NCBI GenBank assembly: GCA_963751455.1
Contig: CAVVUN010000001.1
Coordinates: 384,001 to 448,000 of the forward strand
Length of the DNA: 64,000 nucleotides
Direction: 5' to 3'
Source of the DNA: Nitrospirota bacterium
Lineage (GTDB): Bacteria; Nitrospirota; UBA9217
The notes beneath the pieces were generated by a model that was given only the letters and a program-made list of their open reading frames with translations, was not told where the DNA came from and did not search any database. The position numbers were made by a program, and so were the translations under genes. This document shows, in pieces, positions 1 through 64,000 of the stretch (within the stretch, counting starts at the first letter, position 1; each line of letters opens with the position of its first letter).

Positions 1-44
1 TCCTGTAAAAATAGAAGGAGAAAACCTCATTGTAGGGTGAGCTT

Positions 45-1148
45 ATGTGGAAAAAAATAAAAGAATGGCTTGATGTACGGTTCGGTCTGAATGCAATCCT
101 GGAGACACAACTCCGCGAACAGGTCCTCGACTACCGCATCCCGAAGAATACGAATATCCTCTACACGCTCGGTTTTCTCACGGTCGTCGCGTTTTGCATT
201 CAGGTGTTCACGGGAATCATTCTCCTGACCTGCTACATTCCTCACCCCGACCATGCGTTCAGCAGCGTACAGGACATCATGACGAAGGTCCCCTTCGGGT
301 GGCTCTTCCGAGAGATGCACTCAATCGGCAGCAACCTCCTGATTACCATCGTTCTGCTGCACATGGTAACTGTGTTTCTCATGGGGAACTACAAGCGGCC
401 GAGAGAACTCACCTGGGCCGGCGGCGCACTTGCCCTCATAGTCGTAATAACGTTCGGCTACAGCGGCCATCTGCTGCCGTGGAACCAGATGAGCTACTGG
501 TCGACCACGGTGGTAACGTCGATGCCGACCGCGTTCCCCGTTATCGGCGAGACCATCGCCCGCCTTCTGAAGGGCGGCGACCATATCACGGGAGTGACGC
601 TGAGCAGGTTCTTCGCGCTGCATATCGCCATTCTGCCGTCCATCTTTGTGGGACTGATCGCAGTCCATCTCTTTATGATCTACCGCACGGGAATCTCGGC
701 GACCCCTTTCGGGATGTCGGATACGGAAGGACGCCCCGGTTCGGAATATATACGAAAAAACCACCCGGACGGGTATCCTTATTACCCCGCCTTTTTTAAG
801 AAGCAGATGTATATGATGATGGCGTACTTCGCGGTCCTGTTCTTCATCATGACGTTCATGCCCACGCTGTATAATTCCCCGGGCGACATGATTGCGGCTG
901 ACCCGTATAAAACCCCTCCCGGGATACGGCCCGCATGGTACCTGGTCGCGCAATACCAGTTCCTGAAACTCATTCCGAACAAATTTCTCGGCATAGCCGT
1001 TCAGATCATCCTGGTATTCGCTTTTATTGCCTGGCCTTTCCTCGACAGGCAGGAGGAAAAAAATCTGATGAAACGGCCCCTCCTGAGAGGCGTATTCATA
1101 GTCCTGCTTGCCGCATGGCTTCTTCTGCTGTTTTGGGGGAGGAACTAA
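45..1148 (+). CDS. Cytochrome b of a bc-type complex (b6 and subunit IV fused)
   Basis: 367 aa with multiple TM helices; GWLFREMHS..LLH, GYSGHLLPWNQMSYW and RFFALH..H heme-ligand motifs; PEWY-equivalent reads PAWY. Confidence 0.92.
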   Translation: MWKKIKEWLDVRFGLNAILETQLREQVLDYRIPKNTNILYTLGFLTVVAFCIQVFTGIILLTCYIPHPDHAFSSVQDIMTKVPFGWLFREMHSIGSNLLITIVLLHMVTVFLMGNYKRPRELTWAGGALALIVVITFGYSGHLLPWNQMSYWSTTVVTSMPTAFPVIGETIARLLKGGDHITGVTLSRFFALHIAILPSIFVGLIAVHLFMIYRTGISATPFGMSDTEGRPGSEYIRKNHPDGYPYYPAFFKKQMYMMMAYFAVLFFIMTFMPTLYNSPGDMIAADPYKTPPGIRPAWYLVAQYQFLKLIPNKFLGIAVQIILVFAFIAWPFLDRQEEKNLMKRPLLRGVFIVLLAAWLLLLFWGRN

Positions 1149-2033
1149 TGAAAAACGCAATCATTGTCCTGGCGATCATATTCCTTCTGCCCGCTGCAGC
1201 ACGCGCGGGATACCGGGAGGATTTCGAAAATGAATTTATGACAAAAACGTGGGCAGGCCTGCAGATGGAGGAAAATCTCTGCATCTCCTGCCATGCTTCG
1301 GAGCAGATGAAGCCGGAATATCGCCAGATCACCCAGGCGTGGCAGTCGAGCTGGCATGCCCGGAACAATATCTCATGTGAGAATTGCCACGGCGGAGATC
1401 CGAAGGACGCCGCGCTCGCCATGTCCCGCCAGCGGGGCTTTGTCGGAATACCGAAATATGAGGATGTCCCGGAGTTCTGCGGAAAATGCCATATCGGGAT
1501 TCTTGCGAACTTCCAGGACAGCGGCCACGGCAAAGCGCTCAAGTCAGGAAGAGTTTCAGAAAGCTCTGCGGCGATCAAGACAGGTAAAAAAGCTCCCAAC
1601 TGCATCACGTGCCACGGTACGCATGATATTCAGAAGGCAGGCATCGACATCATCAACGAACAGCTCTGCACAAAGTGTCATTCGTACGAGCGGGCGAAGA
1701 TCATGAAACAGGCCCTTTTCCTGACCGAAGAAAAGATCGGGCTGCTCGAAGAAAAAGCTGGCTGATCTGAAGCGGGAAGGGATCTATTCCCAGGCGGATG
1801 AGAAAAATCTCTTTAGCACCGAAGCGGAATTCCGTGCCCTTTTCCATACGGTTGATGTGAACGTGGTGAAGGAACGGACGGACGAGTTTACGAAACGCTT
1901 GAACGTGATCGACAACAACATCAAGGCAACCTATCGGGAATTGAGATTCAGGAAAAACTTCTCCGGCTTATTAATGCTGGCCTTTGCCGGAATGGGTATC
2001 GTCATATTTCTGATGCCCAATAAAAAGGAATAG
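1148..2033 (+). CDS. Pentaheme cytochrome c with C-terminal membrane anchor (apparent +1 break near 1752-1756)
   Basis: ATG overlaps cyt b stop (TAATG); signal peptide; 5 CxxCH (CISCH, CENCH, CGKCH, CITCH, CTKCH); called ORF stops at 1765, but removing one A from the A-run continues KLADLKREG...LLMLAFAGMGIVIFLMPNKKE to TAG at 2033. Confidence 0.8.
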
Positions 2034-2190
2034 TATTTCTGTTGGGGCAATGTTTCATGTCACATAAGGCTGCATGATATTTTCCTCCACCCTTCCCCTC
2101 CTCTACGGAGATGCTCTCCCGCCGGCTCCCTCTCCCTGAAGAGAGAGGTTTTGCCGGGACAAGCGGGCGGTGTACGACACGGAGACAAAC

Positions 2191-2703
2191 ATGAAGAAAC
2201 TCAAAGCAGGACCGATTCTCCATCTCATCATACTTGCAGGGATCACCGTCTTTGCAGGGATTGCCCATGCCGAAGATGATGATATCCCGAAAAGATTCTT
2301 TGTAGCGCCCCCGCCCTTTTCTTCCGGAATATTTCCCTGTTCTCAGTGTCATTCAGGCATGCCTGCTGACCGGAAACAGCGCAAGCTGAGCATGCATGAG
2401 GACATCGTTCTGAAACACATGCCTGGCGGGTGGTGCTTTGACTGCCACAATCCGGACAACCGGGACAAACTCCGGCTCGCAAACGGCAAGCAGGTCAAAT
2501 TCGAGGAATCGTACATCCTGTGCGGGCAGTGCCACGGCACGGTCCTGCGCGACTGGAAAGCGGGGCTCCACGGCAAGAGAACAGGAAGCTGGAACGGCGA
2601 AAAGCAGTATCTCCTCTGCGTAAGCTGCCATTGGCCCCATGACCCGCCGTTCAAAGCGATAAAGCCCTTGCCTCCGCCGATGAGGCCTGCGGACATTAAA
2701 TAA
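2191..2703 (+). CDS. Periplasmic tetraheme cytochrome c
   Basis: GGAG RBS then ATG at 2191; signal peptide ending AHA; CSQCH, CFDCH, CGQCH, CVSCH. Confidence 0.88.
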   Translation: MKKLKAGPILHLIILAGITVFAGIAHAEDDDIPKRFFVAPPPFSSGIFPCSQCHSGMPADRKQRKLSMHEDIVLKHMPGGWCFDCHNPDNRDKLRLANGKQVKFEESYILCGQCHGTVLRDWKAGLHGKRTGSWNGEKQYLLCVSCHWPHDPPFKAIKPLPPPMRPADIK

Positions 2704-2746
2704 TGAATGAGGCAAGCCTCAGACAATTAAAGCGAAACGCCGTTGA

Positions 2747-2853
2747 ACCGCGAAGGCGCGAAGGACGCGAAGAAAACCATACGACAAAATCTTTTTCTGG
2801 TTTTTAACCCGATTCAAATCTTGCATTCCTCGCGTCCTTCGCGCCTTCGCGGT
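2747..2853. repeat. Intergenic palindromic element (REP/MITE-like) with perfect 24-bp inverted repeat
   Basis: ACCGCGAAGGCGCGAAGGACGCGA (2747-2770) and its exact reverse complement (2830-2853); arms have 9-nt periodicity. Confidence 0.85.
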
Positions 2854-2938
2854 AAATGCTTTTTTGTTTTTATTTTGCAGAAACTTGATTCAAAATTTAA
2901 TACCGGTTTGTAAGTATTTATAGAGAACTACGAGGCGA

Positions 2939-3865
2939 ATGATGGGAAAAATAGAGAAAAAAAAGGGCGGCGTGCATTTCGACCGCAGGACGTTCATGAA
3001 AGGCGCCGCCCTCGCCCTGGGCGGTCTGACGATTCCTCTCAAAGCAGACGCGGGATTCTGGGAATCGTTCTTTCAAAAGCGCTTCACGGAAATGAACGAC
3101 GCGGAGAAAAAGCAGGTGATTACACGGCTCGAACAAGAGTACGGAGAAAAATATAAAAAGGCCATTACAATCGGCAATGAAAACGCAATCCCGGGCGTGC
3201 TCTTCGGTTACGGCCTGGATCTGTCGAGATGCATCGGCTGCAGAAAGTGCGTGTACGCCTGCGTCGACGAGAACAACCAGTCCAAGGACCCGCAGGTCCA
3301 CTGGATATCGGTCCTTCGTTTCAAAAAGGGCGAAAAGTGGGTGGACCTCGAAGAGTCCGAAAAATATTACAACCCGGAGCTGGTCCCCGAGGAAGGGTAT
3401 TTCACGATGCCGGTACAGTGCCAGCAGTGCGAGGACCCGCCCTGCGTCCGCGCCTGTCCGACCCAGGCCACCTGGAAGGAGCCGGACGGGATCGTGGTCA
3501 TCGACTATAACTGGTGCATCGGCTGCCGCTACTGCATGGCCGCATGCCCCTACGGCGCGCGCCACTTCAACTGGGCCGAACCGGGCCGCAAGCCCGAGGA
3601 GCTCAACCCCAACACGCATTATCTCGGGAACCGGCCGCGGTACAAAGGTGTCGTCGAGAAGTGCACGTTTTGCATTCAGCGCACCCGGAAAGGGCTCTAT
3701 CCCGCATGCGTGGAGGCCTGCCCTGTCGGGGCCAGGAAGTTCGGAAACCTCCTCGACCCGAAAAGCGAAATCCGGTACGCTATAGAACATAAGAGGGTCT
3801 TCCGCCTGAAGGAAGACCTGAATACGAATCCGAAGTTTTATTATTTCTTCGCATACGGCAGGTAG
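2939..3865 (+). CDS. Tat-exported 4Fe-4S protein, NrfC/DsrO family
   Basis: RRTFMK twin-arginine signal; CIGCRKCVYAC, CQQCEDPPCVRACP, CIGCRYCMAACPY, KCTFC...PACVEACP. Confidence 0.92.
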   Translation: MMGKIEKKKGGVHFDRRTFMKGAALALGGLTIPLKADAGFWESFFQKRFTEMNDAEKKQVITRLEQEYGEKYKKAITIGNENAIPGVLFGYGLDLSRCIGCRKCVYACVDENNQSKDPQVHWISVLRFKKGEKWVDLEESEKYYNPELVPEEGYFTMPVQCQQCEDPPCVRACPTQATWKEPDGIVVIDYNWCIGCRYCMAACPYGARHFNWAEPGRKPEELNPNTHYLGNRPRYKGVVEKCTFCIQRTRKGLYPACVEACPVGARKFGNLLDPKSEIRYAIEHKRVFRLKEDLNTNPKFYYFFAYGR

Positions 3866-3876
3866 GAGGTCCTTTC

Positions 3877-5163
3877 ATGGGCAGCGTGATCAAAAACTTT
3901 TTCATTGCCTTGCGCCAGGTCTTTATAGGGAGCCGGGCTTATTATCTCTGGATTGCGTTCCTGTCCCTCTTCATTCTGCTCGGGTTCAGCGCATACGCCG
4001 ATCAGCTCCAGCAAGGACTCATCACGACCGCAATGCGGGACCAGGTCTCCTGGGGCCTGTACATCTCGAACTTCACCTTCCTTGTCGGCGTGGCCGCGGC
4101 GGCGGTGCTCCTTGTCGTTCCGGCGTACCTCTACAACTTCAAACCGATCAAAGAGATCGTGCTGTTCGGCGAGCTGCTCGCCGTGACCGCGATCACGATG
4201 TGCATCCTGTTCATCCTGGTCGACATGGGACAGCCGATGCGCGTATGGCATATCCTGCCGCTCCTCGGGGCCATGCACTTCCCCGCATCGCTGCTTGCAT
4301 GGGACGTGGTCGTATTGAACGGGTATCTCGCCATAAACGGCATCATTGCCTTCTACGTCCTGTACCGGCTGTCGATCGGCAAGGAATACAGCATGTCCGT
4401 GATCGGTCCCCTGATCATTCTCTCGATCCCCTGGGCCGTGAGCATCCATACCGTGACCGCGTTCCTCTACAACGGCTTATCCGCACGGCCGTTCTGGAAT
4501 GCCTCGATCCTGGCCCCCAGATTTCTTGCTTCGGCATTCTGTTCCGGGCCTGCGATCATGCTGGTCCTGTTCCAGATCATCAGGAAACGCTCCGAGGTGG
4601 AGATCGACAACCGGGCCATTTTTAAAATAGCTGAATTGATCGCCTACGCAATGGCTATCAACCTGTTCCTTCTGGGCGCAGAGGTGTTCAAGGAATTTTA
4701 TTCAGGCGCGGTCGACAGTTATTCTATCCGGTATCTCTACCTGGGTCTTCACGGGAAGACCAGCCTGGTGCCCTGGATGTGGGCCGCAACCTTCATGAAC
4801 ATTACGGCGTTCTTCCTGTTCCTCTTCCCGAAGACCCGGGAGAATTTCACGACCCTCAATATCGGATGCATCCTGATCATCATGGGCGTGTATATTGAAA
4901 AGGGCATGGGCCTGATAGTCCCCGGCTTTGTTCCGGACAGCCTCGGGGAAATTTATGAGTACTCTCCTACCACGTCGGAGATTCTGGTAACGATGGGGAT
5001 CTGGGCCTGCGGCGCGCTTCTGTACACGGTGCTCCTCAAATTTGCCGTACCGATTTATACCGGGAAGCTCAGGTTCGAAACGAAGGAGAGGACAGGTTAC
5101 AACAACCCCATAGCAGGACACACAACAGCAGAACACACAGCAGGATCGCACGGTAGGAACTGA
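3877..5163 (+). CDS. NrfD/PsrC/DsrP-family quinone-interacting membrane subunit
   Basis: 428 aa polytopic; WGLYISNFTFLVGVAA, DMGQP and SIHTVTAFL motifs; follows NrfC-like gene. Confidence 0.9.
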   Translation: MGSVIKNFFIALRQVFIGSRAYYLWIAFLSLFILLGFSAYADQLQQGLITTAMRDQVSWGLYISNFTFLVGVAAAAVLLVVPAYLYNFKPIKEIVLFGELLAVTAITMCILFILVDMGQPMRVWHILPLLGAMHFPASLLAWDVVVLNGYLAINGIIAFYVLYRLSIGKEYSMSVIGPLIILSIPWAVSIHTVTAFLYNGLSARPFWNASILAPRFLASAFCSGPAIMLVLFQIIRKRSEVEIDNRAIFKIAELIAYAMAINLFLLGAEVFKEFYSGAVDSYSIRYLYLGLHGKTSLVPWMWAATFMNITAFFLFLFPKTRENFTTLNIGCILIIMGVYIEKGMGLIVPGFVPDSLGEIYEYSPTTSEILVTMGIWACGALLYTVLLKFAVPIYTGKLRFETKERTGYNNPIAGHTTAEHTAGSHGRN

Positions 5164-5466
5164 CGAGACGATCATATCAAACATCTTCTCTCTGTTGTCA
5201 CCTTTCTTGCGCGCCCAAGAAAGGTGACCCAAAGAAGGGCACCCGGCGGAAATCCTTTACGGCATGCTTGGTCGTCCTCAGTACGATAGAAATCTCAAAC
5301 AGTCCGAAATGCTTAACCCTCGGATAGCCTGTATTCGCGCATGTGCACTCATAATCACCGGCCACGAGTTCGGTCACATGCCTAGATTTTCGCATGGGAA
5401 AGAACAACAAGCTACCACACAAAACCCGGAAGATCCAGATGTTCTACTTACTCCAGAATTGACTCA

Positions 5467-6033
5467 TTACGCATCACGAAGTCTGCTCTTTATCGCTTCC
5501 CATATTTCAATCAGGCCCAGGCGCCGCGCCCAATCGGTTATGTAGGCCATATCAATCGCTTCACCGCTGACCTTGAGAATGCCCGTAATATCACGAAGAT
5601 GCTTTTCTGACCCGCCGTCACGGTAATACTCCATTTTCTTGATAATGACGTCCTCCGGAGCCGCAAAATTTGCCTGAAAGGTTTCGGCGGGATTTATTCT
5701 CCTGATACGGCTGAATCGGCTCGCGTCAAATGCTGTGTCGCTGCTGACTATCACGTCTACCTTGAGGCCGGATGCAGGATGAATGATATTGAACTGGCCA
5801 TGAGCTCGTATCGCCTCCCTGATCATGTCACCGTCAATGTAATAGTTATCCGAAGGAAAGGCAGCGAGCAACCCCGGAATGTGCCGTACCCCAAGCACTG
5901 CCACGATATCTACGTCATTCGTAAGCCGGGGTTCGCCGTAAGCCATTGCGGCCACAGAACCCGTAACAAGATAAGGAACAGAAAGCCGTTCGAAGACATC
6001 AACAATCTTGTGCAGAAGCTCAAACGGCTCCAT
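5467..6033 (-). CDS. Nucleotidyltransferase-fold protein (putative TA component)
   Basis: Start MEPFELL after GGAGG; VTGSVAAMAYGEPRLTNDVDIV matches GS...DxD NTase motif; C-terminal KHLRDI. Confidence 0.75.
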   Translation of the reverse strand: MEPFELLHKIVDVFERLSVPYLVTGSVAAMAYGEPRLTNDVDIVAVLGVRHIPGLLAAFPSDNYYIDGDMIREAIRAHGQFNIIHPASGLKVDVIVSSDTAFDASRFSRIRRINPAETFQANFAAPEDVIIKKMEYYRDGGSEKHLRDITGILKVSGEAIDMAYITDWARRLGLIEIWEAIKSRLRDA

Positions 6034-6247
6034 GCGACATCCTCCTCGCGACTTCGCCGTAAAGCTGTTCGTCGGACCAAACAGGGTGCTCTCTCCGCAA
6101 ATGCGCGATGAGCATCGTACGTGCCGCGGTCCAAAGGCCAAAGCCTATCGCGATCCGTTCGGCCGGCGTTTTTCGCCGCAGTACAGCCGCCATTGCGTCG
6201 TCAACGATCTCGATTTGTCCTTTATCCAGCCGCAATGTTTTTGACAC
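6020..6247 (-). CDS. Small helical protein overlapping the NTase gene (putative partner/antitoxin); start uncertain
   Basis: LRRKTPAERIAIGFGLW...IAHLRREHPVWSDEQL; 14-nt overlap with the NTase gene; GGAGG upstream. Confidence 0.6.
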   Translation of the reverse strand: MSKTLRLDKGQIEIVDDAMAAVLRRKTPAERIAIGFGLWTAARTMLIAHLRREHPVWSDEQLYGEVARRMSHGAV

Positions 6248-6366
6248 GACTCCTCCGCGTCTTTTATGAGTTATCAACAAATCAAGAAATAAGGTTTGAT
6301 CCTGATCCATCAATTACTGGTTAGAATTTTAGCATAGTTTGAAATGAAATACGATGATTTTGAGCA

Positions 6367-6426
6367 AAAGGAATGGGGCTGATCGTCCCCGGCTTTGTTC
6401 CGGACAGCCTCGGGGAAATTTATGAG
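6367..6426 (+). pseudogene. Fragment 1 of an allelic nrfD-like 3' region
   Basis: 60 bp matching 4900-4959 with 4 differences, all synonymous (AAG/AAA, GGC/GGA, GGC/GGG, ATA/ATC). Confidence 0.9.
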
Positions 6427-6427
6427 G

Positions 6428-6713
6428 CCCCTGATTCCCGCCTGCACCCAGTCGGTTACGAGTGCACTGCGCGAGTGCAGGGTGTCTCGCGATCCATAGC
6501 GAGATGGTACTACAACGAGTCTAAGAATTTCCCCTGATTCCCGTCTGCACCCAGCGTTTATGAGGTCCTTGATTCCCGTCTCGCGCTTCTCAGCGAGATG
6601 GTACTACAATGAGTCTAAGCAGTCGGCACTGCGCGAGTGCAGGGTGTCTCGCGATTCATAGCGAGATGGTACGACAACGAGTCTAAGTATTATGCGACAG
6701 CGGGAATTCAGGG
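6428..6713. repeat. Nested modular repeat element with imperfect terminal inverted repeats
   Basis: CCCTGATTCCCGC at left, GCGGGAATTCAGGG at right; three copies of TCTCGC-loop-GCGAGATGGTAC(T/G)ACAA(C/T)GAGTCTAAG; two copies of GCACTGCGCGAGTGCAGGGTG; three of TGATTCCCG. Confidence 0.8.
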
Positions 6714-6928
6714 CGGAACTGCGAACTCGCGACAGCGAGGCTCAACCGAGCCACGCGCGAGTGAGCGGATAGATTTTTCATTGTCCACTACTCCTTCTCG
6801 ATAGATTTATCTTTGTCCATCTGCCCCTCGCCCTCCAGGGAGAGGCTGGGGTGAGGGTGGGTCTTCTGAGAAGGATGGGATGAGGATGGGTTCCACCCCG
6901 GCGGAGCCGGGGGAAGCCAAGGCGCGGG

Positions 6929-6964
6929 ATAACGATGGGAATCTGGGCCTGCGGCGCGCTTCTG
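6929..6964 (+). pseudogene. Fragment 2 of an allelic nrfD-like 3' region
   Basis: 36 bp matching 4987-5022 with 2 differences; abuts the stop codon of the gene at 6965. Confidence 0.85.
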
Positions 6965-7957
6965 CTATCTCGTCTCTTTTGGAATTCCGACATAATATAG
7001 ATCGAATCCGCCTTTACCGCCGGTGCGGTTGGAAGAAAATATCATTAAATCATTTGAATAATCCGGCGCATAGATCACGATGGGGCGGTATTCATCATAC
7101 GCCGTATTGATGGACGGACCAAAGTTCACCGGCGCTGACCATCCGTTCTCGTATGTTGAATAGTATAAATCGTATCCGCCATACCCGCCCGCTCTGTCCG
7201 ATGTAAAAACGAGAAGCTTACCATTTATGTACGGACATTTGTCATTATTCAAGGTACTCAAGACGTCGGCCCTTGTTATGATTGCATTACCCTCGCCCGC
7301 TAGCCACGTCGGTATGTCTACCCCGTCCGGGATAGCAGCCTGATAGATGTCGAAATCCTCCCCTCCTCTGTTCGAGTTGAAGTAGATCGAGTTGTCCGGA
7401 CCAAACGTGGGATATGCGTCAGCAGATGTCGAATTCAGGACAGCGGAAAGATAGGCGATCCCGTCTCCCGGGTTGACGACTGCGTGATAGATGTCGAGAT
7501 TGTCATTCAGATCGCTTGCATAAAGATAGACCTTCCTGCCATCGGGCAGGTCTTCGATGACCGGACCGTATTCGTTTGACGGAGAGTTGACCCCCGGCCA
7601 GGCTGAATCGAAGAACCATCCAGTCATGCTGAAATTGCCCGTATTCTGGTTGAACATTACGTTTACATTCATGCTTTCGATATCGAATGTGCCGCCTTGA
7701 GTGGATCTATTCGACGAAAAATAGAAAGGGAAAGCCAATTGGAGCACCGGTGTTGCTCCAGAGTTGAAATCGTCGAATTCACTGTTCGCATCGTCAAAAG
7801 GCGTTACGATTTCAGGGATGGAGCCGACCGGATAGTTGATCTTCATGTTATCGTAACCCTTGCTGTCTCTATCCTGGCACGCAAAGAGATTGAAAGCTGT
7901 CAACAGCACCAGGACATAATGCAAGTATTCGGTAAAAATACAAATGCCAGTCTTCAT
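6965..7957 (-). CDS. Lipoprotein with PD40/TolB-like beta-propeller repeats
   Basis: Lipobox-like LFAC; repeated YFSSNR/FTSDR..GGYGGYDLY motifs; paralog at 55307-56290. Confidence 0.8.
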   Translation of the reverse strand: MKTGICIFTEYLHYVLVLLTAFNLFACQDRDSKGYDNMKINYPVGSIPEIVTPFDDANSEFDDFNSGATPVLQLAFPFYFSSNRSTQGGTFDIESMNVNVMFNQNTGNFSMTGWFFDSAWPGVNSPSNEYGPVIEDLPDGRKVYLYASDLNDNLDIYHAVVNPGDGIAYLSAVLNSTSADAYPTFGPDNSIYFNSNRGGEDFDIYQAAIPDGVDIPTWLAGEGNAIITRADVLSTLNNDKCPYINGKLLVFTSDRAGGYGGYDLYYSTYENGWSAPVNFGPSINTAYDEYRPIVIYAPDYSNDLMIFSSNRTGGKGGFDLYYVGIPKETR

Positions 7958-8265
7958 CGTCGACTCCTATTAAGATCGTTATCCGTGGTTTCCAGCTGTG
8001 CTTTCCGTTGAGCAGCGCAGCGGGAAATGATTGATGGAAGTTTTTCGGCGAAATGGGAAAATTTACCTGCTGATAGGCGAGCGTACTATATTTTAGCGAC
8101 AGGGGCAAGGGAATTGTGTGAAGCAGACGCGAGGCGATGAAACTTGTTAGGTATTTCCATAACTCGAAGTACGATTTCGTTCATAGGAAGTCCTCTTTCC
8201 ATCCCATTATTACTGGTTAGAATATTAGCATACTTTCTTCATGCTTTAAGAATCGACGAGTACAA

Positions 8266-8430
8266 TCAAGCAAAACGCACGGAAAGTTGGCCGGTCTTTC
8301 TAGATCGAGATGCTGTCTTAACCACGATTTGCACATCGCGCCCAAGCAGTGTTAAGCACTCAATCATTTTAGTTTCCGAAATGCCCCGAAACCGGCCACG
8401 AAGCAGGTTGGAGAGCTTAGGCAAGCAGGG
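8266..8430 (-). pseudogene. 3' remnant of an XRE-family HTH antitoxin-like gene, cut by IS3
   Basis: Hand translation PKLSNLLRGRFRGISETKMIECLTLLGRDVQIVVK...RFA* resembles the C-terminal half of HigA-like XRE proteins. Confidence 0.6.
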
Positions 8431-8432
8431 AT

Positions 8433-9769
8433 GTTAAGTGGACCCCTCTGTCAAGACAATAAAGGGGTGAGATTAAGATGGTAACCGACCAAGCCGCAGC
8501 TGCATGGCGCTGCCCCGGTTTCTACCTCTCCCTGAGGTTCTTTTCGCTCTTTGAATTTATCCACAATCCTTGCTCCACCGCCGTTCGCTGTTCGATAGAT
8601 CACATCCGGTGTGCTGTAGTCCAATGATTGATGTGTTCTTTCCGTGTTGTAGAACATAAAGTATTTCGTCAGCCCCAGTTGCGCTTCAGGTACTGTGGCG
8701 TACCCTTTTAAATATACGTCTTCGTGCTTTACGCTCCGCCATAGCCGTTCCACGAAGATATTGTCCAATGCACGGCCGCGGCCGTCCATGCTGATGTTAA
8801 TGCAGTGCGCCTTGAGCACGCCGGTGAAGGCCTCAGAGGTGAACTGGCAGCCCTGATCGGTGTTGAAGATCTCGGGGATGCCGTATGTCTGTAATGCCTG
8901 TTCTAGGCAGTCCACGCAGAAGCTGCTATCGAGCGTGTTTGATAATCGCCATGCCAGCACTTTGCGTGAGTACCAGTCGATCACGGCCACCAGGTACACA
9001 AATCCCCGCGCCAGGCGGATGTAGGTGATGTCAGTGCTCCATACCTGATTGGGTCGTGTCACCGATACGCCTCTGAGCAGATATGGATAAACCATGTGCT
9101 GCGGGCTGGGGCGGCTGGTGTTCGGTCCCGGTGCCATGCCTGCAAGCCCCAGAATGCCCATTAGCCGCTGTATCCGTTTTCGGTTGACCTGATGCCCTAT
9201 GCCGCACAAGTACACGGTTATTTTGCGGCTGCCGTAGAACGGATGCCGGGTGTATTCGGCGTCGATCTCACTCAGCAGGGTCAATTCCAGCTCGTCCGGG
9301 TCGGTAGTCAGATGCGGCGCATAGAAAGTGGACCGGTTGACACCTGCCAGTTCGCATTGTTTGGTCAGCGCCAAGGGGTTTTTGGTATCTACCCAGTGCC
9401 GCCGGTCCGCTATAGGCTGATCCCGGACTTTTTTTTAAGCCAGTCCAGTTCCATCTTCAGCCGTCCGATCTCGGAGTAGAGCCGCTCCGAACTGGCAGCA
9501 GGATCTACCGGCGCGGGACCGCGCGTAGTGTCAAATATGCCCGCAGCCTGATCTTGCAAAACCTTTTTCCACTGCCCCACTTGCGTTGGATGTACGCCGA
9601 ACGCCTGGGCAATTTCGGTTACTGTCTTGACACCTCGGATCGCCTCAAGCGCGACCTTGGCTTTGAACTGACTGCTGAAATTTTTGCGCTTTTTTTCGCT
9701 CAAAACCTGCTCCTTTTTAACGGCAGGTTACCATCTTAAACTATTGTCCGAAAATTGGGGTCCACTATA
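8433..9769 (-). mobile_element. IS3-family insertion sequence
   Basis: Terminal inverted repeats AGTGGACCCC-N8-GACAATA at both ends; orfA and orfB; end coordinates +/- 2 nt. Confidence 0.92.
8451..9703 (-). CDS. IS3 transposase OrfA (9410-9703) and OrfB joined by -1 programmed frameshift
   Basis: OrfA HTH (FKAKVALEA...WLKKKS); A8G slippery run at ~9428-9436; OrfB DDE core WSTDITY, NTDQGCQF, DNIFVERLWRSVKHE. Confidence 0.92.
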
Positions 9770-10042
9770 GTGGCGACGATTGTAATATTGAGCATACCAG
9801 GTTAATTGCTTTCTCATTACATCGGATATTCCCTGCTTTCCACTTTTAAACAGAAGGTGGACATGATTCGTCATGAGCACCCAAGCGTATATCTTCGCAT
9901 TTGCCGCTGTAATGTTCTTTTCTAGTCGGCTCAGAAACAGGGCGCGGTCCTGGTCGTCATCAAATATTGTTGCTTTATTTATCCCACGCAACATGAGGTG
10001 ATGAAGCGCTCCAGGTGCATCAAGTCTCGCTTGCCTTGGCAT
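9770..10042 (-). pseudogene. Y1/HUH transposase (IS200-like, RAYT-type), 5' part truncated by IS3
   Basis: MPRQARLDAPGALHHLMLRGIN...AWVLMTNHVHLL...YYNRRH, then runs into the IS end. Confidence 0.85.
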
Positions 10043-10266
10043 GGTGCGAGTCTATATTATTCATATAATACTTGTCAACACCATTTGTCCATTTCGGTCA
10101 CTACGTCCCCTAAGTTATCTTTGACCGGAACTTTCGCCACGAGTGCTGGATAGGCGTGAAAGGTTTCGTGTGTGAAAGCTTTGTCAACGATGTCCGCGAA
10201 CCTTGAACAGTTGTATTCGCTACTTCGATTTATTGTTGGGTCGCCTGATCTCATATTGTTTTGAAG

Positions 10267-10325
10267 GTATAACCAGCGCCTGACGCGCCGTCTTTGGCGC
10301 GTCGCTGTCCAGGCGCTTGTTGGAA
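10267..10325 (-). other. attC-like site (59 bp)
   Basis: Minus strand TTCCAAC-AAGCGCCTGGACAGCGACGCGCC-loop-GGCGCGTCAGGCGCTG-GTTATAC; imperfect palindrome with extrahelical bases. Confidence 0.7.
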
Positions 10326-10398
10326 TTTTCATCTGATCGTCATCTTGAGAATCTATTGTCAACACCAAAGATTCGACCCCCAATACGTTCCCAAAAAG

Positions 10399-10529
10399 AT
10401 AATCCCGGGGCTGAGCCATGACCCGTAGGGTCATTGGTCTCGTGCCCGTTGTTCTCCCGGCGGTTCGTGCCGGGAGATGGGCACATGGCTCAGCCCCGGG
10501 ATTCTCGCGGCGCGAAGCGCCGGGAGAAC
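10399..10529 (-). ncRNA. Structured non-coding element, copy A
   Basis: 18-bp perfect stem ATCCCGGGGCTGAGCCAT closing a three-way junction; cUACGg tetraloop on minus strand; second copy at 11002-11141. Confidence 0.55.
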
Positions 10530-10574
10530 GCGAAGATGAGCCCTGTTTCGTGGGGGTCGATCTTTTGGTTGGAT
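10523..10574 (-). other. Short attC-like site (52 bp)
   Basis: ATCCAAC-CAAAAGATCGACCC...GGGCTCATCTTCGC-GTT, 10 nt after the stop of the 10585 gene. Confidence 0.55.
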
Positions 10575-10584
10575 CATTTCTGTT

Positions 10585-10929
10585 TTATTGAGGTGGAGCT
10601 ATGCGTGATTTTTTTCGTATATCATTCTTGGACTGTGGTGTCTCTTTCTTTTCTATTGGATTCAATTGGTGAGATTGCACCTTATCAGGAGGTACGGCCA
10701 TTGGAGTAGATGGTGTTTTATGAAAAAACTCAGAATACACAAGGGCGAGAGTTAAAATGAGAATGATAGCGGTCATGTATAGCATAAGCTTATCGTTTCT
10801 AATTTGCCTTCTATTAAATTCTGATCGAGCAGCAGTCCTTACATCATTGGGGTATTTGTTAAAATCTGTTGAATTTATGATTTCAATTAACTGATGATCA
10901 TGTTTTTTCGTCCAATTATGATCAGTCAT
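10585..10929 (-). CDS. Small single-TM hypothetical protein (cassette-like)
   Basis: AGGAG RBS, MTDHNW start, hydrophobic LMLYMTAIILILTLALVY; low GC. Confidence 0.65.
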   Translation of the reverse strand: MTDHNWTKKHDHQLIEIINSTDFNKYPNDVRTAARSEFNRRQIRNDKLMLYMTAIILILTLALVYSEFFHKTPSTPMAVPPDKVQSHQLNPIEKKETPQSKNDIRKKSRIAPPQ

Positions 10930-10954
10930 GATGCTGTCTCCTGTGTTTTTTGAT

Positions 10955-11002
10955 GTTGTGGCCAGCTCAGCGGCGAAGACCGACTGGAGCCCGTGGTTGG
11001 AA
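10955..11002 (-). other. Degenerate attC-like site
   Basis: TTCCAAC-CACGGGCTCCAGTCGG...CCGCTGAGC has a typical L-box, but the closing GTT is missing. Confidence 0.4.
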
Positions 11003-11141
11003 TAATCCCGGGGCTGAGCCATGAATCCGAAGGATCATTGGTCTCGTGCCCCTGGTTTCCCGGCGCGCCTTTAGCTTGCGCCGGGTTAGGGGCACATGGC
11101 TCAGCCCCGGGGATTCTCGCGGCGCGTAGCGCCGGGAGAAC
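11002..11141 (-). ncRNA. Structured non-coding element, copy B
   Basis: Same stems and GAGACCAAT junction as copy A; cUUCGg tetraloop; different sequence in the variable hairpin. Confidence 0.55.
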
Positions 11142-11191
11142 ACGCGGGTAACTCGCCGCAAGGCGAGTCGATGTTGACGCGCTAGTTATGC
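11135..11191 (-). other. attC-like site (57 bp)
   Basis: GCATAAC-TAGCGCGTCAACATCGACTCGCC-TTGC-GGCGAGTTACCCGCGT-GTT; same architecture as the 10267 site; 19 nt after the HNH stop. Confidence 0.65.
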
Positions 11192-11210
11192 ACTCGGCAA
11201 CCGTAGCCAA

Positions 11211-12209
11211 TTAGATAATAATTCTCTTGCTTACTGACATGAGCTTACTAACTTGTTTTGTTTCAATATCAAAATGATGGCCTGATTTGAGAGGTATCCA
11301 AATGCCGCTAAAATTATCGCAAAGAGTCACGCCATAAGTATAAGTGTTAAATAAACTAACTTTACTAAAAAGTTTGCTGTGATTCCATTCGACGGTGATC
11401 AGATGTCCGTTAGTTGTTTTAATTTTCATCGTTTGGTCATAATAGAGTATGGGAGACTGGTTCACATTTAAATATCGGCGGCAATCACCTTGGTCATATC
11501 TAATAAATCGTCGTATTTCGTGGAAGTTTTCAGAGAACATGAAATGTTTTCCAGCAACATAGGCGAGATAATTGAAGGCGATTTTGCAGAAGCCTCTCAT
11601 TATCACGCGATCAATCGTTACTTCCATTTCTATAGGTATTCTCCCGTCTGGTAGTTGCTTCTTTTCTAAGTAATCCTTGTCAGCGATTTCGATGCCTTTT
11701 CCTCGAAGCAATGATATTAATTCATCTATTTCTCGACCTTCTTCCGCGACAAGCCAAATCGTGGTTCCTTTCTTTAGATAGCCCCGTTCGATAAGCTCTT
11801 CCTTTGAGGGAATATTATCAGGAGTAAAATAATGATACTCGTCTTCATTGGCATTATAGAATCCCACTTGAACGGATTTCTCTACCCCTAACTCATTAAC
11901 TCCACAAGGTCGTTCTTCTACAACGAGCCCCTTCCAGTCACCCTCTTTTATTTTACTTTTTACTCTTCTTCGCCTAGCAAGCGGAGCTTTGGGCTTTAAA
12001 CCGTGTCTTAATCGTTCGACACCCTCAAATGAATCTCGTCCCAAAAACAACTCTATTTTGTCACCGAAATATTGATTGCAATCATCACAAATGGTCTCAT
12101 ATAGGAGAAGATTATCTGGGGAGAACAGTCCGAAAGACTGCGGAATCACATGTTCTCTTTTTTGAAAATCAGATTTCTTCTTGTCCTCTAAACAATATAT
12201 GCATCGCAT
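11211..12209 (-). CDS. HNH endonuclease-domain protein (cassette-like)
   Basis: MRCIYC...EHVIPQSFG...CDDCNQYFG; AT-rich; bounded by attC-like sites. Confidence 0.8.
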   Translation of the reverse strand: MRCIYCLEDKKKSDFQKREHVIPQSFGLFSPDNLLLYETICDDCNQYFGDKIELFLGRDSFEGVERLRHGLKPKAPLARRRRVKSKIKEGDWKGLVVEERPCGVNELGVEKSVQVGFYNANEDEYHYFTPDNIPSKEELIERGYLKKGTTIWLVAEEGREIDELISLLRGKGIEIADKDYLEKKQLPDGRIPIEMEVTIDRVIMRGFCKIAFNYLAYVAGKHFMFSENFHEIRRFIRYDQGDCRRYLNVNQSPILYYDQTMKIKTTNGHLITVEWNHSKLFSKVSLFNTYTYGVTLCDNFSGIWIPLKSGHHFDIETKQVSKLMSVSKRIII

Positions 12210-12222
12210 AAGCGATATCTCA

Positions 12223-12281
12223 GTACAACAATGAGTTGAGCCCCGCGCTTTAAAGCGCGGGACTCGAACGAGTCGTTAACA
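12223..12281 (-). other. attC-like site (59 bp)
   Basis: TGTTAAC-GACTCGTTCGAGTCCCGCGC-TTTAAA-GCGCGGGGCTCAACTCATT-GTTGTAC; unpaired spacer and one extrahelical base. Confidence 0.75.
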
Positions 12282-12291
12282 CTTTCTCTTC

Positions 12292-13362
12292 TTAATCCGC
12301 CGTTCGAACGCTCGCCACGATGGAACGCAATAAACCTTCGTCTATTTTTCCCATTTCCCCTGGTTGACTGATGAAGAATTGCATTCCACGCTTTTTATAG
12401 GCAATTATGATTTCCGCGACTGATTTATTTCCTCTGATACCCTGTAATACAATCCCTCTCAAATTAACGCTGTAAATCTCGTACACTTTAGCGTCCAACA
12501 GATTTTTAAAAAAGGTAGAATTATTAAGTCTCGGAATGAGGCCATACCTTGCGTTGTATCCCAAGCGAAAAAAATCAAAATCATCCCGAATTCCTACTAC
12601 ATAGGCAAGAAATGTTCTCCATTTGATATCCGAATCTTCTAGCAAACCGGGGCCGACCTTGATCCTCATTTTATTTCGACTATCTTCAAAAGAATGCCAC
12701 GATTTTTCTTCTTTCGTTTCCACTAAACTGACAGGCAAAGTGAAATAGAAACCGTTAACTTGATAGCGATTGCCAACAATAGGTTTTACTTCGGTCAACC
12801 AATCTTTTTTCTCAACAGTAACATCCTCAGAAGGGCCAACTTGGTTCATGGTGTAAAAATAATTTCCCAAGGCGATAACGATTAACAGTAAACAAATGGA
12901 GGTAACAATTACGAGCCGTTTTCGATATGATTCTTTATGGATAATGACGGATGGAAGACGGTTTTGAAATTCATTTTCTGCATGTACAGCTTGTTCTGGG
13001 CTTAACCCCATCGCCAATGAATAAATCTGGAGCTTGCCTGTCTTTACATTTACATTAAACCCTCTCAAAACATGATTTATAGAAATCGATTGTATTTTGT
13101 CGTACGGAATCCGTACCCGAAAAGATTTTAAGATCAGCTTTTTATCATCGTCAAATTCAAAATAGTTGGTTAAGCGGGTTAGTGCTAAAGCGATAAGATT
13201 CACAGCGGTCAATACTATAAATATCATTGCAAATAAATGAACAAAGGCTGTTCCCATAATCGGGAACGAAAATAAGAACGCGAAGATAGCAACGAATACA
13301 ATACTTTCTTTGATTGAATAAGCATTACCAAGTATTTTTTCGCGATTTGTCTGATTTGACAT
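12292..13362 (-). CDS. Hypothetical membrane protein (about 3 TM, cassette-like)
   Basis: 356-aa AT-rich ORF ending 10 nt before an attC-like site. Confidence 0.7.
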   Translation of the reverse strand: MSNQTNREKILGNAYSIKESIVFVAIFAFLFSFPIMGTAFVHLFAMIFIVLTAVNLIALALTRLTNYFEFDDDKKLILKSFRVRIPYDKIQSISINHVLRGFNVNVKTGKLQIYSLAMGLSPEQAVHAENEFQNRLPSVIIHKESYRKRLVIVTSICLLLIVIALGNYFYTMNQVGPSEDVTVEKKDWLTEVKPIVGNRYQVNGFYFTLPVSLVETKEEKSWHSFEDSRNKMRIKVGPGLLEDSDIKWRTFLAYVVGIRDDFDFFRLGYNARYGLIPRLNNSTFFKNLLDAKVYEIYSVNLRGIVLQGIRGNKSVAEIIIAYKKRGMQFFISQPGEMGKIDEGLLRSIVASVRTAD

Positions 13363-13793
13363 TTAGACCTTTCAGAAAGGAGTTAACAAGTATTTGAAGG
13401 GACGGAAACCGTCCCGGCATTTCCGAAAATCCTGTAATACTGGGGTGAAAAGTTATATCATGACGCACTATATTGCAGAAGCCGGCAGGTAATAATCGAT
13501 CGTAAAAAGTACGGAAATTCGGATTTACTGGGATGAACATTATTCAACTTTATCTTCGGGAAGTATATTTTATGCGAGTCTGAGTGTCAAGGTGAAGTTT
13601 GAAAGTTCCATTCAATAGGGAATGTTCGATATAAATTTTTGAATGAAACCTTCATGGTTGCGAGGTCTTGAAACACCAAAATTTCAGGAAGAAATCTATA
13701 TTTATCCGAAATAACGGTCAACAGGATGAAGTGTGAAGAGAGGCGCCTGAAGGCGGATGATCGAATGTCTGGATTGTGGCGAACAGCATTCGC

Positions 13794-13946
13794 TCAACGG
13801 GGCTTCTTTTTCTTTATCTCTGCAAGCACGCCTGCAGGGATGGGCCGTCATCCGCATTTTTTGGCGTGTGCCGCATGCCAGCGTATTCTTTCTTCAAGTG
13901 AAGCCTTCTGAGGCATCTTATTCGCCGTATGCCATTCTTTATTCAT
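13794..13946 (-). CDS. Candidate 50-aa selenoprotein (C-G-U motif), absent from the ORF track
   Basis: AGGAG RBS; MNKEWHTANKMPQKASLEERIRWHAAHAKKCG-TGA-RPIPAGVLAEIKKKKPR*; hairpin CTGCAGG-CGTG-CTTGCAG starting 10 nt after the TGA. Confidence 0.6.
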
Positions 13947-14041
13947 CACCGACTCTCCTGCATTCGCTGCGAATTGAAACACTTAACGAGGCAAAGTCTC
14001 AGACCCGCTGAAGTATGAATTCAAGATCAAAAGCGGTCTCT

Positions 14042-14126
14042 CGCAAAGCCGCAAAGGTCACAAAGAAACCCTTTTTTGGTCTGGATTTTAAAATCAAATG
14101 ATTGGGCCTTTCTTTGCGGCTTTGCG
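14042..14126. repeat. Intergenic palindromic element
   Basis: CGCAAAGCCGCAAAG (14042-14056) and its perfect reverse complement (14112-14126). Confidence 0.75.
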
Positions 14127-14245
14127 CCTGGTTTTATGATTGATTCAAAAACTTGACTTAAAATTAAAGATCTTGGTTTTTAAAATACTTTAACACTCAA
14201 TCAGTGGACATCATTTATGTATGAACAGGGAAAAATAATTGACGG

Positions 14246-14665
14246 CTACGGAGAACCGGACCACGGATTAATGACCTCAAGACCAGGGTAATCGAAATCC
14301 TTGACGTTATGCGTCACGAGCCGCAAGTCGTGATGCAGCGCGGTAGCCGCAAGAAGGCTGTCTATTGTGGGAACCGATCTTCGAACTTCCGCCAGCAGAC
14401 GCCCCCAACGGTCGGCGACCGCAAGGTCGACCGGGAGGACCCGTTCCTCAAACCATCCCGGAAGTTCGTGATCAAACCAGATTCGCAGCTTTTCACGACG
14501 TTTCTTGTCCGTCAACGCCTCGATGCCTTTGCTTATCTCTCCCAGCGTGAGCACGCTGATAAAGAGCGCTTCACCCGGGACCTGGTCGAGCCATGCTATC
14601 ACCGCCTTGTCCGGGTTGCGCCTGACAGCCTCCGACACAACGTTCGTATCCAGCAGAAAGCTCAT
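14246..14665 (-). CDS. vapC: VapC PIN-domain toxin
   Basis: FLLDTNVVSE...D.LLAATA...LVTHNVKDF...INPW. Confidence 0.92.
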   Translation of the reverse strand: MSFLLDTNVVSEAVRRNPDKAVIAWLDQVPGEALFISVLTLGEISKGIEALTDKKRREKLRIWFDHELPGWFEERVLPVDLAVADRWGRLLAEVRRSVPTIDSLLAATALHHDLRLVTHNVKDFDYPGLEVINPWSGSP

Positions 14666-14913
14666 GCGACATCCGCCTCCCGCGTGAGCGTTTGTTGACG
14701 TTCGATATCAAGCTCCACACCGTAAAGCGGCGAGCGTCGCATGAATTTCAGAAAGCTCTCCGGCGGATGCTTGAGACGTTCATACTCCTTGCTCGAAATG
14801 ACAACGGCACTCGGTTCCCCGTGAACAGTGATCATCTGCGGACCGTCCTTCACGGCCTTCTTGATAACCTCGCTCAGGCGGGCCTTTGCTTCCTGCAGCT
14901 GCCAACTGGTCAT
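14662..14913 (-). CDS. Phd/YefM antitoxin
   Basis: WQLQEAKARLSEVIKKA...GPQMITVHG; 4-nt overlap with vapC. Confidence 0.9.
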   Translation of the reverse strand: MTSWQLQEAKARLSEVIKKAVKDGPQMITVHGEPSAVVISSKEYERLKHPPESFLKFMRRSPLYGVELDIERQQTLTREADVA

Positions 14914-15110
14914 ATACGCCTCCTATTTTGGTCAGTCTAGTCAGACTCAATAATAGCACCGGGATTGAGAATTGTCAAGACCGCGGATGCCGGGTATGGA
15001 GAACGGAATTACAAGAGATAGGGTCAAGGGTCAAGCAGGCAATCAGCAGGAACCGGTTTGTATCGCGAACATGAAATAGTAAGATCAACCACGGATTGAT
15101 AATGTCAAAA

Positions 15111-15447
15111 TCATAGTCCGTTCAGAAATTGCGTCACAACCAGCAGGACGGTGAGCGCGATGAGAATGTAGACCGTGGTCCAGGTGATGATGTTCATCCG
15201 TCTGGAGTTGACGTTCTCTCCCATGATCGATTTGTCGTTCACAAGCTTGAGCATGATGATCAGCACGACCGGCAGGAGTATCCCGTTAATGGTCTGGGAC
15301 ACGAACATGATCTTGATGAGCGGCGCTCCGGGCAGAAGGATCGCTCCGGCGCCGATCACGATAAATGCCGTATAAAAAACCGAGAAACTGGGGCGCTTCC
15401 TTGAAACTCTTGCTGACCCCGGATTCCCAGCCGAAGGCCTCTGACAG
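15111..15447 (-). pseudogene. Displaced allelic 3' end of the Nramp-family gene
   Basis: Near-identical to 16589-16924 including the stop codon; mostly synonymous changes and one extra A near 15375. Confidence 0.92.
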
Positions 15448-15688
15448 TAATATCGTACTGATCTGGCTTGATCTGAAAAACAACAGCAAATGGGAATGTC
15501 ATCGTAAGACAGCGGCGAACGCCATCTTCGATTTCAGGGTATAGGAGAGGATTGATTTGGATTCTGTTGAGGGCGTCTTGAACTAACGTAAGAAAGCGCT
15601 TCCCGAGGTCCTTCTGCTGGCTCTCGTAAAACTTGGCCGCAGAAATCATCTCGGCCTCGGCTTCAGGATGGAAGCGAACGGGTTTCAT
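15448..15688 (-). pseudogene. RelE/ParE-family toxin, C-terminally truncated; frame runs on into the Nramp remnant to 15356
   Basis: MKPVRFHPEAEAEMISAAKFYE...LGKRF...RRCL..FPF; similarity stops at the junction. Confidence 0.8.
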
Positions 15689-15915
15689 CCGAGGGCTGCA
15701 AAGCCTCTGGCAAATACATCCGCGGCCTCACGCAACTCTACTGATCCTTCATCTATCTCGCGACAGCGCTTGCGTATTTCGTCTCGCCATGCAGACGACA
15801 AAGTAAATTCATGTTCGGAATCGAGGCTTTCGATAAGTTTTTCCGCTACGAAAGCACGCGCTTGCGGGGAAAGAGAAAGAACTTCCGCTATGATTTCATC
15901 AATCGTTGTTTTCAT
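15685..15915 (-). CDS. Addiction-module antitoxin
   Basis: LSLSPQARAFVAEKLIESLD...AWRDEIRKR...IDEG; 4-nt overlap with the toxin. Confidence 0.82.
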   Translation of the reverse strand: MKTTIDEIIAEVLSLSPQARAFVAEKLIESLDSEHEFTLSSAWRDEIRKRCREIDEGSVELREAADVFARGFAALG

Positions 15916-16098
15916 AGGAATATTATATACCGGTACTCCGCGTAGGTCAAACGTTTTAAGTGGAGAGTGTTTTCAAGGATACTGCTCCTTGTATCGCGCC
16001 ATTTCGCCTCCGTTACATGGGGTATTGATGATTCCTTACAGCGTACGGAATTACAGATCGCTACCCTTGGAACGGCCATCGGAGACATGAACAACGGA

Positions 16099-16500
16099 CT
16101 ACTTCTGTTTCAGCACATCCCTGATCTCGGCAAGAAGCACTTCTTCCCTGGACGGAGCATGAGGCTGTGAGGGCGCCTCTTTTTCCTGCCTCTTGAGTGA
16201 GTTCATGCCTTTGACGACCATGAAGATCGCAAAGGCAATGATGACGAAGTCTACGAGTGACTGAATGAACTTGCCGTAGTTCAGCGTAACAGCCGCGGCG
16301 TCTCCGGTCGCCTCCTTCAGGGTGATTGCAAGGTCTGCGAAATTTATCTTGCCGAGCAGCATGCCGATAGGCGGCATGATGACATCGGCGACGAGCGACG
16401 ATACGATCTTTCCGAACGCTGCACCGATAACGATACCTACTGCCATATCGGCTACGTTGCCTCGCATGGCAAATGCCCTGAACTCTTTTATCATTCCCAT
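16099..16500 (-). CDS. mscL: Large-conductance mechanosensitive channel
   Basis: [32 protein letters not shown]...LLAEIRDVL. Confidence 0.97.
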
Positions 16501-16588
16501 GATTTTACCCTCCTCAAGTCGACACGACCTTACCGGGTTAGACTAAGACAACAACCAGAAAGTTCGGTTTTACACGGCCACAGACAGA

Positions 16589-17845
16589 TCATAGTCCGTC
16601 CAGAAAGTTCGTCACAACCAGCAGGACGGTGAGCGCGATAAGAATGTAGACCGTGGTCCAGGTGATGATGTTCATCCGTCTGGAGTTGACGTACTCTCCC
16701 ATGATGGATTTGTCGTTCACGAGCTTGAGCATGATGATCAGCACGATCGGCAGGAGTATCCCGTTAATGGTCTGGGACACGAACATGATCTTGATGAGCG
16801 GCGCTCCGGGCAGAAGGATCGCTCCGGCGCCGATCACGATAAATGCCGTATAAAAGCCGAGAAACTGGGGCGCTTCCTTGAAACTCTTGCTGATCCCCGA
16901 CTCCCATCCGAAAGCCTCTGATAGCCCGTACGCAGTTGCCAAAGGCAGCACGAACGCGGCCAGAACCGAGGCGTTCAGGAGGCCGAGAGCGAACAGGTGC
17001 GAAGCAAAATCGCCGGCCAACGGTTCAAGCGCCCGGGCAGCGTCCTCGGCCGAGTTAACGATGACTCCGGCAGGATGAAGTATGGTCCCAGTCGCAAGAA
17101 TGATGAAAAAAGCGATGAACACGGTCATGAACGACCCGGCATACACGTCGAACCTTGCAAAACCGTATTCCTCTATGCGAACGCCCTTGTCCACGACGGC
17201 GGACTGAAGATAAAACTGCATATAGGGCGTAATCGTGGTCCCGACCATGGTGATAAAGAGCAATATATAGTCCTTGTCCATTCTGATACTCGGCACCGCG
17301 ATCTGCTTGGCGACTTCTGACCAAGCCGGCTTGGCCATGAACCCGGAAACCACGTACGTAAGGTAAATCAGGCTGATTCCGATGAGAAATCGTTCTACCT
17401 GCTTGAAGTTACCCTTCACGACAACAAACCAGACGATAAAGGCGGAGGCCGGAACGGAAAGGTATTTGCTCACATGGAAGAGTTCCATGCTTGCGGCAAT
17501 CCCTGCGAATTCGGCTATGGTTACGGTGAGATTGGCGAATATGAAAAGAGCCATTACGGCAAGCGTAACTTTGACGCCGAATTGTTCGCGTACGAGGTCG
17601 CCGAACCCCTTCCCTGTCACGACGCCCATCCTGGATGACATCTCCTGAACAACTGCAAGAGCAACCGTAATAAGTACGAGCGCCCACAGGAGTCCGTACC
17701 CTTCACGGGCCCCGACAATCGAATACGTTGCTATGCCGCCGGCGTCATTTCCCGCGTTCCCGGCAATGAAACCCGGCCCGATTATGCCGAATAGCACAAT
17801 GATTCCGGGAAACTTCATATTTTTGATTCTCTCGAGCAGTTTCAC
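16589..17845 (-). CDS. Nramp-family divalent cation transporter (probably Mg2+-type)
   Basis: GPGFIAGNAGNDAGGIATYS in place of DPGN; GTTITPYMQF; GTG start after GAGG; next to MgtE-like gene. Confidence 0.88.
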   Translation of the reverse strand: MKLLERIKNMKFPGIIVLFGIIGPGFIAGNAGNDAGGIATYSIVGAREGYGLLWALVLITVALAVVQEMSSRMGVVTGKGFGDLVREQFGVKVTLAVMALFIFANLTVTIAEFAGIAASMELFHVSKYLSVPASAFIVWFVVVKGNFKQVERFLIGISLIYLTYVVSGFMAKPAWSEVAKQIAVPSIRMDKDYILLFITMVGTTITPYMQFYLQSAVVDKGVRIEEYGFARFDVYAGSFMTVFIAFFIILATGTILHPAGVIVNSAEDAARALEPLAGDFASHLFALGLLNASVLAAFVLPLATAYGLSEAFGWESGISKSFKEAPQFLGFYTAFIVIGAGAILLPGAPLIKIMFVSQTINGILLPIVLIIMLKLVNDKSIMGEYVNSRRMNIITWTTVYILIALTVLLVVTNFLDGL

Positions 17846-17967
17846 GCAAACCTCAGAGGGCAGCCTTTGGAAGAGAAAAACTTGCATAGCGCAGAGCGCA
17901 TGGCGCATGGGGTAAATCTGCAATATTTGGCGCTCTGCTCTATGCTCTATGCGCTTACAGTTTATCT

Positions 17968-19233
17968 TTACATTTTTCTTCGTTTTTTCCTGGATGCAGG
18001 CGGCAGGAGGAAATCCATTACGTCATCAACAGTCACAATGCCTTTCATGACCCTGTTTTCGTCGACAACGGGAGCGGCCAGGAGATTATATTTAGAGATG
18101 AATTCAGCGACATCTTCCTGCTGTATCTCCAGGGGAAGTGTTTTTACGGGAGTCTTCATGACATCACGCAGCCTTGCATCGGGTGCTGCCAGGATAAGGT
18201 TTTTAAGCGACAGAATACCCATAAGGCGGTCTTCTTCATCGAGAATATACAGGTAATAGATCGTTTCAACGTTCGGCGCCTCAAGCCGGAGTTCCCTGAT
18301 GGCTTCCTCCACGGTTATATCCGGCGGGAAGGAAAGATATTCCGTGGTCATGAGACCGCCGGCAGTGTCTTCTTCATGCTCAAGCAGTTCCTGGACATCC
18401 TCAGCCTCCTCTTTTTCCATCAGGTTGATGAGTTCCTGGGCTTTGGCCTCGGGAAGGTCGCCGAGCACGTCCGCCGCCTCGTCGGGAGGCATCCGTTCCA
18501 GGATGTCCGACGCCCGCTCCTTGGACATATCATCGATGATGTCCGCCTGGACGCTCGGTTCGAGCTCATGAAGCGCCTCGGCTGCGGTGTCGACGTCGAG
18601 ACTGCCGAAGATCGCGGTGCGTTCCTTCTGAGACACCTCGCTGATGATCTCGGCGAGATCCGCCGGATGAAGACTGGCGACTTTCTGGCGCGCAATCGTG
18701 AGCTTCAGGTTGGTCAGCTTGGGTTGTATCGGCTGAAGATAGTGCCAGCCGATCAGCCTCTGTTGGAGCTTACGGTTGAATACGGACATCACTTTCTCAC
18801 CGCGCGCTTCCAGGCCGAGCCTTCGCAGGATCCCTCCCAGTCCTATGTCGGCAGCCACAAGACAGAGCTTACCCTTGATGTCCGCCAGTTTCAAATCATT
18901 GACCCGGACCAGTTTTGCGCCATTGATGTCCACGATCTGCTTGTCGAGCACGTCGCGGCAAATGAGTATATCGGTCGGGGCGGGTATGGCGGGAACCAGG
19001 GTCGAAATGACCGCATTTACGGAAATGACACGACGATTGAAGAGATTTACGAGTTCCCAGGGGAGGATGTAGTTGTTCCTGCCCGAGACAACCAGGAGCG
19101 AAATGACGGCCGGAAAACGCTCTCCCATGCCGACGATGAGATCCCTGAGCTTGCCGATCTCCTCGCCGGTTTGATCAAGCACCGGTTTTTTGTAAACCTC
19201 GCTGATAAATATCGTTCCGGCAAGATACGGCAT
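17968..19233 (-). CDS. Soluble MgtE-N/CBS-domain protein with N-terminal PRC-like barrels
   Basis: LHPADLAEII, MPPDEAADVL, TAGGLMTTEY, CBS pair GIVTVDDV; no MgtE TM domain. Confidence 0.88.
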   Translation of the reverse strand: MPYLAGTIFISEVYKKPVLDQTGEEIGKLRDLIVGMGERFPAVISLLVVSGRNNYILPWELVNLFNRRVISVNAVISTLVPAIPAPTDILICRDVLDKQIVDINGAKLVRVNDLKLADIKGKLCLVAADIGLGGILRRLGLEARGEKVMSVFNRKLQQRLIGWHYLQPIQPKLTNLKLTIARQKVASLHPADLAEIISEVSQKERTAIFGSLDVDTAAEALHELEPSVQADIIDDMSKERASDILERMPPDEAADVLGDLPEAKAQELINLMEKEEAEDVQELLEHEEDTAGGLMTTEYLSFPPDITVEEAIRELRLEAPNVETIYYLYILDEEDRLMGILSLKNLILAAPDARLRDVMKTPVKTLPLEIQQEDVAEFISKYNLLAAPVVDENRVMKGIVTVDDVMDFLLPPASRKKRRKM

Positions 19234-19417
19234 GGCGGCTCCGGCGCAGTTTTTTGAATGCATTTGTTTATACCAGCGCTCCTCAGGTATGTCAAGAAAA
19301 AACCCGTAAACAACAAGAAAAATATGCTACAATAGAATCAAGGTTTGGCGGTTTTCGAAGAATGCGTCGTCCACGTCGTCCACAATGATATCGTATGCAC
19401 GAAAGGAGATGAGAGGC

Positions 19418-20020
19418 ATGGGGGAACAGACTATAAAAGATGTCAAGAAAGAAATATACCTTATCATGCATAAGTCTCTTGAGATGCTCGAGCTGACTGA
19501 TGAAGGGTTTGCCAGGAACAAGCTGTCGTCTCTTGACAGGGCCGATGAACTTGCAAAGGAAATCCAGGTCAAAGAAGACATGTTGACAGCGATGCTGGCG
19601 AAAATGGCGTCCGTAAACAGCGAAGCACGGTCTCTTTTGGTTGTCCCGTCGCATATTGAAAAGATCGCGACCAGCATTAAGCGAATAACCCAGAACAGCC
19701 GGGAACGGATCAAGGAAGGCATGCTGTTCAGCGACAAGGCGATGGTGGAAACGGCAAATTTATTTGCAAAAACAAAAGAGGTGCTGAAGAAAGCTGCTGA
19801 ATCCGCCGTAACCGGCGCAAAAGCCACGATCGAAAGTACCATAGAAGCCGGCATCGTAGTTGAACGAATGGCAAATGAATTCGCTACAGCGCACGAGGAG
19901 CGTCTCGTAACAGGAGAATGCTCCCCGAAATCATCTTCAACATATTTGTGCATTCTGTATGCATTCGAGGACGTGAGCGCCCACATCAGGGACGCTACCC
20001 GCAGACTGGCAGGTCAATAA
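19418..20020 (+). CDS. PhoU-domain helical protein
   Basis: All-helical; HIEKIA, LFSDKA..E and HEERLVTGECSP resemble the PhoU-like domains of Na/Pi cotransporters. Confidence 0.65.
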   Translation: MGEQTIKDVKKEIYLIMHKSLEMLELTDEGFARNKLSSLDRADELAKEIQVKEDMLTAMLAKMASVNSEARSLLVVPSHIEKIATSIKRITQNSRERIKEGMLFSDKAMVETANLFAKTKEVLKKAAESAVTGAKATIESTIEAGIVVERMANEFATAHEERLVTGECSPKSSSTYLCILYAFEDVSAHIRDATRRLAGQ

Positions 20021-20121
20021 ATTCCCTTCGCTGAACGGGCAGGTTTAAAACCTGCCCCCGATTTTCATCCGGCAACCGCCATCAGGTGCACTTTCAAGGC
20101 GTCATTACTAATGCCTCATGC

Positions 20122-20257
20122 CGTCATTCCGGACTTGATCCGGAATCCAGGGACTTTTCAAGAAAACTCTGGATTTCTGCGCCTCGACTGAGCGACTCGA
20201 CTGAGCTCGTCGAAATCTCACGCCGAAGTCTCGTCGAAGTCTTTCGCAGGAATGACG
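20122..20257. repeat. REP-like palindromic pair with internal short tandem units
   Basis: CGTCATTCCGGAC..CCGGAATCCAG / CTGGATTTC...GGAATGACG, with GACTGAGC and CTCGTCGAA repeats inside. Confidence 0.7.
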
Positions 20258-20486
20258 ATTGGTGAGGCTTTACTACTGTAGGCCTTACTATTGTTCCCTT
20301 CCACACAAGTCCCCTCTTTTCAATGCAAACCCGGTAATGCTTTTTTATACTTTGTTCTTTAGACATGTATTTGAAAAGCGTTACAGTACGTGTTACTCTT
20401 ATACCAGCCGTTCGGAAAAGTACATGCAAGATTTGAACTCGCCTTTCTTCGGCGCGTCTTCCTCACCGATATTTACGGAGGGCTTC

Positions 20487-22949
20487 ATGGAACGCTTTAT
20501 CTGCATCCACGGCCATTTTTATCAGCCGCCCAGGGAGAATCCCTGGCTCGAGTTCATTGAGGTCCAGGACTCTGCGTTTCCCTATCATGACTGGAACGAA
20601 CGGATCACGGCTGAATGCTATGCACCGAATTCAGCATCGCGCCTCCTGGACGGCGAGGGCCGCATCACCAACATCGTCAGCAATTATGAGAAAATCAGCT
20701 TCAACTTCGGCCCTACGCTGCTCAGTTGGATGGAGAAACACGCAGCCGAACTTTATGCGTCAATACTTGAAGCGGACTCCAGGAGCGCCGAACGCCATTC
20801 CGGCCACGGAAATGCTATGGCTCAGGTCTTTAACCACATGATCATGCCGCTTGCCAATTCACGGGACAAACGGACGCAGATACTCTGGGGAATCACCGAT
20901 TTCCAACACCGGTTCAAGCGATTTCCTGAAGGCATGTGGCTATCGGAAACCGCAGTGGACCTTGAGACGCTCGAGATGCTCTCCGAGCACGGGTTAAAAT
21001 TCACGGTGCTCGCGCCGAACCAGGCGTCAAAAGTCAGAAAAATCGGCGCCGATAAATGGGAGGACGTAACAGGGGGGCATATCGACCCGACCCGTGGCTA
21101 TGTCTGCAAACTCCCTTCCGGCAGGAATATCAATATATTTTTCTATGACGGTCCCATATCCCGCGCGGTTGCCTTTGAAAAACTGCTCGGCAGCGGAGAA
21201 CATTTCGCAAACCGCCTTGTTACGGGTTTCTCCGATGCCCGTGCGTGGGATGAGATCCTGAATATCGCGACTGACGGGGAATCCTACGGACATCATCACA
21301 AATACGGCGATATGGCGCTGGCATATGCGCTCGATTACATAGAAAAGAAGAATCTTGCGAAGCTTACTAATTACGGCGAATATCTCGGCAAGCACCCTCC
21401 CGGATACGAAGTCCAGGTGCATGATAATTCATCCTGGAGCTGCATCCACGGCATAGAACGCTGGAGGAGCAACTGCGGCTGTAATTCGGGTGGCTACTCC
21501 GGCTGGAACCAGGAGTGGCGAAAGCCGCTCCGCGAGTCCCTTGACTGGCTCAGGGACCTGATCGCCCTGCTTTTCGAGGCAAGGGCTGGAGAATACCTGA
21601 ACGATCCCTGGATAGCCCGGGATCATTATGCCGAGGTGCTGTTGAACAGATCTGAAGACCGGATCCGGGCTTTTCTCATAAAACATGCGCGCCGGGACCT
21701 GAACCAGGCTGAAAAAACGATTGTTCTCGAGCTTATGGAGCTGCAGCGGCATTGCATGCTGATGTACACCAGTTGCGGCTGGTTTTTTGACGAGCTTTCC
21801 GGTATCGAAACGGTGCAGGTGATATTTTACGCCGGACGGGCCATACAACTGGCCGAAAAAATATTCGGTCTTGAGCTCCAAAACCAGTTCAAGGAGAAAA
21901 TAGCAAGGGCGAAGTCGAACATTCCCTACTGGAAGGACGGGGCAAACATCTATGAACACACCGTAAAGCCTGTGGTCGTTGACCTGAAAAAAGTGGCGGC
22001 GCATTTTGCGATCAGTTCCTTTATCAGCGACTACCCTGAGACGTCCACTATTTTCAGGTATACCATAAAGAAAAACGATTTTCATGCGCTGCAGGCCGGA
22101 GAAGCGAAACTTCGAATCGGCAAAATAACCGTCAGGTCCGAAATAACGCTCGATTCAGCAGAATTCGCGTTCTCGGCCGTCCATCTCGGCGGCCATATTT
22201 TCAATGCGGGAGTAAGATATTTCCAGGACGACAAGACGTATGAAGCGCTCAAAAATGAAATGACCACGATGTTCCAGAAGGGCGATCTCGCAGATGTTAT
22301 ACGCTACATGGATCAGGAGTTCGGCGTGGAAGCCTTCTCTCTCATGGATATGTTCAGGGATGAGCAGCGAAAAATCATCAACATTGCGCTGGCCGAAACA
22401 TCGGAAGATTTTGAAGATGCGTACCGCCATCTGTACGAGGACCACCGCACCCTGATGGGCTTCATGAAAGACTCGGGGATGCCTGTACCAAGGGGCTTTA
22501 TGGCCGCGGCCGAATTTTCCCTCGTAGCCGAGATTAAAAAAGAGTTCTCGAAACAGAAAATAGACGCTGAGAGGATAAAACATATAATCAGTGAGGCAGG
22601 CAAATGGAACATTACGCTCGACAGCGGGCTGGAGTTTATGGTGCGACGCAAAGGGGAAGACCTGGTCGACCGGCTGAGGAGGTCCCCGTACGATAATGTG
22701 CTTCTTATGGAGTTTCTCACACTGATGGAACTTTTGAGGACGATGCCTGTCGAGATAAATTACTGGATCATGCAGAACGCGTATCTCGAAATTGCAAAGA
22801 GCGTTTACAAGGAATTGCGGGACAATGCCAAGCTCGGAAGCGAGCCCGCCGCCAAATGGATCGAGGCCTTCAGGCGCACCGGAAATCTTCTTTTCTTCAA
22901 CATAAATGCGATACTTCCTGAGGATGAAAAGCAGGAGAAGGCGGCATGA
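20487..22949 (+). CDS. Glycoside hydrolase family 57 protein (DUF3536 type)
   Basis: MERFICIHGHFYQPPRENPW, GMWLSETAVD, ATDGESYGHH, MYTSCGWFFD; GGAGG RBS. Confidence 0.9.
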   Translation: MERFICIHGHFYQPPRENPWLEFIEVQDSAFPYHDWNERITAECYAPNSASRLLDGEGRITNIVSNYEKISFNFGPTLLSWMEKHAAELYASILEADSRSAERHSGHGNAMAQVFNHMIMPLANSRDKRTQILWGITDFQHRFKRFPEGMWLSETAVDLETLEMLSEHGLKFTVLAPNQASKVRKIGADKWEDVTGGHIDPTRGYVCKLPSGRNINIFFYDGPISRAVAFEKLLGSGEHFANRLVTGFSDARAWDEILNIATDGESYGHHHKYGDMALAYALDYIEKKNLAKLTNYGEYLGKHPPGYEVQVHDNSSWSCIHGIERWRSNCGCNSGGYSGWNQEWRKPLRESLDWLRDLIALLFEARAGEYLNDPWIARDHYAEVLLNRSEDRIRAFLIKHARRDLNQAEKTIVLELMELQRHCMLMYTSCGWFFDELSGIETVQVIFYAGRAIQLAEKIFGLELQNQFKEKIARAKSNIPYWKDGANIYEHTVKPVVVDLKKVAAHFAISSFISDYPETSTIFRYTIKKNDFHALQAGEAKLRIGKITVRSEITLDSAEFAFSAVHLGGHIFNAGVRYFQDDKTYEALKNEMTTMFQKGDLADVIRYMDQEFGVEAFSLMDMFRDEQRKIINIALAETSEDFEDAYRHLYEDHRTLMGFMKDSGMPVPRGFMAAAEFSLVAEIKKEFSKQKIDAERIKHIISEAGKWNITLDSGLEFMVRRKGEDLVDRLRRSPYDNVLLMEFLTLMELLRTMPVEINYWIMQNAYLEIAKSVYKELRDNAKLGSEPAAKWIEAFRRTGNLLFFNINAILPEDEKQEKAA

Positions 22950-22966
22950 TTTTTGACCGGAGCAAG

Positions 22967-22997
22967 GCACCCGGGGACGGCAAAGCGCCCCGGGTGC
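22967..22997. terminator. Hairpin between convergent genes
   Basis: GCACCCGGGG...CCCCGGGTGC stem. Confidence 0.6.
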
Positions 22998-23010
22998 AAA
23001 TAGGAAATCG

Positions 23011-23493
23011 CTATCGTATTAAGTGTGCGTGAGCTTCAGTTCCTCCCTCATACGGAAGGCACACTGTTGATTCATCGACTGCCATTCCAAGCACGTACAC
23101 CATATGCCCTCCAAGCCAGCCTGACACCCCGATAAAAAGTACGCCGACTATTGATAGGATAAACGGAAGGACCGTCTCAGGCGCTCCTCTGCGAAGGAAG
23201 AAATCGAGCGTAAACAAAACAAGCGCGCCGACGTTTATGAGCATGTGCCATAGAGCGATCTTTTTCGTCCGGGACGGTTTCATGGCCAGGTAATCCAGAA
23301 AGCCGGGCACCGCGGCCACTATTGCCCCGATGATTCCGCCCGCCAGCGAATAATACGCTACCGTCGCCCAGTTTGCGTTACCGCCAAGCCGGTATATGAT
23401 ATCTGCTACAAGTGAGAAAACCCACAGTCCGATCGGAAACGGAATAAGCATCGGATGGACCGGATGATTGACGACTCTAACTTTGTCTTTCAT
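23011..23493 (-). CDS. DUF2231-type membrane protein
   Basis: HPVHPMLIPFPIGL...GFLDY...WHMLIN...GWLGGHMVY. Confidence 0.85.
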   Translation of the reverse strand: MKDKVRVVNHPVHPMLIPFPIGLWVFSLVADIIYRLGGNANWATVAYYSLAGGIIGAIVAAVPGFLDYLAMKPSRTKKIALWHMLINVGALVLFTLDFFLRRGAPETVLPFILSIVGVLFIGVSGWLGGHMVYVLGMAVDESTVCLPYEGGTEAHAHLIR

Positions 23494-23732
23494 GCTTTAC
23501 CTCCTCTAACTCCGGAAAAAACCGGGCTGAAACACCCCGATTTTACCGCAATTCAAAGCCGCAATTTTACGGCGCCTCCCACAGTTCAAATATACCATAT
23601 GTTGCGCATATCAACAAGTTTGGACATTCTTCGAGCCAGTCACAATATATGATTATCCCCGTTCTTCTAATAATTATTACTGATGAAATCGTAAGAAGGC
23701 CGCGTAATATATGGCTCTTCTATGCATCATTT

Positions 23733-24053
23733 CTAAAACGTTTTCAGAACATATTCAGCGATTTTTTTCGCGTCCGCGTCGGGCACTGATTTTGTGTCGA
23801 ATTTCGTCATACCGGGTCCCGGGTTCCTCATGTTTTTGACAATGTCTGCCGCATTTATTATACCATTGGCCTCACGGGCTTTCTTGTGAAGTGTTTTCGC
23901 GGGATTAATGATATTGCCCCCGTCAGGGTGGCACGAAGCGCAAAACTGTTTATAGAGCGCCTCACCCGTCTTCACCTCTTCTTTCGCAAACCCTGCTGAG
24001 CCGAATACGAAAACAACAAGGGAAAGCATGATAGCTGCCATAATTTTCTTCAT
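23733..24053 (-). CDS. Monoheme class I cytochrome c (c6-like)
   Basis: Signal peptide; GEALYKQFCASCHPDGGN; distal Met in GPGMTKF. Confidence 0.9.
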   Translation of the reverse strand: MKKIMAAIMLSLVVFVFGSAGFAKEEVKTGEALYKQFCASCHPDGGNIINPAKTLHKKAREANGIINAADIVKNMRNPGPGMTKFDTKSVPDADAKKIAEYVLKTF

Positions 24054-24183
24054 TTTTGTGTTCCTCCTTCGATCAATACGAATTTGATTTAACCGACGAA
24101 TCACCTTTGTGGTTTTATGTAATTGTGTGGTTAAATTTTTTCCGGTTTTTCGTCTTACCCGATTTTTAGCCCGCCGAAAAACG

Positions 24184-26220
24184 CTATTCCCCTGTGTTAA
24201 CGAGGCATCTCAGGACCTCACCAACACTCCAGGCCTGTGCGATACAGCCTCTCGGGTAAAAGGGCTTTTCCGCGTCGAACACCTCGCTGATTGAACCGAT
24301 GCACGCCTCGTTGAGATGCTTCTGAAAGCCTTCCAAAAATAGGCGTGCGCCGGCAAGGTCGCCTGGATTTACTTTTAACCATGCATCGATAAAAGGACCA
24401 ATAAGCCATGCCCATACAGTGCCCTGATGATAGGCTGCATCCCGGGCACGAAGATCTCCGAAATATTTGGATTTGTAATCAGGATGTTCGGGAGCAAGGG
24501 AGCGCAGACCAACAGGCGTCAGCAGCTTCGCTTGAACGGTGTCCACAACCGGCTTCCAGTGCGCGGGATCCAGGACCGGATGCGTGAGCGATATCGCGAA
24601 CAGCTGGTTCGGCCGGCAGGCAGGATCGTCCCCTTGTTCTCCGTCCACAACATCATAGCAGAATCCCAGAGACTCGCTCCAGAACCTCCTGTTGAAGGAC
24701 AATCTGGCCTGCTCGGCGTATTGCGTGAAACGGCCTGCTGCGGCTTCCCCCTGCTCTTCCCGCACCCATCCTTCGAGCAGGCGCAGGGAATTGTACCACA
24801 GCGCATTAATCTCGACGGCCTTGCCGCGGCGCGGTGTGACCACCCAGTCGTCGACTTTCGCGTCCATCCAGGTAAGCTGGCAGCCCTTTTCGCCCTGCTT
24901 CAAAAGCCCGTCTGCCGGATCAACGCCGATCCCGAACCTGGTCCCGCGAACGTGGTGGTCCACGATGTCGATGAGTTTCGGCAGCACGAGGCGAAGTGTC
25001 TCACGGTCAGCAGTTGCGTGCAGATACCGGTGCAGCGCATGAAAGAACCAGAGCGTGGCATCGGCCGTGTGATAGAGCCCCCCTTTCCGCCGTTCAGGAA
25101 AAAGATTGGGAATAAGGCCGTCATGGATGTAGTGAGCGAAGGTGCGTAAGATGTATCCGGCCTCCGTATGCCTTCCGGTGGCAAGCGTAAGCCCTTCCAG
25201 GCTGATCATTGTGTCCCGCCCCCAGTCGGTAAACCAGTGGTATCCCGCGATCACTGTCCGGACCTCGTCCCCGGCTGCCCGCGCAACCACGTCCTCGGCC
25301 CGTCCCTCCGGGGTTATCAGGAACTGATCGGCGGCAAGGACGAGTTCGGCAGCCAGGCCTGCCCGGGCATAGGAATGGGCAGTAAAGAGAAGGCGCCGGC
25401 GGCGTTCGCGGTCGGCATTGATTGCGTCCTGCGGCGCAAGGTCGGCGATCGTGTCCCATGACTCGGTGGATGCGACCAGGGTCGCATCGCGCCCCTCTTC
25501 AAGATCGACAGCGAAATATCCGGGGCTCCAGAGCTCCCCGGTGCTTTCGTAGCCCCTGCTCTCCTCAATTCTGTAAAGAAGCTGCCGGATTTTTTTCCCC
25601 TCGATCGTAAACGCCACTCTCTCTCCGTGCATGAGCATGTGCAGCGCGGGCAGGATCGAACCGGTCGACACCTCGATCCGGCCGTTTACCGAGGTAAGCA
25701 CGTACGGGTCCGTAATCGGTATATCCGTCGGCATTTCATGAGGCCGGAAATGCAGCGACGGCCTGAGCTTCAGCCGTACCCGCCCCTGACCGCTGAGAAG
25801 ACGGTAAGTAACATGGACCGTATTCTGCATGTGCGGCATGATAATACGCTTCTCGAATACGAATCCGCTTATTTCGTAGCGCCACACGGGAATTCCCATC
25901 TCCAGCCGGAATTCCTTTAAAAAATGAGGGTTCTCCAGTTCGAGCAGCCCGCCTGCAAATTCTTCTCCTGCGAGCCGCAGCACCATTTTATCGGGCAGCC
26001 GCAGCTGCTCGGACAGATGACTGAACATCAGGATACGGCCGAGAGGCGCGGGCAGGGCCGCAATCAGCAGCCCGTGATATCGACGGGTCACAACGCCCGA
26101 AATGGTTCCCGACGCGTATCCGCCGAGACCGTTTGTGACGAGCCATTCCCGCGTCAGCAAAGGCTCCACATCGGAAGAATCCGTATCCGGCCACGGAATT
26201 GAGCGGACAGGATCAGGCAT
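24184..26220 (-). CDS. Amylo-alpha-1,6-glucosidase (glycogen debranching enzyme)
   Basis: REWLVTNGLGGYASGT, IAGYHWFTDWGRDTMI, LTWMDAK, YHQGTVW, GCIAQAWS. Confidence 0.93.
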   Translation of the reverse strand: MPDPVRSIPWPDTDSSDVEPLLTREWLVTNGLGGYASGTISGVVTRRYHGLLIAALPAPLGRILMFSHLSEQLRLPDKMVLRLAGEEFAGGLLELENPHFLKEFRLEMGIPVWRYEISGFVFEKRIIMPHMQNTVHVTYRLLSGQGRVRLKLRPSLHFRPHEMPTDIPITDPYVLTSVNGRIEVSTGSILPALHMLMHGERVAFTIEGKKIRQLLYRIEESRGYESTGELWSPGYFAVDLEEGRDATLVASTESWDTIADLAPQDAINADRERRRRLLFTAHSYARAGLAAELVLAADQFLITPEGRAEDVVARAAGDEVRTVIAGYHWFTDWGRDTMISLEGLTLATGRHTEAGYILRTFAHYIHDGLIPNLFPERRKGGLYHTADATLWFFHALHRYLHATADRETLRLVLPKLIDIVDHHVRGTRFGIGVDPADGLLKQGEKGCQLTWMDAKVDDWVVTPRRGKAVEINALWYNSLRLLEGWVREEQGEAAAGRFTQYAEQARLSFNRRFWSESLGFCYDVVDGEQGDDPACRPNQLFAISLTHPVLDPAHWKPVVDTVQAKLLTPVGLRSLAPEHPDYKSKYFGDLRARDAAYHQGTVWAWLIGPFIDAWLKVNPGDLAGARLFLEGFQKHLNEACIGSISEVFDAEKPFYPRGCIAQAWSVGEVLRCLVNTGE

Positions 26221-28164
26221 ATATACGTTCTCCTCGTGATCGCGCCTTAAGGACGAGTGCTGCTTCTCCGGGAATAACCAATGTCTCATCAGTGTCGACA
26301 TGCGACGTGCCGTTACCGCCATACGCCGGGTTTTCACTGGACCAGACGATTTCCCATAAGGAGCCTGCCGGGGGGGCAAGAAGCGGTTCAGGGGCAGGAC
26401 TCAGGCGGCTGTCCCGGCCAAAGTTGACGATGACTAAACGGTCATCGCCGCGCTCTCCAAAATATCGCAGCACGAACGAGTCTGCGCCAAGCACAGCGCC
26501 GTCCACGCCCCTTTCACCCTGGGTTCTGAAGACAGGATCTTCGCGCCGCAGGCGCATCAGGTCGCAATGGAGCGCCAGGTCCGCGCCATGACGTTCACGT
26601 TCCGAGAAATCCAGTTTAGAACGAAGAAAGGTGCGGATGTCGGTGGGATCATCGAAACGTTCCTGCATGTCAGGGGAAGCCAGGCTCGGAAATTGGGCCA
26701 GGAACATGCGGCGTCCCTTCTTGATTTCCTCTCCCAGCTCGGGCTTGTGATCCGCAAAGTACAGGAACGGCGAGGAGGCAGAAAATTCCTGTCCCTGAAA
26801 GAGCATGGGAGTTCCCGGCGCAAGCAGCAGCAAGGCAGTCATGGCCCTCAACCTGCCCGGACTGGTCAGGAAATGGAGACGCCTGCCGCTGCCGGAGTTT
26901 GCCACCTGATCATGGTTTTGTATGAACAAGATAAATGACTCCGGCTTCATGCCCTCGGTGGACGCTCCCCGCCTTTTTCTCTGCCAGGTATAATACTGGC
27001 CCTGGAATAAGTAACCTCGTTTAACTGCCGAAATGAATTCCTGCGGCGTCCCTCGATAGTCACTGTAATATGCCTCGTTGCGGCCGGTCAGCGCGACCCG
27101 GGCGGCATGATGGAAATCGTCATTCCACAGCGCGTCCATACCGTACCCGCCCTGGTCGATTGGCCGGGCGAGCATGCTTTGCTGTGGTTCGTTCTCCGCT
27201 ACCACGACCGTACTGCGGGAAGAAGAAGCGTGCCTCACAGTCCGCGTGATCGCGGCAAGAATGTGCTCCGGGGACTGGTCGAAAATAACCTGTGTTGCGT
27301 CGAGTCTTAAGCCGTCGAGATGGAATTCCGAGATCCAGTAGCCTGCGTTCGAGAGAACGAATTCCCGTACCGGCGCCGGAATTCTCTCCATCAAAATTGA
27401 ACGCACGGCCCCACTCGGTAGCATAGCGATTCGTGAAATAGTCGTTTGAGAATTGGGAGAGATACGATCCATCAGGCGCTTCGTGGTTGTATACTACGTC
27501 AAGTATGACAGCTAGGCCGGCGCCATGAGCCGCATCGACGAAATTCCTGAATTCGTCCGGTGTGCCGTAGAGGCGTGTCGGTGCGAAAAAATCGACACCG
27601 TCATAACCCCATCCGAAGCGGCCCGGGAAAATCGGCAATCGGCATGAGCTCGAGCATGGTAAGTCCGGAAGCTGCTATATCAGGCAGGAGAGCGCGTGCA
27701 ACTTTCCAGGTTCCTTCCGCCGTGAACGTCCCGATATGCATCTCGTAAATGATCTGGCCACGGATCCGTGCGCCTTGCCATTCACGGTCAGTCCAGAGGA
27801 ATTTGCCAGGGTCTATGACCTGAGAAGGACCATGGGGTCCGAGAGGCTGGAACCGGGAAGCAGGATCCGGAAAAAGCGACTGACCGTCATCGAGGCAATA
27901 CCGGTACAATGTGCCGTCGGACGCCTCGGCTGCCCACCCGGAAAAATACCCGTCTGCTTCCGGTTTCAATTCGACAGTGGAAGTCCGCCCGTCCCGCAGA
28001 TGACCCGGTCCTCCCTCGATAACCACGAAGACCCTTTTGCGAAGAGGCGCCCATACGCGGAAATGGATGCCATCCGCAAAGGCCTCAGCACCTATTGGAA
28101 GCCTCCTGTGAAACTCAGCAACCCTGGCTGCCGGTTCCTGGTGTTTTTTCTTGGTGCGTATCAT
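26213..28164 (-). CDS. treZ: Malto-oligosyltrehalose trehalohydrolase in three frames (apparent +1 breaks at ~27623 and ~27377)
   Basis: [49 protein letters not shown] spread over ORFs 27601-28164, 27120-27638 and 26213-27472. Confidence 0.88.
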
Positions 28165-28226
28165 TGACCCTTCTCATTGTCGATGTAAGCAAGAAGTCTG
28201 AAGTTGCGCAGGTGTATTGAAATTTG

Positions 28227-29806
28227 CTAAAGATCGCCGCCCGACTTCGTCACTTTTTCCACGATTGGCGCTGTTCCGACTTTTTTAACGGACAGCTGCG
28301 CCAGTATCCGGCCGGCCTCCACCAGGACCCGCCAAAGGTTCTCGCTTCCACCCAGCCCCACCTTAATAAGATGATAGCAGATGCTGAGCATCGTGCGGGC
28401 TCTAAATAGTTCTGCCTGAGAAAGAAAATCAATATCCGCTTCCGCTGCGTTATGAAGATATGCCTGCAGAAACATTTCTTCAGATACTTTTGAATAGACC
28501 TTCTTGTTGCCGTAGAACTGGTTGCTGAACTGGGCCATAAACGTGCCGACATCAAACGCCGGAGGCATGGCATAGGAACTGTTGAAATCAATCGCAGCCA
28601 CGAACGTCGTGGTTGAAACATCATCTTGATTATCCCGGCCTATAAAAATATTCTTTGGATGGTAATCTCCATGGCCCTGCACAAACTTCTCGCGCTGGTT
28701 CGCATAGAGCGTATTCTCCATCTTGAGGACCATATCCATGATTTCCTGCGCGCGGCGGGTATGCGGATGGTTATGCTCGTAAAAAGCGGAAACATAGAAG
28801 CGCAGTCGATTGGGCTCGTCATGCAGAAATTCGTCAGGAGAAGATATTCTCAGCCTGGCATTGTGCAGTTCAGCAAGCCATTCAGCGGCCATCCGAAGAG
28901 AACGGAGGGCTTGTTCAGTGCTGCTATGGACCAGAACGTCAAAGAGAGTTTTACCGCTGATGCCTTGTTCGATCACCGTAAGACTTTTTTCGTCCTTTGC
29001 GAACGGTTTCGGTACTCGATATTTTCCTTGTCCGAATCCATGCCGCACCATCTCTTCCATAATGTATTCGGTACGCGCTGCAGAGCGCCATGTCTCGAGA
29101 TCCTTGTGCTTCTTGATTACGTACTGCTCCGGCTTCGTTCTGCCGCCTTTTGTCCCTATCGTTATCTCGGTAACCCTTGTGCTCGAAGTCCCTGAACGGG
29201 GTATCTCTTTAAAATATGGACGGCACCGTCCCGCCTTTATTTCGGCTGCCAGTTCCTCCAGAGAAGAAACAGGGTGATCGAAGATCAGTCGGATAGAGGC
29301 CCGTATAACTGATGGCATGAGTATCCGTTCCCGAAAGCGCCTTGAATTTATATTGATGCCAATCGTCCAGTGCCCTGTTGTTTTCCGCTGCCGTATGGTT
29401 CGAATTAAATATTTCAACAGCATCAATCAGCGGATGCAGCAGTTTGTTGACTGACGGTATTTTTTCATCTCGATACGGATGCGCCCACACAAGCGCTGCG
29501 CCTGGAAATCGCTCGCGAATTTTTCTTAACGAGGCGCCTCTTTCGATTGATCCGTCCGCGCCGTAAACAAGGATATGGCCGAGTTCCCGGGATTCAACCT
29601 CCTGGCCTGCAAGAATGAGAAAATGATGAGGGACTTTAAGCCGGGACCGCAGAGTCGCGGATATCCTCAAAGGACCACAGGTAATGATGGTCCGTGATCA
29701 CGATCCCCTGCAGCCCTTTGTCGAAAACGCTCTGGACGAGGTCCGCAGCCTGTACGTTGCTGCACGCGGAATGTTCTAATGTATGGCAATGCATTTCAAG
29801 AATCAT
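28227..29806 (-). CDS. PHP phosphoesterase fused to an APH-like kinase domain (apparent +1 breaks at ~29655 and ~29289)
   Basis: MHCHT, ITDHH, GQEV, AHPYR, GTDTHA (PHP) then HGDYHPKNI and AIDF (kinase-like), over three overlapping ORFs. Confidence 0.75.
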
Positions 29807-29890
29807 GGCAATAATTCCGGGTCCCTGTTTCACATTTGCATTGGAATTTGTTTCTGAATAATGTGCTTGCGAGCACAGGTTCATCTTGAG

Positions 29891-30012
29891 CAAATCCCAA
29901 ATTTCAAAGCCCAAATCCCTAATAAGCTCCAAAACCGAAATTCCAATGTCTCAAACGTTTCGAATTTGTTTTTTGTTTTTATTTGAGATTTGGTGCTTGT
30001 TATTTGGTGCTT
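29891..30012. repeat. Intergenic inverted element of ~7-nt periodic units
   Basis: AAATCCC AAATTTC AAAGCCC AAATCCC on left; GATTTGGTGCTTGTTATTTGGTGCTT on right. Confidence 0.65.
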
Positions 30013-30024
30013 GTACCATGGTCT

Positions 30025-32566
30025 TCAATACATCCCCTCCCACGGGTCCTGATTCATGTGTTTAAACCGGGCCGCTGCGTTTCTTACCGTAATAGGATGG
30101 GTAAAAAGGTCTTCGGTCAATTCGGTTTCTGAAACGGGGAAGGCTATGCGAGCGTCGGCTGCAGCGCGCGTGGAATAGGGCACGATCGTGCTTGCTCCAA
30201 GACCGTTCCTCATATAGTCAAGCAGGATCTTTCCGGTGCGCCGTCTCTTCGATACCGTGGCTACAAACCATGAAGGTTTCCGCCTGACGAGGTCGAGCGC
30301 AATCGCCTTTGACATTTTTTTTAATTCGTCCCAGCTCAGAACAGGCTTGATCGGCACTACGATATGGATACCTTTGCCACCCGTCAATTTCAGGAACGGT
30401 TTCATGCCGTTTTGTATAAGCCAGTCTCTAATATAAAAGGCGGCTTCGATCAGCCTCTCGCTCGACACTTCCGGCGCCGGATCGAGATCAAGTATCATCC
30501 GGTCCGGGTGGTCAACATCATCTGCCCTGGAACCCAGCATATGGATCTCGAGAACTCCAAGTTGGACCAGCGACAAAATGCCGTTCAAATTATCCACAAC
30601 GGGGTACAGCCCGGGCTGCCCTTTCTCTTCTACAACAACGCTTCTGATTGCCACGGGAATATCGTCCTTCAGGTGCTTCTGAAAAAAACAGTCTTCCCGC
30701 ATACCGCGCGGAATGCCTTCCGGGCAGCGCACCAGCACAAGCGGCCGATTCACGACCTCCGGCAGCATCCGGTGCGCCACCCGCATGTAATATTCGGCCA
30801 GGTCCTTCTTGGTCAGGCCCTGGTCCGGATACATGATTCTGTCGGGGTTGGTAAGCTTTATCGGTATAATTGGGACTGGAATTACATCATCACCTGAAGC
30901 AGGAGCGTCATCCGGGGGGGGCGCTTCTTTCTCAAACGTTATCTCTTCTGCTTTCTTATCCTCCCTGATTCCTACAAAAGAGGGATGGCGTAAATTCCCC
31001 CCTTCTGTCCAATCTGAAAATTGAACTTCCGCAACCAGCCGGGGAGCTACCCAGCGCACGTCCCGGCTGCGCGGGTCGTCAATCGGTCCTGCAAAAGGAG
31101 AAGCAGGCTGCTCGATTTTTTTCAGTTGCTCGTAGACGGTCTTAATGGTCTGTTCGTTAAAGCCCGTGCCGACGTTTCCGCAATAGACAAGTTTACCCGC
31201 ATCATTATAATAGCCGAGAACAAGCGACCCGAAAAAGGACCATGCCCCTTTCGGCGCCGTAAATCCGCCAATGACGAATTCCTGGCGGTTGATGCATTTT
31301 TTCTTGACCCAGTATTTCGTTCTCTTCTGCAGATATGGGCTGTCCGTTCGTTTTGAAACGATCCCTTCGACAGAGTAGCGGCAGGCGTCGCGGAGCACCT
31401 GGTCGCCGGAGCGTTCAATGTGTTCACTGAAACGGATGGCAGGTATCCGTTCCTGGTATGTTGTAAGCAGTTCCCGAAGCACGGTTTTCCGCTCCAGAAG
31501 CGGCACATCCGATAAGTCCCTGCCCTGATAATAGGGAATATCGAATGCGTAATAGACCAGACCTTCGTCGTTGGGATGCTTCAGAATATTTTGGAGCTTT
31601 TGAAAGTTGGTGGTGCCGTCCGGATTCACGACCACAACCTCTCCGTCGAGAATCGCGCTTTGCACAGGGAGCCGCGACAATTGCCGGGCAAGCGTGGGGA
31701 ATTTATCGGTCCAGTTTTGACCTCGTCTGGTGGTTAATCCGACATTCCCCTTATTGATCCGGGCAATCAGACGGTACCCGTCAAATTTTATTTCGGACAC
31801 CCAGGCAGGACCCTCCGGCAGACGGGATACTAGGGTGGCAAGCTGCGGCAGAAATGAATCAGGCCACGGTGCTGTCTGTCCTATTGCGGCAGGCGGTTCG
31901 GGCGGCTTTTCGAATAAAGATTTTCCTGTTTCCCGACGTGCCTTCCCAGAAAGCGGATCTCTGTGCAGTAATCTCTTCCAGGGATCTGCCTGTCTTGGCG
32001 CTCAGGGTTTCCTGGGTCGTCACGTCGAAGTCCCTCCAGCGCCTGGCTTCCTGATCATCGGTCTTCATCAAAAGCCAGTTGTCCTTCTCTTCCTCTTTTC
32101 CGCTGCTGGTCCGGATCAGTTTCCACTGCCCTTTCAGTTTTCTGCCGTCCAGCTGGAATGCAAGCTTGCCCGCTTCGAGGCTTTTTCGCCAGTCGCCCAC
32201 CGGTCGCCACGTGCCCTTATCCCAGACCATTACCGTGCCTGCTCCGTACTGTTTTTCCGGAATCAGGCCCTCGAAATCCGCGTATTCCAGAGGATGGTCT
32301 TCAACATGCACCGCCAGCCGCTTTTCCGCGGGATCGTAACTGGGGCCTTTCGGCACGGCCCAGCTTTTCAGCACACCGTCGGCTTCCAGCCGAAGATCAT
32401 AATGAAGGCTCCTTGCGGCATGTTTCTGTACGACGAATATGGGCGCAACGGAAGGTTTGCGGACCCCTCCTTCGGGTTCACGCGTTTTATCGAAACGTCT
32501 TTTTTGTCGGTATTGCTGCAGGTTGGTTACGTCATGCGGCTTTTTTCTGCTTTTTTCTTCTTTCAT
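30025..32566 (-). CDS. ligD: NHEJ DNA ligase D (phosphoesterase-ligase-polymerase; apparent +1 break near 31945)
   Basis: FVVQKHAARSLHYDLRLE and VEDHPLEY (PE); EIKFDGYR and EGIVSKR (ligase); LTNPDR and DLDP (polymerase). Confidence 0.9.
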
Positions 32567-33359
32567 CTCCCGCTTGCTCCACGCTCTTTTGGAGGAGCTT
32601 CATGATGTCCTCAGGCATGGTCGCCGCGGCTTCTTCAACCGGTTCCTCCTCGGCAACTTTTACCATTCCGGTCTTTGCCTTCTGTTCTATCCACGTCATC
32701 AAGCGTTCCCGGTACTGGTCTTTGTATTTTTCAGGTTGCCACGTCCCGGTCATCGCCTCCACAAACTTTTCCGCCATTTCAATCTCCTTCGGCGATACCC
32801 GGAATTCCTTCACACCTTCTGCGGGAAAATCGTAGTCCGCTTCCTTCCGAAGCTCGGATTTGTAACGGAGCAGATTGAGCATAAGCGCGCGGCCCATGGG
32901 GAAAAGAACGGCAACATATTCACGAGTCCTGATGACCACGCGCGCAACGCCCACCTTCCCCGTTTTTCTCAGGGTTTCACGCAGCAGAACATAGCCCTTG
33001 ATGCCGGCCTTGGTAGGTACCAGGTAATAAGGCTTGTCGAAATAAATGCCGCTGATTTCTTCGGCCGGGACAAAATCCTCAAGCTCGACGGTCTGCGTAG
33101 CCTTAACATCAGCCCGTTTGAAATCCTCGTCTCCCAGAAGAACGTATCTCCCTTCTTCGTATTCAAAGCCTTTTACGATATTATCCCAGGGAACCTCCTC
33201 GTCCGTTCTTTCATTAACGCGCTGGTACTTGATTTTCGCGTTGTTCCTGCTGTCGATGAGATTGAAGTGCAGTTCCGAGCGCTGCTCTGCAGGGTAGAGA
33301 GTAACGGGTACGTTGATCAGTCCGAACGATATGTGACCCTTCCAGATGGGACGTGCCAT
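32532..33359 (-). CDS. ku: NHEJ Ku protein
   Basis: MARPIWKGHISFGLINVPV...YFDKPYYL...KYKDQY; GGAGG RBS. Confidence 0.95.
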   Translation of the reverse strand: MARPIWKGHISFGLINVPVTLYPAEQRSELHFNLIDSRNNAKIKYQRVNERTDEEVPWDNIVKGFEYEEGRYVLLGDEDFKRADVKATQTVELEDFVPAEEISGIYFDKPYYLVPTKAGIKGYVLLRETLRKTGKVGVARVVIRTREYVAVLFPMGRALMLNLLRYKSELRKEADYDFPAEGVKEFRVSPKEIEMAEKFVEAMTGTWQPEKYKDQYRERLMTWIEQKAKTGMVKVAEEEPVEEAAATMPEDIMKLLQKSVEQAGDERRKKQKKAA

Positions 33360-33393
33360 GTTGCGCCTCCATAGTTCATCCTGAATACGGCAG

Positions 33394-33539
33394 TTGGGCG
33401 CAGATGAACGCAGATAACTGCAGATCAAACAAAGAATTTTTAGATAAAAAAATTCACTCGCAGGGTGACTGCTTTTACGATACAAGAACGTTTTTTTATC
33501 CGACTTTATCTGCGTTTATCCGATTTTTCTGCGTCCCAA
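33394..33539. repeat. Intergenic inverted element of ~9-nt units
   Basis: TTGGGCGCAGATGAACGCAGAT ... ATCTGCGTTTATC..TCTGCGTCCCAA. Confidence 0.7.
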
Positions 33540-33823
33540 ATGCTTTTTTTAGGTTCATGAAAAAGACGAGGGACGACCCCCTCACTTCCTTCGCCAGGAC
33601 GATGGGCATTTTGCGTCCCCTCATCCCTCGCCGTCTTTTCGTCCCTCATCCGTCTTACACTGCGCGTTCACCACTTCTCCCCCGTTCGGGTGTATGATCT
33701 GGCTCGTAATGTAGGTTTATCAGGAAGACTTTGAACTGTTCGGGAAATTCCCTCGGAAGTTTTCTCTCTGCCATATATTCATGCCGCCTTGTATCCGATG
33801 GCGGAACGGAGGAGAAACCGATT

Positions 33824-34024
33824 TCAGGTCGATTTGCCTCTCCTCCTGCTTGAAGCGGGCGGCACTTTTGCGCCTTTTTTGCGCGCCTCAGACAGGCCTA
33901 TTGCGACGGCCTGTTTTGGGTTCCTGACTTTTTTGCCGCTTTTGCCGCTCTTCAGCTTACCTTCCTTCATTTTTTCCATTGCTGCATGGACTGTCTCCTG
34001 AGCTTTTTTCCCGTAGCGAGCCAT
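33824..34024 (-). CDS. Small basic stress protein (DUF6496-like)
   Basis: GKLKSGKSGKKVRNPKQAVAIGLSEARKKG; GGAGG RBS. Confidence 0.85.
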   Translation of the reverse strand: MARYGKKAQETVHAAMEKMKEGKLKSGKSGKKVRNPKQAVAIGLSEARKKGAKVPPASSRRRGKST

Positions 34025-34034
34025 TGTTTCCTCC

Positions 34035-34538
34035 TTAGGCCGCTTTTTTCTCGGTCTTCTGCTCCTGAATCTGCTGTGTTATCTCCTGAATCTGATCCTT
34101 CTCAAGTATTTTCTTTGCCATCTTGAATGTGTTCTTCTCCTCTTCTTCAAGATGATGGTTTACTATTTCGTGAAGTACATTCATCTTTGCCTGCCATCGT
34201 TCATCATCCATCTTCAGTTTCTCTAATTCGCCGAGTACGGTCTTCGCTACATTGTGTTCCTCATAGGCCTCGAGGGCTTTCTCGCGTGCATCTTCGGCTT
34301 GCTGAAGAACCGGATAAAAAAACTTTTCTTCGAGTTCCATATGCATCTGCAGCTCCGACTCCAATTCCGGAAACAGTTCTTCCCTGTTTTCGCCTTCTTC
34401 ATCCTCCTCTATCTGCTCAAACAAGTCCCTCACCTTTTCATGGTCCTGCAGCAGCAGATCAATAAACGTCGTTTCCGATTTCCCTCGCTGCTGGGTTCTG
34501 CCCTTGCTTCCGGTTTGTTTTGCTTTGCTTGCAGGCAT
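34035..34538 (-). CDS. Hemerythrin/HHE cation-binding domain protein
   Basis: LLQDH, HMELEEKFFYP, EEH, HHLEEEE. Confidence 0.9.
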   Translation of the reverse strand: MPASKAKQTGSKGRTQQRGKSETTFIDLLLQDHEKVRDLFEQIEEDEEGENREELFPELESELQMHMELEEKFFYPVLQQAEDAREKALEAYEEHNVAKTVLGELEKLKMDDERWQAKMNVLHEIVNHHLEEEEKNTFKMAKKILEKDQIQEITQQIQEQKTEKKAA

Positions 34539-34615
34539 CGTACACCTCCTCCCGGAGTTCTACTCCGGATCGCTGTATCTTCGCGGTATCAGGTTTGGCA
34601 GGGACTAAGTCCTGC

Positions 34616-35785
34616 CTATGGTTTAAGCACTACTTTTATGCACTCCTCATCCTTGTTCTTGAAGATATCGTACGCATGGGGACCGTCTTCCAGGTTCAGC
34701 CGGTGCGTGATAACAAACGAAGGATCGATGTCCCCTTTTTCTATATGCTCCAGCAGAATCCGCATATATTTCTGAACATGAGTCTGTCCCATCCTGAAGG
34801 TCAGCCCTTTCTGAAATGCCGCTCCGAAATTGATCTTGTCGAGTAGACCTCCGTAGACGCCGGGAACAGAGACGATGCCGCCCTTTCGGCAAGCCTGTAT
34901 CGCCTGGCGGAGCACCGTCGGACGATCTGTCTGAAGCCGGACCGTTTGTTTGGCCTTGTCATAGAGACCCACAATTCCTGTCCCGTGGGCTTCCATACCG
35001 ACCGCATCAATGCACGCGTCCGGTCCCCTGCCGTCCGTCATATCATTCAACGTGCTCAGGACCTCTGCCTCCTCGTAATTGATCACTTCGGCATATCCCA
35101 TTTTTTTTGCCAGCAACAGGCGTTCTTCGATCCGGTCTATTGCAATGACACGTTTCGCGCCCAGAAGCCTGGCGCTCTGTATTGCAAACTGCCCGACCGG
35201 GCCGCATCCCCATACCGCAACGACATCATCAGATTTTATTTCGCAATACTGCGCAGCCTGATAACCGGTCGGCAAAACATCGGACAGAAAAAGAACCTGC
35301 TCGTCAGTCAGTTCATGAGGCACTTTTATAGGGCCGATGTCGGCATAAGGGACGCGAACGTACTCCGCCTGCCCACCGGGATATCCTCCGAGCAGGTGAG
35401 AGTAACCATAGATCCCGGCCGGCGAATGTCCCCAGAATTTTTGCGCCATATCGGCATTCGGGTTGGAATTGTCACACAGGGCATATTCCTCACGCTTGCA
35501 GTGATAACAGGCTCCGCACGATATCGGGAAGGGAACCACGACCCGGTCCCCTTTTTTGAGGTTAGTCACAGCCGAACCGGTCTCAACCACTTTCCCCATG
35601 AACTCATGGCCTATGATATCGCCTTTCTCGGTCGTCGGAATGTAGCCGTCATAAATATGAAGATCCGACCCGCAAATCGATGTCAACGCGATTTTTATTA
35701 TTGCATCCCGGGGGTTGAGAATGACAGGATCGGGCGCAGCTTCAACCCGAATATCGTGGGTCCCAAACCATTGCAATGCTTTCAT
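34616..35785 (-). CDS. Zn-dependent alcohol/formaldehyde dehydrogenase-like protein
   Basis: ICGSDLH, GHEFMG, CGACYHC..C, GCGPVG. Confidence 0.93.
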
Positions 35786-35873
35786 CTTTCAATCCTTTAT
35801 CGAACGTTTTTTAATAATATTTCTGTGCCGGGGACACCGTTCCCTTACCTCCACAGTGCCCCCGGCACCTCGA

Positions 35874-36047
35874 TCATACGCGTGGCCCGCGTCTCATCAA
35901 TCCCATAATCAGTGAAACCACAAAGATTACGAGAAAGATAAAGAAAAGAACCTTCGCAATACCTGCTGCCGCCGTCGCAGCTCCTCCAAATCCAAGGAAC
36001 GCGGCAATTAGCGCGATAACGAAGAATACCGCTGCCCAGTAAAGCAT
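35874..36047 (-). CDS. DUF1328/UPF0391 small membrane protein (57 aa, not in the ORF track)
   Basis: [57 protein letters not shown]; AAGGAGG RBS. Confidence 0.9.
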
Positions 36048-36263
36048 GGTTACCTCCTTTGGTCACCTGTTACCCTGTTTGCCGAATAGAATGTTTTAAC
36101 AGGATGTATTGTTCGTGACCCACCTTAATGTCAGCAGAAGTTCACGAACCATGCATGCGCCAGCATGCTCCGGTCGTCTCCCTTGCTGAGCGCCGTTTTA
36201 AAACGGCGATGCTGCTTCTTCACTCTCCTCTGAAAAAAGAGTTCGTGCGTTATAGGCATCCAT

Positions 36264-36593
36264 TCACTTTTTCTTTATCATGAGGAGATTATTTACCTTT
36301 GTCACTCCATACACGCTTTTCGCAATCGCTTCTGCACGGTCTTTCTGCTCTTCGGTGTCAACCGCGCCGTTCAGCGTTACGTTTCCTTCAAACGTGTTGA
36401 CACTGATCGCCATTCCTTTCAAAATGCTCTCTTCATAGAGTTTTGCCTTAACCTTCGTGGTAATCGTGGTATCATCTACTACCTCTCCGGACGTCCGGCC
36501 GGCCGGTGTTCTGCAGGCACTCAGCGTAAGCATCAGCATAAAGAGCATTACCGTGCCTGCGATCGCTCTGCGGGTGTTATCGTGCATGTTCAT
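36264..36593 (-). CDS. BON-domain lipoprotein (OsmY-like)
   Basis: LSAC lipobox; DDTTITTKVKAKL...VTLNG...GVTKVNNLL. Confidence 0.9.
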   Translation of the reverse strand: MNMHDNTRRAIAGTVMLFMLMLTLSACRTPAGRTSGEVVDDTTITTKVKAKLYEESILKGMAISVNTFEGNVTLNGAVDTEEQKDRAEAIAKSVYGVTKVNNLLMIKKK

Positions 36594-36961
36594 CGTCCAC
36601 CTTCCTTAAAATATGCGGATTAATATTCGTTGCCATGCCTTTACTTCCGTTCACTTGGTCTTTCAGTTTTTTCCAGTCGCTGTACCATGTCCGGGATTCT
36701 CATAATTCAATGCTAGCATGGACTTTCTTTTTGTCAATAAATTACAGGAAAGAGCGAATAGGTCCACAATAGATCTGTTTTTTTCTCTAGTACAAAGGAT
36801 TGAAGCACTCAGAGGAATATTAGTGAAGTAACATCTTAAGGACTGAAAATATATGTTGCTTCCTTGGTTCAATTGATATACTATTTTTCTGCTGGAGTAA
36901 GCATTGAACGCTCATCATCACCTGCGCGCACTGCTCCAATTAAAATGAAATAATAGGAGGT

Positions 36962-37414
36962 ATGTTCATGCCGGAAATTGTGAAGGTATCAACCGTAGAG
37001 AACAGCTTGAAACTGATGGGAGTCATCGAGGAATATTTCAAAAACAATCGGTTTGCCGAAATCACACAGGCAATCGGCATACACTCAGTACTTATAGACC
37101 CTCAGCGCGCGATAAGCAACCAGGCAACCTCGTACCGTGCGGTCCTGAACATGCTGAAAAACAGGATCTCCGTCAAGCTCGGCAAGAAATACGGCGAGTG
37201 GTATGCGGAATTTCCAAAGATAATGGACCAGCTTGTATCAGCCGGACAGAATCCGGTGGACCAGTCCGTCAAATCAATGCTATCCTCGCATTTTAACGGC
37301 TTCAGTTCTTTTAAATCTGTTGATGGTTTTTTCTTCTGGTCTCTTGAGGACAGGAGACTGCCCCTGGATCAGATCGTGAAACTCATCGAAAAAACTACGC
37401 AGAAATACGCGTAA
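36962..37414 (+). CDS. Hypothetical protein
   Basis: 150-aa ORF with strong AGGAGG RBS. Confidence 0.7.
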   Translation: MFMPEIVKVSTVENSLKLMGVIEEYFKNNRFAEITQAIGIHSVLIDPQRAISNQATSYRAVLNMLKNRISVKLGKKYGEWYAEFPKIMDQLVSAGQNPVDQSVKSMLSSHFNGFSSFKSVDGFFFWSLEDRRLPLDQIVKLIEKTTQKYA

Positions 37415-37470
37415 GGACCTTAACTCGTTTCTGAGCCTTTGGGGCAATTGAGAATCTGGTTCCGTAGTTT

Positions 37471-38502
37471 TTAGAGTAATGGCTGGATTTTTTCTAAAAC
37501 TGCTGCTACGGAAATGTCTTCCATGCACCGGTTTTTGTTATCGCACTTCCGCTTGAAACATGGCGAACAATCAATACCGGCCCGTATTGAGACGCATGAC
37601 GGGCCGTAGGGACCCGTCCTCCAGGGAGCCGTCGGTCCGAACAGCGCGACCACCTTCGCCCCCGCCGCCGCCGCAATATGCATGGGGCCTGTGTCAGTGG
37701 TAATGAAGAGATCGCACAATCCGGCAAGAGCCGCCAATTCCTTGAGCGAAGTTTCCCCCGCCCAGTTCGAAGCCTCGCTGCTCATGCCGTCGCATATTCT
37801 CTTAATCGTATCCCTGTCCTGGCGGCTTCCGGTAAAGATTATAGTTGCGTTTTTCTCGGATTGCATTCGGTCAGCCAGAGCGGAAAAGTTCCTCTCGGAC
37901 CACAGCTTGGTTTTCCATCTCGCAACAGGGTTGATGACGACAAGGGGGCTCCCCTCTTTTCTGACCGCAGCGGCACGCGCGGCCATCCGTACACGTTCAG
38001 GTTCAATGGAGAGGATGCAGGACGTCGCCGGGTTCTCTGCACCGAGATGACGCACAATATCCAGATACCGTTCAAGAGCATGTCTCTCGATATCGAACGC
38101 AGGCAGCCGCTCATTAAGAAACAGGTACGATAACTCGCGGGTGCCGTTGAAACCGATTTTGCGGTGAGCACGCGTTATTCCGATAAGCACGCCGCTCTTA
38201 AAGAGCCCCTGAAAGTCTATCGCGATGTCGTAGGTATCGCTCCGCAGTTCTCGAATGAAACGGATAACGCTTCGAAGCCCCTGCATGAACGTGTCTCGTT
38301 TCGTCATCATGCGCATCCACTTTTTTCTTTCCGACACGAGAACCTTGTCAATCAGAGGATGCCCCTCTATCAGGCCTGCGGCGGCTTCTTCCACAAGCCA
38401 GGTAATGCGGCTCTCAGGGTATTTCTTTTTGATGGTTTCCAATGCAGGCAGCGTTTGGACTACATCGCCGATAGCGGATAACTTGATAAAGAGTATCTTC
38501 AT
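37471..38502 (-). CDS. LPS heptosyltransferase (GT9)
   Basis: MKILFIKLSAIGDVV, IDFQGLFKS, DTGPMHIAAA, LFGPT. Confidence 0.92.
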   Translation of the reverse strand: MKILFIKLSAIGDVVQTLPALETIKKKYPESRITWLVEEAAAGLIEGHPLIDKVLVSERKKWMRMMTKRDTFMQGLRSVIRFIRELRSDTYDIAIDFQGLFKSGVLIGITRAHRKIGFNGTRELSYLFLNERLPAFDIERHALERYLDIVRHLGAENPATSCILSIEPERVRMAARAAAVRKEGSPLVVINPVARWKTKLWSERNFSALADRMQSEKNATIIFTGSRQDRDTIKRICDGMSSEASNWAGETSLKELAALAGLCDLFITTDTGPMHIAAAAGAKVVALFGPTAPWRTGPYGPSCVSIRAGIDCSPCFKRKCDNKNRCMEDISVAAVLEKIQPLL

Positions 38503-38743
38503 GAAAACTGGATTGAGCGTCAGCGAGCAGACATGTGGCGTTGAGCTTGAAAGAATTTTACCTGATACAGCGTGTAATAGCAAGATTTACTTGCTCAATC
38601 TATTCCTGCAGCGGATGCGCCCTTCTTTTATCTTGCATTTTCAGTGTATTTTGATACAATTTTTGGTGATTCGTATCACACTCCTGGGCATGGATCGTCC
38701 TGCCTTTAGAATTAAAAACTCATAAAACAAGGAGGGGTTGGTC

Positions 38744-39304
38744 ATGGCTGTCCGGACAAAAGGAAAGAATAAAGCTATAAAATCAAAGGCGCGAAAAACC
38801 GCCGGTAAAAAAAAGGTGAGAAATACAACAGTAAAGAAAAAAGCAGGTACCCCGAAAAAGGCAGTAGCAAATAAAACCGCTCAAAAAAAAGCAGCGAAAA
38901 AAAAGACGGCTGGAAAGAAAAAGTCACCTACGAAGCGCGCCCGGAAGCCGGCAGCGCAAACCTTATCGATGACTTCAATGGAGCTTAAATCTGCGATGGT
39001 CGAACCGGGGCCGTCTGCTGGCGGGATTCCACCCGTTGAAGAACCCGCTGAAAATGAGGAAGCGGTCGGCACGGTGACGCATTACTACAGTGACCTCGGA
39101 GTCGCTATTATCCAGATCAACAAGGACAGACTCAAGACAGGCGATACTATTCATATCCAGGGACATACCACTGATTTTAGTCAGAAAGTCGAATCGATGG
39201 AATACGAGCACCGCCGGGTCGAGGACGCCTGCGCCGGCCAGAGCATCGGCGTGAAGGTAATCGATCACACTCGGGAGCATGACATCGTATATCGCGTCAA
39301 ATAG
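38744..39304 (+). CDS. Lys/Ala-rich N-terminus fused to a translation-factor-like beta-barrel
   Basis: About 65 aa of KKAA/KKT-rich sequence, then VGTVTHYY..LGVAII...GDTIHIQGHTTDF.Q.VESM. Confidence 0.75.
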   Translation: MAVRTKGKNKAIKSKARKTAGKKKVRNTTVKKKAGTPKKAVANKTAQKKAAKKKTAGKKKSPTKRARKPAAQTLSMTSMELKSAMVEPGPSAGGIPPVEEPAENEEAVGTVTHYYSDLGVAIIQINKDRLKTGDTIHIQGHTTDFSQKVESMEYEHRRVEDACAGQSIGVKVIDHTREHDIVYRVK

Positions 39305-39458
39305 CATTTCAGCGTTCCGTTCCAGAGCGCAGGTTGTTATCTGCGCTTTTTTTGCACCCGCTGTGGTAAAATTAATTAGAATCATTAAGGTTTAATGGTG
39401 CATAGGCACGGCGAAGAGCGTTAAAACGCTCGCGTTGCGCCCTGCGGAGGAGTAGCCC

Positions 39459-41132
39459 ATCCCTTCTGTTCATGGCAACATAACCGGTCTCAAACCGGCT
39501 GAGATCAGGATGCTCAAGCGTCTCTACCGGAGAAAGACGCCTCCCGGTATGATCATCACCGCAGAAGCCGCCCGCGCGCTGACCGAAGCGTCAGCCGCGA
39601 TAGGAAGGCAGGTGGGATTAATCATGGACAGGGCCGGGAACATTAGGGACGTCCTCGTCGGCACAAATAAAGACATCCTGATACCGGACCTTTCCGAACA
39701 CCGTCTCGGCGCCCGGCGGCTCCGCGGGGTAAGGCTGCTACACACTCACCTCAGAGACCAGCCGCTGAACCAGGAGGACCTCACGGACCTCGCGCTGCTC
39801 AGGCTCGACATGATTGCCTCGGTGGCGGTACGCCCCGACGGTCTTCCGGGAAATATCTCCATCGCACATTTGCTTCCGCCGAACCAGGAAGAAAGAATGT
39901 ACGAAGTAGAACAACCGCGGCCGGTCCATACACTCGGTCCCGACAGCGCGGATTTCATCCCTGAGCTTGAACGCGAAATGGAGCGTGCGCAAATCGCCCG
40001 GGAAGTGGCCGTAAAAGATCGGGCGATTCTCGTCAGTGTTTCTAAAAGAAGCAGGCATGAGCAGGAAGAGTCCCTCGATGAATTGAAAGAACTTGCAAGA
40101 TCAGACGGAATCACGGTTCTTGACTCGGTAATTCAGCGGCCGCACGATATTAATCCTAAATATCTGCTGGGCGAAGGCAAGCTTAAGGAGTTGATTATCC
40201 GGTCCCAGCAGCTCGGTGCAGATCTGATCGTCTTCGGCCAGAACCTCACGCCGGCGCAGGTAAAAGCGATCGGCGACATTAGCGAAATGCGCGTAATCGA
40301 CCGCACCCAGCTGATCCTTGATATCTTTGCCCGAAGGGCGCACAGCGGAGACGGAAAGGTGCAGGTCGAACTGGCTCAACTCAAGTACCGCCTGCCGCGC
40401 CTTTCCGAGCGCTCTACGGCGTTGTCCCGTCTTACAGGCGGTATCGGAGGCAGGGGCCCGGGCGAAACGAGACTTGAAATAGACATGCGACGCGCGCGTG
40501 ACAGGATTCGAAGGCTCGAAAACCAGTTGGATTCACTGGGCAGGGCAAGAGGACAGCGCAGAGAGAAACGGATCAAAAGCTCTGTGCCGATCGTTTCCAT
40601 AGCCGGATACACGAATGCCGGCAAATCGACGCTCTTTAATGCTCTTACGAAATCGGCGGTCAAAGCCGAGAACCTCCTTTTTGCAACGCTGGATACCGCT
40701 ACCCGCAGACTGCGTTTTCCTCGTGATCGGGAAGTGGTCATTACCGATACCGTGGGTTTTATCAAGGATCTGCCTAAAGATCTTCTGGGCGCGTTCAAGG
40801 CAACGCTCGACGAAATGCAGGATGCTGACCTGATCCTTCATGTCGTCGACATCAGCAATCCCAGGTTCGAGCAGCAGATGGAGTCCGTCAACGGTCTTTT
40901 GTCGGAAATCGGACTTGATCACATACCGCAGCTTCATGTTTTCAATAAGGTGGACCTCGTGGACACGGCGTGGGCGAAGACGATTGCGGACCGCTTCAAC
41001 GGACTAGTCTGTTCGGCCGTCAAACCGGAAACGTTCGGAGATTTACTGAAAGAGATAGAAAGAATAATATGGCCGGATAAAAACCTGGAGATGAAGATCC
41101 ATGCCGTCGGTAAAGGGCATGGCGGTGGTTGA
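39459..41132 (+). CDS. hflx: GTPase HflX, long form; probable ATC start
   Basis: GYTNAGKST, LFATLD, DTVGF, NKVD; in-frame HGNITGLKP upstream of ATG 39510; GGAGG 8 nt before ATC 39459. Confidence 0.93.
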   Translation: MPSVHGNITGLKPAEIRMLKRLYRRKTPPGMIITAEAARALTEASAAIGRQVGLIMDRAGNIRDVLVGTNKDILIPDLSEHRLGARRLRGVRLLHTHLRDQPLNQEDLTDLALLRLDMIASVAVRPDGLPGNISIAHLLPPNQEERMYEVEQPRPVHTLGPDSADFIPELEREMERAQIAREVAVKDRAILVSVSKRSRHEQEESLDELKELARSDGITVLDSVIQRPHDINPKYLLGEGKLKELIIRSQQLGADLIVFGQNLTPAQVKAIGDISEMRVIDRTQLILDIFARRAHSGDGKVQVELAQLKYRLPRLSERSTALSRLTGGIGGRGPGETRLEIDMRRARDRIRRLENQLDSLGRARGQRREKRIKSSVPIVSIAGYTNAGKSTLFNALTKSAVKAENLLFATLDTATRRLRFPRDREVVITDTVGFIKDLPKDLLGAFKATLDEMQDADLILHVVDISNPRFEQQMESVNGLLSEIGLDHIPQLHVFNKVDLVDTAWAKTIADRFNGLVCSAVKPETFGDLLKEIERIIWPDKNLEMKIHAVGKGHGGG

Positions 41133-41145
41133 CACTAGCGTCGGT

Positions 41146-41877
41146 TTACTCGGCACATCGGACTATGTACTTCTGAAAAATACCGTTCTTATTTGATGTC
41201 CCGTTGTTCTTTGTTTCACTTCCATTCGACATTACATTCTGCAGCATCCTGCCGTTATCTAAAATATGTTTTATTTGTTCGCGCTGTTTTTCGTTCAACC
41301 CGCCGCTCAGCTCTTCAAGCAGGATCACCGAACAGCCGATGATAATAGTGAGCGACGATCTGAATTGGCTATGTATCCTGGCAATAAATTCGGTCTTCGT
41401 GCAGCTATCTGCTTCTGCTGTTTGCCGCGCCTGCAGGAGTTCCTTTGTGCGATTATGCACCCGGCTTTCAAGCTGCTCCTCCAACATCTGGACTTTTTCA
41501 TCCAATTCCTGCTTTTCCACGGCCTGCCTTATCTGGATCAATAATTGACCGGGATCATAGGGTTTCAGAAGATACCCGAAGGCCCAACTGTCTGCAGCTT
41601 CAGCAGCCATATCCAACGTTTCTTTTCCGGTCAGGATGATCACTTCGGGGGACAATAGATATCTGCGTCTCCTCAAAATCAAATCGACATCCTGTACATG
41701 TTCTGGTTTCTTGATGTCGATCAAAATAATCTGCGGCCCTTTTTGAGGTAAATTCGCGAGTCCTTCTGTCCCATGGCCGGCTACGAGTGTTTCATAACCC
41801 GCTCTGGTGATCAGGTCCGAAAGGGTGTTTCTCGAATGCTCATCGTCGTCGACAATAAGAACTGTCGGAATGCGCAT
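41146..41877 (-). CDS. Response regulator with degenerate HisKA-like tail
   Basis: VLIVDDD, LIDIKKP, YLLKP receiver; coiled coil LESRVHNRTKEL; KTEFIARIHSQFRSSL; no ATPase domain. Confidence 0.8.
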   Translation of the reverse strand: MRIPTVLIVDDDEHSRNTLSDLITRAGYETLVAGHGTEGLANLPQKGPQIILIDIKKPEHVQDVDLILRRRRYLLSPEVIILTGKETLDMAAEAADSWAFGYLLKPYDPGQLLIQIRQAVEKQELDEKVQMLEEQLESRVHNRTKELLQARQTAEADSCTKTEFIARIHSQFRSSLTIIIGCSVILLEELSGGLNEKQREQIKHILDNGRMLQNVMSNGSETKNNGTSNKNGIFQKYIVRCAE

Positions 41878-42034
41878 GCCTGTTTTTTCCTTCTCGCAGT
41901 TTATCTCTTAAAACAAAGATACTTTAGCATCAGGTTCCTTATTTGTCTATCCGTAGAACTACGTAGGTAAATGGACTACAAGATAAGAGCTGAAAGGACG
42001 CGCAGCTGCCAGGCCAATGACGAGATAAAAAGGG

Positions 42035-42679
42035 CTATCGAACAATACCAAGCCGGGTCGCATCAAGAACAAGATCCGCCCTGTTTCGTGCATGAAGCTT
42101 ATTCATAAGGTTTCCGCGGTGTGTTTCTACGGTTCTGACACTTATTGACAACCGCTCGGAAATATCCATACTCGAAAGCCCGTGTACGGTCATCCTGAAT
42201 ATTTCCCGCTCCCGGGATGTCAGTGAATCATACCGCTGCCGGAGAAGACCATCGGATGCACCGAACCCCGTCGAACGATCAGATCCCTCTTTTTCTTTTG
42301 GTAACCGGCCCGCTTTTTTAAGGATCGTAAACAGGAGATGCATATCAGGAGGTTTGACGGTGAAGTCATATGCTCCGTACTTCATGGCCTCTACGGCAGT
42401 CGGAATATCCCCATAGGCAGTCATAATGACAATAGGCACCGTCCTGTCTATTTTCTTCATTTCCTTCATTGTTTCAATGCCGTTCATCAAAGGCATTTTC
42501 AGATCGAGCAGTACGACGTCGGGCCTTTCTCCGTTAAAGCATTTGATTGCTGCGAATCCGTCTCCTGCCTCCTGAATAATAAATTGCTGATCAGCCGACA
42601 AACCTGCAGTGAGACCTTCTCTGGTCAGTTGGTCATCGTCTACGATTAGCAGCTTGATAGTTTGATCGTGAATACTCAT
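42035..42679 (-). CDS. Response regulator with LuxR-type HTH
   Basis: LLIVDDD, LLDLKMP; LTSREREI...ISVRTVETHR.NLM.KL. Confidence 0.93.
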   Translation of the reverse strand: MSIHDQTIKLLIVDDDQLTREGLTAGLSADQQFIIQEAGDGFAAIKCFNGERPDVVLLDLKMPLMNGIETMKEMKKIDRTVPIVIMTAYGDIPTAVEAMKYGAYDFTVKPPDMHLLFTILKKAGRLPKEKEGSDRSTGFGASDGLLRQRYDSLTSREREIFRMTVHGLSSMDISERLSISVRTVETHRGNLMNKLHARNRADLVLDATRLGIVR

Positions 42680-42740
42680 GGTTAAGAGGCATATTGCACT
42701 GTGCCGAACCCTGAGGACCTACCCAAGGAATGTGATCAGG

Positions 42741-45101
42741 TTAATGCGGCTGGCTGTCCAATATTTGCCTGACCTTTTTTAATAATGTCCCTGGATGAAC
42801 GGGCTTTGCAAGAAATGTAAGTCCGTGATCTGAGAGAGCCTTCGCATCAACGTGGTCTGCCGCATAACCGCTCATGATAATCGTTTTCAAATCCGGGCGG
42901 TATCGTTTAATCTCCTGGTAGACCCTCATCCCGGTCTTCCGGGGCATGACCATATCGAGGATGGCAAGATTGATTTTGTCTTTACTCTCCACAAACTTTT
43001 CCAGAGCTTCCTCTCCGTCAATTGCGGTGATCACGGTATATCCCGCTTCCAGAAGAATGGATTCGGTTCCTTCTCTGACATAGTCTTCATCTTCAGCGAT
43101 TAAAATCGTCTCCGAGCCGCCCCGATAATTATTTTGTTCTTCCAGTGCAGCCGGTGCCGCATCCGCATGCTGCAGTGGTATATATACGATAAAGGTTGTT
43201 CCTTTTGCCGGTTCGGTCTTCACATCGATATAACCGTTGTGCTGCTGAACAATTCCATATACGATTGACAATCCCAGGCCGGTCCCTTTGCCTATTTGCT
43301 TTGTGGTGAAGAACGGTTCAAATATTTTTTTTGTTGTTTCGGGGTCCATTCCGCAACCGGTGTCGGCCACCGATAGCGCCGCATACCCGCCCTGCACGCC
43401 GTAGCCGTGCGCGCTGATAAACTCTGTGTCCATCATGAATCGCTGCGTATCGATGATCAGTTCACCGCCGGCCGGCATGGCATCTCTTGCGTTTACCACG
43501 AAATTCATCAGGATTTGCTCTATCTGTCCGCTGTCCGCGTTTATTACGAGATTATCCTTCGTCAGTCTGATCTTCATGACTATGTCTTCACCGATTACCC
43601 TCGAAAGCATATCTCTGTTCTTTTGCACGAGTTCGTTCAGATCTACCGGTTTCGGGTTGAGTATCTGTTTTCGCGTGAACGTGAGCATGCTGCTGATGAG
43701 ACCGGCAGCCTTTTCGCTTGCCGTCATGATTTTTGTCGCCATTAATTCGAGGGCATCTTGTTTTCGAGAAAGACCGACCTGCAGCCGATAAGCATAGCTT
43801 ACTATGGCGGTTAGAATATTGTTGAAATCATGGGCAATTCCGCCTGTCAACCTTCCGACCGCTTCCATCTTCTGCGCATGCATAAGTTGCTGCTCGAGGC
43901 TTCGTTCAGTCGTCACATCGCGCAGCATGCCGCGGTACGCAACGATTTCACCGGCGCCATTACGCACGGCGGTAGCCGTAACCGCTATATGGAGCAGTTG
44001 TCCGTCTTTTTTTCGCATTTTGACGGGGAACTCCCTGATAAAGCCCTCGCGCTCTACAACCTGCTTATACGTGGCCCTCTCTTCCCGGTTCTCATAGAGG
44101 TCGTCCAGCATGTTGTGCGCCATCACTTCTTCTTTGCTCGAGCAACCGAAGAGCGAGACCCCAGCGGGGTTGATATCAATGATCCTGCCGTCCGGAGCCA
44201 TGATGAAAATCACATTAATCGACTCCTCGAAAAGCTCGCGGTATTTTTTTTCCGATTCGCGCACCGCGTGTTCAGCGCGCTTTCGCCCCTCGACCATTGA
44301 ATTAAAGGCCATGGACAGTCTGCCGATGTCATCCTGGGACTCGACGGGTATCGGCTGAATTTCTCTTCCGCTGCCAAGCTCCTTTACCTTCTCCGTAAGG
44401 TTCTCGAGAGGCTTCGTTATTTTTCTTACGCTGTAATAAACCACAATGACGCTGGAAATTATAAAAACAAGTGCAAGGACGCTATTACGCTTCAATATGT
44501 CCAGAATTTGACGGTTCAGACCTTCTTTTTCGAGAACCACCTTTACGTACCCTATTACCCTGTCCCTGGTCTCTGCTTTCTCGTTCTCGAGATACAGTGT
44601 CTCCTCGCCGTTGGTATATATTTTCAGGATGACGCTCTTTATTAACTCGACAGTCGATGAGGTTTCGCGTAATGATATTTCATGCAGTTTTGGACGGATC
44701 ATTGTCATCGAATCCCCGGTCAGGACCGTTCCCGACAAAGGCTTCCTGCGCTTTTTTTTATCAGCGCTATACAATAATTTCAACTCGGAATTATAAATAG
44801 CGACCTGTATGACGTCAGGCTCGGCAAGAACCCCTTCCGCGGCGTCCTTCAGCACCGTTTTGTTTTCCGCGAACACGCCCACCCGGGCGCTGTATGAAAG
44901 CATATTAAGAAGCGTTTCACCGTCTTTCGCAAGTTCTGCCCGGGTCCTGTTCGACTCATGCACTACGGAGAAAACGGTGTATGCAAGAAACAGGGTGATG
45001 ATGATGGCAATTACCGTGCTGAAAAGCCGGATACCGAGGTTCTTCTTTGGAGAAAAGAGCAGCTTGCTACTCCAATTTTTCGGCGTTTCTAATGATATCA
45101 T
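42741..45101 (-). CDS. Hybrid sensor histidine kinase (2TM-HAMP-PAS-HisKA-HATPase-REC)
   Basis: [43 protein letters not shown]. Confidence 0.95.
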
Positions 45102-45984
45102 TATTGAATTTTATCCCTATTTTTGAAGCTATTTTCATATTTACTGTAAGGCGGCGGGCTTCCGCATACGTTTCAAAAGGCTGTCTTTCCCCTTTTGACA
45201 GTTGTCGGGCTATTTCCGCGGCCTTTTGTCCCATGGAGAATGGATCTATGCTCAAGGCGGCTGCGGCCCCTAACTCAACGTATTTACGGGAAAAAGAGAA
45301 TATCGGCAGATTATTCTGGAAAGAAAAGAGCATCAGATAATTGATTGTATCGGCATTCAGAACGGTCGTATCAGGCAGCATCCAGAATACGTCTATCTGG
45401 TTTCGCATTTCGTCCAGTAACTCAGGCACCTGTTGAGCATTACGGACAGTCTTGATTACGAGAACGACACCGAGCGGGCGGGCAACAGCGGCGGCTTCTT
45501 CTGCAAAGTGACCTGTCTGCCGAGGGTCGGAGAGCAGGCCGATCCGGCGGACCCCGGGGAAGAGATTGATGATGGTGCCAAGGGATTCGCGCGGTGAAAC
45601 ATCCATGCTTACGCCGTATGTATTCTGCATTGATAATCCGGCAAGTTCGGACGGCATCACCATGGAATAAATCACCGGAATGTCTTTAATGGTCCTGGCT
45701 TTTCTGAATGCCTTCGTTCCTACCGCGAAAACAGCGTCAGGCCGGTTTTTAGCCACCTTCTCGATCACTCCGTTTGCCAGCTCCAGTTCCTTCACGCTGC
45801 AGTTGCAAACACTTTTAAACCCTTCAATTGCATTACTGTATGGTTTGATTTCGGATTCTCTTATGACGACAACTTCGGTAGCGTAAACAGGGAAAGCGGA
45901 CAGGAATGAGTATAAGAATATCAGCCCTGAGAGCAGGAGAAAAAACCAATTTATATGATTGTTTTTTTTCGTTTCGTTCTTCAT
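45067..45984 (-). CDS. Periplasmic ABC-type substrate-binding-like protein with no permease nearby
   Basis: Signal peptide; LFPGVRRIGLL, FWMLPDTTV, YVELGA, MGQKAAEIA, LTVNMKIA..IGI. Confidence 0.85.
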   Translation of the reverse strand: MKNETKKNNHINWFFLLLSGLIFLYSFLSAFPVYATEVVVIRESEIKPYSNAIEGFKSVCNCSVKELELANGVIEKVAKNRPDAVFAVGTKAFRKARTIKDIPVIYSMVMPSELAGLSMQNTYGVSMDVSPRESLGTIINLFPGVRRIGLLSDPRQTGHFAEEAAAVARPLGVVLVIKTVRNAQQVPELLDEMRNQIDVFWMLPDTTVLNADTINYLMLFSFQNNLPIFSFSRKYVELGAAAALSIDPFSMGQKAAEIARQLSKGERQPFETYAEARRLTVNMKIASKIGIKFNNDIIRNAEKLE

Positions 45985-46001
45985 GGAGCACGCTGACTAT
46001 T

Positions 46002-47294
46002 TTAGAGACTGTTATATCGGATATCCTGCAGGATGAACGATTGCAGCGCCTTATCGAAATACTGTTTTCTGCAATCCAGCCCCGAAAGAGAGCCTTCCCG
46101 CAGCAGATTCATATATTTACATCCTCCGAAACAAAGAGGCAGATAGCAGCAATCAAGGCACTCATCGTTCTTCCAGTTGGCGAGAACGTGAGATTCGCGG
46201 TAATCGGTCAGCCCGCTCTTAACATCACCAACACAGAAGTCCATTCTTCCGATCAATCCCGGACACTTATAGAAACTGCCGTCATAATGCACGATAATAC
46301 TGTCCTGGATCTCGATAACGCAGGGAGCAGGAGCGACGCTGGAGGTATGGTATCCTCTCTGCAATATCTCTTGCCGGAGATATACGGCCGCGTCGATGAG
46401 CCAGGGTTCGTCCGTGCAATTGCACCCTTCGCTGAAATCAGGCATGGCAAACTCGCTTCTGTCATTCAGGACCGGGTCGAATTTAACTGTGTGAATCTTT
46501 TCAGAGGTGAGCCCGATATGTGCGAGGTAGTCGAGAAGCTCCGGAAATTCACGAAAATGCTCTTTTGTGTAATTCCCGCCGACGCGTACTTGCAGCGACT
46601 CGCACACTTCCCTTATATTCTGCACGATAACATTAAAGGAGCCCTTGCCCGACTTGAAAGGCCGGTACATATTATGGATGCGTTCCGGACCGTCAAGGGT
46701 AATCTTGGCGCTTTCAAGGCCGAGTGGCTTTAACCGCTCAACGATTTTCGATGTCAGGAAGGTCCCGTTAGTCACAAGGGAAAAGCTGTATTTCAAGCCT
46801 TTGCTTTCAGCGAAATTCCCGATTTTTTTAGAAATATCCGCAATGCGCTCCGTACTCAAGAGCGGTTCTCCGCCATAAAAAGTAATCTTCAGCTCTTGCT
46901 TGTTGGAATAATTCCTGCTCTTCACAAAAGATATGAATTGGTCTGCTGTTTCGTCGGATAGATAAAATTTCCCTTTCCTTGTTCCCTCGAAACAATAAGT
47001 GCATCCCAGGTTGCAATCGAGGTTCAGGACAAGAGTGAATTTGAACGTTCTGTTGAGGGCGTTCAACTTCTGCACGTAGTCGAGCATCTCCCGCTTTTCA
47101 TTTTCGCCATTGTTGACGATAAGGTCAAGCTCCAAGAGTGTCTCCTTCTCTTCCACGGACAAGCTGCCTTTTTTAACGTCTTCAATTAAAGCGGAAGGCA
47201 CAAGAACAGCGGACGTCTTTTTTGTGGAAAAAAGAACGACAGAGTCACGCTCTTCGGCGCAGGGGTACGTTTTGGAATAGCGAGATAATTTCAT
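46002..47294 (-). CDS. Radical SAM/SPASM peptide maturase (geopeptide-maturase-like)
   Basis: CNLGCTYC, FYGGEPLL; SPASM C..DGSFYKC..CLDCCYLPLCFGGC..C; N-terminal extension; adjacent Cys-Cys peptide. Confidence 0.9.
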   Translation of the reverse strand: MKLSRYSKTYPCAEERDSVVLFSTKKTSAVLVPSALIEDVKKGSLSVEEKETLLELDLIVNNGENEKREMLDYVQKLNALNRTFKFTLVLNLDCNLGCTYCFEGTRKGKFYLSDETADQFISFVKSRNYSNKQELKITFYGGEPLLSTERIADISKKIGNFAESKGLKYSFSLVTNGTFLTSKIVERLKPLGLESAKITLDGPERIHNMYRPFKSGKGSFNVIVQNIREVCESLQVRVGGNYTKEHFREFPELLDYLAHIGLTSEKIHTVKFDPVLNDRSEFAMPDFSEGCNCTDEPWLIDAAVYLRQEILQRGYHTSSVAPAPCVIEIQDSIIVHYDGSFYKCPGLIGRMDFCVGDVKSGLTDYRESHVLANWKNDECLDCCYLPLCFGGCKYMNLLREGSLSGLDCRKQYFDKALQSFILQDIRYNSL

Positions 47295-47313
47295 ATTTAT
47301 CGGCAGAAAGAAG

Positions 47314-47338
47314 GAGGGAGAGCAATCCGCTCTCCCTC
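47314..47338 (-). terminator. Stem-loop between the peptide gene and the maturase
   Basis: GAGGGAGAGC-N5-GCTCTCCCTC 10-bp stem followed on the minus strand by CTTCTTTCT. Confidence 0.7.
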
Positions 47339-47353
47339 AAAGGGGGCTAAACG

Positions 47354-47446
47354 CTACCAATAAATTAATCCACCCCAGCAGCAGGGCCATTCAGATGCAA
47401 AGGATTCATCGATGCCCTTTTTCAAGACCACGATGCGCTTCTTCAT
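47354..47446 (-). CDS. 30-aa RiPP precursor-like peptide (not in the ORF track)
   Basis: AAGGAGG RBS; MKKRIVVLKKGIDESFASEWPCCWGGLIYW*; directly upstream of the rSAM/SPASM gene. Confidence 0.85.
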   Translation of the reverse strand: MKKRIVVLKKGIDESFASEWPCCWGGLIYW

Positions 47447-47495
47447 GTCAGTTTACCCTCCTTCGTGAATTTGACTGCTATAAAGCCGAGTATGT

Positions 47496-49313
47496 TTAAA
47501 ATGTATAGCGTATTCCTGCTTCAACCCAGCGTTCCGGATTCTGGTACGCTTCAGCAAAATATTGTGACCCGTTAAAGATATTATGTATATCCACAAAGAT
47601 CGCGAGGACTTGGTCATCATGGGTATAAAAATCATTCATCACATGGAGGTCCGTAATGAACGCATTGTATTTTCCCATGAAGAAAGGATCGGAATTCCAG
47701 TAAATATAGTGGCCCTTAAGCAGAACCTTGAGAGCTTTTTCATCGTCGTATTGAAGCCCCAGATCGTAGGTTCGCTGTGGGACATTGGGCACGGTGCCGC
47801 CGGTATTAAGATCTTTTGTATTGATAAAAGCCGCTCCTGCGGAAAGAGAAGTGTGATATGCAGGCGCGGTTTTCAATTCGATTTCCATCCCTTGTCGCCT
47901 TTGCTTTTCACTGTTTACGGGGAGGGCGCCTGTAATAGCATCCCTTATTTCGTGCCTGAACCCGGAGAACTTCAGCCAGAAGTATTTCGAGGCGGCGGTT
48001 TCGGCCCCCACCTCATAAGAGGAGACCTTCTCCATCTTCAAATCAGGATTTGCGTTAGTAGCCGAGAGAGGCGGAATATTGAAACCCCGGGCAGAATACG
48101 CCCTCAACACAGTTGAGTCAGCCAGTTTGTAAGTTATGCCAAAACTCGGACTGGTAAAGTCTCCATTCGAGTTCGTATGGTCCCTGCGGATTCCGGGTGT
48201 AGCGGATAACCTGCCGAATGACATGGTATCATTGATAAAAAACGCTGATTTTGTTAATTTCTGCTCTCCGCTGGTCAGCGTATTCGACTCCATGGTCCTG
48301 GTATCAGAATCGACGCCTGTTACAACATTATGCAGTGCATTTTTCCAGAAGAGCTTTGCGGTGGATCCGTAACCGGAATCTTCGAAGTTCTGTTGCATAA
48401 GCTGTGAACCGGACGTAAGCTGGAAATAAAAAAAATCGTAGGTCTGGTGTAAGCGCCATAAAGAAAGGTTAATGGAAGTCTGTTCATTTAGTGTCGAATT
48501 CATTGAAACTGCCGTTGACAATCTCTCAAATTTATCATTTCTATACATATTTCGCGACAGATCCTCAAACTCCCCTCTTGAAAGATTGTCATACCCGACA
48601 GTGAAAAGGGCGCTGGTATTCTTTGAAAGATCGTAGCTGAGCTTTGCATAGGTATTTTTGCCCGAGAAATCATTATGAGGCTTGAAACCGTCCGTCTGAA
48701 GCCTGCCTGCATTCACATAGTATCCGAAGCCTCCCTGCCTGCCGGACGTTTCGGCGCGAATGTCGCCGGTGTTCCTCTTGCCGTACGAGAGGGATGTGGT
48801 TGTTTTCGGCGCCTGGTCGCTTGCAGATTTTGTAATAATGTTGATAACGCCTCCAAGGGCCGACCCCCACGCTGAAGATGCAGGTCCCTTGATGATCTCT
48901 ATTTTTTCTACATACTGGACAGGAAAAGATGCTACGTCAGAAACATTATTAGAAAGATTGTTCAATGGGATTCCGTCCATGAACACGGAAACATGCCGGC
49001 TGTTGAACCCCTGGATCGAGGCCTGTGAAACACTCCCCGGGCCTCCTGTCATCAATACCTGAACGCCGGTGATTGAATTCAACACATCGGCCGGAGTATG
49101 AGCATTCATAAGCTCAATGTCCGAAGCCGTGATCACCGTTACGTTCTCCGCCACCTGAGATACCGGTTTTGGACTCCGGGAAGGAGAAACTACGACAAGT
49201 TCTTCTTCTTTGAAATACAGCAGAAGAAAACTTCTTTCCTCATCAGGTTGGGTAAAGGCGGTTGATATTGATAATGCACTAAAAAGTGCAACACCCGTTA
49301 AAATCTTATACAC
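47496..49313 (-). CDS. TonB-dependent receptor
   Basis: Plug ENVTVITASDI...VEKIEIIKGPASSAWGSALGGVINIITK; C-terminal AGIRYTF. Confidence 0.93.
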   Translation of the reverse strand: MYKILTGVALFSALSISTAFTQPDEERSFLLLYFKEEELVVVSPSRSPKPVSQVAENVTVITASDIELMNAHTPADVLNSITGVQVLMTGGPGSVSQASIQGFNSRHVSVFMDGIPLNNLSNNVSDVASFPVQYVEKIEIIKGPASSAWGSALGGVINIITKSASDQAPKTTTSLSYGKRNTGDIRAETSGRQGGFGYYVNAGRLQTDGFKPHNDFSGKNTYAKLSYDLSKNTSALFTVGYDNLSRGEFEDLSRNMYRNDKFERLSTAVSMNSTLNEQTSINLSLWRLHQTYDFFYFQLTSGSQLMQQNFEDSGYGSTAKLFWKNALHNVVTGVDSDTRTMESNTLTSGEQKLTKSAFFINDTMSFGRLSATPGIRRDHTNSNGDFTSPSFGITYKLADSTVLRAYSARGFNIPPLSATNANPDLKMEKVSSYEVGAETAASKYFWLKFSGFRHEIRDAITGALPVNSEKQRRQGMEIELKTAPAYHTSLSAGAAFINTKDLNTGGTVPNVPQRTYDLGLQYDDEKALKVLLKGHYIYWNSDPFFMGKYNAFITDLHVMNDFYTHDDQVLAIFVDIHNIFNGSQYFAEAYQNPERWVEAGIRYTF

Positions 49314-49564
49314 GATATCCGGGTCCTTTCTATATTTATTTTCTTAAAAAAGAGTTATTTCTGATAATAAAGTATTAGACAAAGAGGTATACTTTTAAAC
49401 TATATCATAACCGCTAAAAATTGCAAAAATAAAAAACAATAATTTTAAGCTTTAACCGAAAGTAGAGAGGGGTCGTATATGAAGGTTTTTATTGATTAAA
49501 TTGGCAGCGCTACCTAATTAATCAATAATTACAATAAGATATTGTATTTATTAGGAATAACGGG

Positions 49565-50902
49565 TTATTTCCCGCCAATGGAAAGTTCTTTAATAAGAAG
49601 TGAGGGACTGCCGATCCTGCCTGAGAAGCGGATATCGGAGCCGACAGTATCCACGTTCATCATGAGGTCCAGGATGTTTCCTGCGATTGTGACCTCGCGT
49701 ACCGGATACGCTTTTTTACCATTCTCTATCCAGAAACCGGTTGCGCCGATAGAAAAGTCTCCGGATATCGGGTTTGCCGTATGCATACCCATGACATCGA
49801 TGACATAGAGGCCTTTGCCCGCCCGCTTCATCAGGTTTTCAACCGTCGTGGTTCCGGGCTCTATATACAGGTTCGTTATGCCCACGCCCGGAACGCCCTT
49901 GAATCCGCCCCGCATACCGTTCCCGGTGGACACTGTTTTGTCCTTGTTTGCGGTATACATGTTATGAAGGAACATTGAGAGAACGCCCTGATCGATGACT
50001 TTTTTCTTTTGCACAGGCACTGTCTCGTCATCCGAAGGCGCCGTTCCAAGTCCGCCTTCAAGCAAACCATCATCGTATACAGTTACCGCCGAGGAAACAA
50101 TCTGTTGGCCGAGCTTTCCGATCAGCAGCGATTTTCTTTTTTGAACGTTCTCGGCCGAAAACCCGCTGGCTATCATGGCAAGAAATTCCTGCGCGACGAT
50201 CGAATCAAGTATCACGGGAGCCTTCGTCGAATCGATATGCCTGGCGCCGAGCAGCTCTACTGCGCGCCGGGCAGCCTTGCGGCCGACCTGCTCGATCTCA
50301 AGCTTCCCGTAAAACCGGTTCACATCGAACTCGGATCCCGCTTGAGACTCGCCCTTATCTTCCGCGACGACCTCGATGCTCGATGAACAGGCGGTGCTTT
50401 CGTACTCCACCTCTGCGCCGTTCGTGTTCACGATGATTGTCCGGGCTGCGGAGAAACTTGCCGATGCTTTCCGTATCCGTTTTATCCTGTGGTCGACGGC
50501 AAAAGCCTCGCGTTCCATCGACATGACACGCTCTATTTTTTCCCGCTCGCCCAAGCGAACCAATTCGGGATCATAGACAGATACTGTCCGATACGGCGAC
50601 AGGGATTTTGGTGCGAGCGCCTGCCAGGGATCGAGCTCGGCGTTCTCAGCGTTTGTTATCGCCGAGCGTACAAATGTCGTAACCGCCTTGTCGGTAAAAT
50701 CGGTGGCAAAAGCGAAACCCGCGCGGCCGTTAACGAACACCCTGAGACCGGCGCCGATATCCTGAGCGCGGTCGAACGCGTCTACCTTCTGCTCTTTTAT
50801 TTCGACAGTCGTGGAAGAAAAAGATCGAAGGAAGACGTCGGCTTTATCAACGTTCGAATTTCTGCACAGGTCGAGTATTTTTACTGCCGTCTTTCTGTGC
50901 AT
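49565..50902 (-). CDS. pmbA: TldD/PmbA family protein (PmbA-like)
   Basis: GAGLRV..GR.GFA, PSDDE, STGNG.RG, NLYIEPG, NPISGDFS, TIAGN. Confidence 0.85.
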   Translation of the reverse strand: MHRKTAVKILDLCRNSNVDKADVFLRSFSSTTVEIKEQKVDAFDRAQDIGAGLRVFVNGRAGFAFATDFTDKAVTTFVRSAITNAENAELDPWQALAPKSLSPYRTVSVYDPELVRLGEREKIERVMSMEREAFAVDHRIKRIRKASASFSAARTIIVNTNGAEVEYESTACSSSIEVVAEDKGESQAGSEFDVNRFYGKLEIEQVGRKAARRAVELLGARHIDSTKAPVILDSIVAQEFLAMIASGFSAENVQKRKSLLIGKLGQQIVSSAVTVYDDGLLEGGLGTAPSDDETVPVQKKKVIDQGVLSMFLHNMYTANKDKTVSTGNGMRGGFKGVPGVGITNLYIEPGTTTVENLMKRAGKGLYVIDVMGMHTANPISGDFSIGATGFWIENGKKAYPVREVTIAGNILDLMMNVDTVGSDIRFSGRIGSPSLLIKELSIGGK

Positions 50903-50938
50903 CTGGCCCACTCTCACGTGAAGACGGAAATCAAACAA

Positions 50939-51307
50939 TTAATCGAAATAGCTGGCGGAGGCGGTATCCGATTCCCACACGGTAACACTGCTGACTTCAA
51001 GGTTTTCATCGTTGATTTTCTTTGCCATGGTGTCATAGATCCATTTTGCCAGGTTCTCGGACGAAGGATTGATTTGGGTGAAAGGAAATATATCGTTCAA
51101 AAAGGTATGCTCGAGCTGGTCAAGCACTTCCCTGAGATATTTTTTCAGGTCCTGAAAATCAACCGCAAGCCCCTGCTCGTTCAGCCGTTCGGCCGTCACC
51201 GCCATGGTTACGCGCCAGTTATGGCCGTGGAGCCGTTCACATTTGCCACGATAGCCGCGCAGCTGATGCGCAGCAGCGAATTTGGATTCGATCATGAGTT
51301 CGTACAT
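50939..51307 (-). CDS. queD: 6-carboxytetrahydropterin synthase
   Basis: FAAAHQLRGY.GKCERLHGHNW, NPSSENLA, VWES. Confidence 0.95.
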   Translation of the reverse strand: MYELMIESKFAAAHQLRGYRGKCERLHGHNWRVTMAVTAERLNEQGLAVDFQDLKKYLREVLDQLEHTFLNDIFPFTQINPSSENLAKWIYDTMAKKINDENLEVSSVTVWESDTASASYFD

Positions 51308-51396
51308 GATGGAAAAAATATATGGCATACACCGGTAAAAGTCAATACATAAAAAAATCTTGCAAAAGCCGATAAATTAATATATCATTTTAGGTA

Positions 51397-51879
51397 ATGG
51401 AAGTAATGAAAGAAGAGTCGTCCAGGGCATCTATCGAGCAGCAGTTCCTGTCGCAGGCCCAGACAAGCGGTGTTAACGTTTTTATCGGCCAGATGAATAA
51501 GACCGAGCATCAGGGAACTATCCGGGATATCGGCCGGTACGAAATCAATATCGAAGAAAACGGCAGGATCGTGACCATTCTGAAGCAGGAAATTTCCTAC
51601 CTCTCCGTTTTCCAGCCCCTCCTCACGGTTGCTCCCGTGTCGACAGCCCAGAATACGGCGGAAGAACCCTCTGATACGGCCACCACCGGAAGGCCGAACA
51701 TCCAGCAGGAATTTCTGGACAAAGCGATCAGGGAAAATCAGCAGCTCACGTTCTTCCTCATAAACGCCCAGCGAATAAAAGCCACCATCGAGGCATACGA
51801 CAGTTTTACCATTCTGCTCAAAGAAGGCGGCAGACAGCATTTATATTATAAACATTCGATCACGACGATCAATCGTTGA
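51397..51879 (+). CDS. Protein with two tandem Hfq/Sm-like domains
   Basis: Domain 2 NIQQEFLDKAIRENQQLTFFLINAQRIKATIEAYDSFTILL...HLYYKHSITTI; domain 1 SIEQQFLSQ...GTIRDIGRYEINI...TILKQEISYL is more divergent. Confidence 0.75.
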   Translation: MEVMKEESSRASIEQQFLSQAQTSGVNVFIGQMNKTEHQGTIRDIGRYEINIEENGRIVTILKQEISYLSVFQPLLTVAPVSTAQNTAEEPSDTATTGRPNIQQEFLDKAIRENQQLTFFLINAQRIKATIEAYDSFTILLKEGGRQHLYYKHSITTINR

Positions 51880-51887
51880 GGTGAACG

Positions 51888-52292
51888 ATGGAAACAAATC
51901 TCCTCGATAGAATGCTGCAGACATATCTGGCTGATCAGATTCCGGTAACCATTACTCTCCAGAACAAAATACGGGTATCCGGCAAAATCAGAGCTTTTGA
52001 CAGTTACGTTATAATACTCGAGGATCAGAAGCGCGAGATCGTGTATCGCCATGCCGTTTCCTGCTTAAGCATGACGGGACATGACGAGCAAAGGCGTTCT
52101 TCTCCTGTAACCGTAATCCGGCAGCCACAGGCGAAAAGCGCAATGAAAAATTCCAAACCCCCTGTTCACAAAGCCAAACCCTCACCCCCGCCTCAGGTCG
52201 TTCTTGCGGCATCCTCAAACGAAACATGTATCAACAGCAGCATGAAAGAAGGTCTTCTCAAGTGGATGCAGGAGCAAAGGGCGGCAAAATAG
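51888..52292 (+). CDS. Hfq-like protein with long C-terminal tail
   Basis: NLLDRML...PVTITLQNKIRVSGKIRAFDSYVIIL...IVYRHAVS. Confidence 0.8.
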   Translation: METNLLDRMLQTYLADQIPVTITLQNKIRVSGKIRAFDSYVIILEDQKREIVYRHAVSCLSMTGHDEQRRSSPVTVIRQPQAKSAMKNSKPPVHKAKPSPPPQVVLAASSNETCINSSMKEGLLKWMQEQRAAK

Positions 52293-52293
52293 A

Positions 52294-53841
52294 ATGAACA
52301 TTCGCAGTAGCGCTCTCGCCGCGGCATCCGGTCTGCTGCTCGCGATGACATTTCCCACGGTCGATATGCACCTGTTCGCATGGATCGGCCTTATCCCTCT
52401 TTTCCTGGCTCTCAAAAAACAGTCCGTCAAAACGGCCTTCCAGCTCGGCGGCATAACCGGAATAGTCTATTTCGCCGGGACTGTCCATTGGGTCACCAAT
52501 TCCGTGCATTTTTTCGGAAACATACCGCTCATTCCCGCTTCGTTAATAACTTTGCTGCTGTGCGCGTACCTGGCGCTTTACCTCGCCCTGTTCGCTGCAG
52601 CCGTTGTCCGTTTGAAGCCCCGCTACCCGTCTCTTGTCTTTGTCGCCGCGCCCGCGCTCTGGACGGCACTCGAGCTTGCGCGCACCTATGTTTTCAGCGG
52701 TTTTCCGTGGTCGCTGCTCGGCTATTCTCAGTACCGAGCTCTGCCGGTCATCCAGATATCTGACATAACCGGCGTTTATGGCGTCTCGTTCCTGATTGTT
52801 CTCGTCAATGTTTCGCTGTCTGAATTCATATTGGACAGGAGACGCTACGCCGGTATCATTGTCTCCTCGATCATGCTGGTGCTCGTCCTGGCTTACGGCT
52901 ATCACCAGTTGCGCGCGCCGATGAGTCCTGAAAGCCTGTCAATAGCGGTCGTTCAAGGAAACATCGAACAGGACAAAAAATGGGATCCTGCGTACCAGGC
53001 AGCCACGATAGCGGTTTACCGCCGGCTTACCCGGAATGCGCTTAAGGACAATCCGGCGCTCGTGATCTGGCCGGAAACCGCGATGCCCTTCTATTTTACC
53101 GGTGATAATCCGGTAGATCGGAAGCTGACCTCCGATCTCAAGGAATTCGTCAAGGAAAACGGCACTCCCCTCCTCTTCGGAAGCCCTACATACGAGCTTC
53201 GACCGAAGAGGCAGGTTGCCCTGCGCAACTCCGCATTTCTGCTTTCGAAGACTGGCGACATCGACCAGGTCTATCATAAGCATCACCTTGTGCCCTTCGG
53301 AGAATATGTGCCTGTGAAAAAAATTCTTTTCTTCGTAGAGAAAATGGTCCAGGCAATCGGCGATTTCGAATCCGGAAAAGATTATACGGTGATGACGATC
53401 CCTGTTGCCGCTTCCGGGAGTGTTGAAGTGAGCACCGTCATCTGCTATGAAATCATCTTTCCCGATCTCGTACGAAGGTTTGTCGACAACGGAGCACGCA
53501 TAGTTACGACAATTACGAACGATGCATGGTTCGGTAAAACCGCAGCACCGTACCAGCATTTTTCCATGGCAGTATTCCGGGCAATCGAGAACCGCGTGCC
53601 CATAGCGCGCGCTGCAAATACCGGCATCTCCGGCTTCATCGACTCTCGCGGAAACATTCTCGCGGTTTCCCCTCTGTTCACCGAAGCCGTCATGACAGGC
53701 CGGCTTTCACCCGGCACTACAAGAACATTCTATACCAGCCATGGGGACCTTTTTTCCTACGCGTGTCTCCTGTTCAGCCTGGCGATACTGCTCTTTACAT
53801 ACAAGCGGACTCCTGATGTGAATCCGGCTCGTAAACATTGA
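52294..53841 (+). CDS. lnt: Apolipoprotein N-acyltransferase
   Basis: GFPW, VQGNI, IWPETA, KHHLVPFGEY, ICYEIIF, TNDAWF, RAANTGIS. Confidence 0.96.
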   Translation: MNIRSSALAAASGLLLAMTFPTVDMHLFAWIGLIPLFLALKKQSVKTAFQLGGITGIVYFAGTVHWVTNSVHFFGNIPLIPASLITLLLCAYLALYLALFAAAVVRLKPRYPSLVFVAAPALWTALELARTYVFSGFPWSLLGYSQYRALPVIQISDITGVYGVSFLIVLVNVSLSEFILDRRRYAGIIVSSIMLVLVLAYGYHQLRAPMSPESLSIAVVQGNIEQDKKWDPAYQAATIAVYRRLTRNALKDNPALVIWPETAMPFYFTGDNPVDRKLTSDLKEFVKENGTPLLFGSPTYELRPKRQVALRNSAFLLSKTGDIDQVYHKHHLVPFGEYVPVKKILFFVEKMVQAIGDFESGKDYTVMTIPVAASGSVEVSTVICYEIIFPDLVRRFVDNGARIVTTITNDAWFGKTAAPYQHFSMAVFRAIENRVPIARAANTGISGFIDSRGNILAVSPLFTEAVMTGRLSPGTTRTFYTSHGDLFSYACLLFSLAILLFTYKRTPDVNPARKH

Positions 53842-53932
53842 TATTCACCGATACTTTGTTTTTTCCCTTCTGTGTGATATAATTCCGAAACTAAACGGAC
53901 ACCATTCCGAGAAAAGCAGCCAGGAGAATTTC

Positions 53933-55067
53933 ATGCTGATAGAAGATCTGAAACAGCAAATCGACGAGATCAAGAACAGGCTCGAAATCCTGCGGAGGCA
54001 TCTTTGACACCCCGGTCAAGGAAGCAAAACTAGCCGAGCTTACCCGCCTCACGGAAACAGCCGGATTCTGGAATAATACTGACAAAGCAAACGCGATACT
54101 GAAGGAAAAAGCGGCGATCGAGCGCTCGCTCAGGGACTGGAGGTCCATTTCACGGCGTGTCGGGGACCTCGAGGCCATGGCCGAGCTCGCTTCAGAAGAA
54201 GGCGGCGATTCGATGCGCTCCGAGTTGCAGCGGGAAAACGATGTCATTATGAATGAAATAGCGACCGCCGAGGTTGCGGCGCTTCTGTCCGGCGAGCAGG
54301 ACCTTTCTAACGGCATCATTTCAATCCATCCTGGCGCGGGCGGCACCGAGGCCCAGGATTGGGCTGAAATGCTCATGAGAATGTACCTCCGCTGGGCCGA
54401 GAAGCGCGGTTACCGGACCGAAATACTCGATTACCAGAACGGCGAAGAAGCCGGCGTCAAATCGGTCACGTTCATGGTTTCCGGGGATTATGCCTACGGC
54501 AGAATGAAAGCAGAGGCCGGGGTCCATCGCCTCGTCCGCATATCTCCATTTGACGCCAACAAGCGGAGACATACCTCATTTGCCTCGGTATTTGTATACC
54601 CGGAGGTCGAAGACGATATCGACATCGTAATCGACGATAAGGAACTGCGCATTGACACATACCGGGCGTCGAGCGCAGGCGGTCAGCACGTGAATAAAAC
54701 CGATTCCGCAGTCCGGATCACGCATCTTCCGACCAACATCGTCGTACAGTGTCAGAACGAGCGATCGCAGCTCAAGAACAAGAATGTGGCCATGAAAGTG
54801 CTGCGCTCACGGCTGTATGAATTACGGAAGAAGGAACAAGAAGAAAAACTCGGCAAGCTGGTCAGTGAGAAGAAAGACATTGCCTGGGGGAGCCAGATCA
54901 GGTCCTATGTGTTCCAGCCGTATCAACTGGTCAAGGACCATCGCACCGGCGTTGAAGTCGGCCAGGTAACAGCGGTCATGGACGGAGATATCGACCAGTT
55001 CATCGAGTCCTATCTCATCATGAGCAGCGGAACGAAAAGCGAAAACCCGGTAGACAACAGACAGTAG
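53933..55067 (+). CDS. prfB: Peptide chain release factor 2 with +1 programmed frameshift
   Basis: ATG 53933; internal SD GGAGG then CAT CTT TGA C (54002-54008); SPF and GGQ motifs. Confidence 0.97.
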
Positions 55068-55306
55068 ACTGGAGACAGGGATACAAAACACGCGAAAAAA
55101 GCTGATTCACGCTGCTTACTGCATGCTGTCTACCGTATTCTATTGCATCAGTTAACGGTGACTGAAATATAATTGAACCCAAGGATTCCCAACAAGGACT
55201 GTCATCGTGGGAATTGCGAAGACGGAACCCATACCCAATGCAGCTGCTAAAGGGCCGCTCTGGGAATCGCTGGCCGAATTCTCCTGAATATGCAATCGAA
55301 ACGAGA

Positions 55307-56290
55307 TTATCTCGTCTTTTTTGGAATTCCGACATAATATAGATCAAACCCGCCTTTGCCGCCGGGACGGTTTGAAGAAAAAATCATTAAATCATTTGAA
55401 TAACCCCACGCATAGACAACAACGGGGCGATATTCATCATAAGCCGTATTGATGGATTGGCCGAAATTAACAGGCGTCGACCATCCGCCCGTGCCATATG
55501 TTGAATAGTAGAGATCGTACCCGCCATACCCGCCGGGCCTGTCCGACGTAAAAACGAGGAGTGTTCCATTTATGTAAGGGCATTTGTCATTATTTGAGGT
55601 GCTCAAAGCCTCGTCTTTTGTTATAATTACATTCCCCGTGCCCGTTAACCACGTCAGTACATCTGCTCCTTCCGGGACAGTAGTTTGATAGATGTCGAAA
55701 TCCCCTCCTCTATTCGAGGTAAAATAAATCGAGTTGTCCGGACCGAACGTAGGATAGGCGTCATCAGATGTTGAGTTGAGAGCGTTCGATACGTTGACAA
55801 TTCCATCACTTTCAAGATGATAAATATCTAAATCCCCGTTCATATCGCTCGCATATAAATAGAGTTTTTCGTTCTCGGATAGGTACACTAAAGCAGGACC
55901 GTATTCATTCGAAGGAGAATTGGTCCCCGGCCAAACCATATCACCAGACACAGGTGACACTTCCATGCTGAAATCCCCGTCATTCTGACGATTATAGTAT
56001 CCATGGACGAGCATACTTTCAATATCAAAAGTCCCTCCCTGGGTATCCCTGTTTGAAGAAAAGTACAATGGGAAATACCCCTCCAGAATGGGTCCCGGTC
56101 CGGAGTTGAAATCGTCGAATTCGCTGTTCACAGCGGAGAAGGGCGTAACTATTTCCGTGATTGCGGCGTTGATTTCTGTGTCCTCATTTTTTTTCAAATC
56201 CAGGCACGCAGACGCAGAGAACTGAAGAGTCGCCAATATGGCAAGGAGCAGATGCCGGCAACCTGGAGGGAAATAATTACGAATTTTCAT
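55307..56290 (-). CDS. Lipoprotein with PD40/TolB-like repeats, paralog of 6965-7957
   Basis: ASAC lipobox; near-identical C-terminus NDLMIFSSNR.GGKGGFDLYYVGIPK.TR. Confidence 0.8.
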   Translation of the reverse strand: MKIRNYFPPGCRHLLLAILATLQFSASACLDLKKNEDTEINAAITEIVTPFSAVNSEFDDFNSGPGPILEGYFPLYFSSNRDTQGGTFDIESMLVHGYYNRQNDGDFSMEVSPVSGDMVWPGTNSPSNEYGPALVYLSENEKLYLYASDMNGDLDIYHLESDGIVNVSNALNSTSDDAYPTFGPDNSIYFTSNRGGDFDIYQTTVPEGADVLTWLTGTGNVIITKDEALSTSNNDKCPYINGTLLVFTSDRPGGYGGYDLYYSTYGTGGWSTPVNFGQSINTAYDEYRPVVVYAWGYSNDLMIFSSNRPGGKGGFDLYYVGIPKKTR

Positions 56291-56423
56291 CGTCGACTCC
56301 TATAAAGGGAACTAAGCAGGATCACATTTCATCTGGCGCTTTTGTGACCTGATTAGATCTGTGACCTGATTAGAATTGACGTGAGTAATTAAGATGGGCT
56401 CAGGTGTTTGACTATCGCAAGTT

Positions 56424-56735
56424 TCACTCGAAAACGACCCTATACAGAACAAAAGGCAAGACGACAGGAAAAAACACGAGCGTATCAAGAAGAAAACTGA
56501 ATGGGAGATCGAGTTTGGGATAGCTAGGCGGTTCTACTCCATGCTTTTGTTTATACCTTTGAAGAACGCGTTCATTCTTTGAGATTGCGTGAATATCAAG
56601 CCTGGTGCCGCTGTAGATCAAAGGGCTCCCCTCACTGAAATGAGTTACAGTTCTTGCGGTCGCGCAGTTTGTTGTTAGCATCAGAAAAACTGCTAAGATA
56701 GAAAGTAATCGCATTATTTTCATCCTTATTCTCAA
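56424..56735 (-). CDS. YceK/YidQ-family lipoprotein
   Basis: NCAT lipobox-like; IYSGTRLD; LDLPFSFLLDTL. Confidence 0.85.
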   Translation of the reverse strand: MRIRMKIMRLLSILAVFLMLTTNCATARTVTHFSEGSPLIYSGTRLDIHAISKNERVLQRYKQKHGVEPPSYPKLDLPFSFLLDTLVFFPVVLPFVLYRVVFE

Positions 56736-57382
56736 TTAATACCAATTCCAAGGTACACTGCAGTAAAAGATGATCCATCAGGCTCTCCTTCGTGACCTGA
56801 ATAGAATTGTCGCGAATAATCAAGATTAAGTGAGACTTTCAGGCGTTCGCCGAGCGGTATGGCATAGCCCACGCCGCCCAAAAGCCCATATCCATGAATT
56901 CTGCTTGTTCCTGTCGAACCTGATACGCTAAATGTCGCTATAAAATCCGATCTTCCACCCCCAGCCCTGATAAAAAACCTCTCTCCTGTTGGATAGTGTG
57001 TAAACATTAAAAAATAATTACTTATCTGGAGGGAGCCTTCAATTTTACCTGATAGACCTATAGCTTCCCCTTCCTGTCTTACAGCGGTGTAATCAAAACC
57101 AAAAAAAGTATTCGGATATATTCTGATTCCGGCCTTTAAATTAGCGGTTACTTTCGGTGTCTTGTCGAATCCATTAGCGTCCATTGCTTTATCAAAAGTA
57201 ATTGAATATTGATTATCCCTCTCATATCTCGCATCGATAGCGGTGCCGAGACCTAACCCTAGATACCAATTATCTAACTGATGATTCTCAGCATTACTTT
57301 TTTGGGGCAGGGTTAAACATAATAAAATGCACGAGAGAATTAAGATTCGCTTAAGCATATTTTTCTCCATTTGTAAAATCAT
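56732..57382 (-). CDS. Outer-membrane beta-barrel-like protein
   Basis: Signal peptide; alternating strands WYLGLGLG, GGVGYAIP, VYLGIGIN. Confidence 0.7.
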   Translation of the reverse strand: MILQMEKNMLKRILILSCILLCLTLPQKSNAENHQLDNWYLGLGLGTAIDARYERDNQYSITFDKAMDANGFDKTPKVTANLKAGIRIYPNTFFGFDYTAVRQEGEAIGLSGKIEGSLQISNYFLMFTHYPTGERFFIRAGGGRSDFIATFSVSGSTGTSRIHGYGLLGGVGYAIPLGERLKVSLNLDYSRQFYSGHEGEPDGSSFTAVYLGIGIN

Positions 57383-57412
57383 ATAACAAACTCCCGCCGC
57401 TGATTGATTAGT

Positions 57413-57790
57413 CTAAATTTCCACTGGTTCTGTTTTATTCTTATTAAAAATTTCAATCCGCACTGTTTGGGTTTCACCGGCAGCATTAAATGTTACCGTG
57501 TCAAGAAGAATTCTGTTATCGTTATCATCTATCTGTCGCACCTTATAAACATAGGGCGGCACAGGCACATCATAATTGAATTCACTATAAAGGACGCAGC
57601 TAATCTGCTGCAAGTCGCCTACGCGATTGTCAGTTGAAGCATCAACAATCTCGATATCGAGAGAATCAAGGCCCATGCATATAACTTGTATTCGGCTCAT
57701 ATTATTAGCAAGTGGTCCGGGTTTGTCAGTACATCCCGCTATAAAAAAGCTGATGACGAGAAGCATTATCCAGAGTTTTGCCGACTTCAT
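57413..57790 (-). CDS. Hypothetical lipoprotein
   Basis: IAGC lipobox; GAGG RBS. Confidence 0.72.
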   Translation of the reverse strand: MKSAKLWIMLLVISFFIAGCTDKPGPLANNMSRIQVICMGLDSLDIEIVDASTDNRVGDLQQISCVLYSEFNYDVPVPPYVYKVRQIDDNDNRILLDTVTFNAAGETQTVRIEIFNKNKTEPVEI

Positions 57791-57850
57791 ATGTTTCTCC
57801 TCTCATTTACTTATTCTCACTTTTAAGTTCTAAAGAGTCGCTTTTAAGTT

Positions 57851-59167
57851 TTAAAGAGTCGTTGCAATAAATGGCACATTGAGCGGCATTGGAGCCAACG
57901 CATCACGGTATACTCGAAGCAATATGGCATTACCTGTATTATGTGCGATAAGATTTTGAAGGCTGGTGACTCTACTATTTGAACTCAGAATTAAATCAGA
58001 TTCTTCATTAACAATCGCAATCAAAAGGATGTAATTTCTCGAAGAACCAACAAATTCGCTTAAGGGAATAGAAAAATTAAAACTTACGGTTAAGCTATCG
58101 GGAATCGTATCAACAGATAAAAAGGTACGACCCTCTCCTTCCTCAGGCGCAATTTGGCCAACAATGGTTTTCCCGATCCAGAGTTCATTAGGAACAGTTG
58201 TTGTGATTGTAAAATCTTTCGTAGGGAGTGAATAATTTAAGTCAAAAGAAGATACCCGAAAAAGATTATATTCTTCAGAAACATCTTTCAATTTTATGTA
58301 ATCCGCTGCAAAAGTTGTTATGTTAAATGTCTGTGATGGAGGAACATCAGCAAAGAGTTTCATCTTCAAACGTTCTTTACGAGAACATCCTGGACAAGTA
58401 ACTTCCTGAGGCACAATAGTAAGAGTGCGATTGACACCATCGTGAATATAATAGCCTGTAACAACATATTTTGGATATTGCGCTGTTTTAGCACTCATTG
58501 AACCATCCGTATTAATACCAACGACAAATGCAGAACTATTGTGACTGCCAGCAAAGAAATAATTACCTGTATTCACTTCGCTGCCGGAGATCGCGATTAC
58601 CGGCTTCAACATATAGCCCTGACCAAGCGCATAATGCACCGATTGACCCGGGTCGAGATCGATATCAAGAGTATAAAGCTTGCCAGAAGGAATTGAAAAA
58701 ATGCCGTCTATTTTTATGCCTGTCTGCTCTCCACTCGGTACAATAAGAGGCTGCCGGGTTCCATCGGTGAAAGTAATTGTAGTATTCGAATCAAGGATCA
58801 GACGAATTTGTTTATAAAGACCGGGCGCCACCATGGTGTGTGCAAGAACCACCGGATTGTTATTTGTCAGATCAAGCAGATTAAAGGATTGTGGCTCAGA
58901 AGAAATTACAATCTTGTTATCGTTTATATCGATAATTTGTGTTTCAATAACCCTCATATCAATTCTGCTTATCGTGCTACCCTCTACGAGCGTATCGTGA
59001 AAAGTAATTTTTAATTCAGCTAATCCACTTGACCTGTTATTATTGCAACTCAATGAAAAAAGGAGGAGGAGTAACAGTGAATAACCTGCTATCACATTAT
59101 TAACTGTATTTTTTTGCCTTTTCATATAAGATTCTCCTTTTCGCTGCATATTATCAGCAGACTTCAT
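57851..59167 (-). CDS. DUF4382-like lipoprotein (start may be the internal MKRQK)
   Basis: LSC lipobox; FNLLDL, PGLYKQIRL, L.VPSGEQTGIKI, YMLKPVI. Confidence 0.75.
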   Translation of the reverse strand: MKSADNMQRKGESYMKRQKNTVNNVIAGYSLLLLLLFSLSCNNNRSSGLAELKITFHDTLVEGSTISRIDMRVIETQIIDINDNKIVISSEPQSFNLLDLTNNNPVVLAHTMVAPGLYKQIRLILDSNTTITFTDGTRQPLIVPSGEQTGIKIDGIFSIPSGKLYTLDIDLDPGQSVHYALGQGYMLKPVIAISGSEVNTGNYFFAGSHNSSAFVVGINTDGSMSAKTAQYPKYVVTGYYIHDGVNRTLTIVPQEVTCPGCSRKERLKMKLFADVPPSQTFNITTFAADYIKLKDVSEEYNLFRVSSFDLNYSLPTKDFTITTTVPNELWIGKTIVGQIAPEEGEGRTFLSVDTIPDSLTVSFNFSIPLSEFVGSSRNYILLIAIVNEESDLILSSNSRVTSLQNLIAHNTGNAILLRVYRDALAPMPLNVPFIATTL

Positions 59168-59473
59168 GCGCTGAATTAAGACGGAAGACGCTGATAAGCA
59201 TTTGATTTTTTTGGAAAAAAATAAAAGAATCTAAATTTCTCGTACTAAAGCATCTGACTCAAATTAAATAGCAAAAGATGATAAAAAGCAAGTTTTTTTC
59301 AGGGTATTTTTGGGGTATTAACGAAAATTTCAGTTTGTTGCGCTTTGTTGCGCTTCAAATCCGAAAGTTATGAGGGGTTCTTGCAGTTAGTTACTCTGCC
59401 TTTTCATTTGCGAAATCAGCGTAATCTGCGGATATGACTTGAAAACTTTCCGATTCCACATTCCGCAATCGAG

Positions 59474-61267
59474 TCATATTCCCACTATCTGCGGGGAGCG
59501 GGCATCCATGTATTTTTTTACACCTTCAAAAAGCGCTTCTGCTATCTTTTGTCGGTACGAGTCCTTGCGGAGCAGCTGTTCCTCCTCCGCGTTACTGATG
59601 AAACCCACCTCGGCAAGAATACTCGGTATATTGGTATTCATCAGAACATAAAAAAAAGCGCTCTTGACTCCGTGGTTCACAATGCCGCGCTGGAGCGGTT
59701 TCATCATATCGATAAGCGAGCCCTGGACCGTGCCCGCGAGTTGAATCGATTCTTCAATTTTGTTATCTATCTTCAAGTCCTTCAGCATCTTGTCCACTTC
59801 CGAATCCAGCTCGCTCAAACTTCTCGTGGACATTGCGTTTTCACGGGCAGCTGTCGCCATTGCCTCGCGGTCCGAGGCCTTCAACCCCTGCACATAGGTC
59901 TCGATGCCCCTTGTCTTTTTCTTCCGGTTTGCATTTACATGGATGGATACGAACAGATCAGCGTTCTGGGACTTTGCGATGAACGGCCGCTGGTCAAGCG
60001 GGATATACACATCACGGTCCCTGGTCATGACCACATTGCATCCGAGCCGCTGTTTTACCAGAACCGCCAGGCGCTTTGCGATGTCCAGCGTAATCTGCTT
60101 TTCTTTCAGCCCGCTCTTTCCGATGGCGCCCGGGTCTTGTCCGCCGTGACCGGCATCAATCGCGATGGTCTTTATTTTAAGACCCATCTGGCGTGAAAGG
60201 GTAAGCCTGCTCCCCTCGTTTTCCAGCTCGGCAGGCTGCGCAGCGTGAATACCGGGCACCGCATGGCCCTTTTTTTCGTCCGCTTTTTCCGCAGTTCCAT
60301 TTTTGACGCTGTCCGTCCCGGCGGACAACGGCTGGCCATTGCCCGAAGTTCCAGTTTCACCTGTCACATCGATAACAAGACGATGGGGATCCAGCAGCCT
60401 GAACGCGGCATAGCTCTTGATGCTTGCAAGGTCCAGAACCACCCGCACTGTGTCGGACGTATATTGCCCTGCACGAACCTGTTTCAGAATGCCGTCATTG
60501 ATGAATATATTGTTTTTGCTTAACTTGCTGTCGGCGCGCGAATTCAGGATATCGAACACCAGACGGTCCGGGTTTCTGAGTTCCTGCACATGGTACTCAA
60601 CCGGTTTTGTCTGATCGATCACGATCCGGGTATACGCGCCCTCGGACCAGTGGCGTATGCTTTTGACAGTGCCGATTTGGCCTTTTTTTCCCACTGTTGC
60701 GATTGCTTGAGGAGAATGGTGTTTGCTATGAAGCCCTGATGCCGCTTTTGCCGTGCCCACGCCAAGGAGTTTTTTTGCTCGCTCGGTCCATGCGCTGTCC
60801 GGATAGGCTTGCGCCAGCCGTGTGTATGTCTTAAGCGCAAGGGCGCCGTCTTTTTTGTAGCCGGCTGTCAGTTCTATGCTGCGAAAAAGGGCTTCCGGAA
60901 TCCTGGCATGGCCGGGATACAGGGACCAGCACTTGTCGTAGGTTGAGATTGATTCATTGAGGTCGCGGGAATATTTATTGAATTGATAGAGCTCTGAATA
61001 TACCTGTGCCCGATCGAAGCAGGCGTCCCCGGCGCTTGGGCTTTTGGGATACTGCTTTTCGACCAGTTCGAAGGTACGAACGCAATCGATCCAGTACGAG
61101 CGGTATTTCTTTTTGTTCGAGGATTTCCTGAGATCGAACAGACGCTGGCAGGCGACAGAGTATTTGCGCCCGGCTTCTGAATCATAAGACGGGTAGGCAG
61201 GAACGGAAATGAGCAGCACGATAAAGCATGCTACGGAGGCCGCGATAAGACGGCCATAACTCTTCAT
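59474..61267 (-). CDS. N-acetylmuramoyl-L-alanine amidase (TPR-like, AMIN, Amidase_3)
   Basis: NPDRLVFD AMIN; IDAGHGGQDPGA, LKEK, FVSIHVNA, ILAEVGFISN. Confidence 0.93.
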   Translation of the reverse strand: MKSYGRLIAASVACFIVLLISVPAYPSYDSEAGRKYSVACQRLFDLRKSSNKKKYRSYWIDCVRTFELVEKQYPKSPSAGDACFDRAQVYSELYQFNKYSRDLNESISTYDKCWSLYPGHARIPEALFRSIELTAGYKKDGALALKTYTRLAQAYPDSAWTERAKKLLGVGTAKAASGLHSKHHSPQAIATVGKKGQIGTVKSIRHWSEGAYTRIVIDQTKPVEYHVQELRNPDRLVFDILNSRADSKLSKNNIFINDGILKQVRAGQYTSDTVRVVLDLASIKSYAAFRLLDPHRLVIDVTGETGTSGNGQPLSAGTDSVKNGTAEKADEKKGHAVPGIHAAQPAELENEGSRLTLSRQMGLKIKTIAIDAGHGGQDPGAIGKSGLKEKQITLDIAKRLAVLVKQRLGCNVVMTRDRDVYIPLDQRPFIAKSQNADLFVSIHVNANRKKKTRGIETYVQGLKASDREAMATAARENAMSTRSLSELDSEVDKMLKDLKIDNKIEESIQLAGTVQGSLIDMMKPLQRGIVNHGVKSAFFYVLMNTNIPSILAEVGFISNAEEEQLLRKDSYRQKIAEALFEGVKKYMDARSPQIVGI

Positions 61268-61306
61268 AATTAATTCGTTTTTTAACCGAATTATCGGGAG
61301 ATGTCA

Positions 61307-61335
61307 ACAAAAAAAGGCCCCGCTGGGGGGCCTTT
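61307..61335 (-). terminator. Intrinsic terminator after rplT
   Basis: Minus strand AAAGGCCCC...GGGGCCTTTTTTTGTT. Confidence 0.8.
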
Positions 61336-61363
61336 GACACTTTGACTGACGCTCGGATCTCTG

Positions 61364-61717
61364 CTAGGATGCAGCTTTGGCCGTCTCTACAATCTTGGTA
61401 AAACCAGCCGGGTCCGAAACAGCAAGATCGGCGAGTATTTTTCGGTCAATGGCCACGCCGTTTTTCGTAAGTCCGGCAATCAGCCTGCTGTAGGACATAC
61501 CGTTCAGTCTGGCCGCCGCATTGATGCGCGCGATCCACAACCTCCGGAAATCTCTTTTCCTGGCCTTCCGATCCCTGTACGCGTATTTGAGCGCGCGGTC
61601 GACCGCCTCTGTTGCACTTCTGAACAGCTTCGATTTTGCTCCCCAGTAACCTTCTGCCAGGTTGAGCACCCGTTTTCTTCTGGCCCTCGTCTTGGGGCCG
61701 CCTTTAGCTCTAGGCAT
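61364..61717 (-). CDS. rplT: 50S ribosomal protein L20
   Basis: [24 protein letters not shown]...[10 protein letters not shown]. Confidence 0.98.
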
Positions 61718-61825
61718 TGCTTTGTGACCTCCTCGAATTAATCCTGATGCACGATGCAGGATCCACGATACACAATAGAAAACCAGCTTCTGTTCTGCAT
61801 CCTGTATACTGAATCTTTTTACGCG

Positions 61826-62029
61826 TTAGGCGTACGGAAGCATCGCTTTTACATTTTTCAGATTGTCCTTGTGCACTTCCAGCGACCCGGTCAGGCGTCT
61901 CTTGCGGGTCGAGTTTTTGCCCGACAGCAGGTGCCCCTTCCAGCCCTTACGTCTCATGATCTTTCCCGAACCGGTGACCTTCAATCTTTTTGCGGCGCTG
62001 CGGTTTGTCTTTAATTTCATCTTTGCCAT
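61826..62029 (-). CDS. rpmI: 50S ribosomal protein L35
   Basis: KLKTNRSAAKRLKVTGSGKI...HLL..K...RKRRL. Confidence 0.97.
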   Translation of the reverse strand: MAKMKLKTNRSAAKRLKVTGSGKIMRRKGWKGHLLSGKNSTRKRRLTGSLEVHKDNLKNVKAMLPYA

Positions 62030-62169
62030 TTCATTTCCCCTTCTTGCACCCGGTCTAAGTATTACGCATGCGCTAGTGTAGCGCCTGCATCTTTATGTTA
62101 TATCGAATAGTCAATATGTTTACAGCGGAGGTTTTTCCTCTCCGCGGAATTCACTCACGTGATGCGGTA

Positions 62170-62691
62170 TTACGGTTTACTCGCTTTGGGTCCGAGCAGC
62201 AGGGTCATGTTCTTCCCCTCCATACGGGGCGGCTGCTCCACAACGGCGTCGTTTTGAAGCTCGGCAACGATGCGATCCAGTACGGCCCTTCCCATCGAGG
62301 TATGCGCCATTTCTCTTCCCCTGAACATGACACTGACTTTGACCTTGTTCCCGTCTTCAAGGAAGCGCTTGGTGTTGTTCAGTTTGAACTGGACATCATG
62401 TTCATCAGTTCGGGGCCTCAGCTTGATTTCCTTCACAATGATGACCGTCTGGTTCTTTCTGGACTCGTGCGCTTTTTTGGCAAGCTCATATTTGTACTTG
62501 CCGAAATCCATGATGCGGCAAACCGGCGGTTTGGCCGTCGGCGCCACTTCAACGAGGTCAAGACCAGCCTCCTCGGCCCTTTTAATCGCTTCCCGGGTGT
62601 CGAGAATGCCGAGCTGCTCACCGTCTGCGCTGATCACACGGACTTCCTTTACCTTGATCATGTAATTGATTCTTGTTGTAATTTTACTGAT
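62170..62691 (-). CDS. infC: Translation initiation factor IF-3; probable ATC start
   Basis: LDLVEVAP..KPPVCRIMDFGK, FRGRE; conserved RIN lies upstream of ATG 62661; SD GGGGGTG 7 nt before ATC 62691; in-frame stop just upstream. Confidence 0.95.
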   Translation of the reverse strand: MSKITTRINYMIKVKEVRVISADGEQLGILDTREAIKRAEEAGLDLVEVAPTAKPPVCRIMDFGKYKYELAKKAHESRKNQTVIIVKEIKLRPRTDEHDVQFKLNNTKRFLEDGNKVKVSVMFRGREMAHTSMGRAVLDRIVAELQNDAVVEQPPRMEGKNMTLLLGPKASKP

Positions 62692-62705
62692 AAATAATCA
62701 CCCCC

Positions 62706-64000
62706 TTAGATTTCTATTGCTATGCTTTTATCTTTAATTTTTTTGAGAATTTTATCGATGAAATCCTGAAGCGGCATTACACCGAGATCTTTTCCGCCGC
62801 GTTCCCTCACCGCAACCCCGTTCTGCTCCACTTCCTTGTCACCGGCTACCAGTATATAGGGCACCTTTTCGAGCGCTGCCTCACGGATTTTGAACCCTAT
62901 TTTTTCCGACCGGGTGTCGAGTTCCGCCCGTAAACCTGCGGCTAGCAGTTTATCGCGGACGCCTTTCGCATATTCAAACTGCTTATCGCTGATCGACATC
63001 ACCTTTGCCTGGACCGGCGCGAGCCAGACCGGAAACGCACCTGCGTAATGCTCGATCAGCATGCCGAAGAACCGCTCGATCGAACCGAGCAGCGCCCGGT
63101 GGATCATGTACGGACGGTGGGCCTGGTTGTCGACACCGATGAATGACATATCGAACCGTTCGGACATATTGAAGTCGAACTGTACCGTCGAACACTGCCA
63201 GAGACGTCCAAGAGCGTCCTTGATCTTGATGTCGATTTTAGGACCGTAGAATGCGCCCCCGCCTTCGTCTATCTCGTATCCAAGACTAACTTTATCGGCA
63301 GCGACTTTAAGGGCCTGCGTTGCCTGTTCCCACACAGCATTATCGCCCACGGACTTTTCCGGCCGCGTCGCGATGTATGCTTTGAAATCCTCGAACCCGA
63401 AGGTGCGGAGCATTTTTACTACAAAGTCTATCACCCGGATGACCTCTGTTTCCATCTCCTCGGGCGCCACGAAAATATGCGCGTCGTCCTGCGTGAATCC
63501 GCGCACCCGCAAAAGACCGTGCAGCACGCCCGAACGCTCGAACCGGTAGACTGTCCCCAGTTCCGCAAATCTCATCGGCAAATCCCGGTACGACCGAAGC
63601 TTGTTCTTATAAATCATGATATGAAACGGGCAGTTCATCGGCTTTACGTAATACTCCTGCCCTTCCACATCCATAGACGAATACATGTTCTCGCGGTAAA
63701 AGCCGAGATGGCCGGACGTTTCCCACAGGTTTGCGCGTCCCACGTGCGGGGAATACACGAAATCATATCCGTTCTTCTGATGCTCGTCTCGCCAGAAGTC
63801 CTCTATCGTCTTCCGTATCAATGCCCCGCGCGGATGCCACAATACCAGGCCGCCGCCCACTTCGTCGGAAACCGAGAAGAGATCCAGGTCCTTGCCGAGT
63901 TTGCGATGGTCACGCCGCTTGATCTCTTCCAGACGGGTAATGTACGCGTCGAGAGCGTCCTTGGCCGGAAAAGAAACGCCGTAAATCCGCTGCAGCATCT
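62706..64000 (-). CDS. thrS: Threonyl-tRNA synthetase (5' end outside window)
   Basis: [45 protein letters not shown]. Confidence 0.98.

Follow-up and report, generated by a model that had tools for sequence, protein, structure and literature searches.

Our results suggest that the geopeptide locus of this Nitrospirota bacterium belongs to a conserved cassette in which a modified peptide is both made and sensed, and in which a short N-terminal tail of a TonB-dependent receptor relays the signal across the periplasm. We regard this as the best reading of the data and hold it with somewhat less than even confidence. In this circuit the receptor likely detects the peptide, and it is likely the tail, not the peptide, that docks into the periplasmic protein. 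The window that we analysed is a stretch of 64,000 nucleotides, and it contains the following features:

49399..49427, minus strand: candidate sigma-70-like promoter of the extended -10 type, in the AT-rich stretch that separates pmbA from the receptor gene (consensus match alone, 9/12)
47496..49313, minus strand: TonB-dependent receptor, plug and barrel, 605 residues (PF07715 and PF00593)
49173..49250, minus strand: N-terminal tail of the receptor, residues 22-47 (conservation; co-variation with the binding protein; tail type matching partner type)
47456..47463, minus strand: ribosome-binding site of the peptide gene (sequence)
47354..47446, minus strand: Cys-Cys precursor peptide, 30 residues (open reading frame; profile match to the peptides of other loci)
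47314..47338, minus strand: terminator-like hairpin in the gap between the peptide and enzyme genes (stem of 10-11 bp)
46002..47294, minus strand: geopeptide radical SAM/SPASM maturase with an N-terminal RRE-like domain (TIGR04280, 574.7 bits)
45067..45984, minus strand: periplasmic binding protein of family PF04392, without permease (Pfam; predicted fold)
42741..45101, minus strand: hybrid sensor kinase with sCache-like, HAMP, PAS, HisKA, HATPase and receiver domains (Pfam)
42035..42679, minus strand: receiver-LuxR response regulator (Pfam)
41146..41877, minus strand: receiver protein with a weak HisKA-like stretch, outside the conserved core (Pfam)

Domain calls at the locus are Pfam and NCBIfam profile matches. 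The seven open reading frames lie on the minus strand in the order given by the original prediction, from the receptor to the second regulator. The 17-nt gap beside the binding-protein gene is there, and the overlap of this gene with the kinase gene amounts to 35 nt. What had been called a second regulator is present, but Pfam refines it to a receiver and a weak HisKA-like stretch; it lacks an ATPase domain, and a homologue spanning its residues 1-182 occurs at one other distinct locus. The pmbA gene, said to be immediately upstream, is on the same strand but 251 nt distant, and the AT-rich gap between has a sigma-70-like site of its own. The gene neighbours this locus alone (1/126), which rules it out as a dedicated protease and deprives its mention in the prediction of weight. 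An Rfam scan of positions 40500-51500 gave no match.

The window peptide is a real gene, beyond chance. Its reading frame has the sequence quoted for it, with AAGGAGGG as ribosome-binding site 9 nt upstream, and comprises a leader (RIVVLKKG), a 10-residue spacer and the core CCWGGLIYW. A profile built from the peptides of 68 other loci recovers it from the 46,351 small reading frames of the genome with E 8.7e-10 (39.8 bits), and gives the next unrelated one 13.2 bits. Profile searches also found the peptide conserved across loci, the opposite of what would have undone the prediction. The family models on which the geopeptide assignment was to be checked gave a split answer. The maturase is a full-length member of TIGR04280 (574.7 bits over residues 1-427, cut-off 400), which bears out its identification, but the sole match of the peptide, to TIGR04229, remains below the cut-off of 30 (12.3 bits, E 0.11), a value reached by none of the nine peptides tested (best 23.3 bits). 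The gene order does fit the family, a short Cys-Cys peptide whose leader is conserved being encoded immediately 5' of the TIGR04280 enzyme. The hairpin between the two genes was confirmed as well, with a stem of 10-11 bp (z -3.0; 4 of 200 shuffles equal or better), and at 74 of 83 loci a stem of at least 8 bp lies 3' of the peptide, which compares with 27 of the 252 control windows taken from coding sequence. The hairpin likely sets the peptide and receptor message in excess.

The core patterns suggest two Cys-to-Cα thioether rings. The Cys pair is invariant in cores that otherwise range from hydrophobic to basic across loci, and of 98 distinct cores 56 have Gly, Ala or Ser at Cys1+3 as well as at Cys1+4, compared with 11.3 in within-core shuffles (maximum 23). 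We infer a sulfur-to-alpha-carbon thioether because of these small residues at i+3. A ranthipeptide of the PapB/QhpD type, with Cys linked to Asp/Glu acceptors, was rejected: such a residue follows the Cys pair within at most six positions in 1 of 102 cores, and the PapB model scores 140 vs 340 bits. The maturase model (pLDDT 80.8) has CteB, TigE and SuiB as nearest folds, and CteB, the nearest solved relative, is a thioether synthase. The cysteines of the radical SAM motif CxxxCxxC (C94/98/101) and of the SPASM region (C325/344/379/382/388/392/408) are invariant in 115 of 115 maturases, and an eighth SPASM-region cysteine, C291, is found in 105 of them. C291 could fill an open iron site, a caveat for sactionine chemistry. 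SCIFF/CteB ranthipeptides and type 2 sactipeptides (streptosactin, QmpA) share the RRE-rSAM-SPASM architecture, CteB being the nearest structure, and SCIFF peptides are said, in a cited title, to have a quorum-sensing role. In contrast to these thioether RaS-RiPPs, geopeptides have adjacent Cys-Cys donors and no acidic acceptors, and their cassette sits in a diderm host with a co-encoded outer-membrane receptor and no transporter or protease. Available portions of the literature describe four-residue sactionine rings (PMC9389541) and a proposal that CteB uses an open iron site (PMC8326336).

The linkage of the maturase to the signalling genes, whose lack would have told against the original prediction, does recur. 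For 68 loci the flanks on either side extend to 4.5 kb or more; the receptor is present at 66 of these and the binding protein at 61, and receptor, binding protein and sensor occur together at 59. The peptide profile matches in 22 of 301 genomes, all 22 with a maturase, one of them frameshifted. Four genomes that are 98-100% complete have a close receptor, binding protein and kinase, and neither peptide nor maturase was found in them; more distant receptor/PF04392/sensor cassettes without maturase are common. Because such producer-less genomes and maturase-less cassettes exist, the relay does not need the peptide. One might then think that peptide and enzyme are passengers in an ordinary receptor/periplasmic protein/kinase cassette, tied to it by linkage alone, and the wide spread of the relay without maturase would agree with this. 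Yet peptide and enzyme stay linked to the cassette whether the genes are co-directional (34 of 62 loci), divergent (21) or otherwise arranged (7), in two phyla (Nitrospirota and Geobacter-type bacteria) and after the replacement of the periplasmic protein, and of the 94 loci with at least 2.5 kb upstream, 91 have the receptor and 3 lack it. We consider the passenger role very improbable.

The receptors of geopeptide loci group in a single clade with a support of 100; 68 of its 71 rows stand beside a maturase, and the clade is thus nearly confined to these loci. The window receptor falls below every NCBIfam receptor cut-off, with its best matches among BtuB and siderophore models, and Pfam found no folded N-terminal signalling domain on it. 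Instead it has a conserved acidic and hydrophobic tail of about 25 residues that runs into a TonB-box-like motif, and we propose the tail as a docking segment for the periplasmic protein. In keeping with this, at three divergent loci the receptor has just a plain TonB box and the binding protein is missing from the neighbourhood, although one tail-less genome has a more distant binding protein elsewhere.

Natural replacements of the periplasmic protein are consistent with docking. Two loci, L063 and L067, keep the peptide, the enzyme and the receptor and have no binding protein nearby; an unrelated YfiR gene, upstream and co-oriented, is found instead, and their receptors, of the geopeptide clade, have a YfiR-type tail. 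The L067 genome has a close binding protein elsewhere. The reverse swap occurs at L166, where a PF04392-linked receptor without the YfiR-type tail is nested among YfiR receptors (65% to L180). The YfiR-type pattern is found in 10 of 12 YfiR-linked receptors and in 0 of 104 PF04392-linked ones. In a hold-out from a second phylum, a tail profile assigned 15 of 18 rows to the YfiR type and no row to the binding-protein type; the fixed pattern matched 4 of these 18 rows and the profile was used instead. The swaps are few and make three concordant independent pairs and no discordant one (p 0.25). Two independent tail swaps inside the geopeptide clade are not claimed, as a single origin of L063 and L067 was not rejected (p-AU 0.33). 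YfiR-linked receptors fetched from non-geopeptide loci fall outside the clade.

Tail and binding protein also co-vary. In 40 loci the correlation of the tail with the binding protein is r 0.63 (tail partial 0.31), that of the barrel of the same receptor 0.32, and the tail is the best of 43 receptor windows; in 62 loci the tail partial is 0.35 and that of the enzyme 0.06, values obtained with distance tests, which overstate significance across kin. The binding-protein window that tracks the tail best, residues 231-250, ranks first of 17 in both the 34 co-directional and the 21 divergent loci. When the co-directional loci are taken by themselves, the partial for the tail is 0.27 while the highest value among 300 permutations is 0.29, and the window that directly follows the TonB box exceeds the tail (0.50). 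According to the available part of PMC6816091, CD0873, VC_1101 and SP1069 have two named ligand-specificity positions, which residues 231-250 span in our alignment.

These observations bear on the hand-off in the original prediction, by which the receptor imports the modified peptide and the binding protein captures and presents it to the kinase, a route comparable to that of LuxP and LuxQ. The cassette synteny is the same under both readings. The binding protein has an intact two-lobed predicted fold (pLDDT 91), and no permease is found among the recurrent neighbours of maturase loci. It is akin to aromatic-amino-acid binders, relatives of it bind aromatic residues (available part of PMC6816091), and the window core is rich in Trp and Tyr. 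However, the cleft is remodelled, the polar motifs common to 3LKV, 3LFT and 6HNI being replaced, and its lining window follows the receptor tail. The core sequence does not follow the binding protein, either in 40 loci (partial r 0.04, p 0.24) or in 62 (-0.01, p 0.60), just 50 of 102 cores have an aromatic residue, and at two loci YfiR stands in for the supposed carrier while peptide, enzyme and receptor persist. These counts leave the hand-off unsupported, and we judge it unlikely. The protein is not a TrpX-type aromatic amino acid ABC binding protein either (NF041285, 64 vs 390 bits; no recurrent permease), and the ESM Atlas returned generic PF04392 clusters only. Core and receptor gave a partial of 0.136 (p 0.047) in 40 loci, which fell to 0.038 (p 0.24) in 62, and no receptor window stands out (best 0.18); we therefore do not claim peptide-receptor co-evolution. 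In the 62 loci it is the enzyme that leads, weakly, in co-variation with the core (0.097, p 0.03).

The absence of an exporter or dedicated protease, first seen in the window cluster, extends to the recurrent neighbours of 126 loci, where the best candidate is an MFS gene near 7. The dedicated export and processing expected in peptide quorum sensing were not found at these loci. The peptide could thus stay in the cell and modulate the receptor or the relay internally or at the envelope, with the receptor sensing an unrelated environmental ligand. Long Lys/Ala repeats in some leaders would suit an intracellular role, and the persistence of producer-less cassettes and the lack of robust core-receptor co-variation point the same way. 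We find it rather unlikely, given a receptor clade nearly limited to peptide loci (68/71) and varied cores on a fixed scaffold, which fit signal variants; nor does the peptide sequence have a recognisable secretion signal by which it would get to the receptor.

Alternatively, the peptide may be a methanobactin-like metal chelator, secreted and re-imported loaded through the receptor, the relay reporting uptake. An invariant Cys pair, a dedicated TonB receptor and its best matches to BtuB and siderophore models, all below cut-off, would fit, as would methanobactin operons that combine a Cys peptide and a TonB transporter, the latter in some cases extended for signalling (available text of PMC3621798). 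Against this, the same text describes MATE pumps in 13 methanobactin operons and no exporter recurs here; nor do MbnB/MbnC-type enzymes, the radical SAM enzyme being the only one that does. No metal permease recurs, no riboswitch was found in 8 loci or in the window, and no simple Fur-like pattern matched in 62 receptor upstream regions. The cores differ in character, some hydrophobic and others basic, and closing the thioethers would use up the thiols. A chelator thus seems improbable. The 62 upstream regions also have no shared autoregulation palindrome, and a sigma-54-like site in 2 of them (shuffles: mean 0.4, maximum 3) indicates no shared sigma-54 control.

The receptor-tail circuit that we favour may operate as follows. 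Receptor, peptide and enzyme travel together, with the hairpin 3' of the peptide. The RRE-like domain of the enzyme would bind the RIVVLKKG leader, and the enzyme would close two small thioether rings from Cys(i) to the alpha carbon of i+3, Cys22-Gly25 and Cys23-Gly26. Leader removal and export would follow, by housekeeping export or release on lysis, which we assume because no dedicated export or processing protein recurs. The modified peptide would then likely bind the co-encoded receptor outside the cell. Ligand binding and TonB pulling may expose or release the tail which, to go by co-variation and natural swaps, would occupy the cleft of the PF04392 protein. The latter would, like YfiR, partition between outer-membrane protein and sensor domain, and so switch the kinase. 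The output is plug-and-play in gene content, with LuxR-type, sigma-54 or other regulators; the receiver-LuxR type is near 29 of 126 loci. A bolder version is possible if doubtful: a radical SAM-cyclised pheromone of diderm anaerobes, its core variable between strains, that is sensed at the outer membrane by its own TonB receptor, with the receptor's tail of 25 residues as tethered ligand of an amino-acid-binding protein repurposed to gate a kinase. PF04392 and YfiR would form an exchangeable plug-and-socket, producer-less genomes would be eavesdroppers and, as there is no exporter, the signal may be released on lysis.

Parts of this arrangement resemble known systems. YfiBNR of Pseudomonas aeruginosa also has a soluble protein in the periplasm besides an outer-membrane protein and a sensor with a HAMP domain, and its YfiR is the type that stands in at two geopeptide loci. 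In the window, however, the input is a TonB receptor and not the OmpA/Pal-like lipoprotein YfiB, the periplasmic protein is a two-lobed PF04392 and not a YfiR (PF13689), the output is a hybrid kinase and not GGDEF, and a RiPP is co-encoded. YfiB sequesters YfiR (available parts of PMC4655355 and PMC3375315); the available text of the latter notes YfiB-less YfiR/kinase operons and does not contain the word 'TonB'. The TOL_0244 receptor (NF053590) and TOL_0243 YfiR-like protein (NF053591) share the order of receptor, periplasmic protein and kinase and a short partner-specific tail, but the window receptor scores 63.8 vs 645 bits for NF053590 and the binding protein does not match NF053591. TonB transducers (FoxA/FoxR/FoxI; methanobactin MbnT/R/I) also pass a signal inward through the receptor N-terminus, where they carry signalling domains (available text of PMC11637429); the window has a tail of about 25 residues in place of a folded domain, and a soluble binding protein and kinase in place of an anti-sigma/sigma pair.

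The peptide-enzyme pair and the receptor/YfiR-like family pair are already catalogued in databases, the names of the geopeptide models (TIGR04280, a hypothetical equivalog, and TIGR04229) being silent on receptor and relay. A search of titles and abstracts gave no paper on either pair among the matches listed; subscription journals and supplements, outside this search, may hold one. If true, the circuit would give a role and a predicted chemistry to the uncharacterised geopeptide family, and a candidate ligand to a widespread receptor/periplasmic protein/kinase relay for which we found no study in the literature searched. Modified-peptide signalling is known mostly from monoderm bacteria; it would reach diderm anaerobes of sediment and groundwater, by an added envelope-crossing route with no anti-sigma factor or lipoprotein in it. 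As for the reach of our searches, a scan of genome contigs with a single-protein query returned no relative, and a scan with an alignment query returned 434 maturase loci.

Our analysis showed that the cassette is real, conserved and made of five parts. All the elements of the layout first read from the sequence (seven minus-strand genes, a 30-aa ORF with its ribosome-binding site, a hairpin, a 17-nt gap and an overlap) are present, and the original prediction is right on both the identity of the system and its linkage. The maturase scores 574.7 bits on the NCBIfam profile TIGR04280 (cut-off 400) and is a member of this family. The peptide fits the role of a geopeptide precursor, but its sole NCBIfam match, TIGR04229, stays under the cut-off, as do the scores of all nine peptides tested. 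Run against 46,351 small ORFs, a profile built from 68 other peptides picks it out with E 8.7e-10. Domain searches identified the binding protein as PF04392 and the kinase as sCache-like/HAMP/PAS/HisKA/HATPase/receiver. Matches to TonB in this genome are weak, and two exceed the cut-off. On the plus strand of the window (51397-52292) lie two adjacent Hfq-family genes, the first with apparently two Hfq-like repeats, only the second matched by Pfam, and the other with a long C-terminal tail.

The maturase model matches 32 of 301 genomes of the window's phylum and, in the phylum to which a Geobacteraceae genome belongs, 30 of 351. We gathered all places from both searches, added the top 80 of the 434 places given by a contig scan and one further, and had 126 distinct loci after removal of duplicates. 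The predicted recurrent linkage was found: among the 68 loci flanked by at least 4.5 kb on each side, the receptor occurs in 66, the binding protein in 61 and the sensor region in 59, and all three occur together in 59, by detection profiles that were built from 40 of the counted loci. The receptor is also present in 91 of the 94 loci with at least 2.5 kb upstream. The peptide profile matches 22 of the 301 genomes, and all 22 also have the maturase. Across the 126 loci, the additional genes met most often nearby encode LuxR-type (29) and sigma-54 (27) regulators, an MFS gene lies near seven, and no exporter or protease recurs; pmbA, pointed out earlier as a neighbour, adjoins the window locus only. 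The upstream regions examined had no riboswitch, Fur-like site, shared sigma-54 site or shared palindrome. The genome of the window carries a second complete cassette with a different core (L048, contig C6, about 168000-176200), in which frameshifts split receptor, enzyme, binding protein and kinase each, by assembly error or decay. Elsewhere, the whole cassette is duplicated in tandem (L194), or a second receptor follows the enzyme (L089).

Precursors combine a RIVVLKKG-like leader with cores that vary from aromatic to basic, aromatic residues being optional; the commonest distance from the leader to the Cys pair is 10 residues (43/59). In 74 of 83 loci a hairpin lies 3' of the peptide gene. 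The Cys are adjacent in 100 of 102 cores, a figure partly built in by the Cys motif required for extraction. Among 98 distinct cores, Gly, Ala or Ser occupies Cys1+3 in 70% and Cys1+4 in 82%, and both positions in 56, against 11.3 in shuffles; acidic acceptors are absent from the cores surveyed. The enzyme model (pLDDT 80.8) has CteB, TigE and SuiB as nearest folds, and CteB is the top sequence match among solved structures. We predict two four-residue Cys-to-alpha-carbon rings in the core, a ring size known from streptosactin (PMC9389541). As a caveat to these rings, C291, present in 105 of 115 enzymes, may be an eighth ligand. Several variants were seen. Eight precursors (L014, L018, L024, L084, L087, L088, L091, L132), encoded upstream of the maturase, retain the Cys pair and short core and are lengthened by about 50-100 aa of Lys/Ala repeats, and among L090, L127 and L108 two cores have CWWC and one an apparent single Cys. 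One maturase (P0037) has an N-terminal methyltransferase region with PrmA/PRMT-like matches, suggesting a methylated variant, and two others (L202:5019-7100, L203:8120-10300) share a C-terminal extension of about 260-290 aa without Pfam match. A subfamily under the cut-off (L218, L219, L220, L221, L222) lacks a binding protein nearby, and its receptor, where there is one, has a plain TonB box and no tail; L220 and L222 encode a single-Cys peptide downstream of the enzyme.

The receptors have a conserved N-terminal segment (the tail; residues 22-47 in the receptor of this locus) between the signal peptide and a motif that we take to be TonB-box-like. Where all five parts are intact (40 loci), distances between tails correlate more with those of the binding protein (r 0.63) than with those of the receptor's own barrel (0.32); this test and the co-variation tests that follow treat kin as independent and so overstate significance. 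The partial correlation of tail and binding protein is 0.31 in this set, the best of 43 windows, and 0.35 in a larger set of 62 loci. It reaches 0.45 in the 21 loci with divergent gene order and 0.27 in the 34 with co-directional order, where the segment after the TonB box outranks the tail. Within the binding protein, residues 231-250 track the tail most closely in both gene-order subsets. They span S232 and P248, which, mapped from alignments, match the two positions that determine specificity in CD0873, VC_1101 and SP1069 according to PMC6816091. Because the polar motifs common to these three binders are replaced and F231 is nearly invariant (60/62), we infer from sequence that free amino-acid binding was lost. 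Peptide cores follow the receptor in the 40-locus set only and the binding protein in neither set. The earlier proposal that the binding protein holds the peptide is probably a misassignment. The same protein (window 45067-45984) has a CxC pair at residues 60 and 62, Cys in 43 and 36 of 62 loci, possibly a disulfide or metal site.

Partner swaps also bear on the tail. In a tree built without it and excluding receptors under 560 aa, a single clade of 71 rows unites the geopeptide receptors, and 68 of these rows adjoin a maturase. Within this clade, the receptors of L063 and L067 differ in their tail; a PF04392 gene is missing from their neighbourhood, and about 6 and 2 kb upstream, respectively, lies a co-oriented gene for YfiR, an unrelated periplasmic protein. 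Their tail type is that of receptors beside YfiR, although L063 scores 7.5 bits, just below the threshold of 8 (L067, 11.0). Judged by a sequence pattern, this type occurs in 10 of 12 receptors beside YfiR against 0 of 104 beside PF04392; judged by profile score, it occurs in 15 of 18 in a second-phylum hold-out. L166 is a reverse swap. Independent contrasts stand at 3 to 0 (p 0.25), too few for significance, and an AU test does not reject a single origin of L063 and L067 (p-AU 0.33). At five loci the tail is present and the binding protein is not adjacent; four of these genomes have it elsewhere, which fits the pairing. Against it, a close binding protein is encoded elsewhere in the L067 genome as well, and a more distant one in one tail-less genome. 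Taken alone, the pairing of tail and partner seems to us likely.

The best mechanism, which we put forward tentatively, is make-and-sense signalling: the peptide would be made, then sensed, and the receptor tail would relay the signal. That the peptide is the receptor's ligand is a prediction we favour with reserve. Four genomes, 98-100% complete, retain close receptor, binding protein and kinase, and no peptide was found in them; the maturase is absent from three at E 1e-20, and the fourth, whose receptor is frameshifted, is not among the phylum matches. These genomes may be eavesdroppers, or the receptor ligand may not be the peptide. L135, L137, L138 and L153, with these three genes and neither peptide nor maturase found, are candidate listener-only cassettes. 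The proposed system differs from cell-surface signalling (PMC11637429) by a short tail in place of a folded signalling domain and by its partner, a soluble binding protein plus a kinase, and from methanobactin operons (PMC3621798) by the lack of a recurrent exporter. A search of openly accessible articles brought up no publication on either the geopeptide pair or this relay. The window proteins fall under the cut-offs of the NCBIfam families of the TOL_0244 receptor and the TOL_0243 YfiR-like protein. The relay would work like YfiBNR without being a member of it; there, YfiB sequesters YfiR (PMC4655355, PMC3375315). The genome of the window also encodes two RiPP-less TonB receptor/YfiR/kinase cassettes (L180 and L185; C2:406268-408678 and C1:653568-656237), both with the YfiR-type tail.
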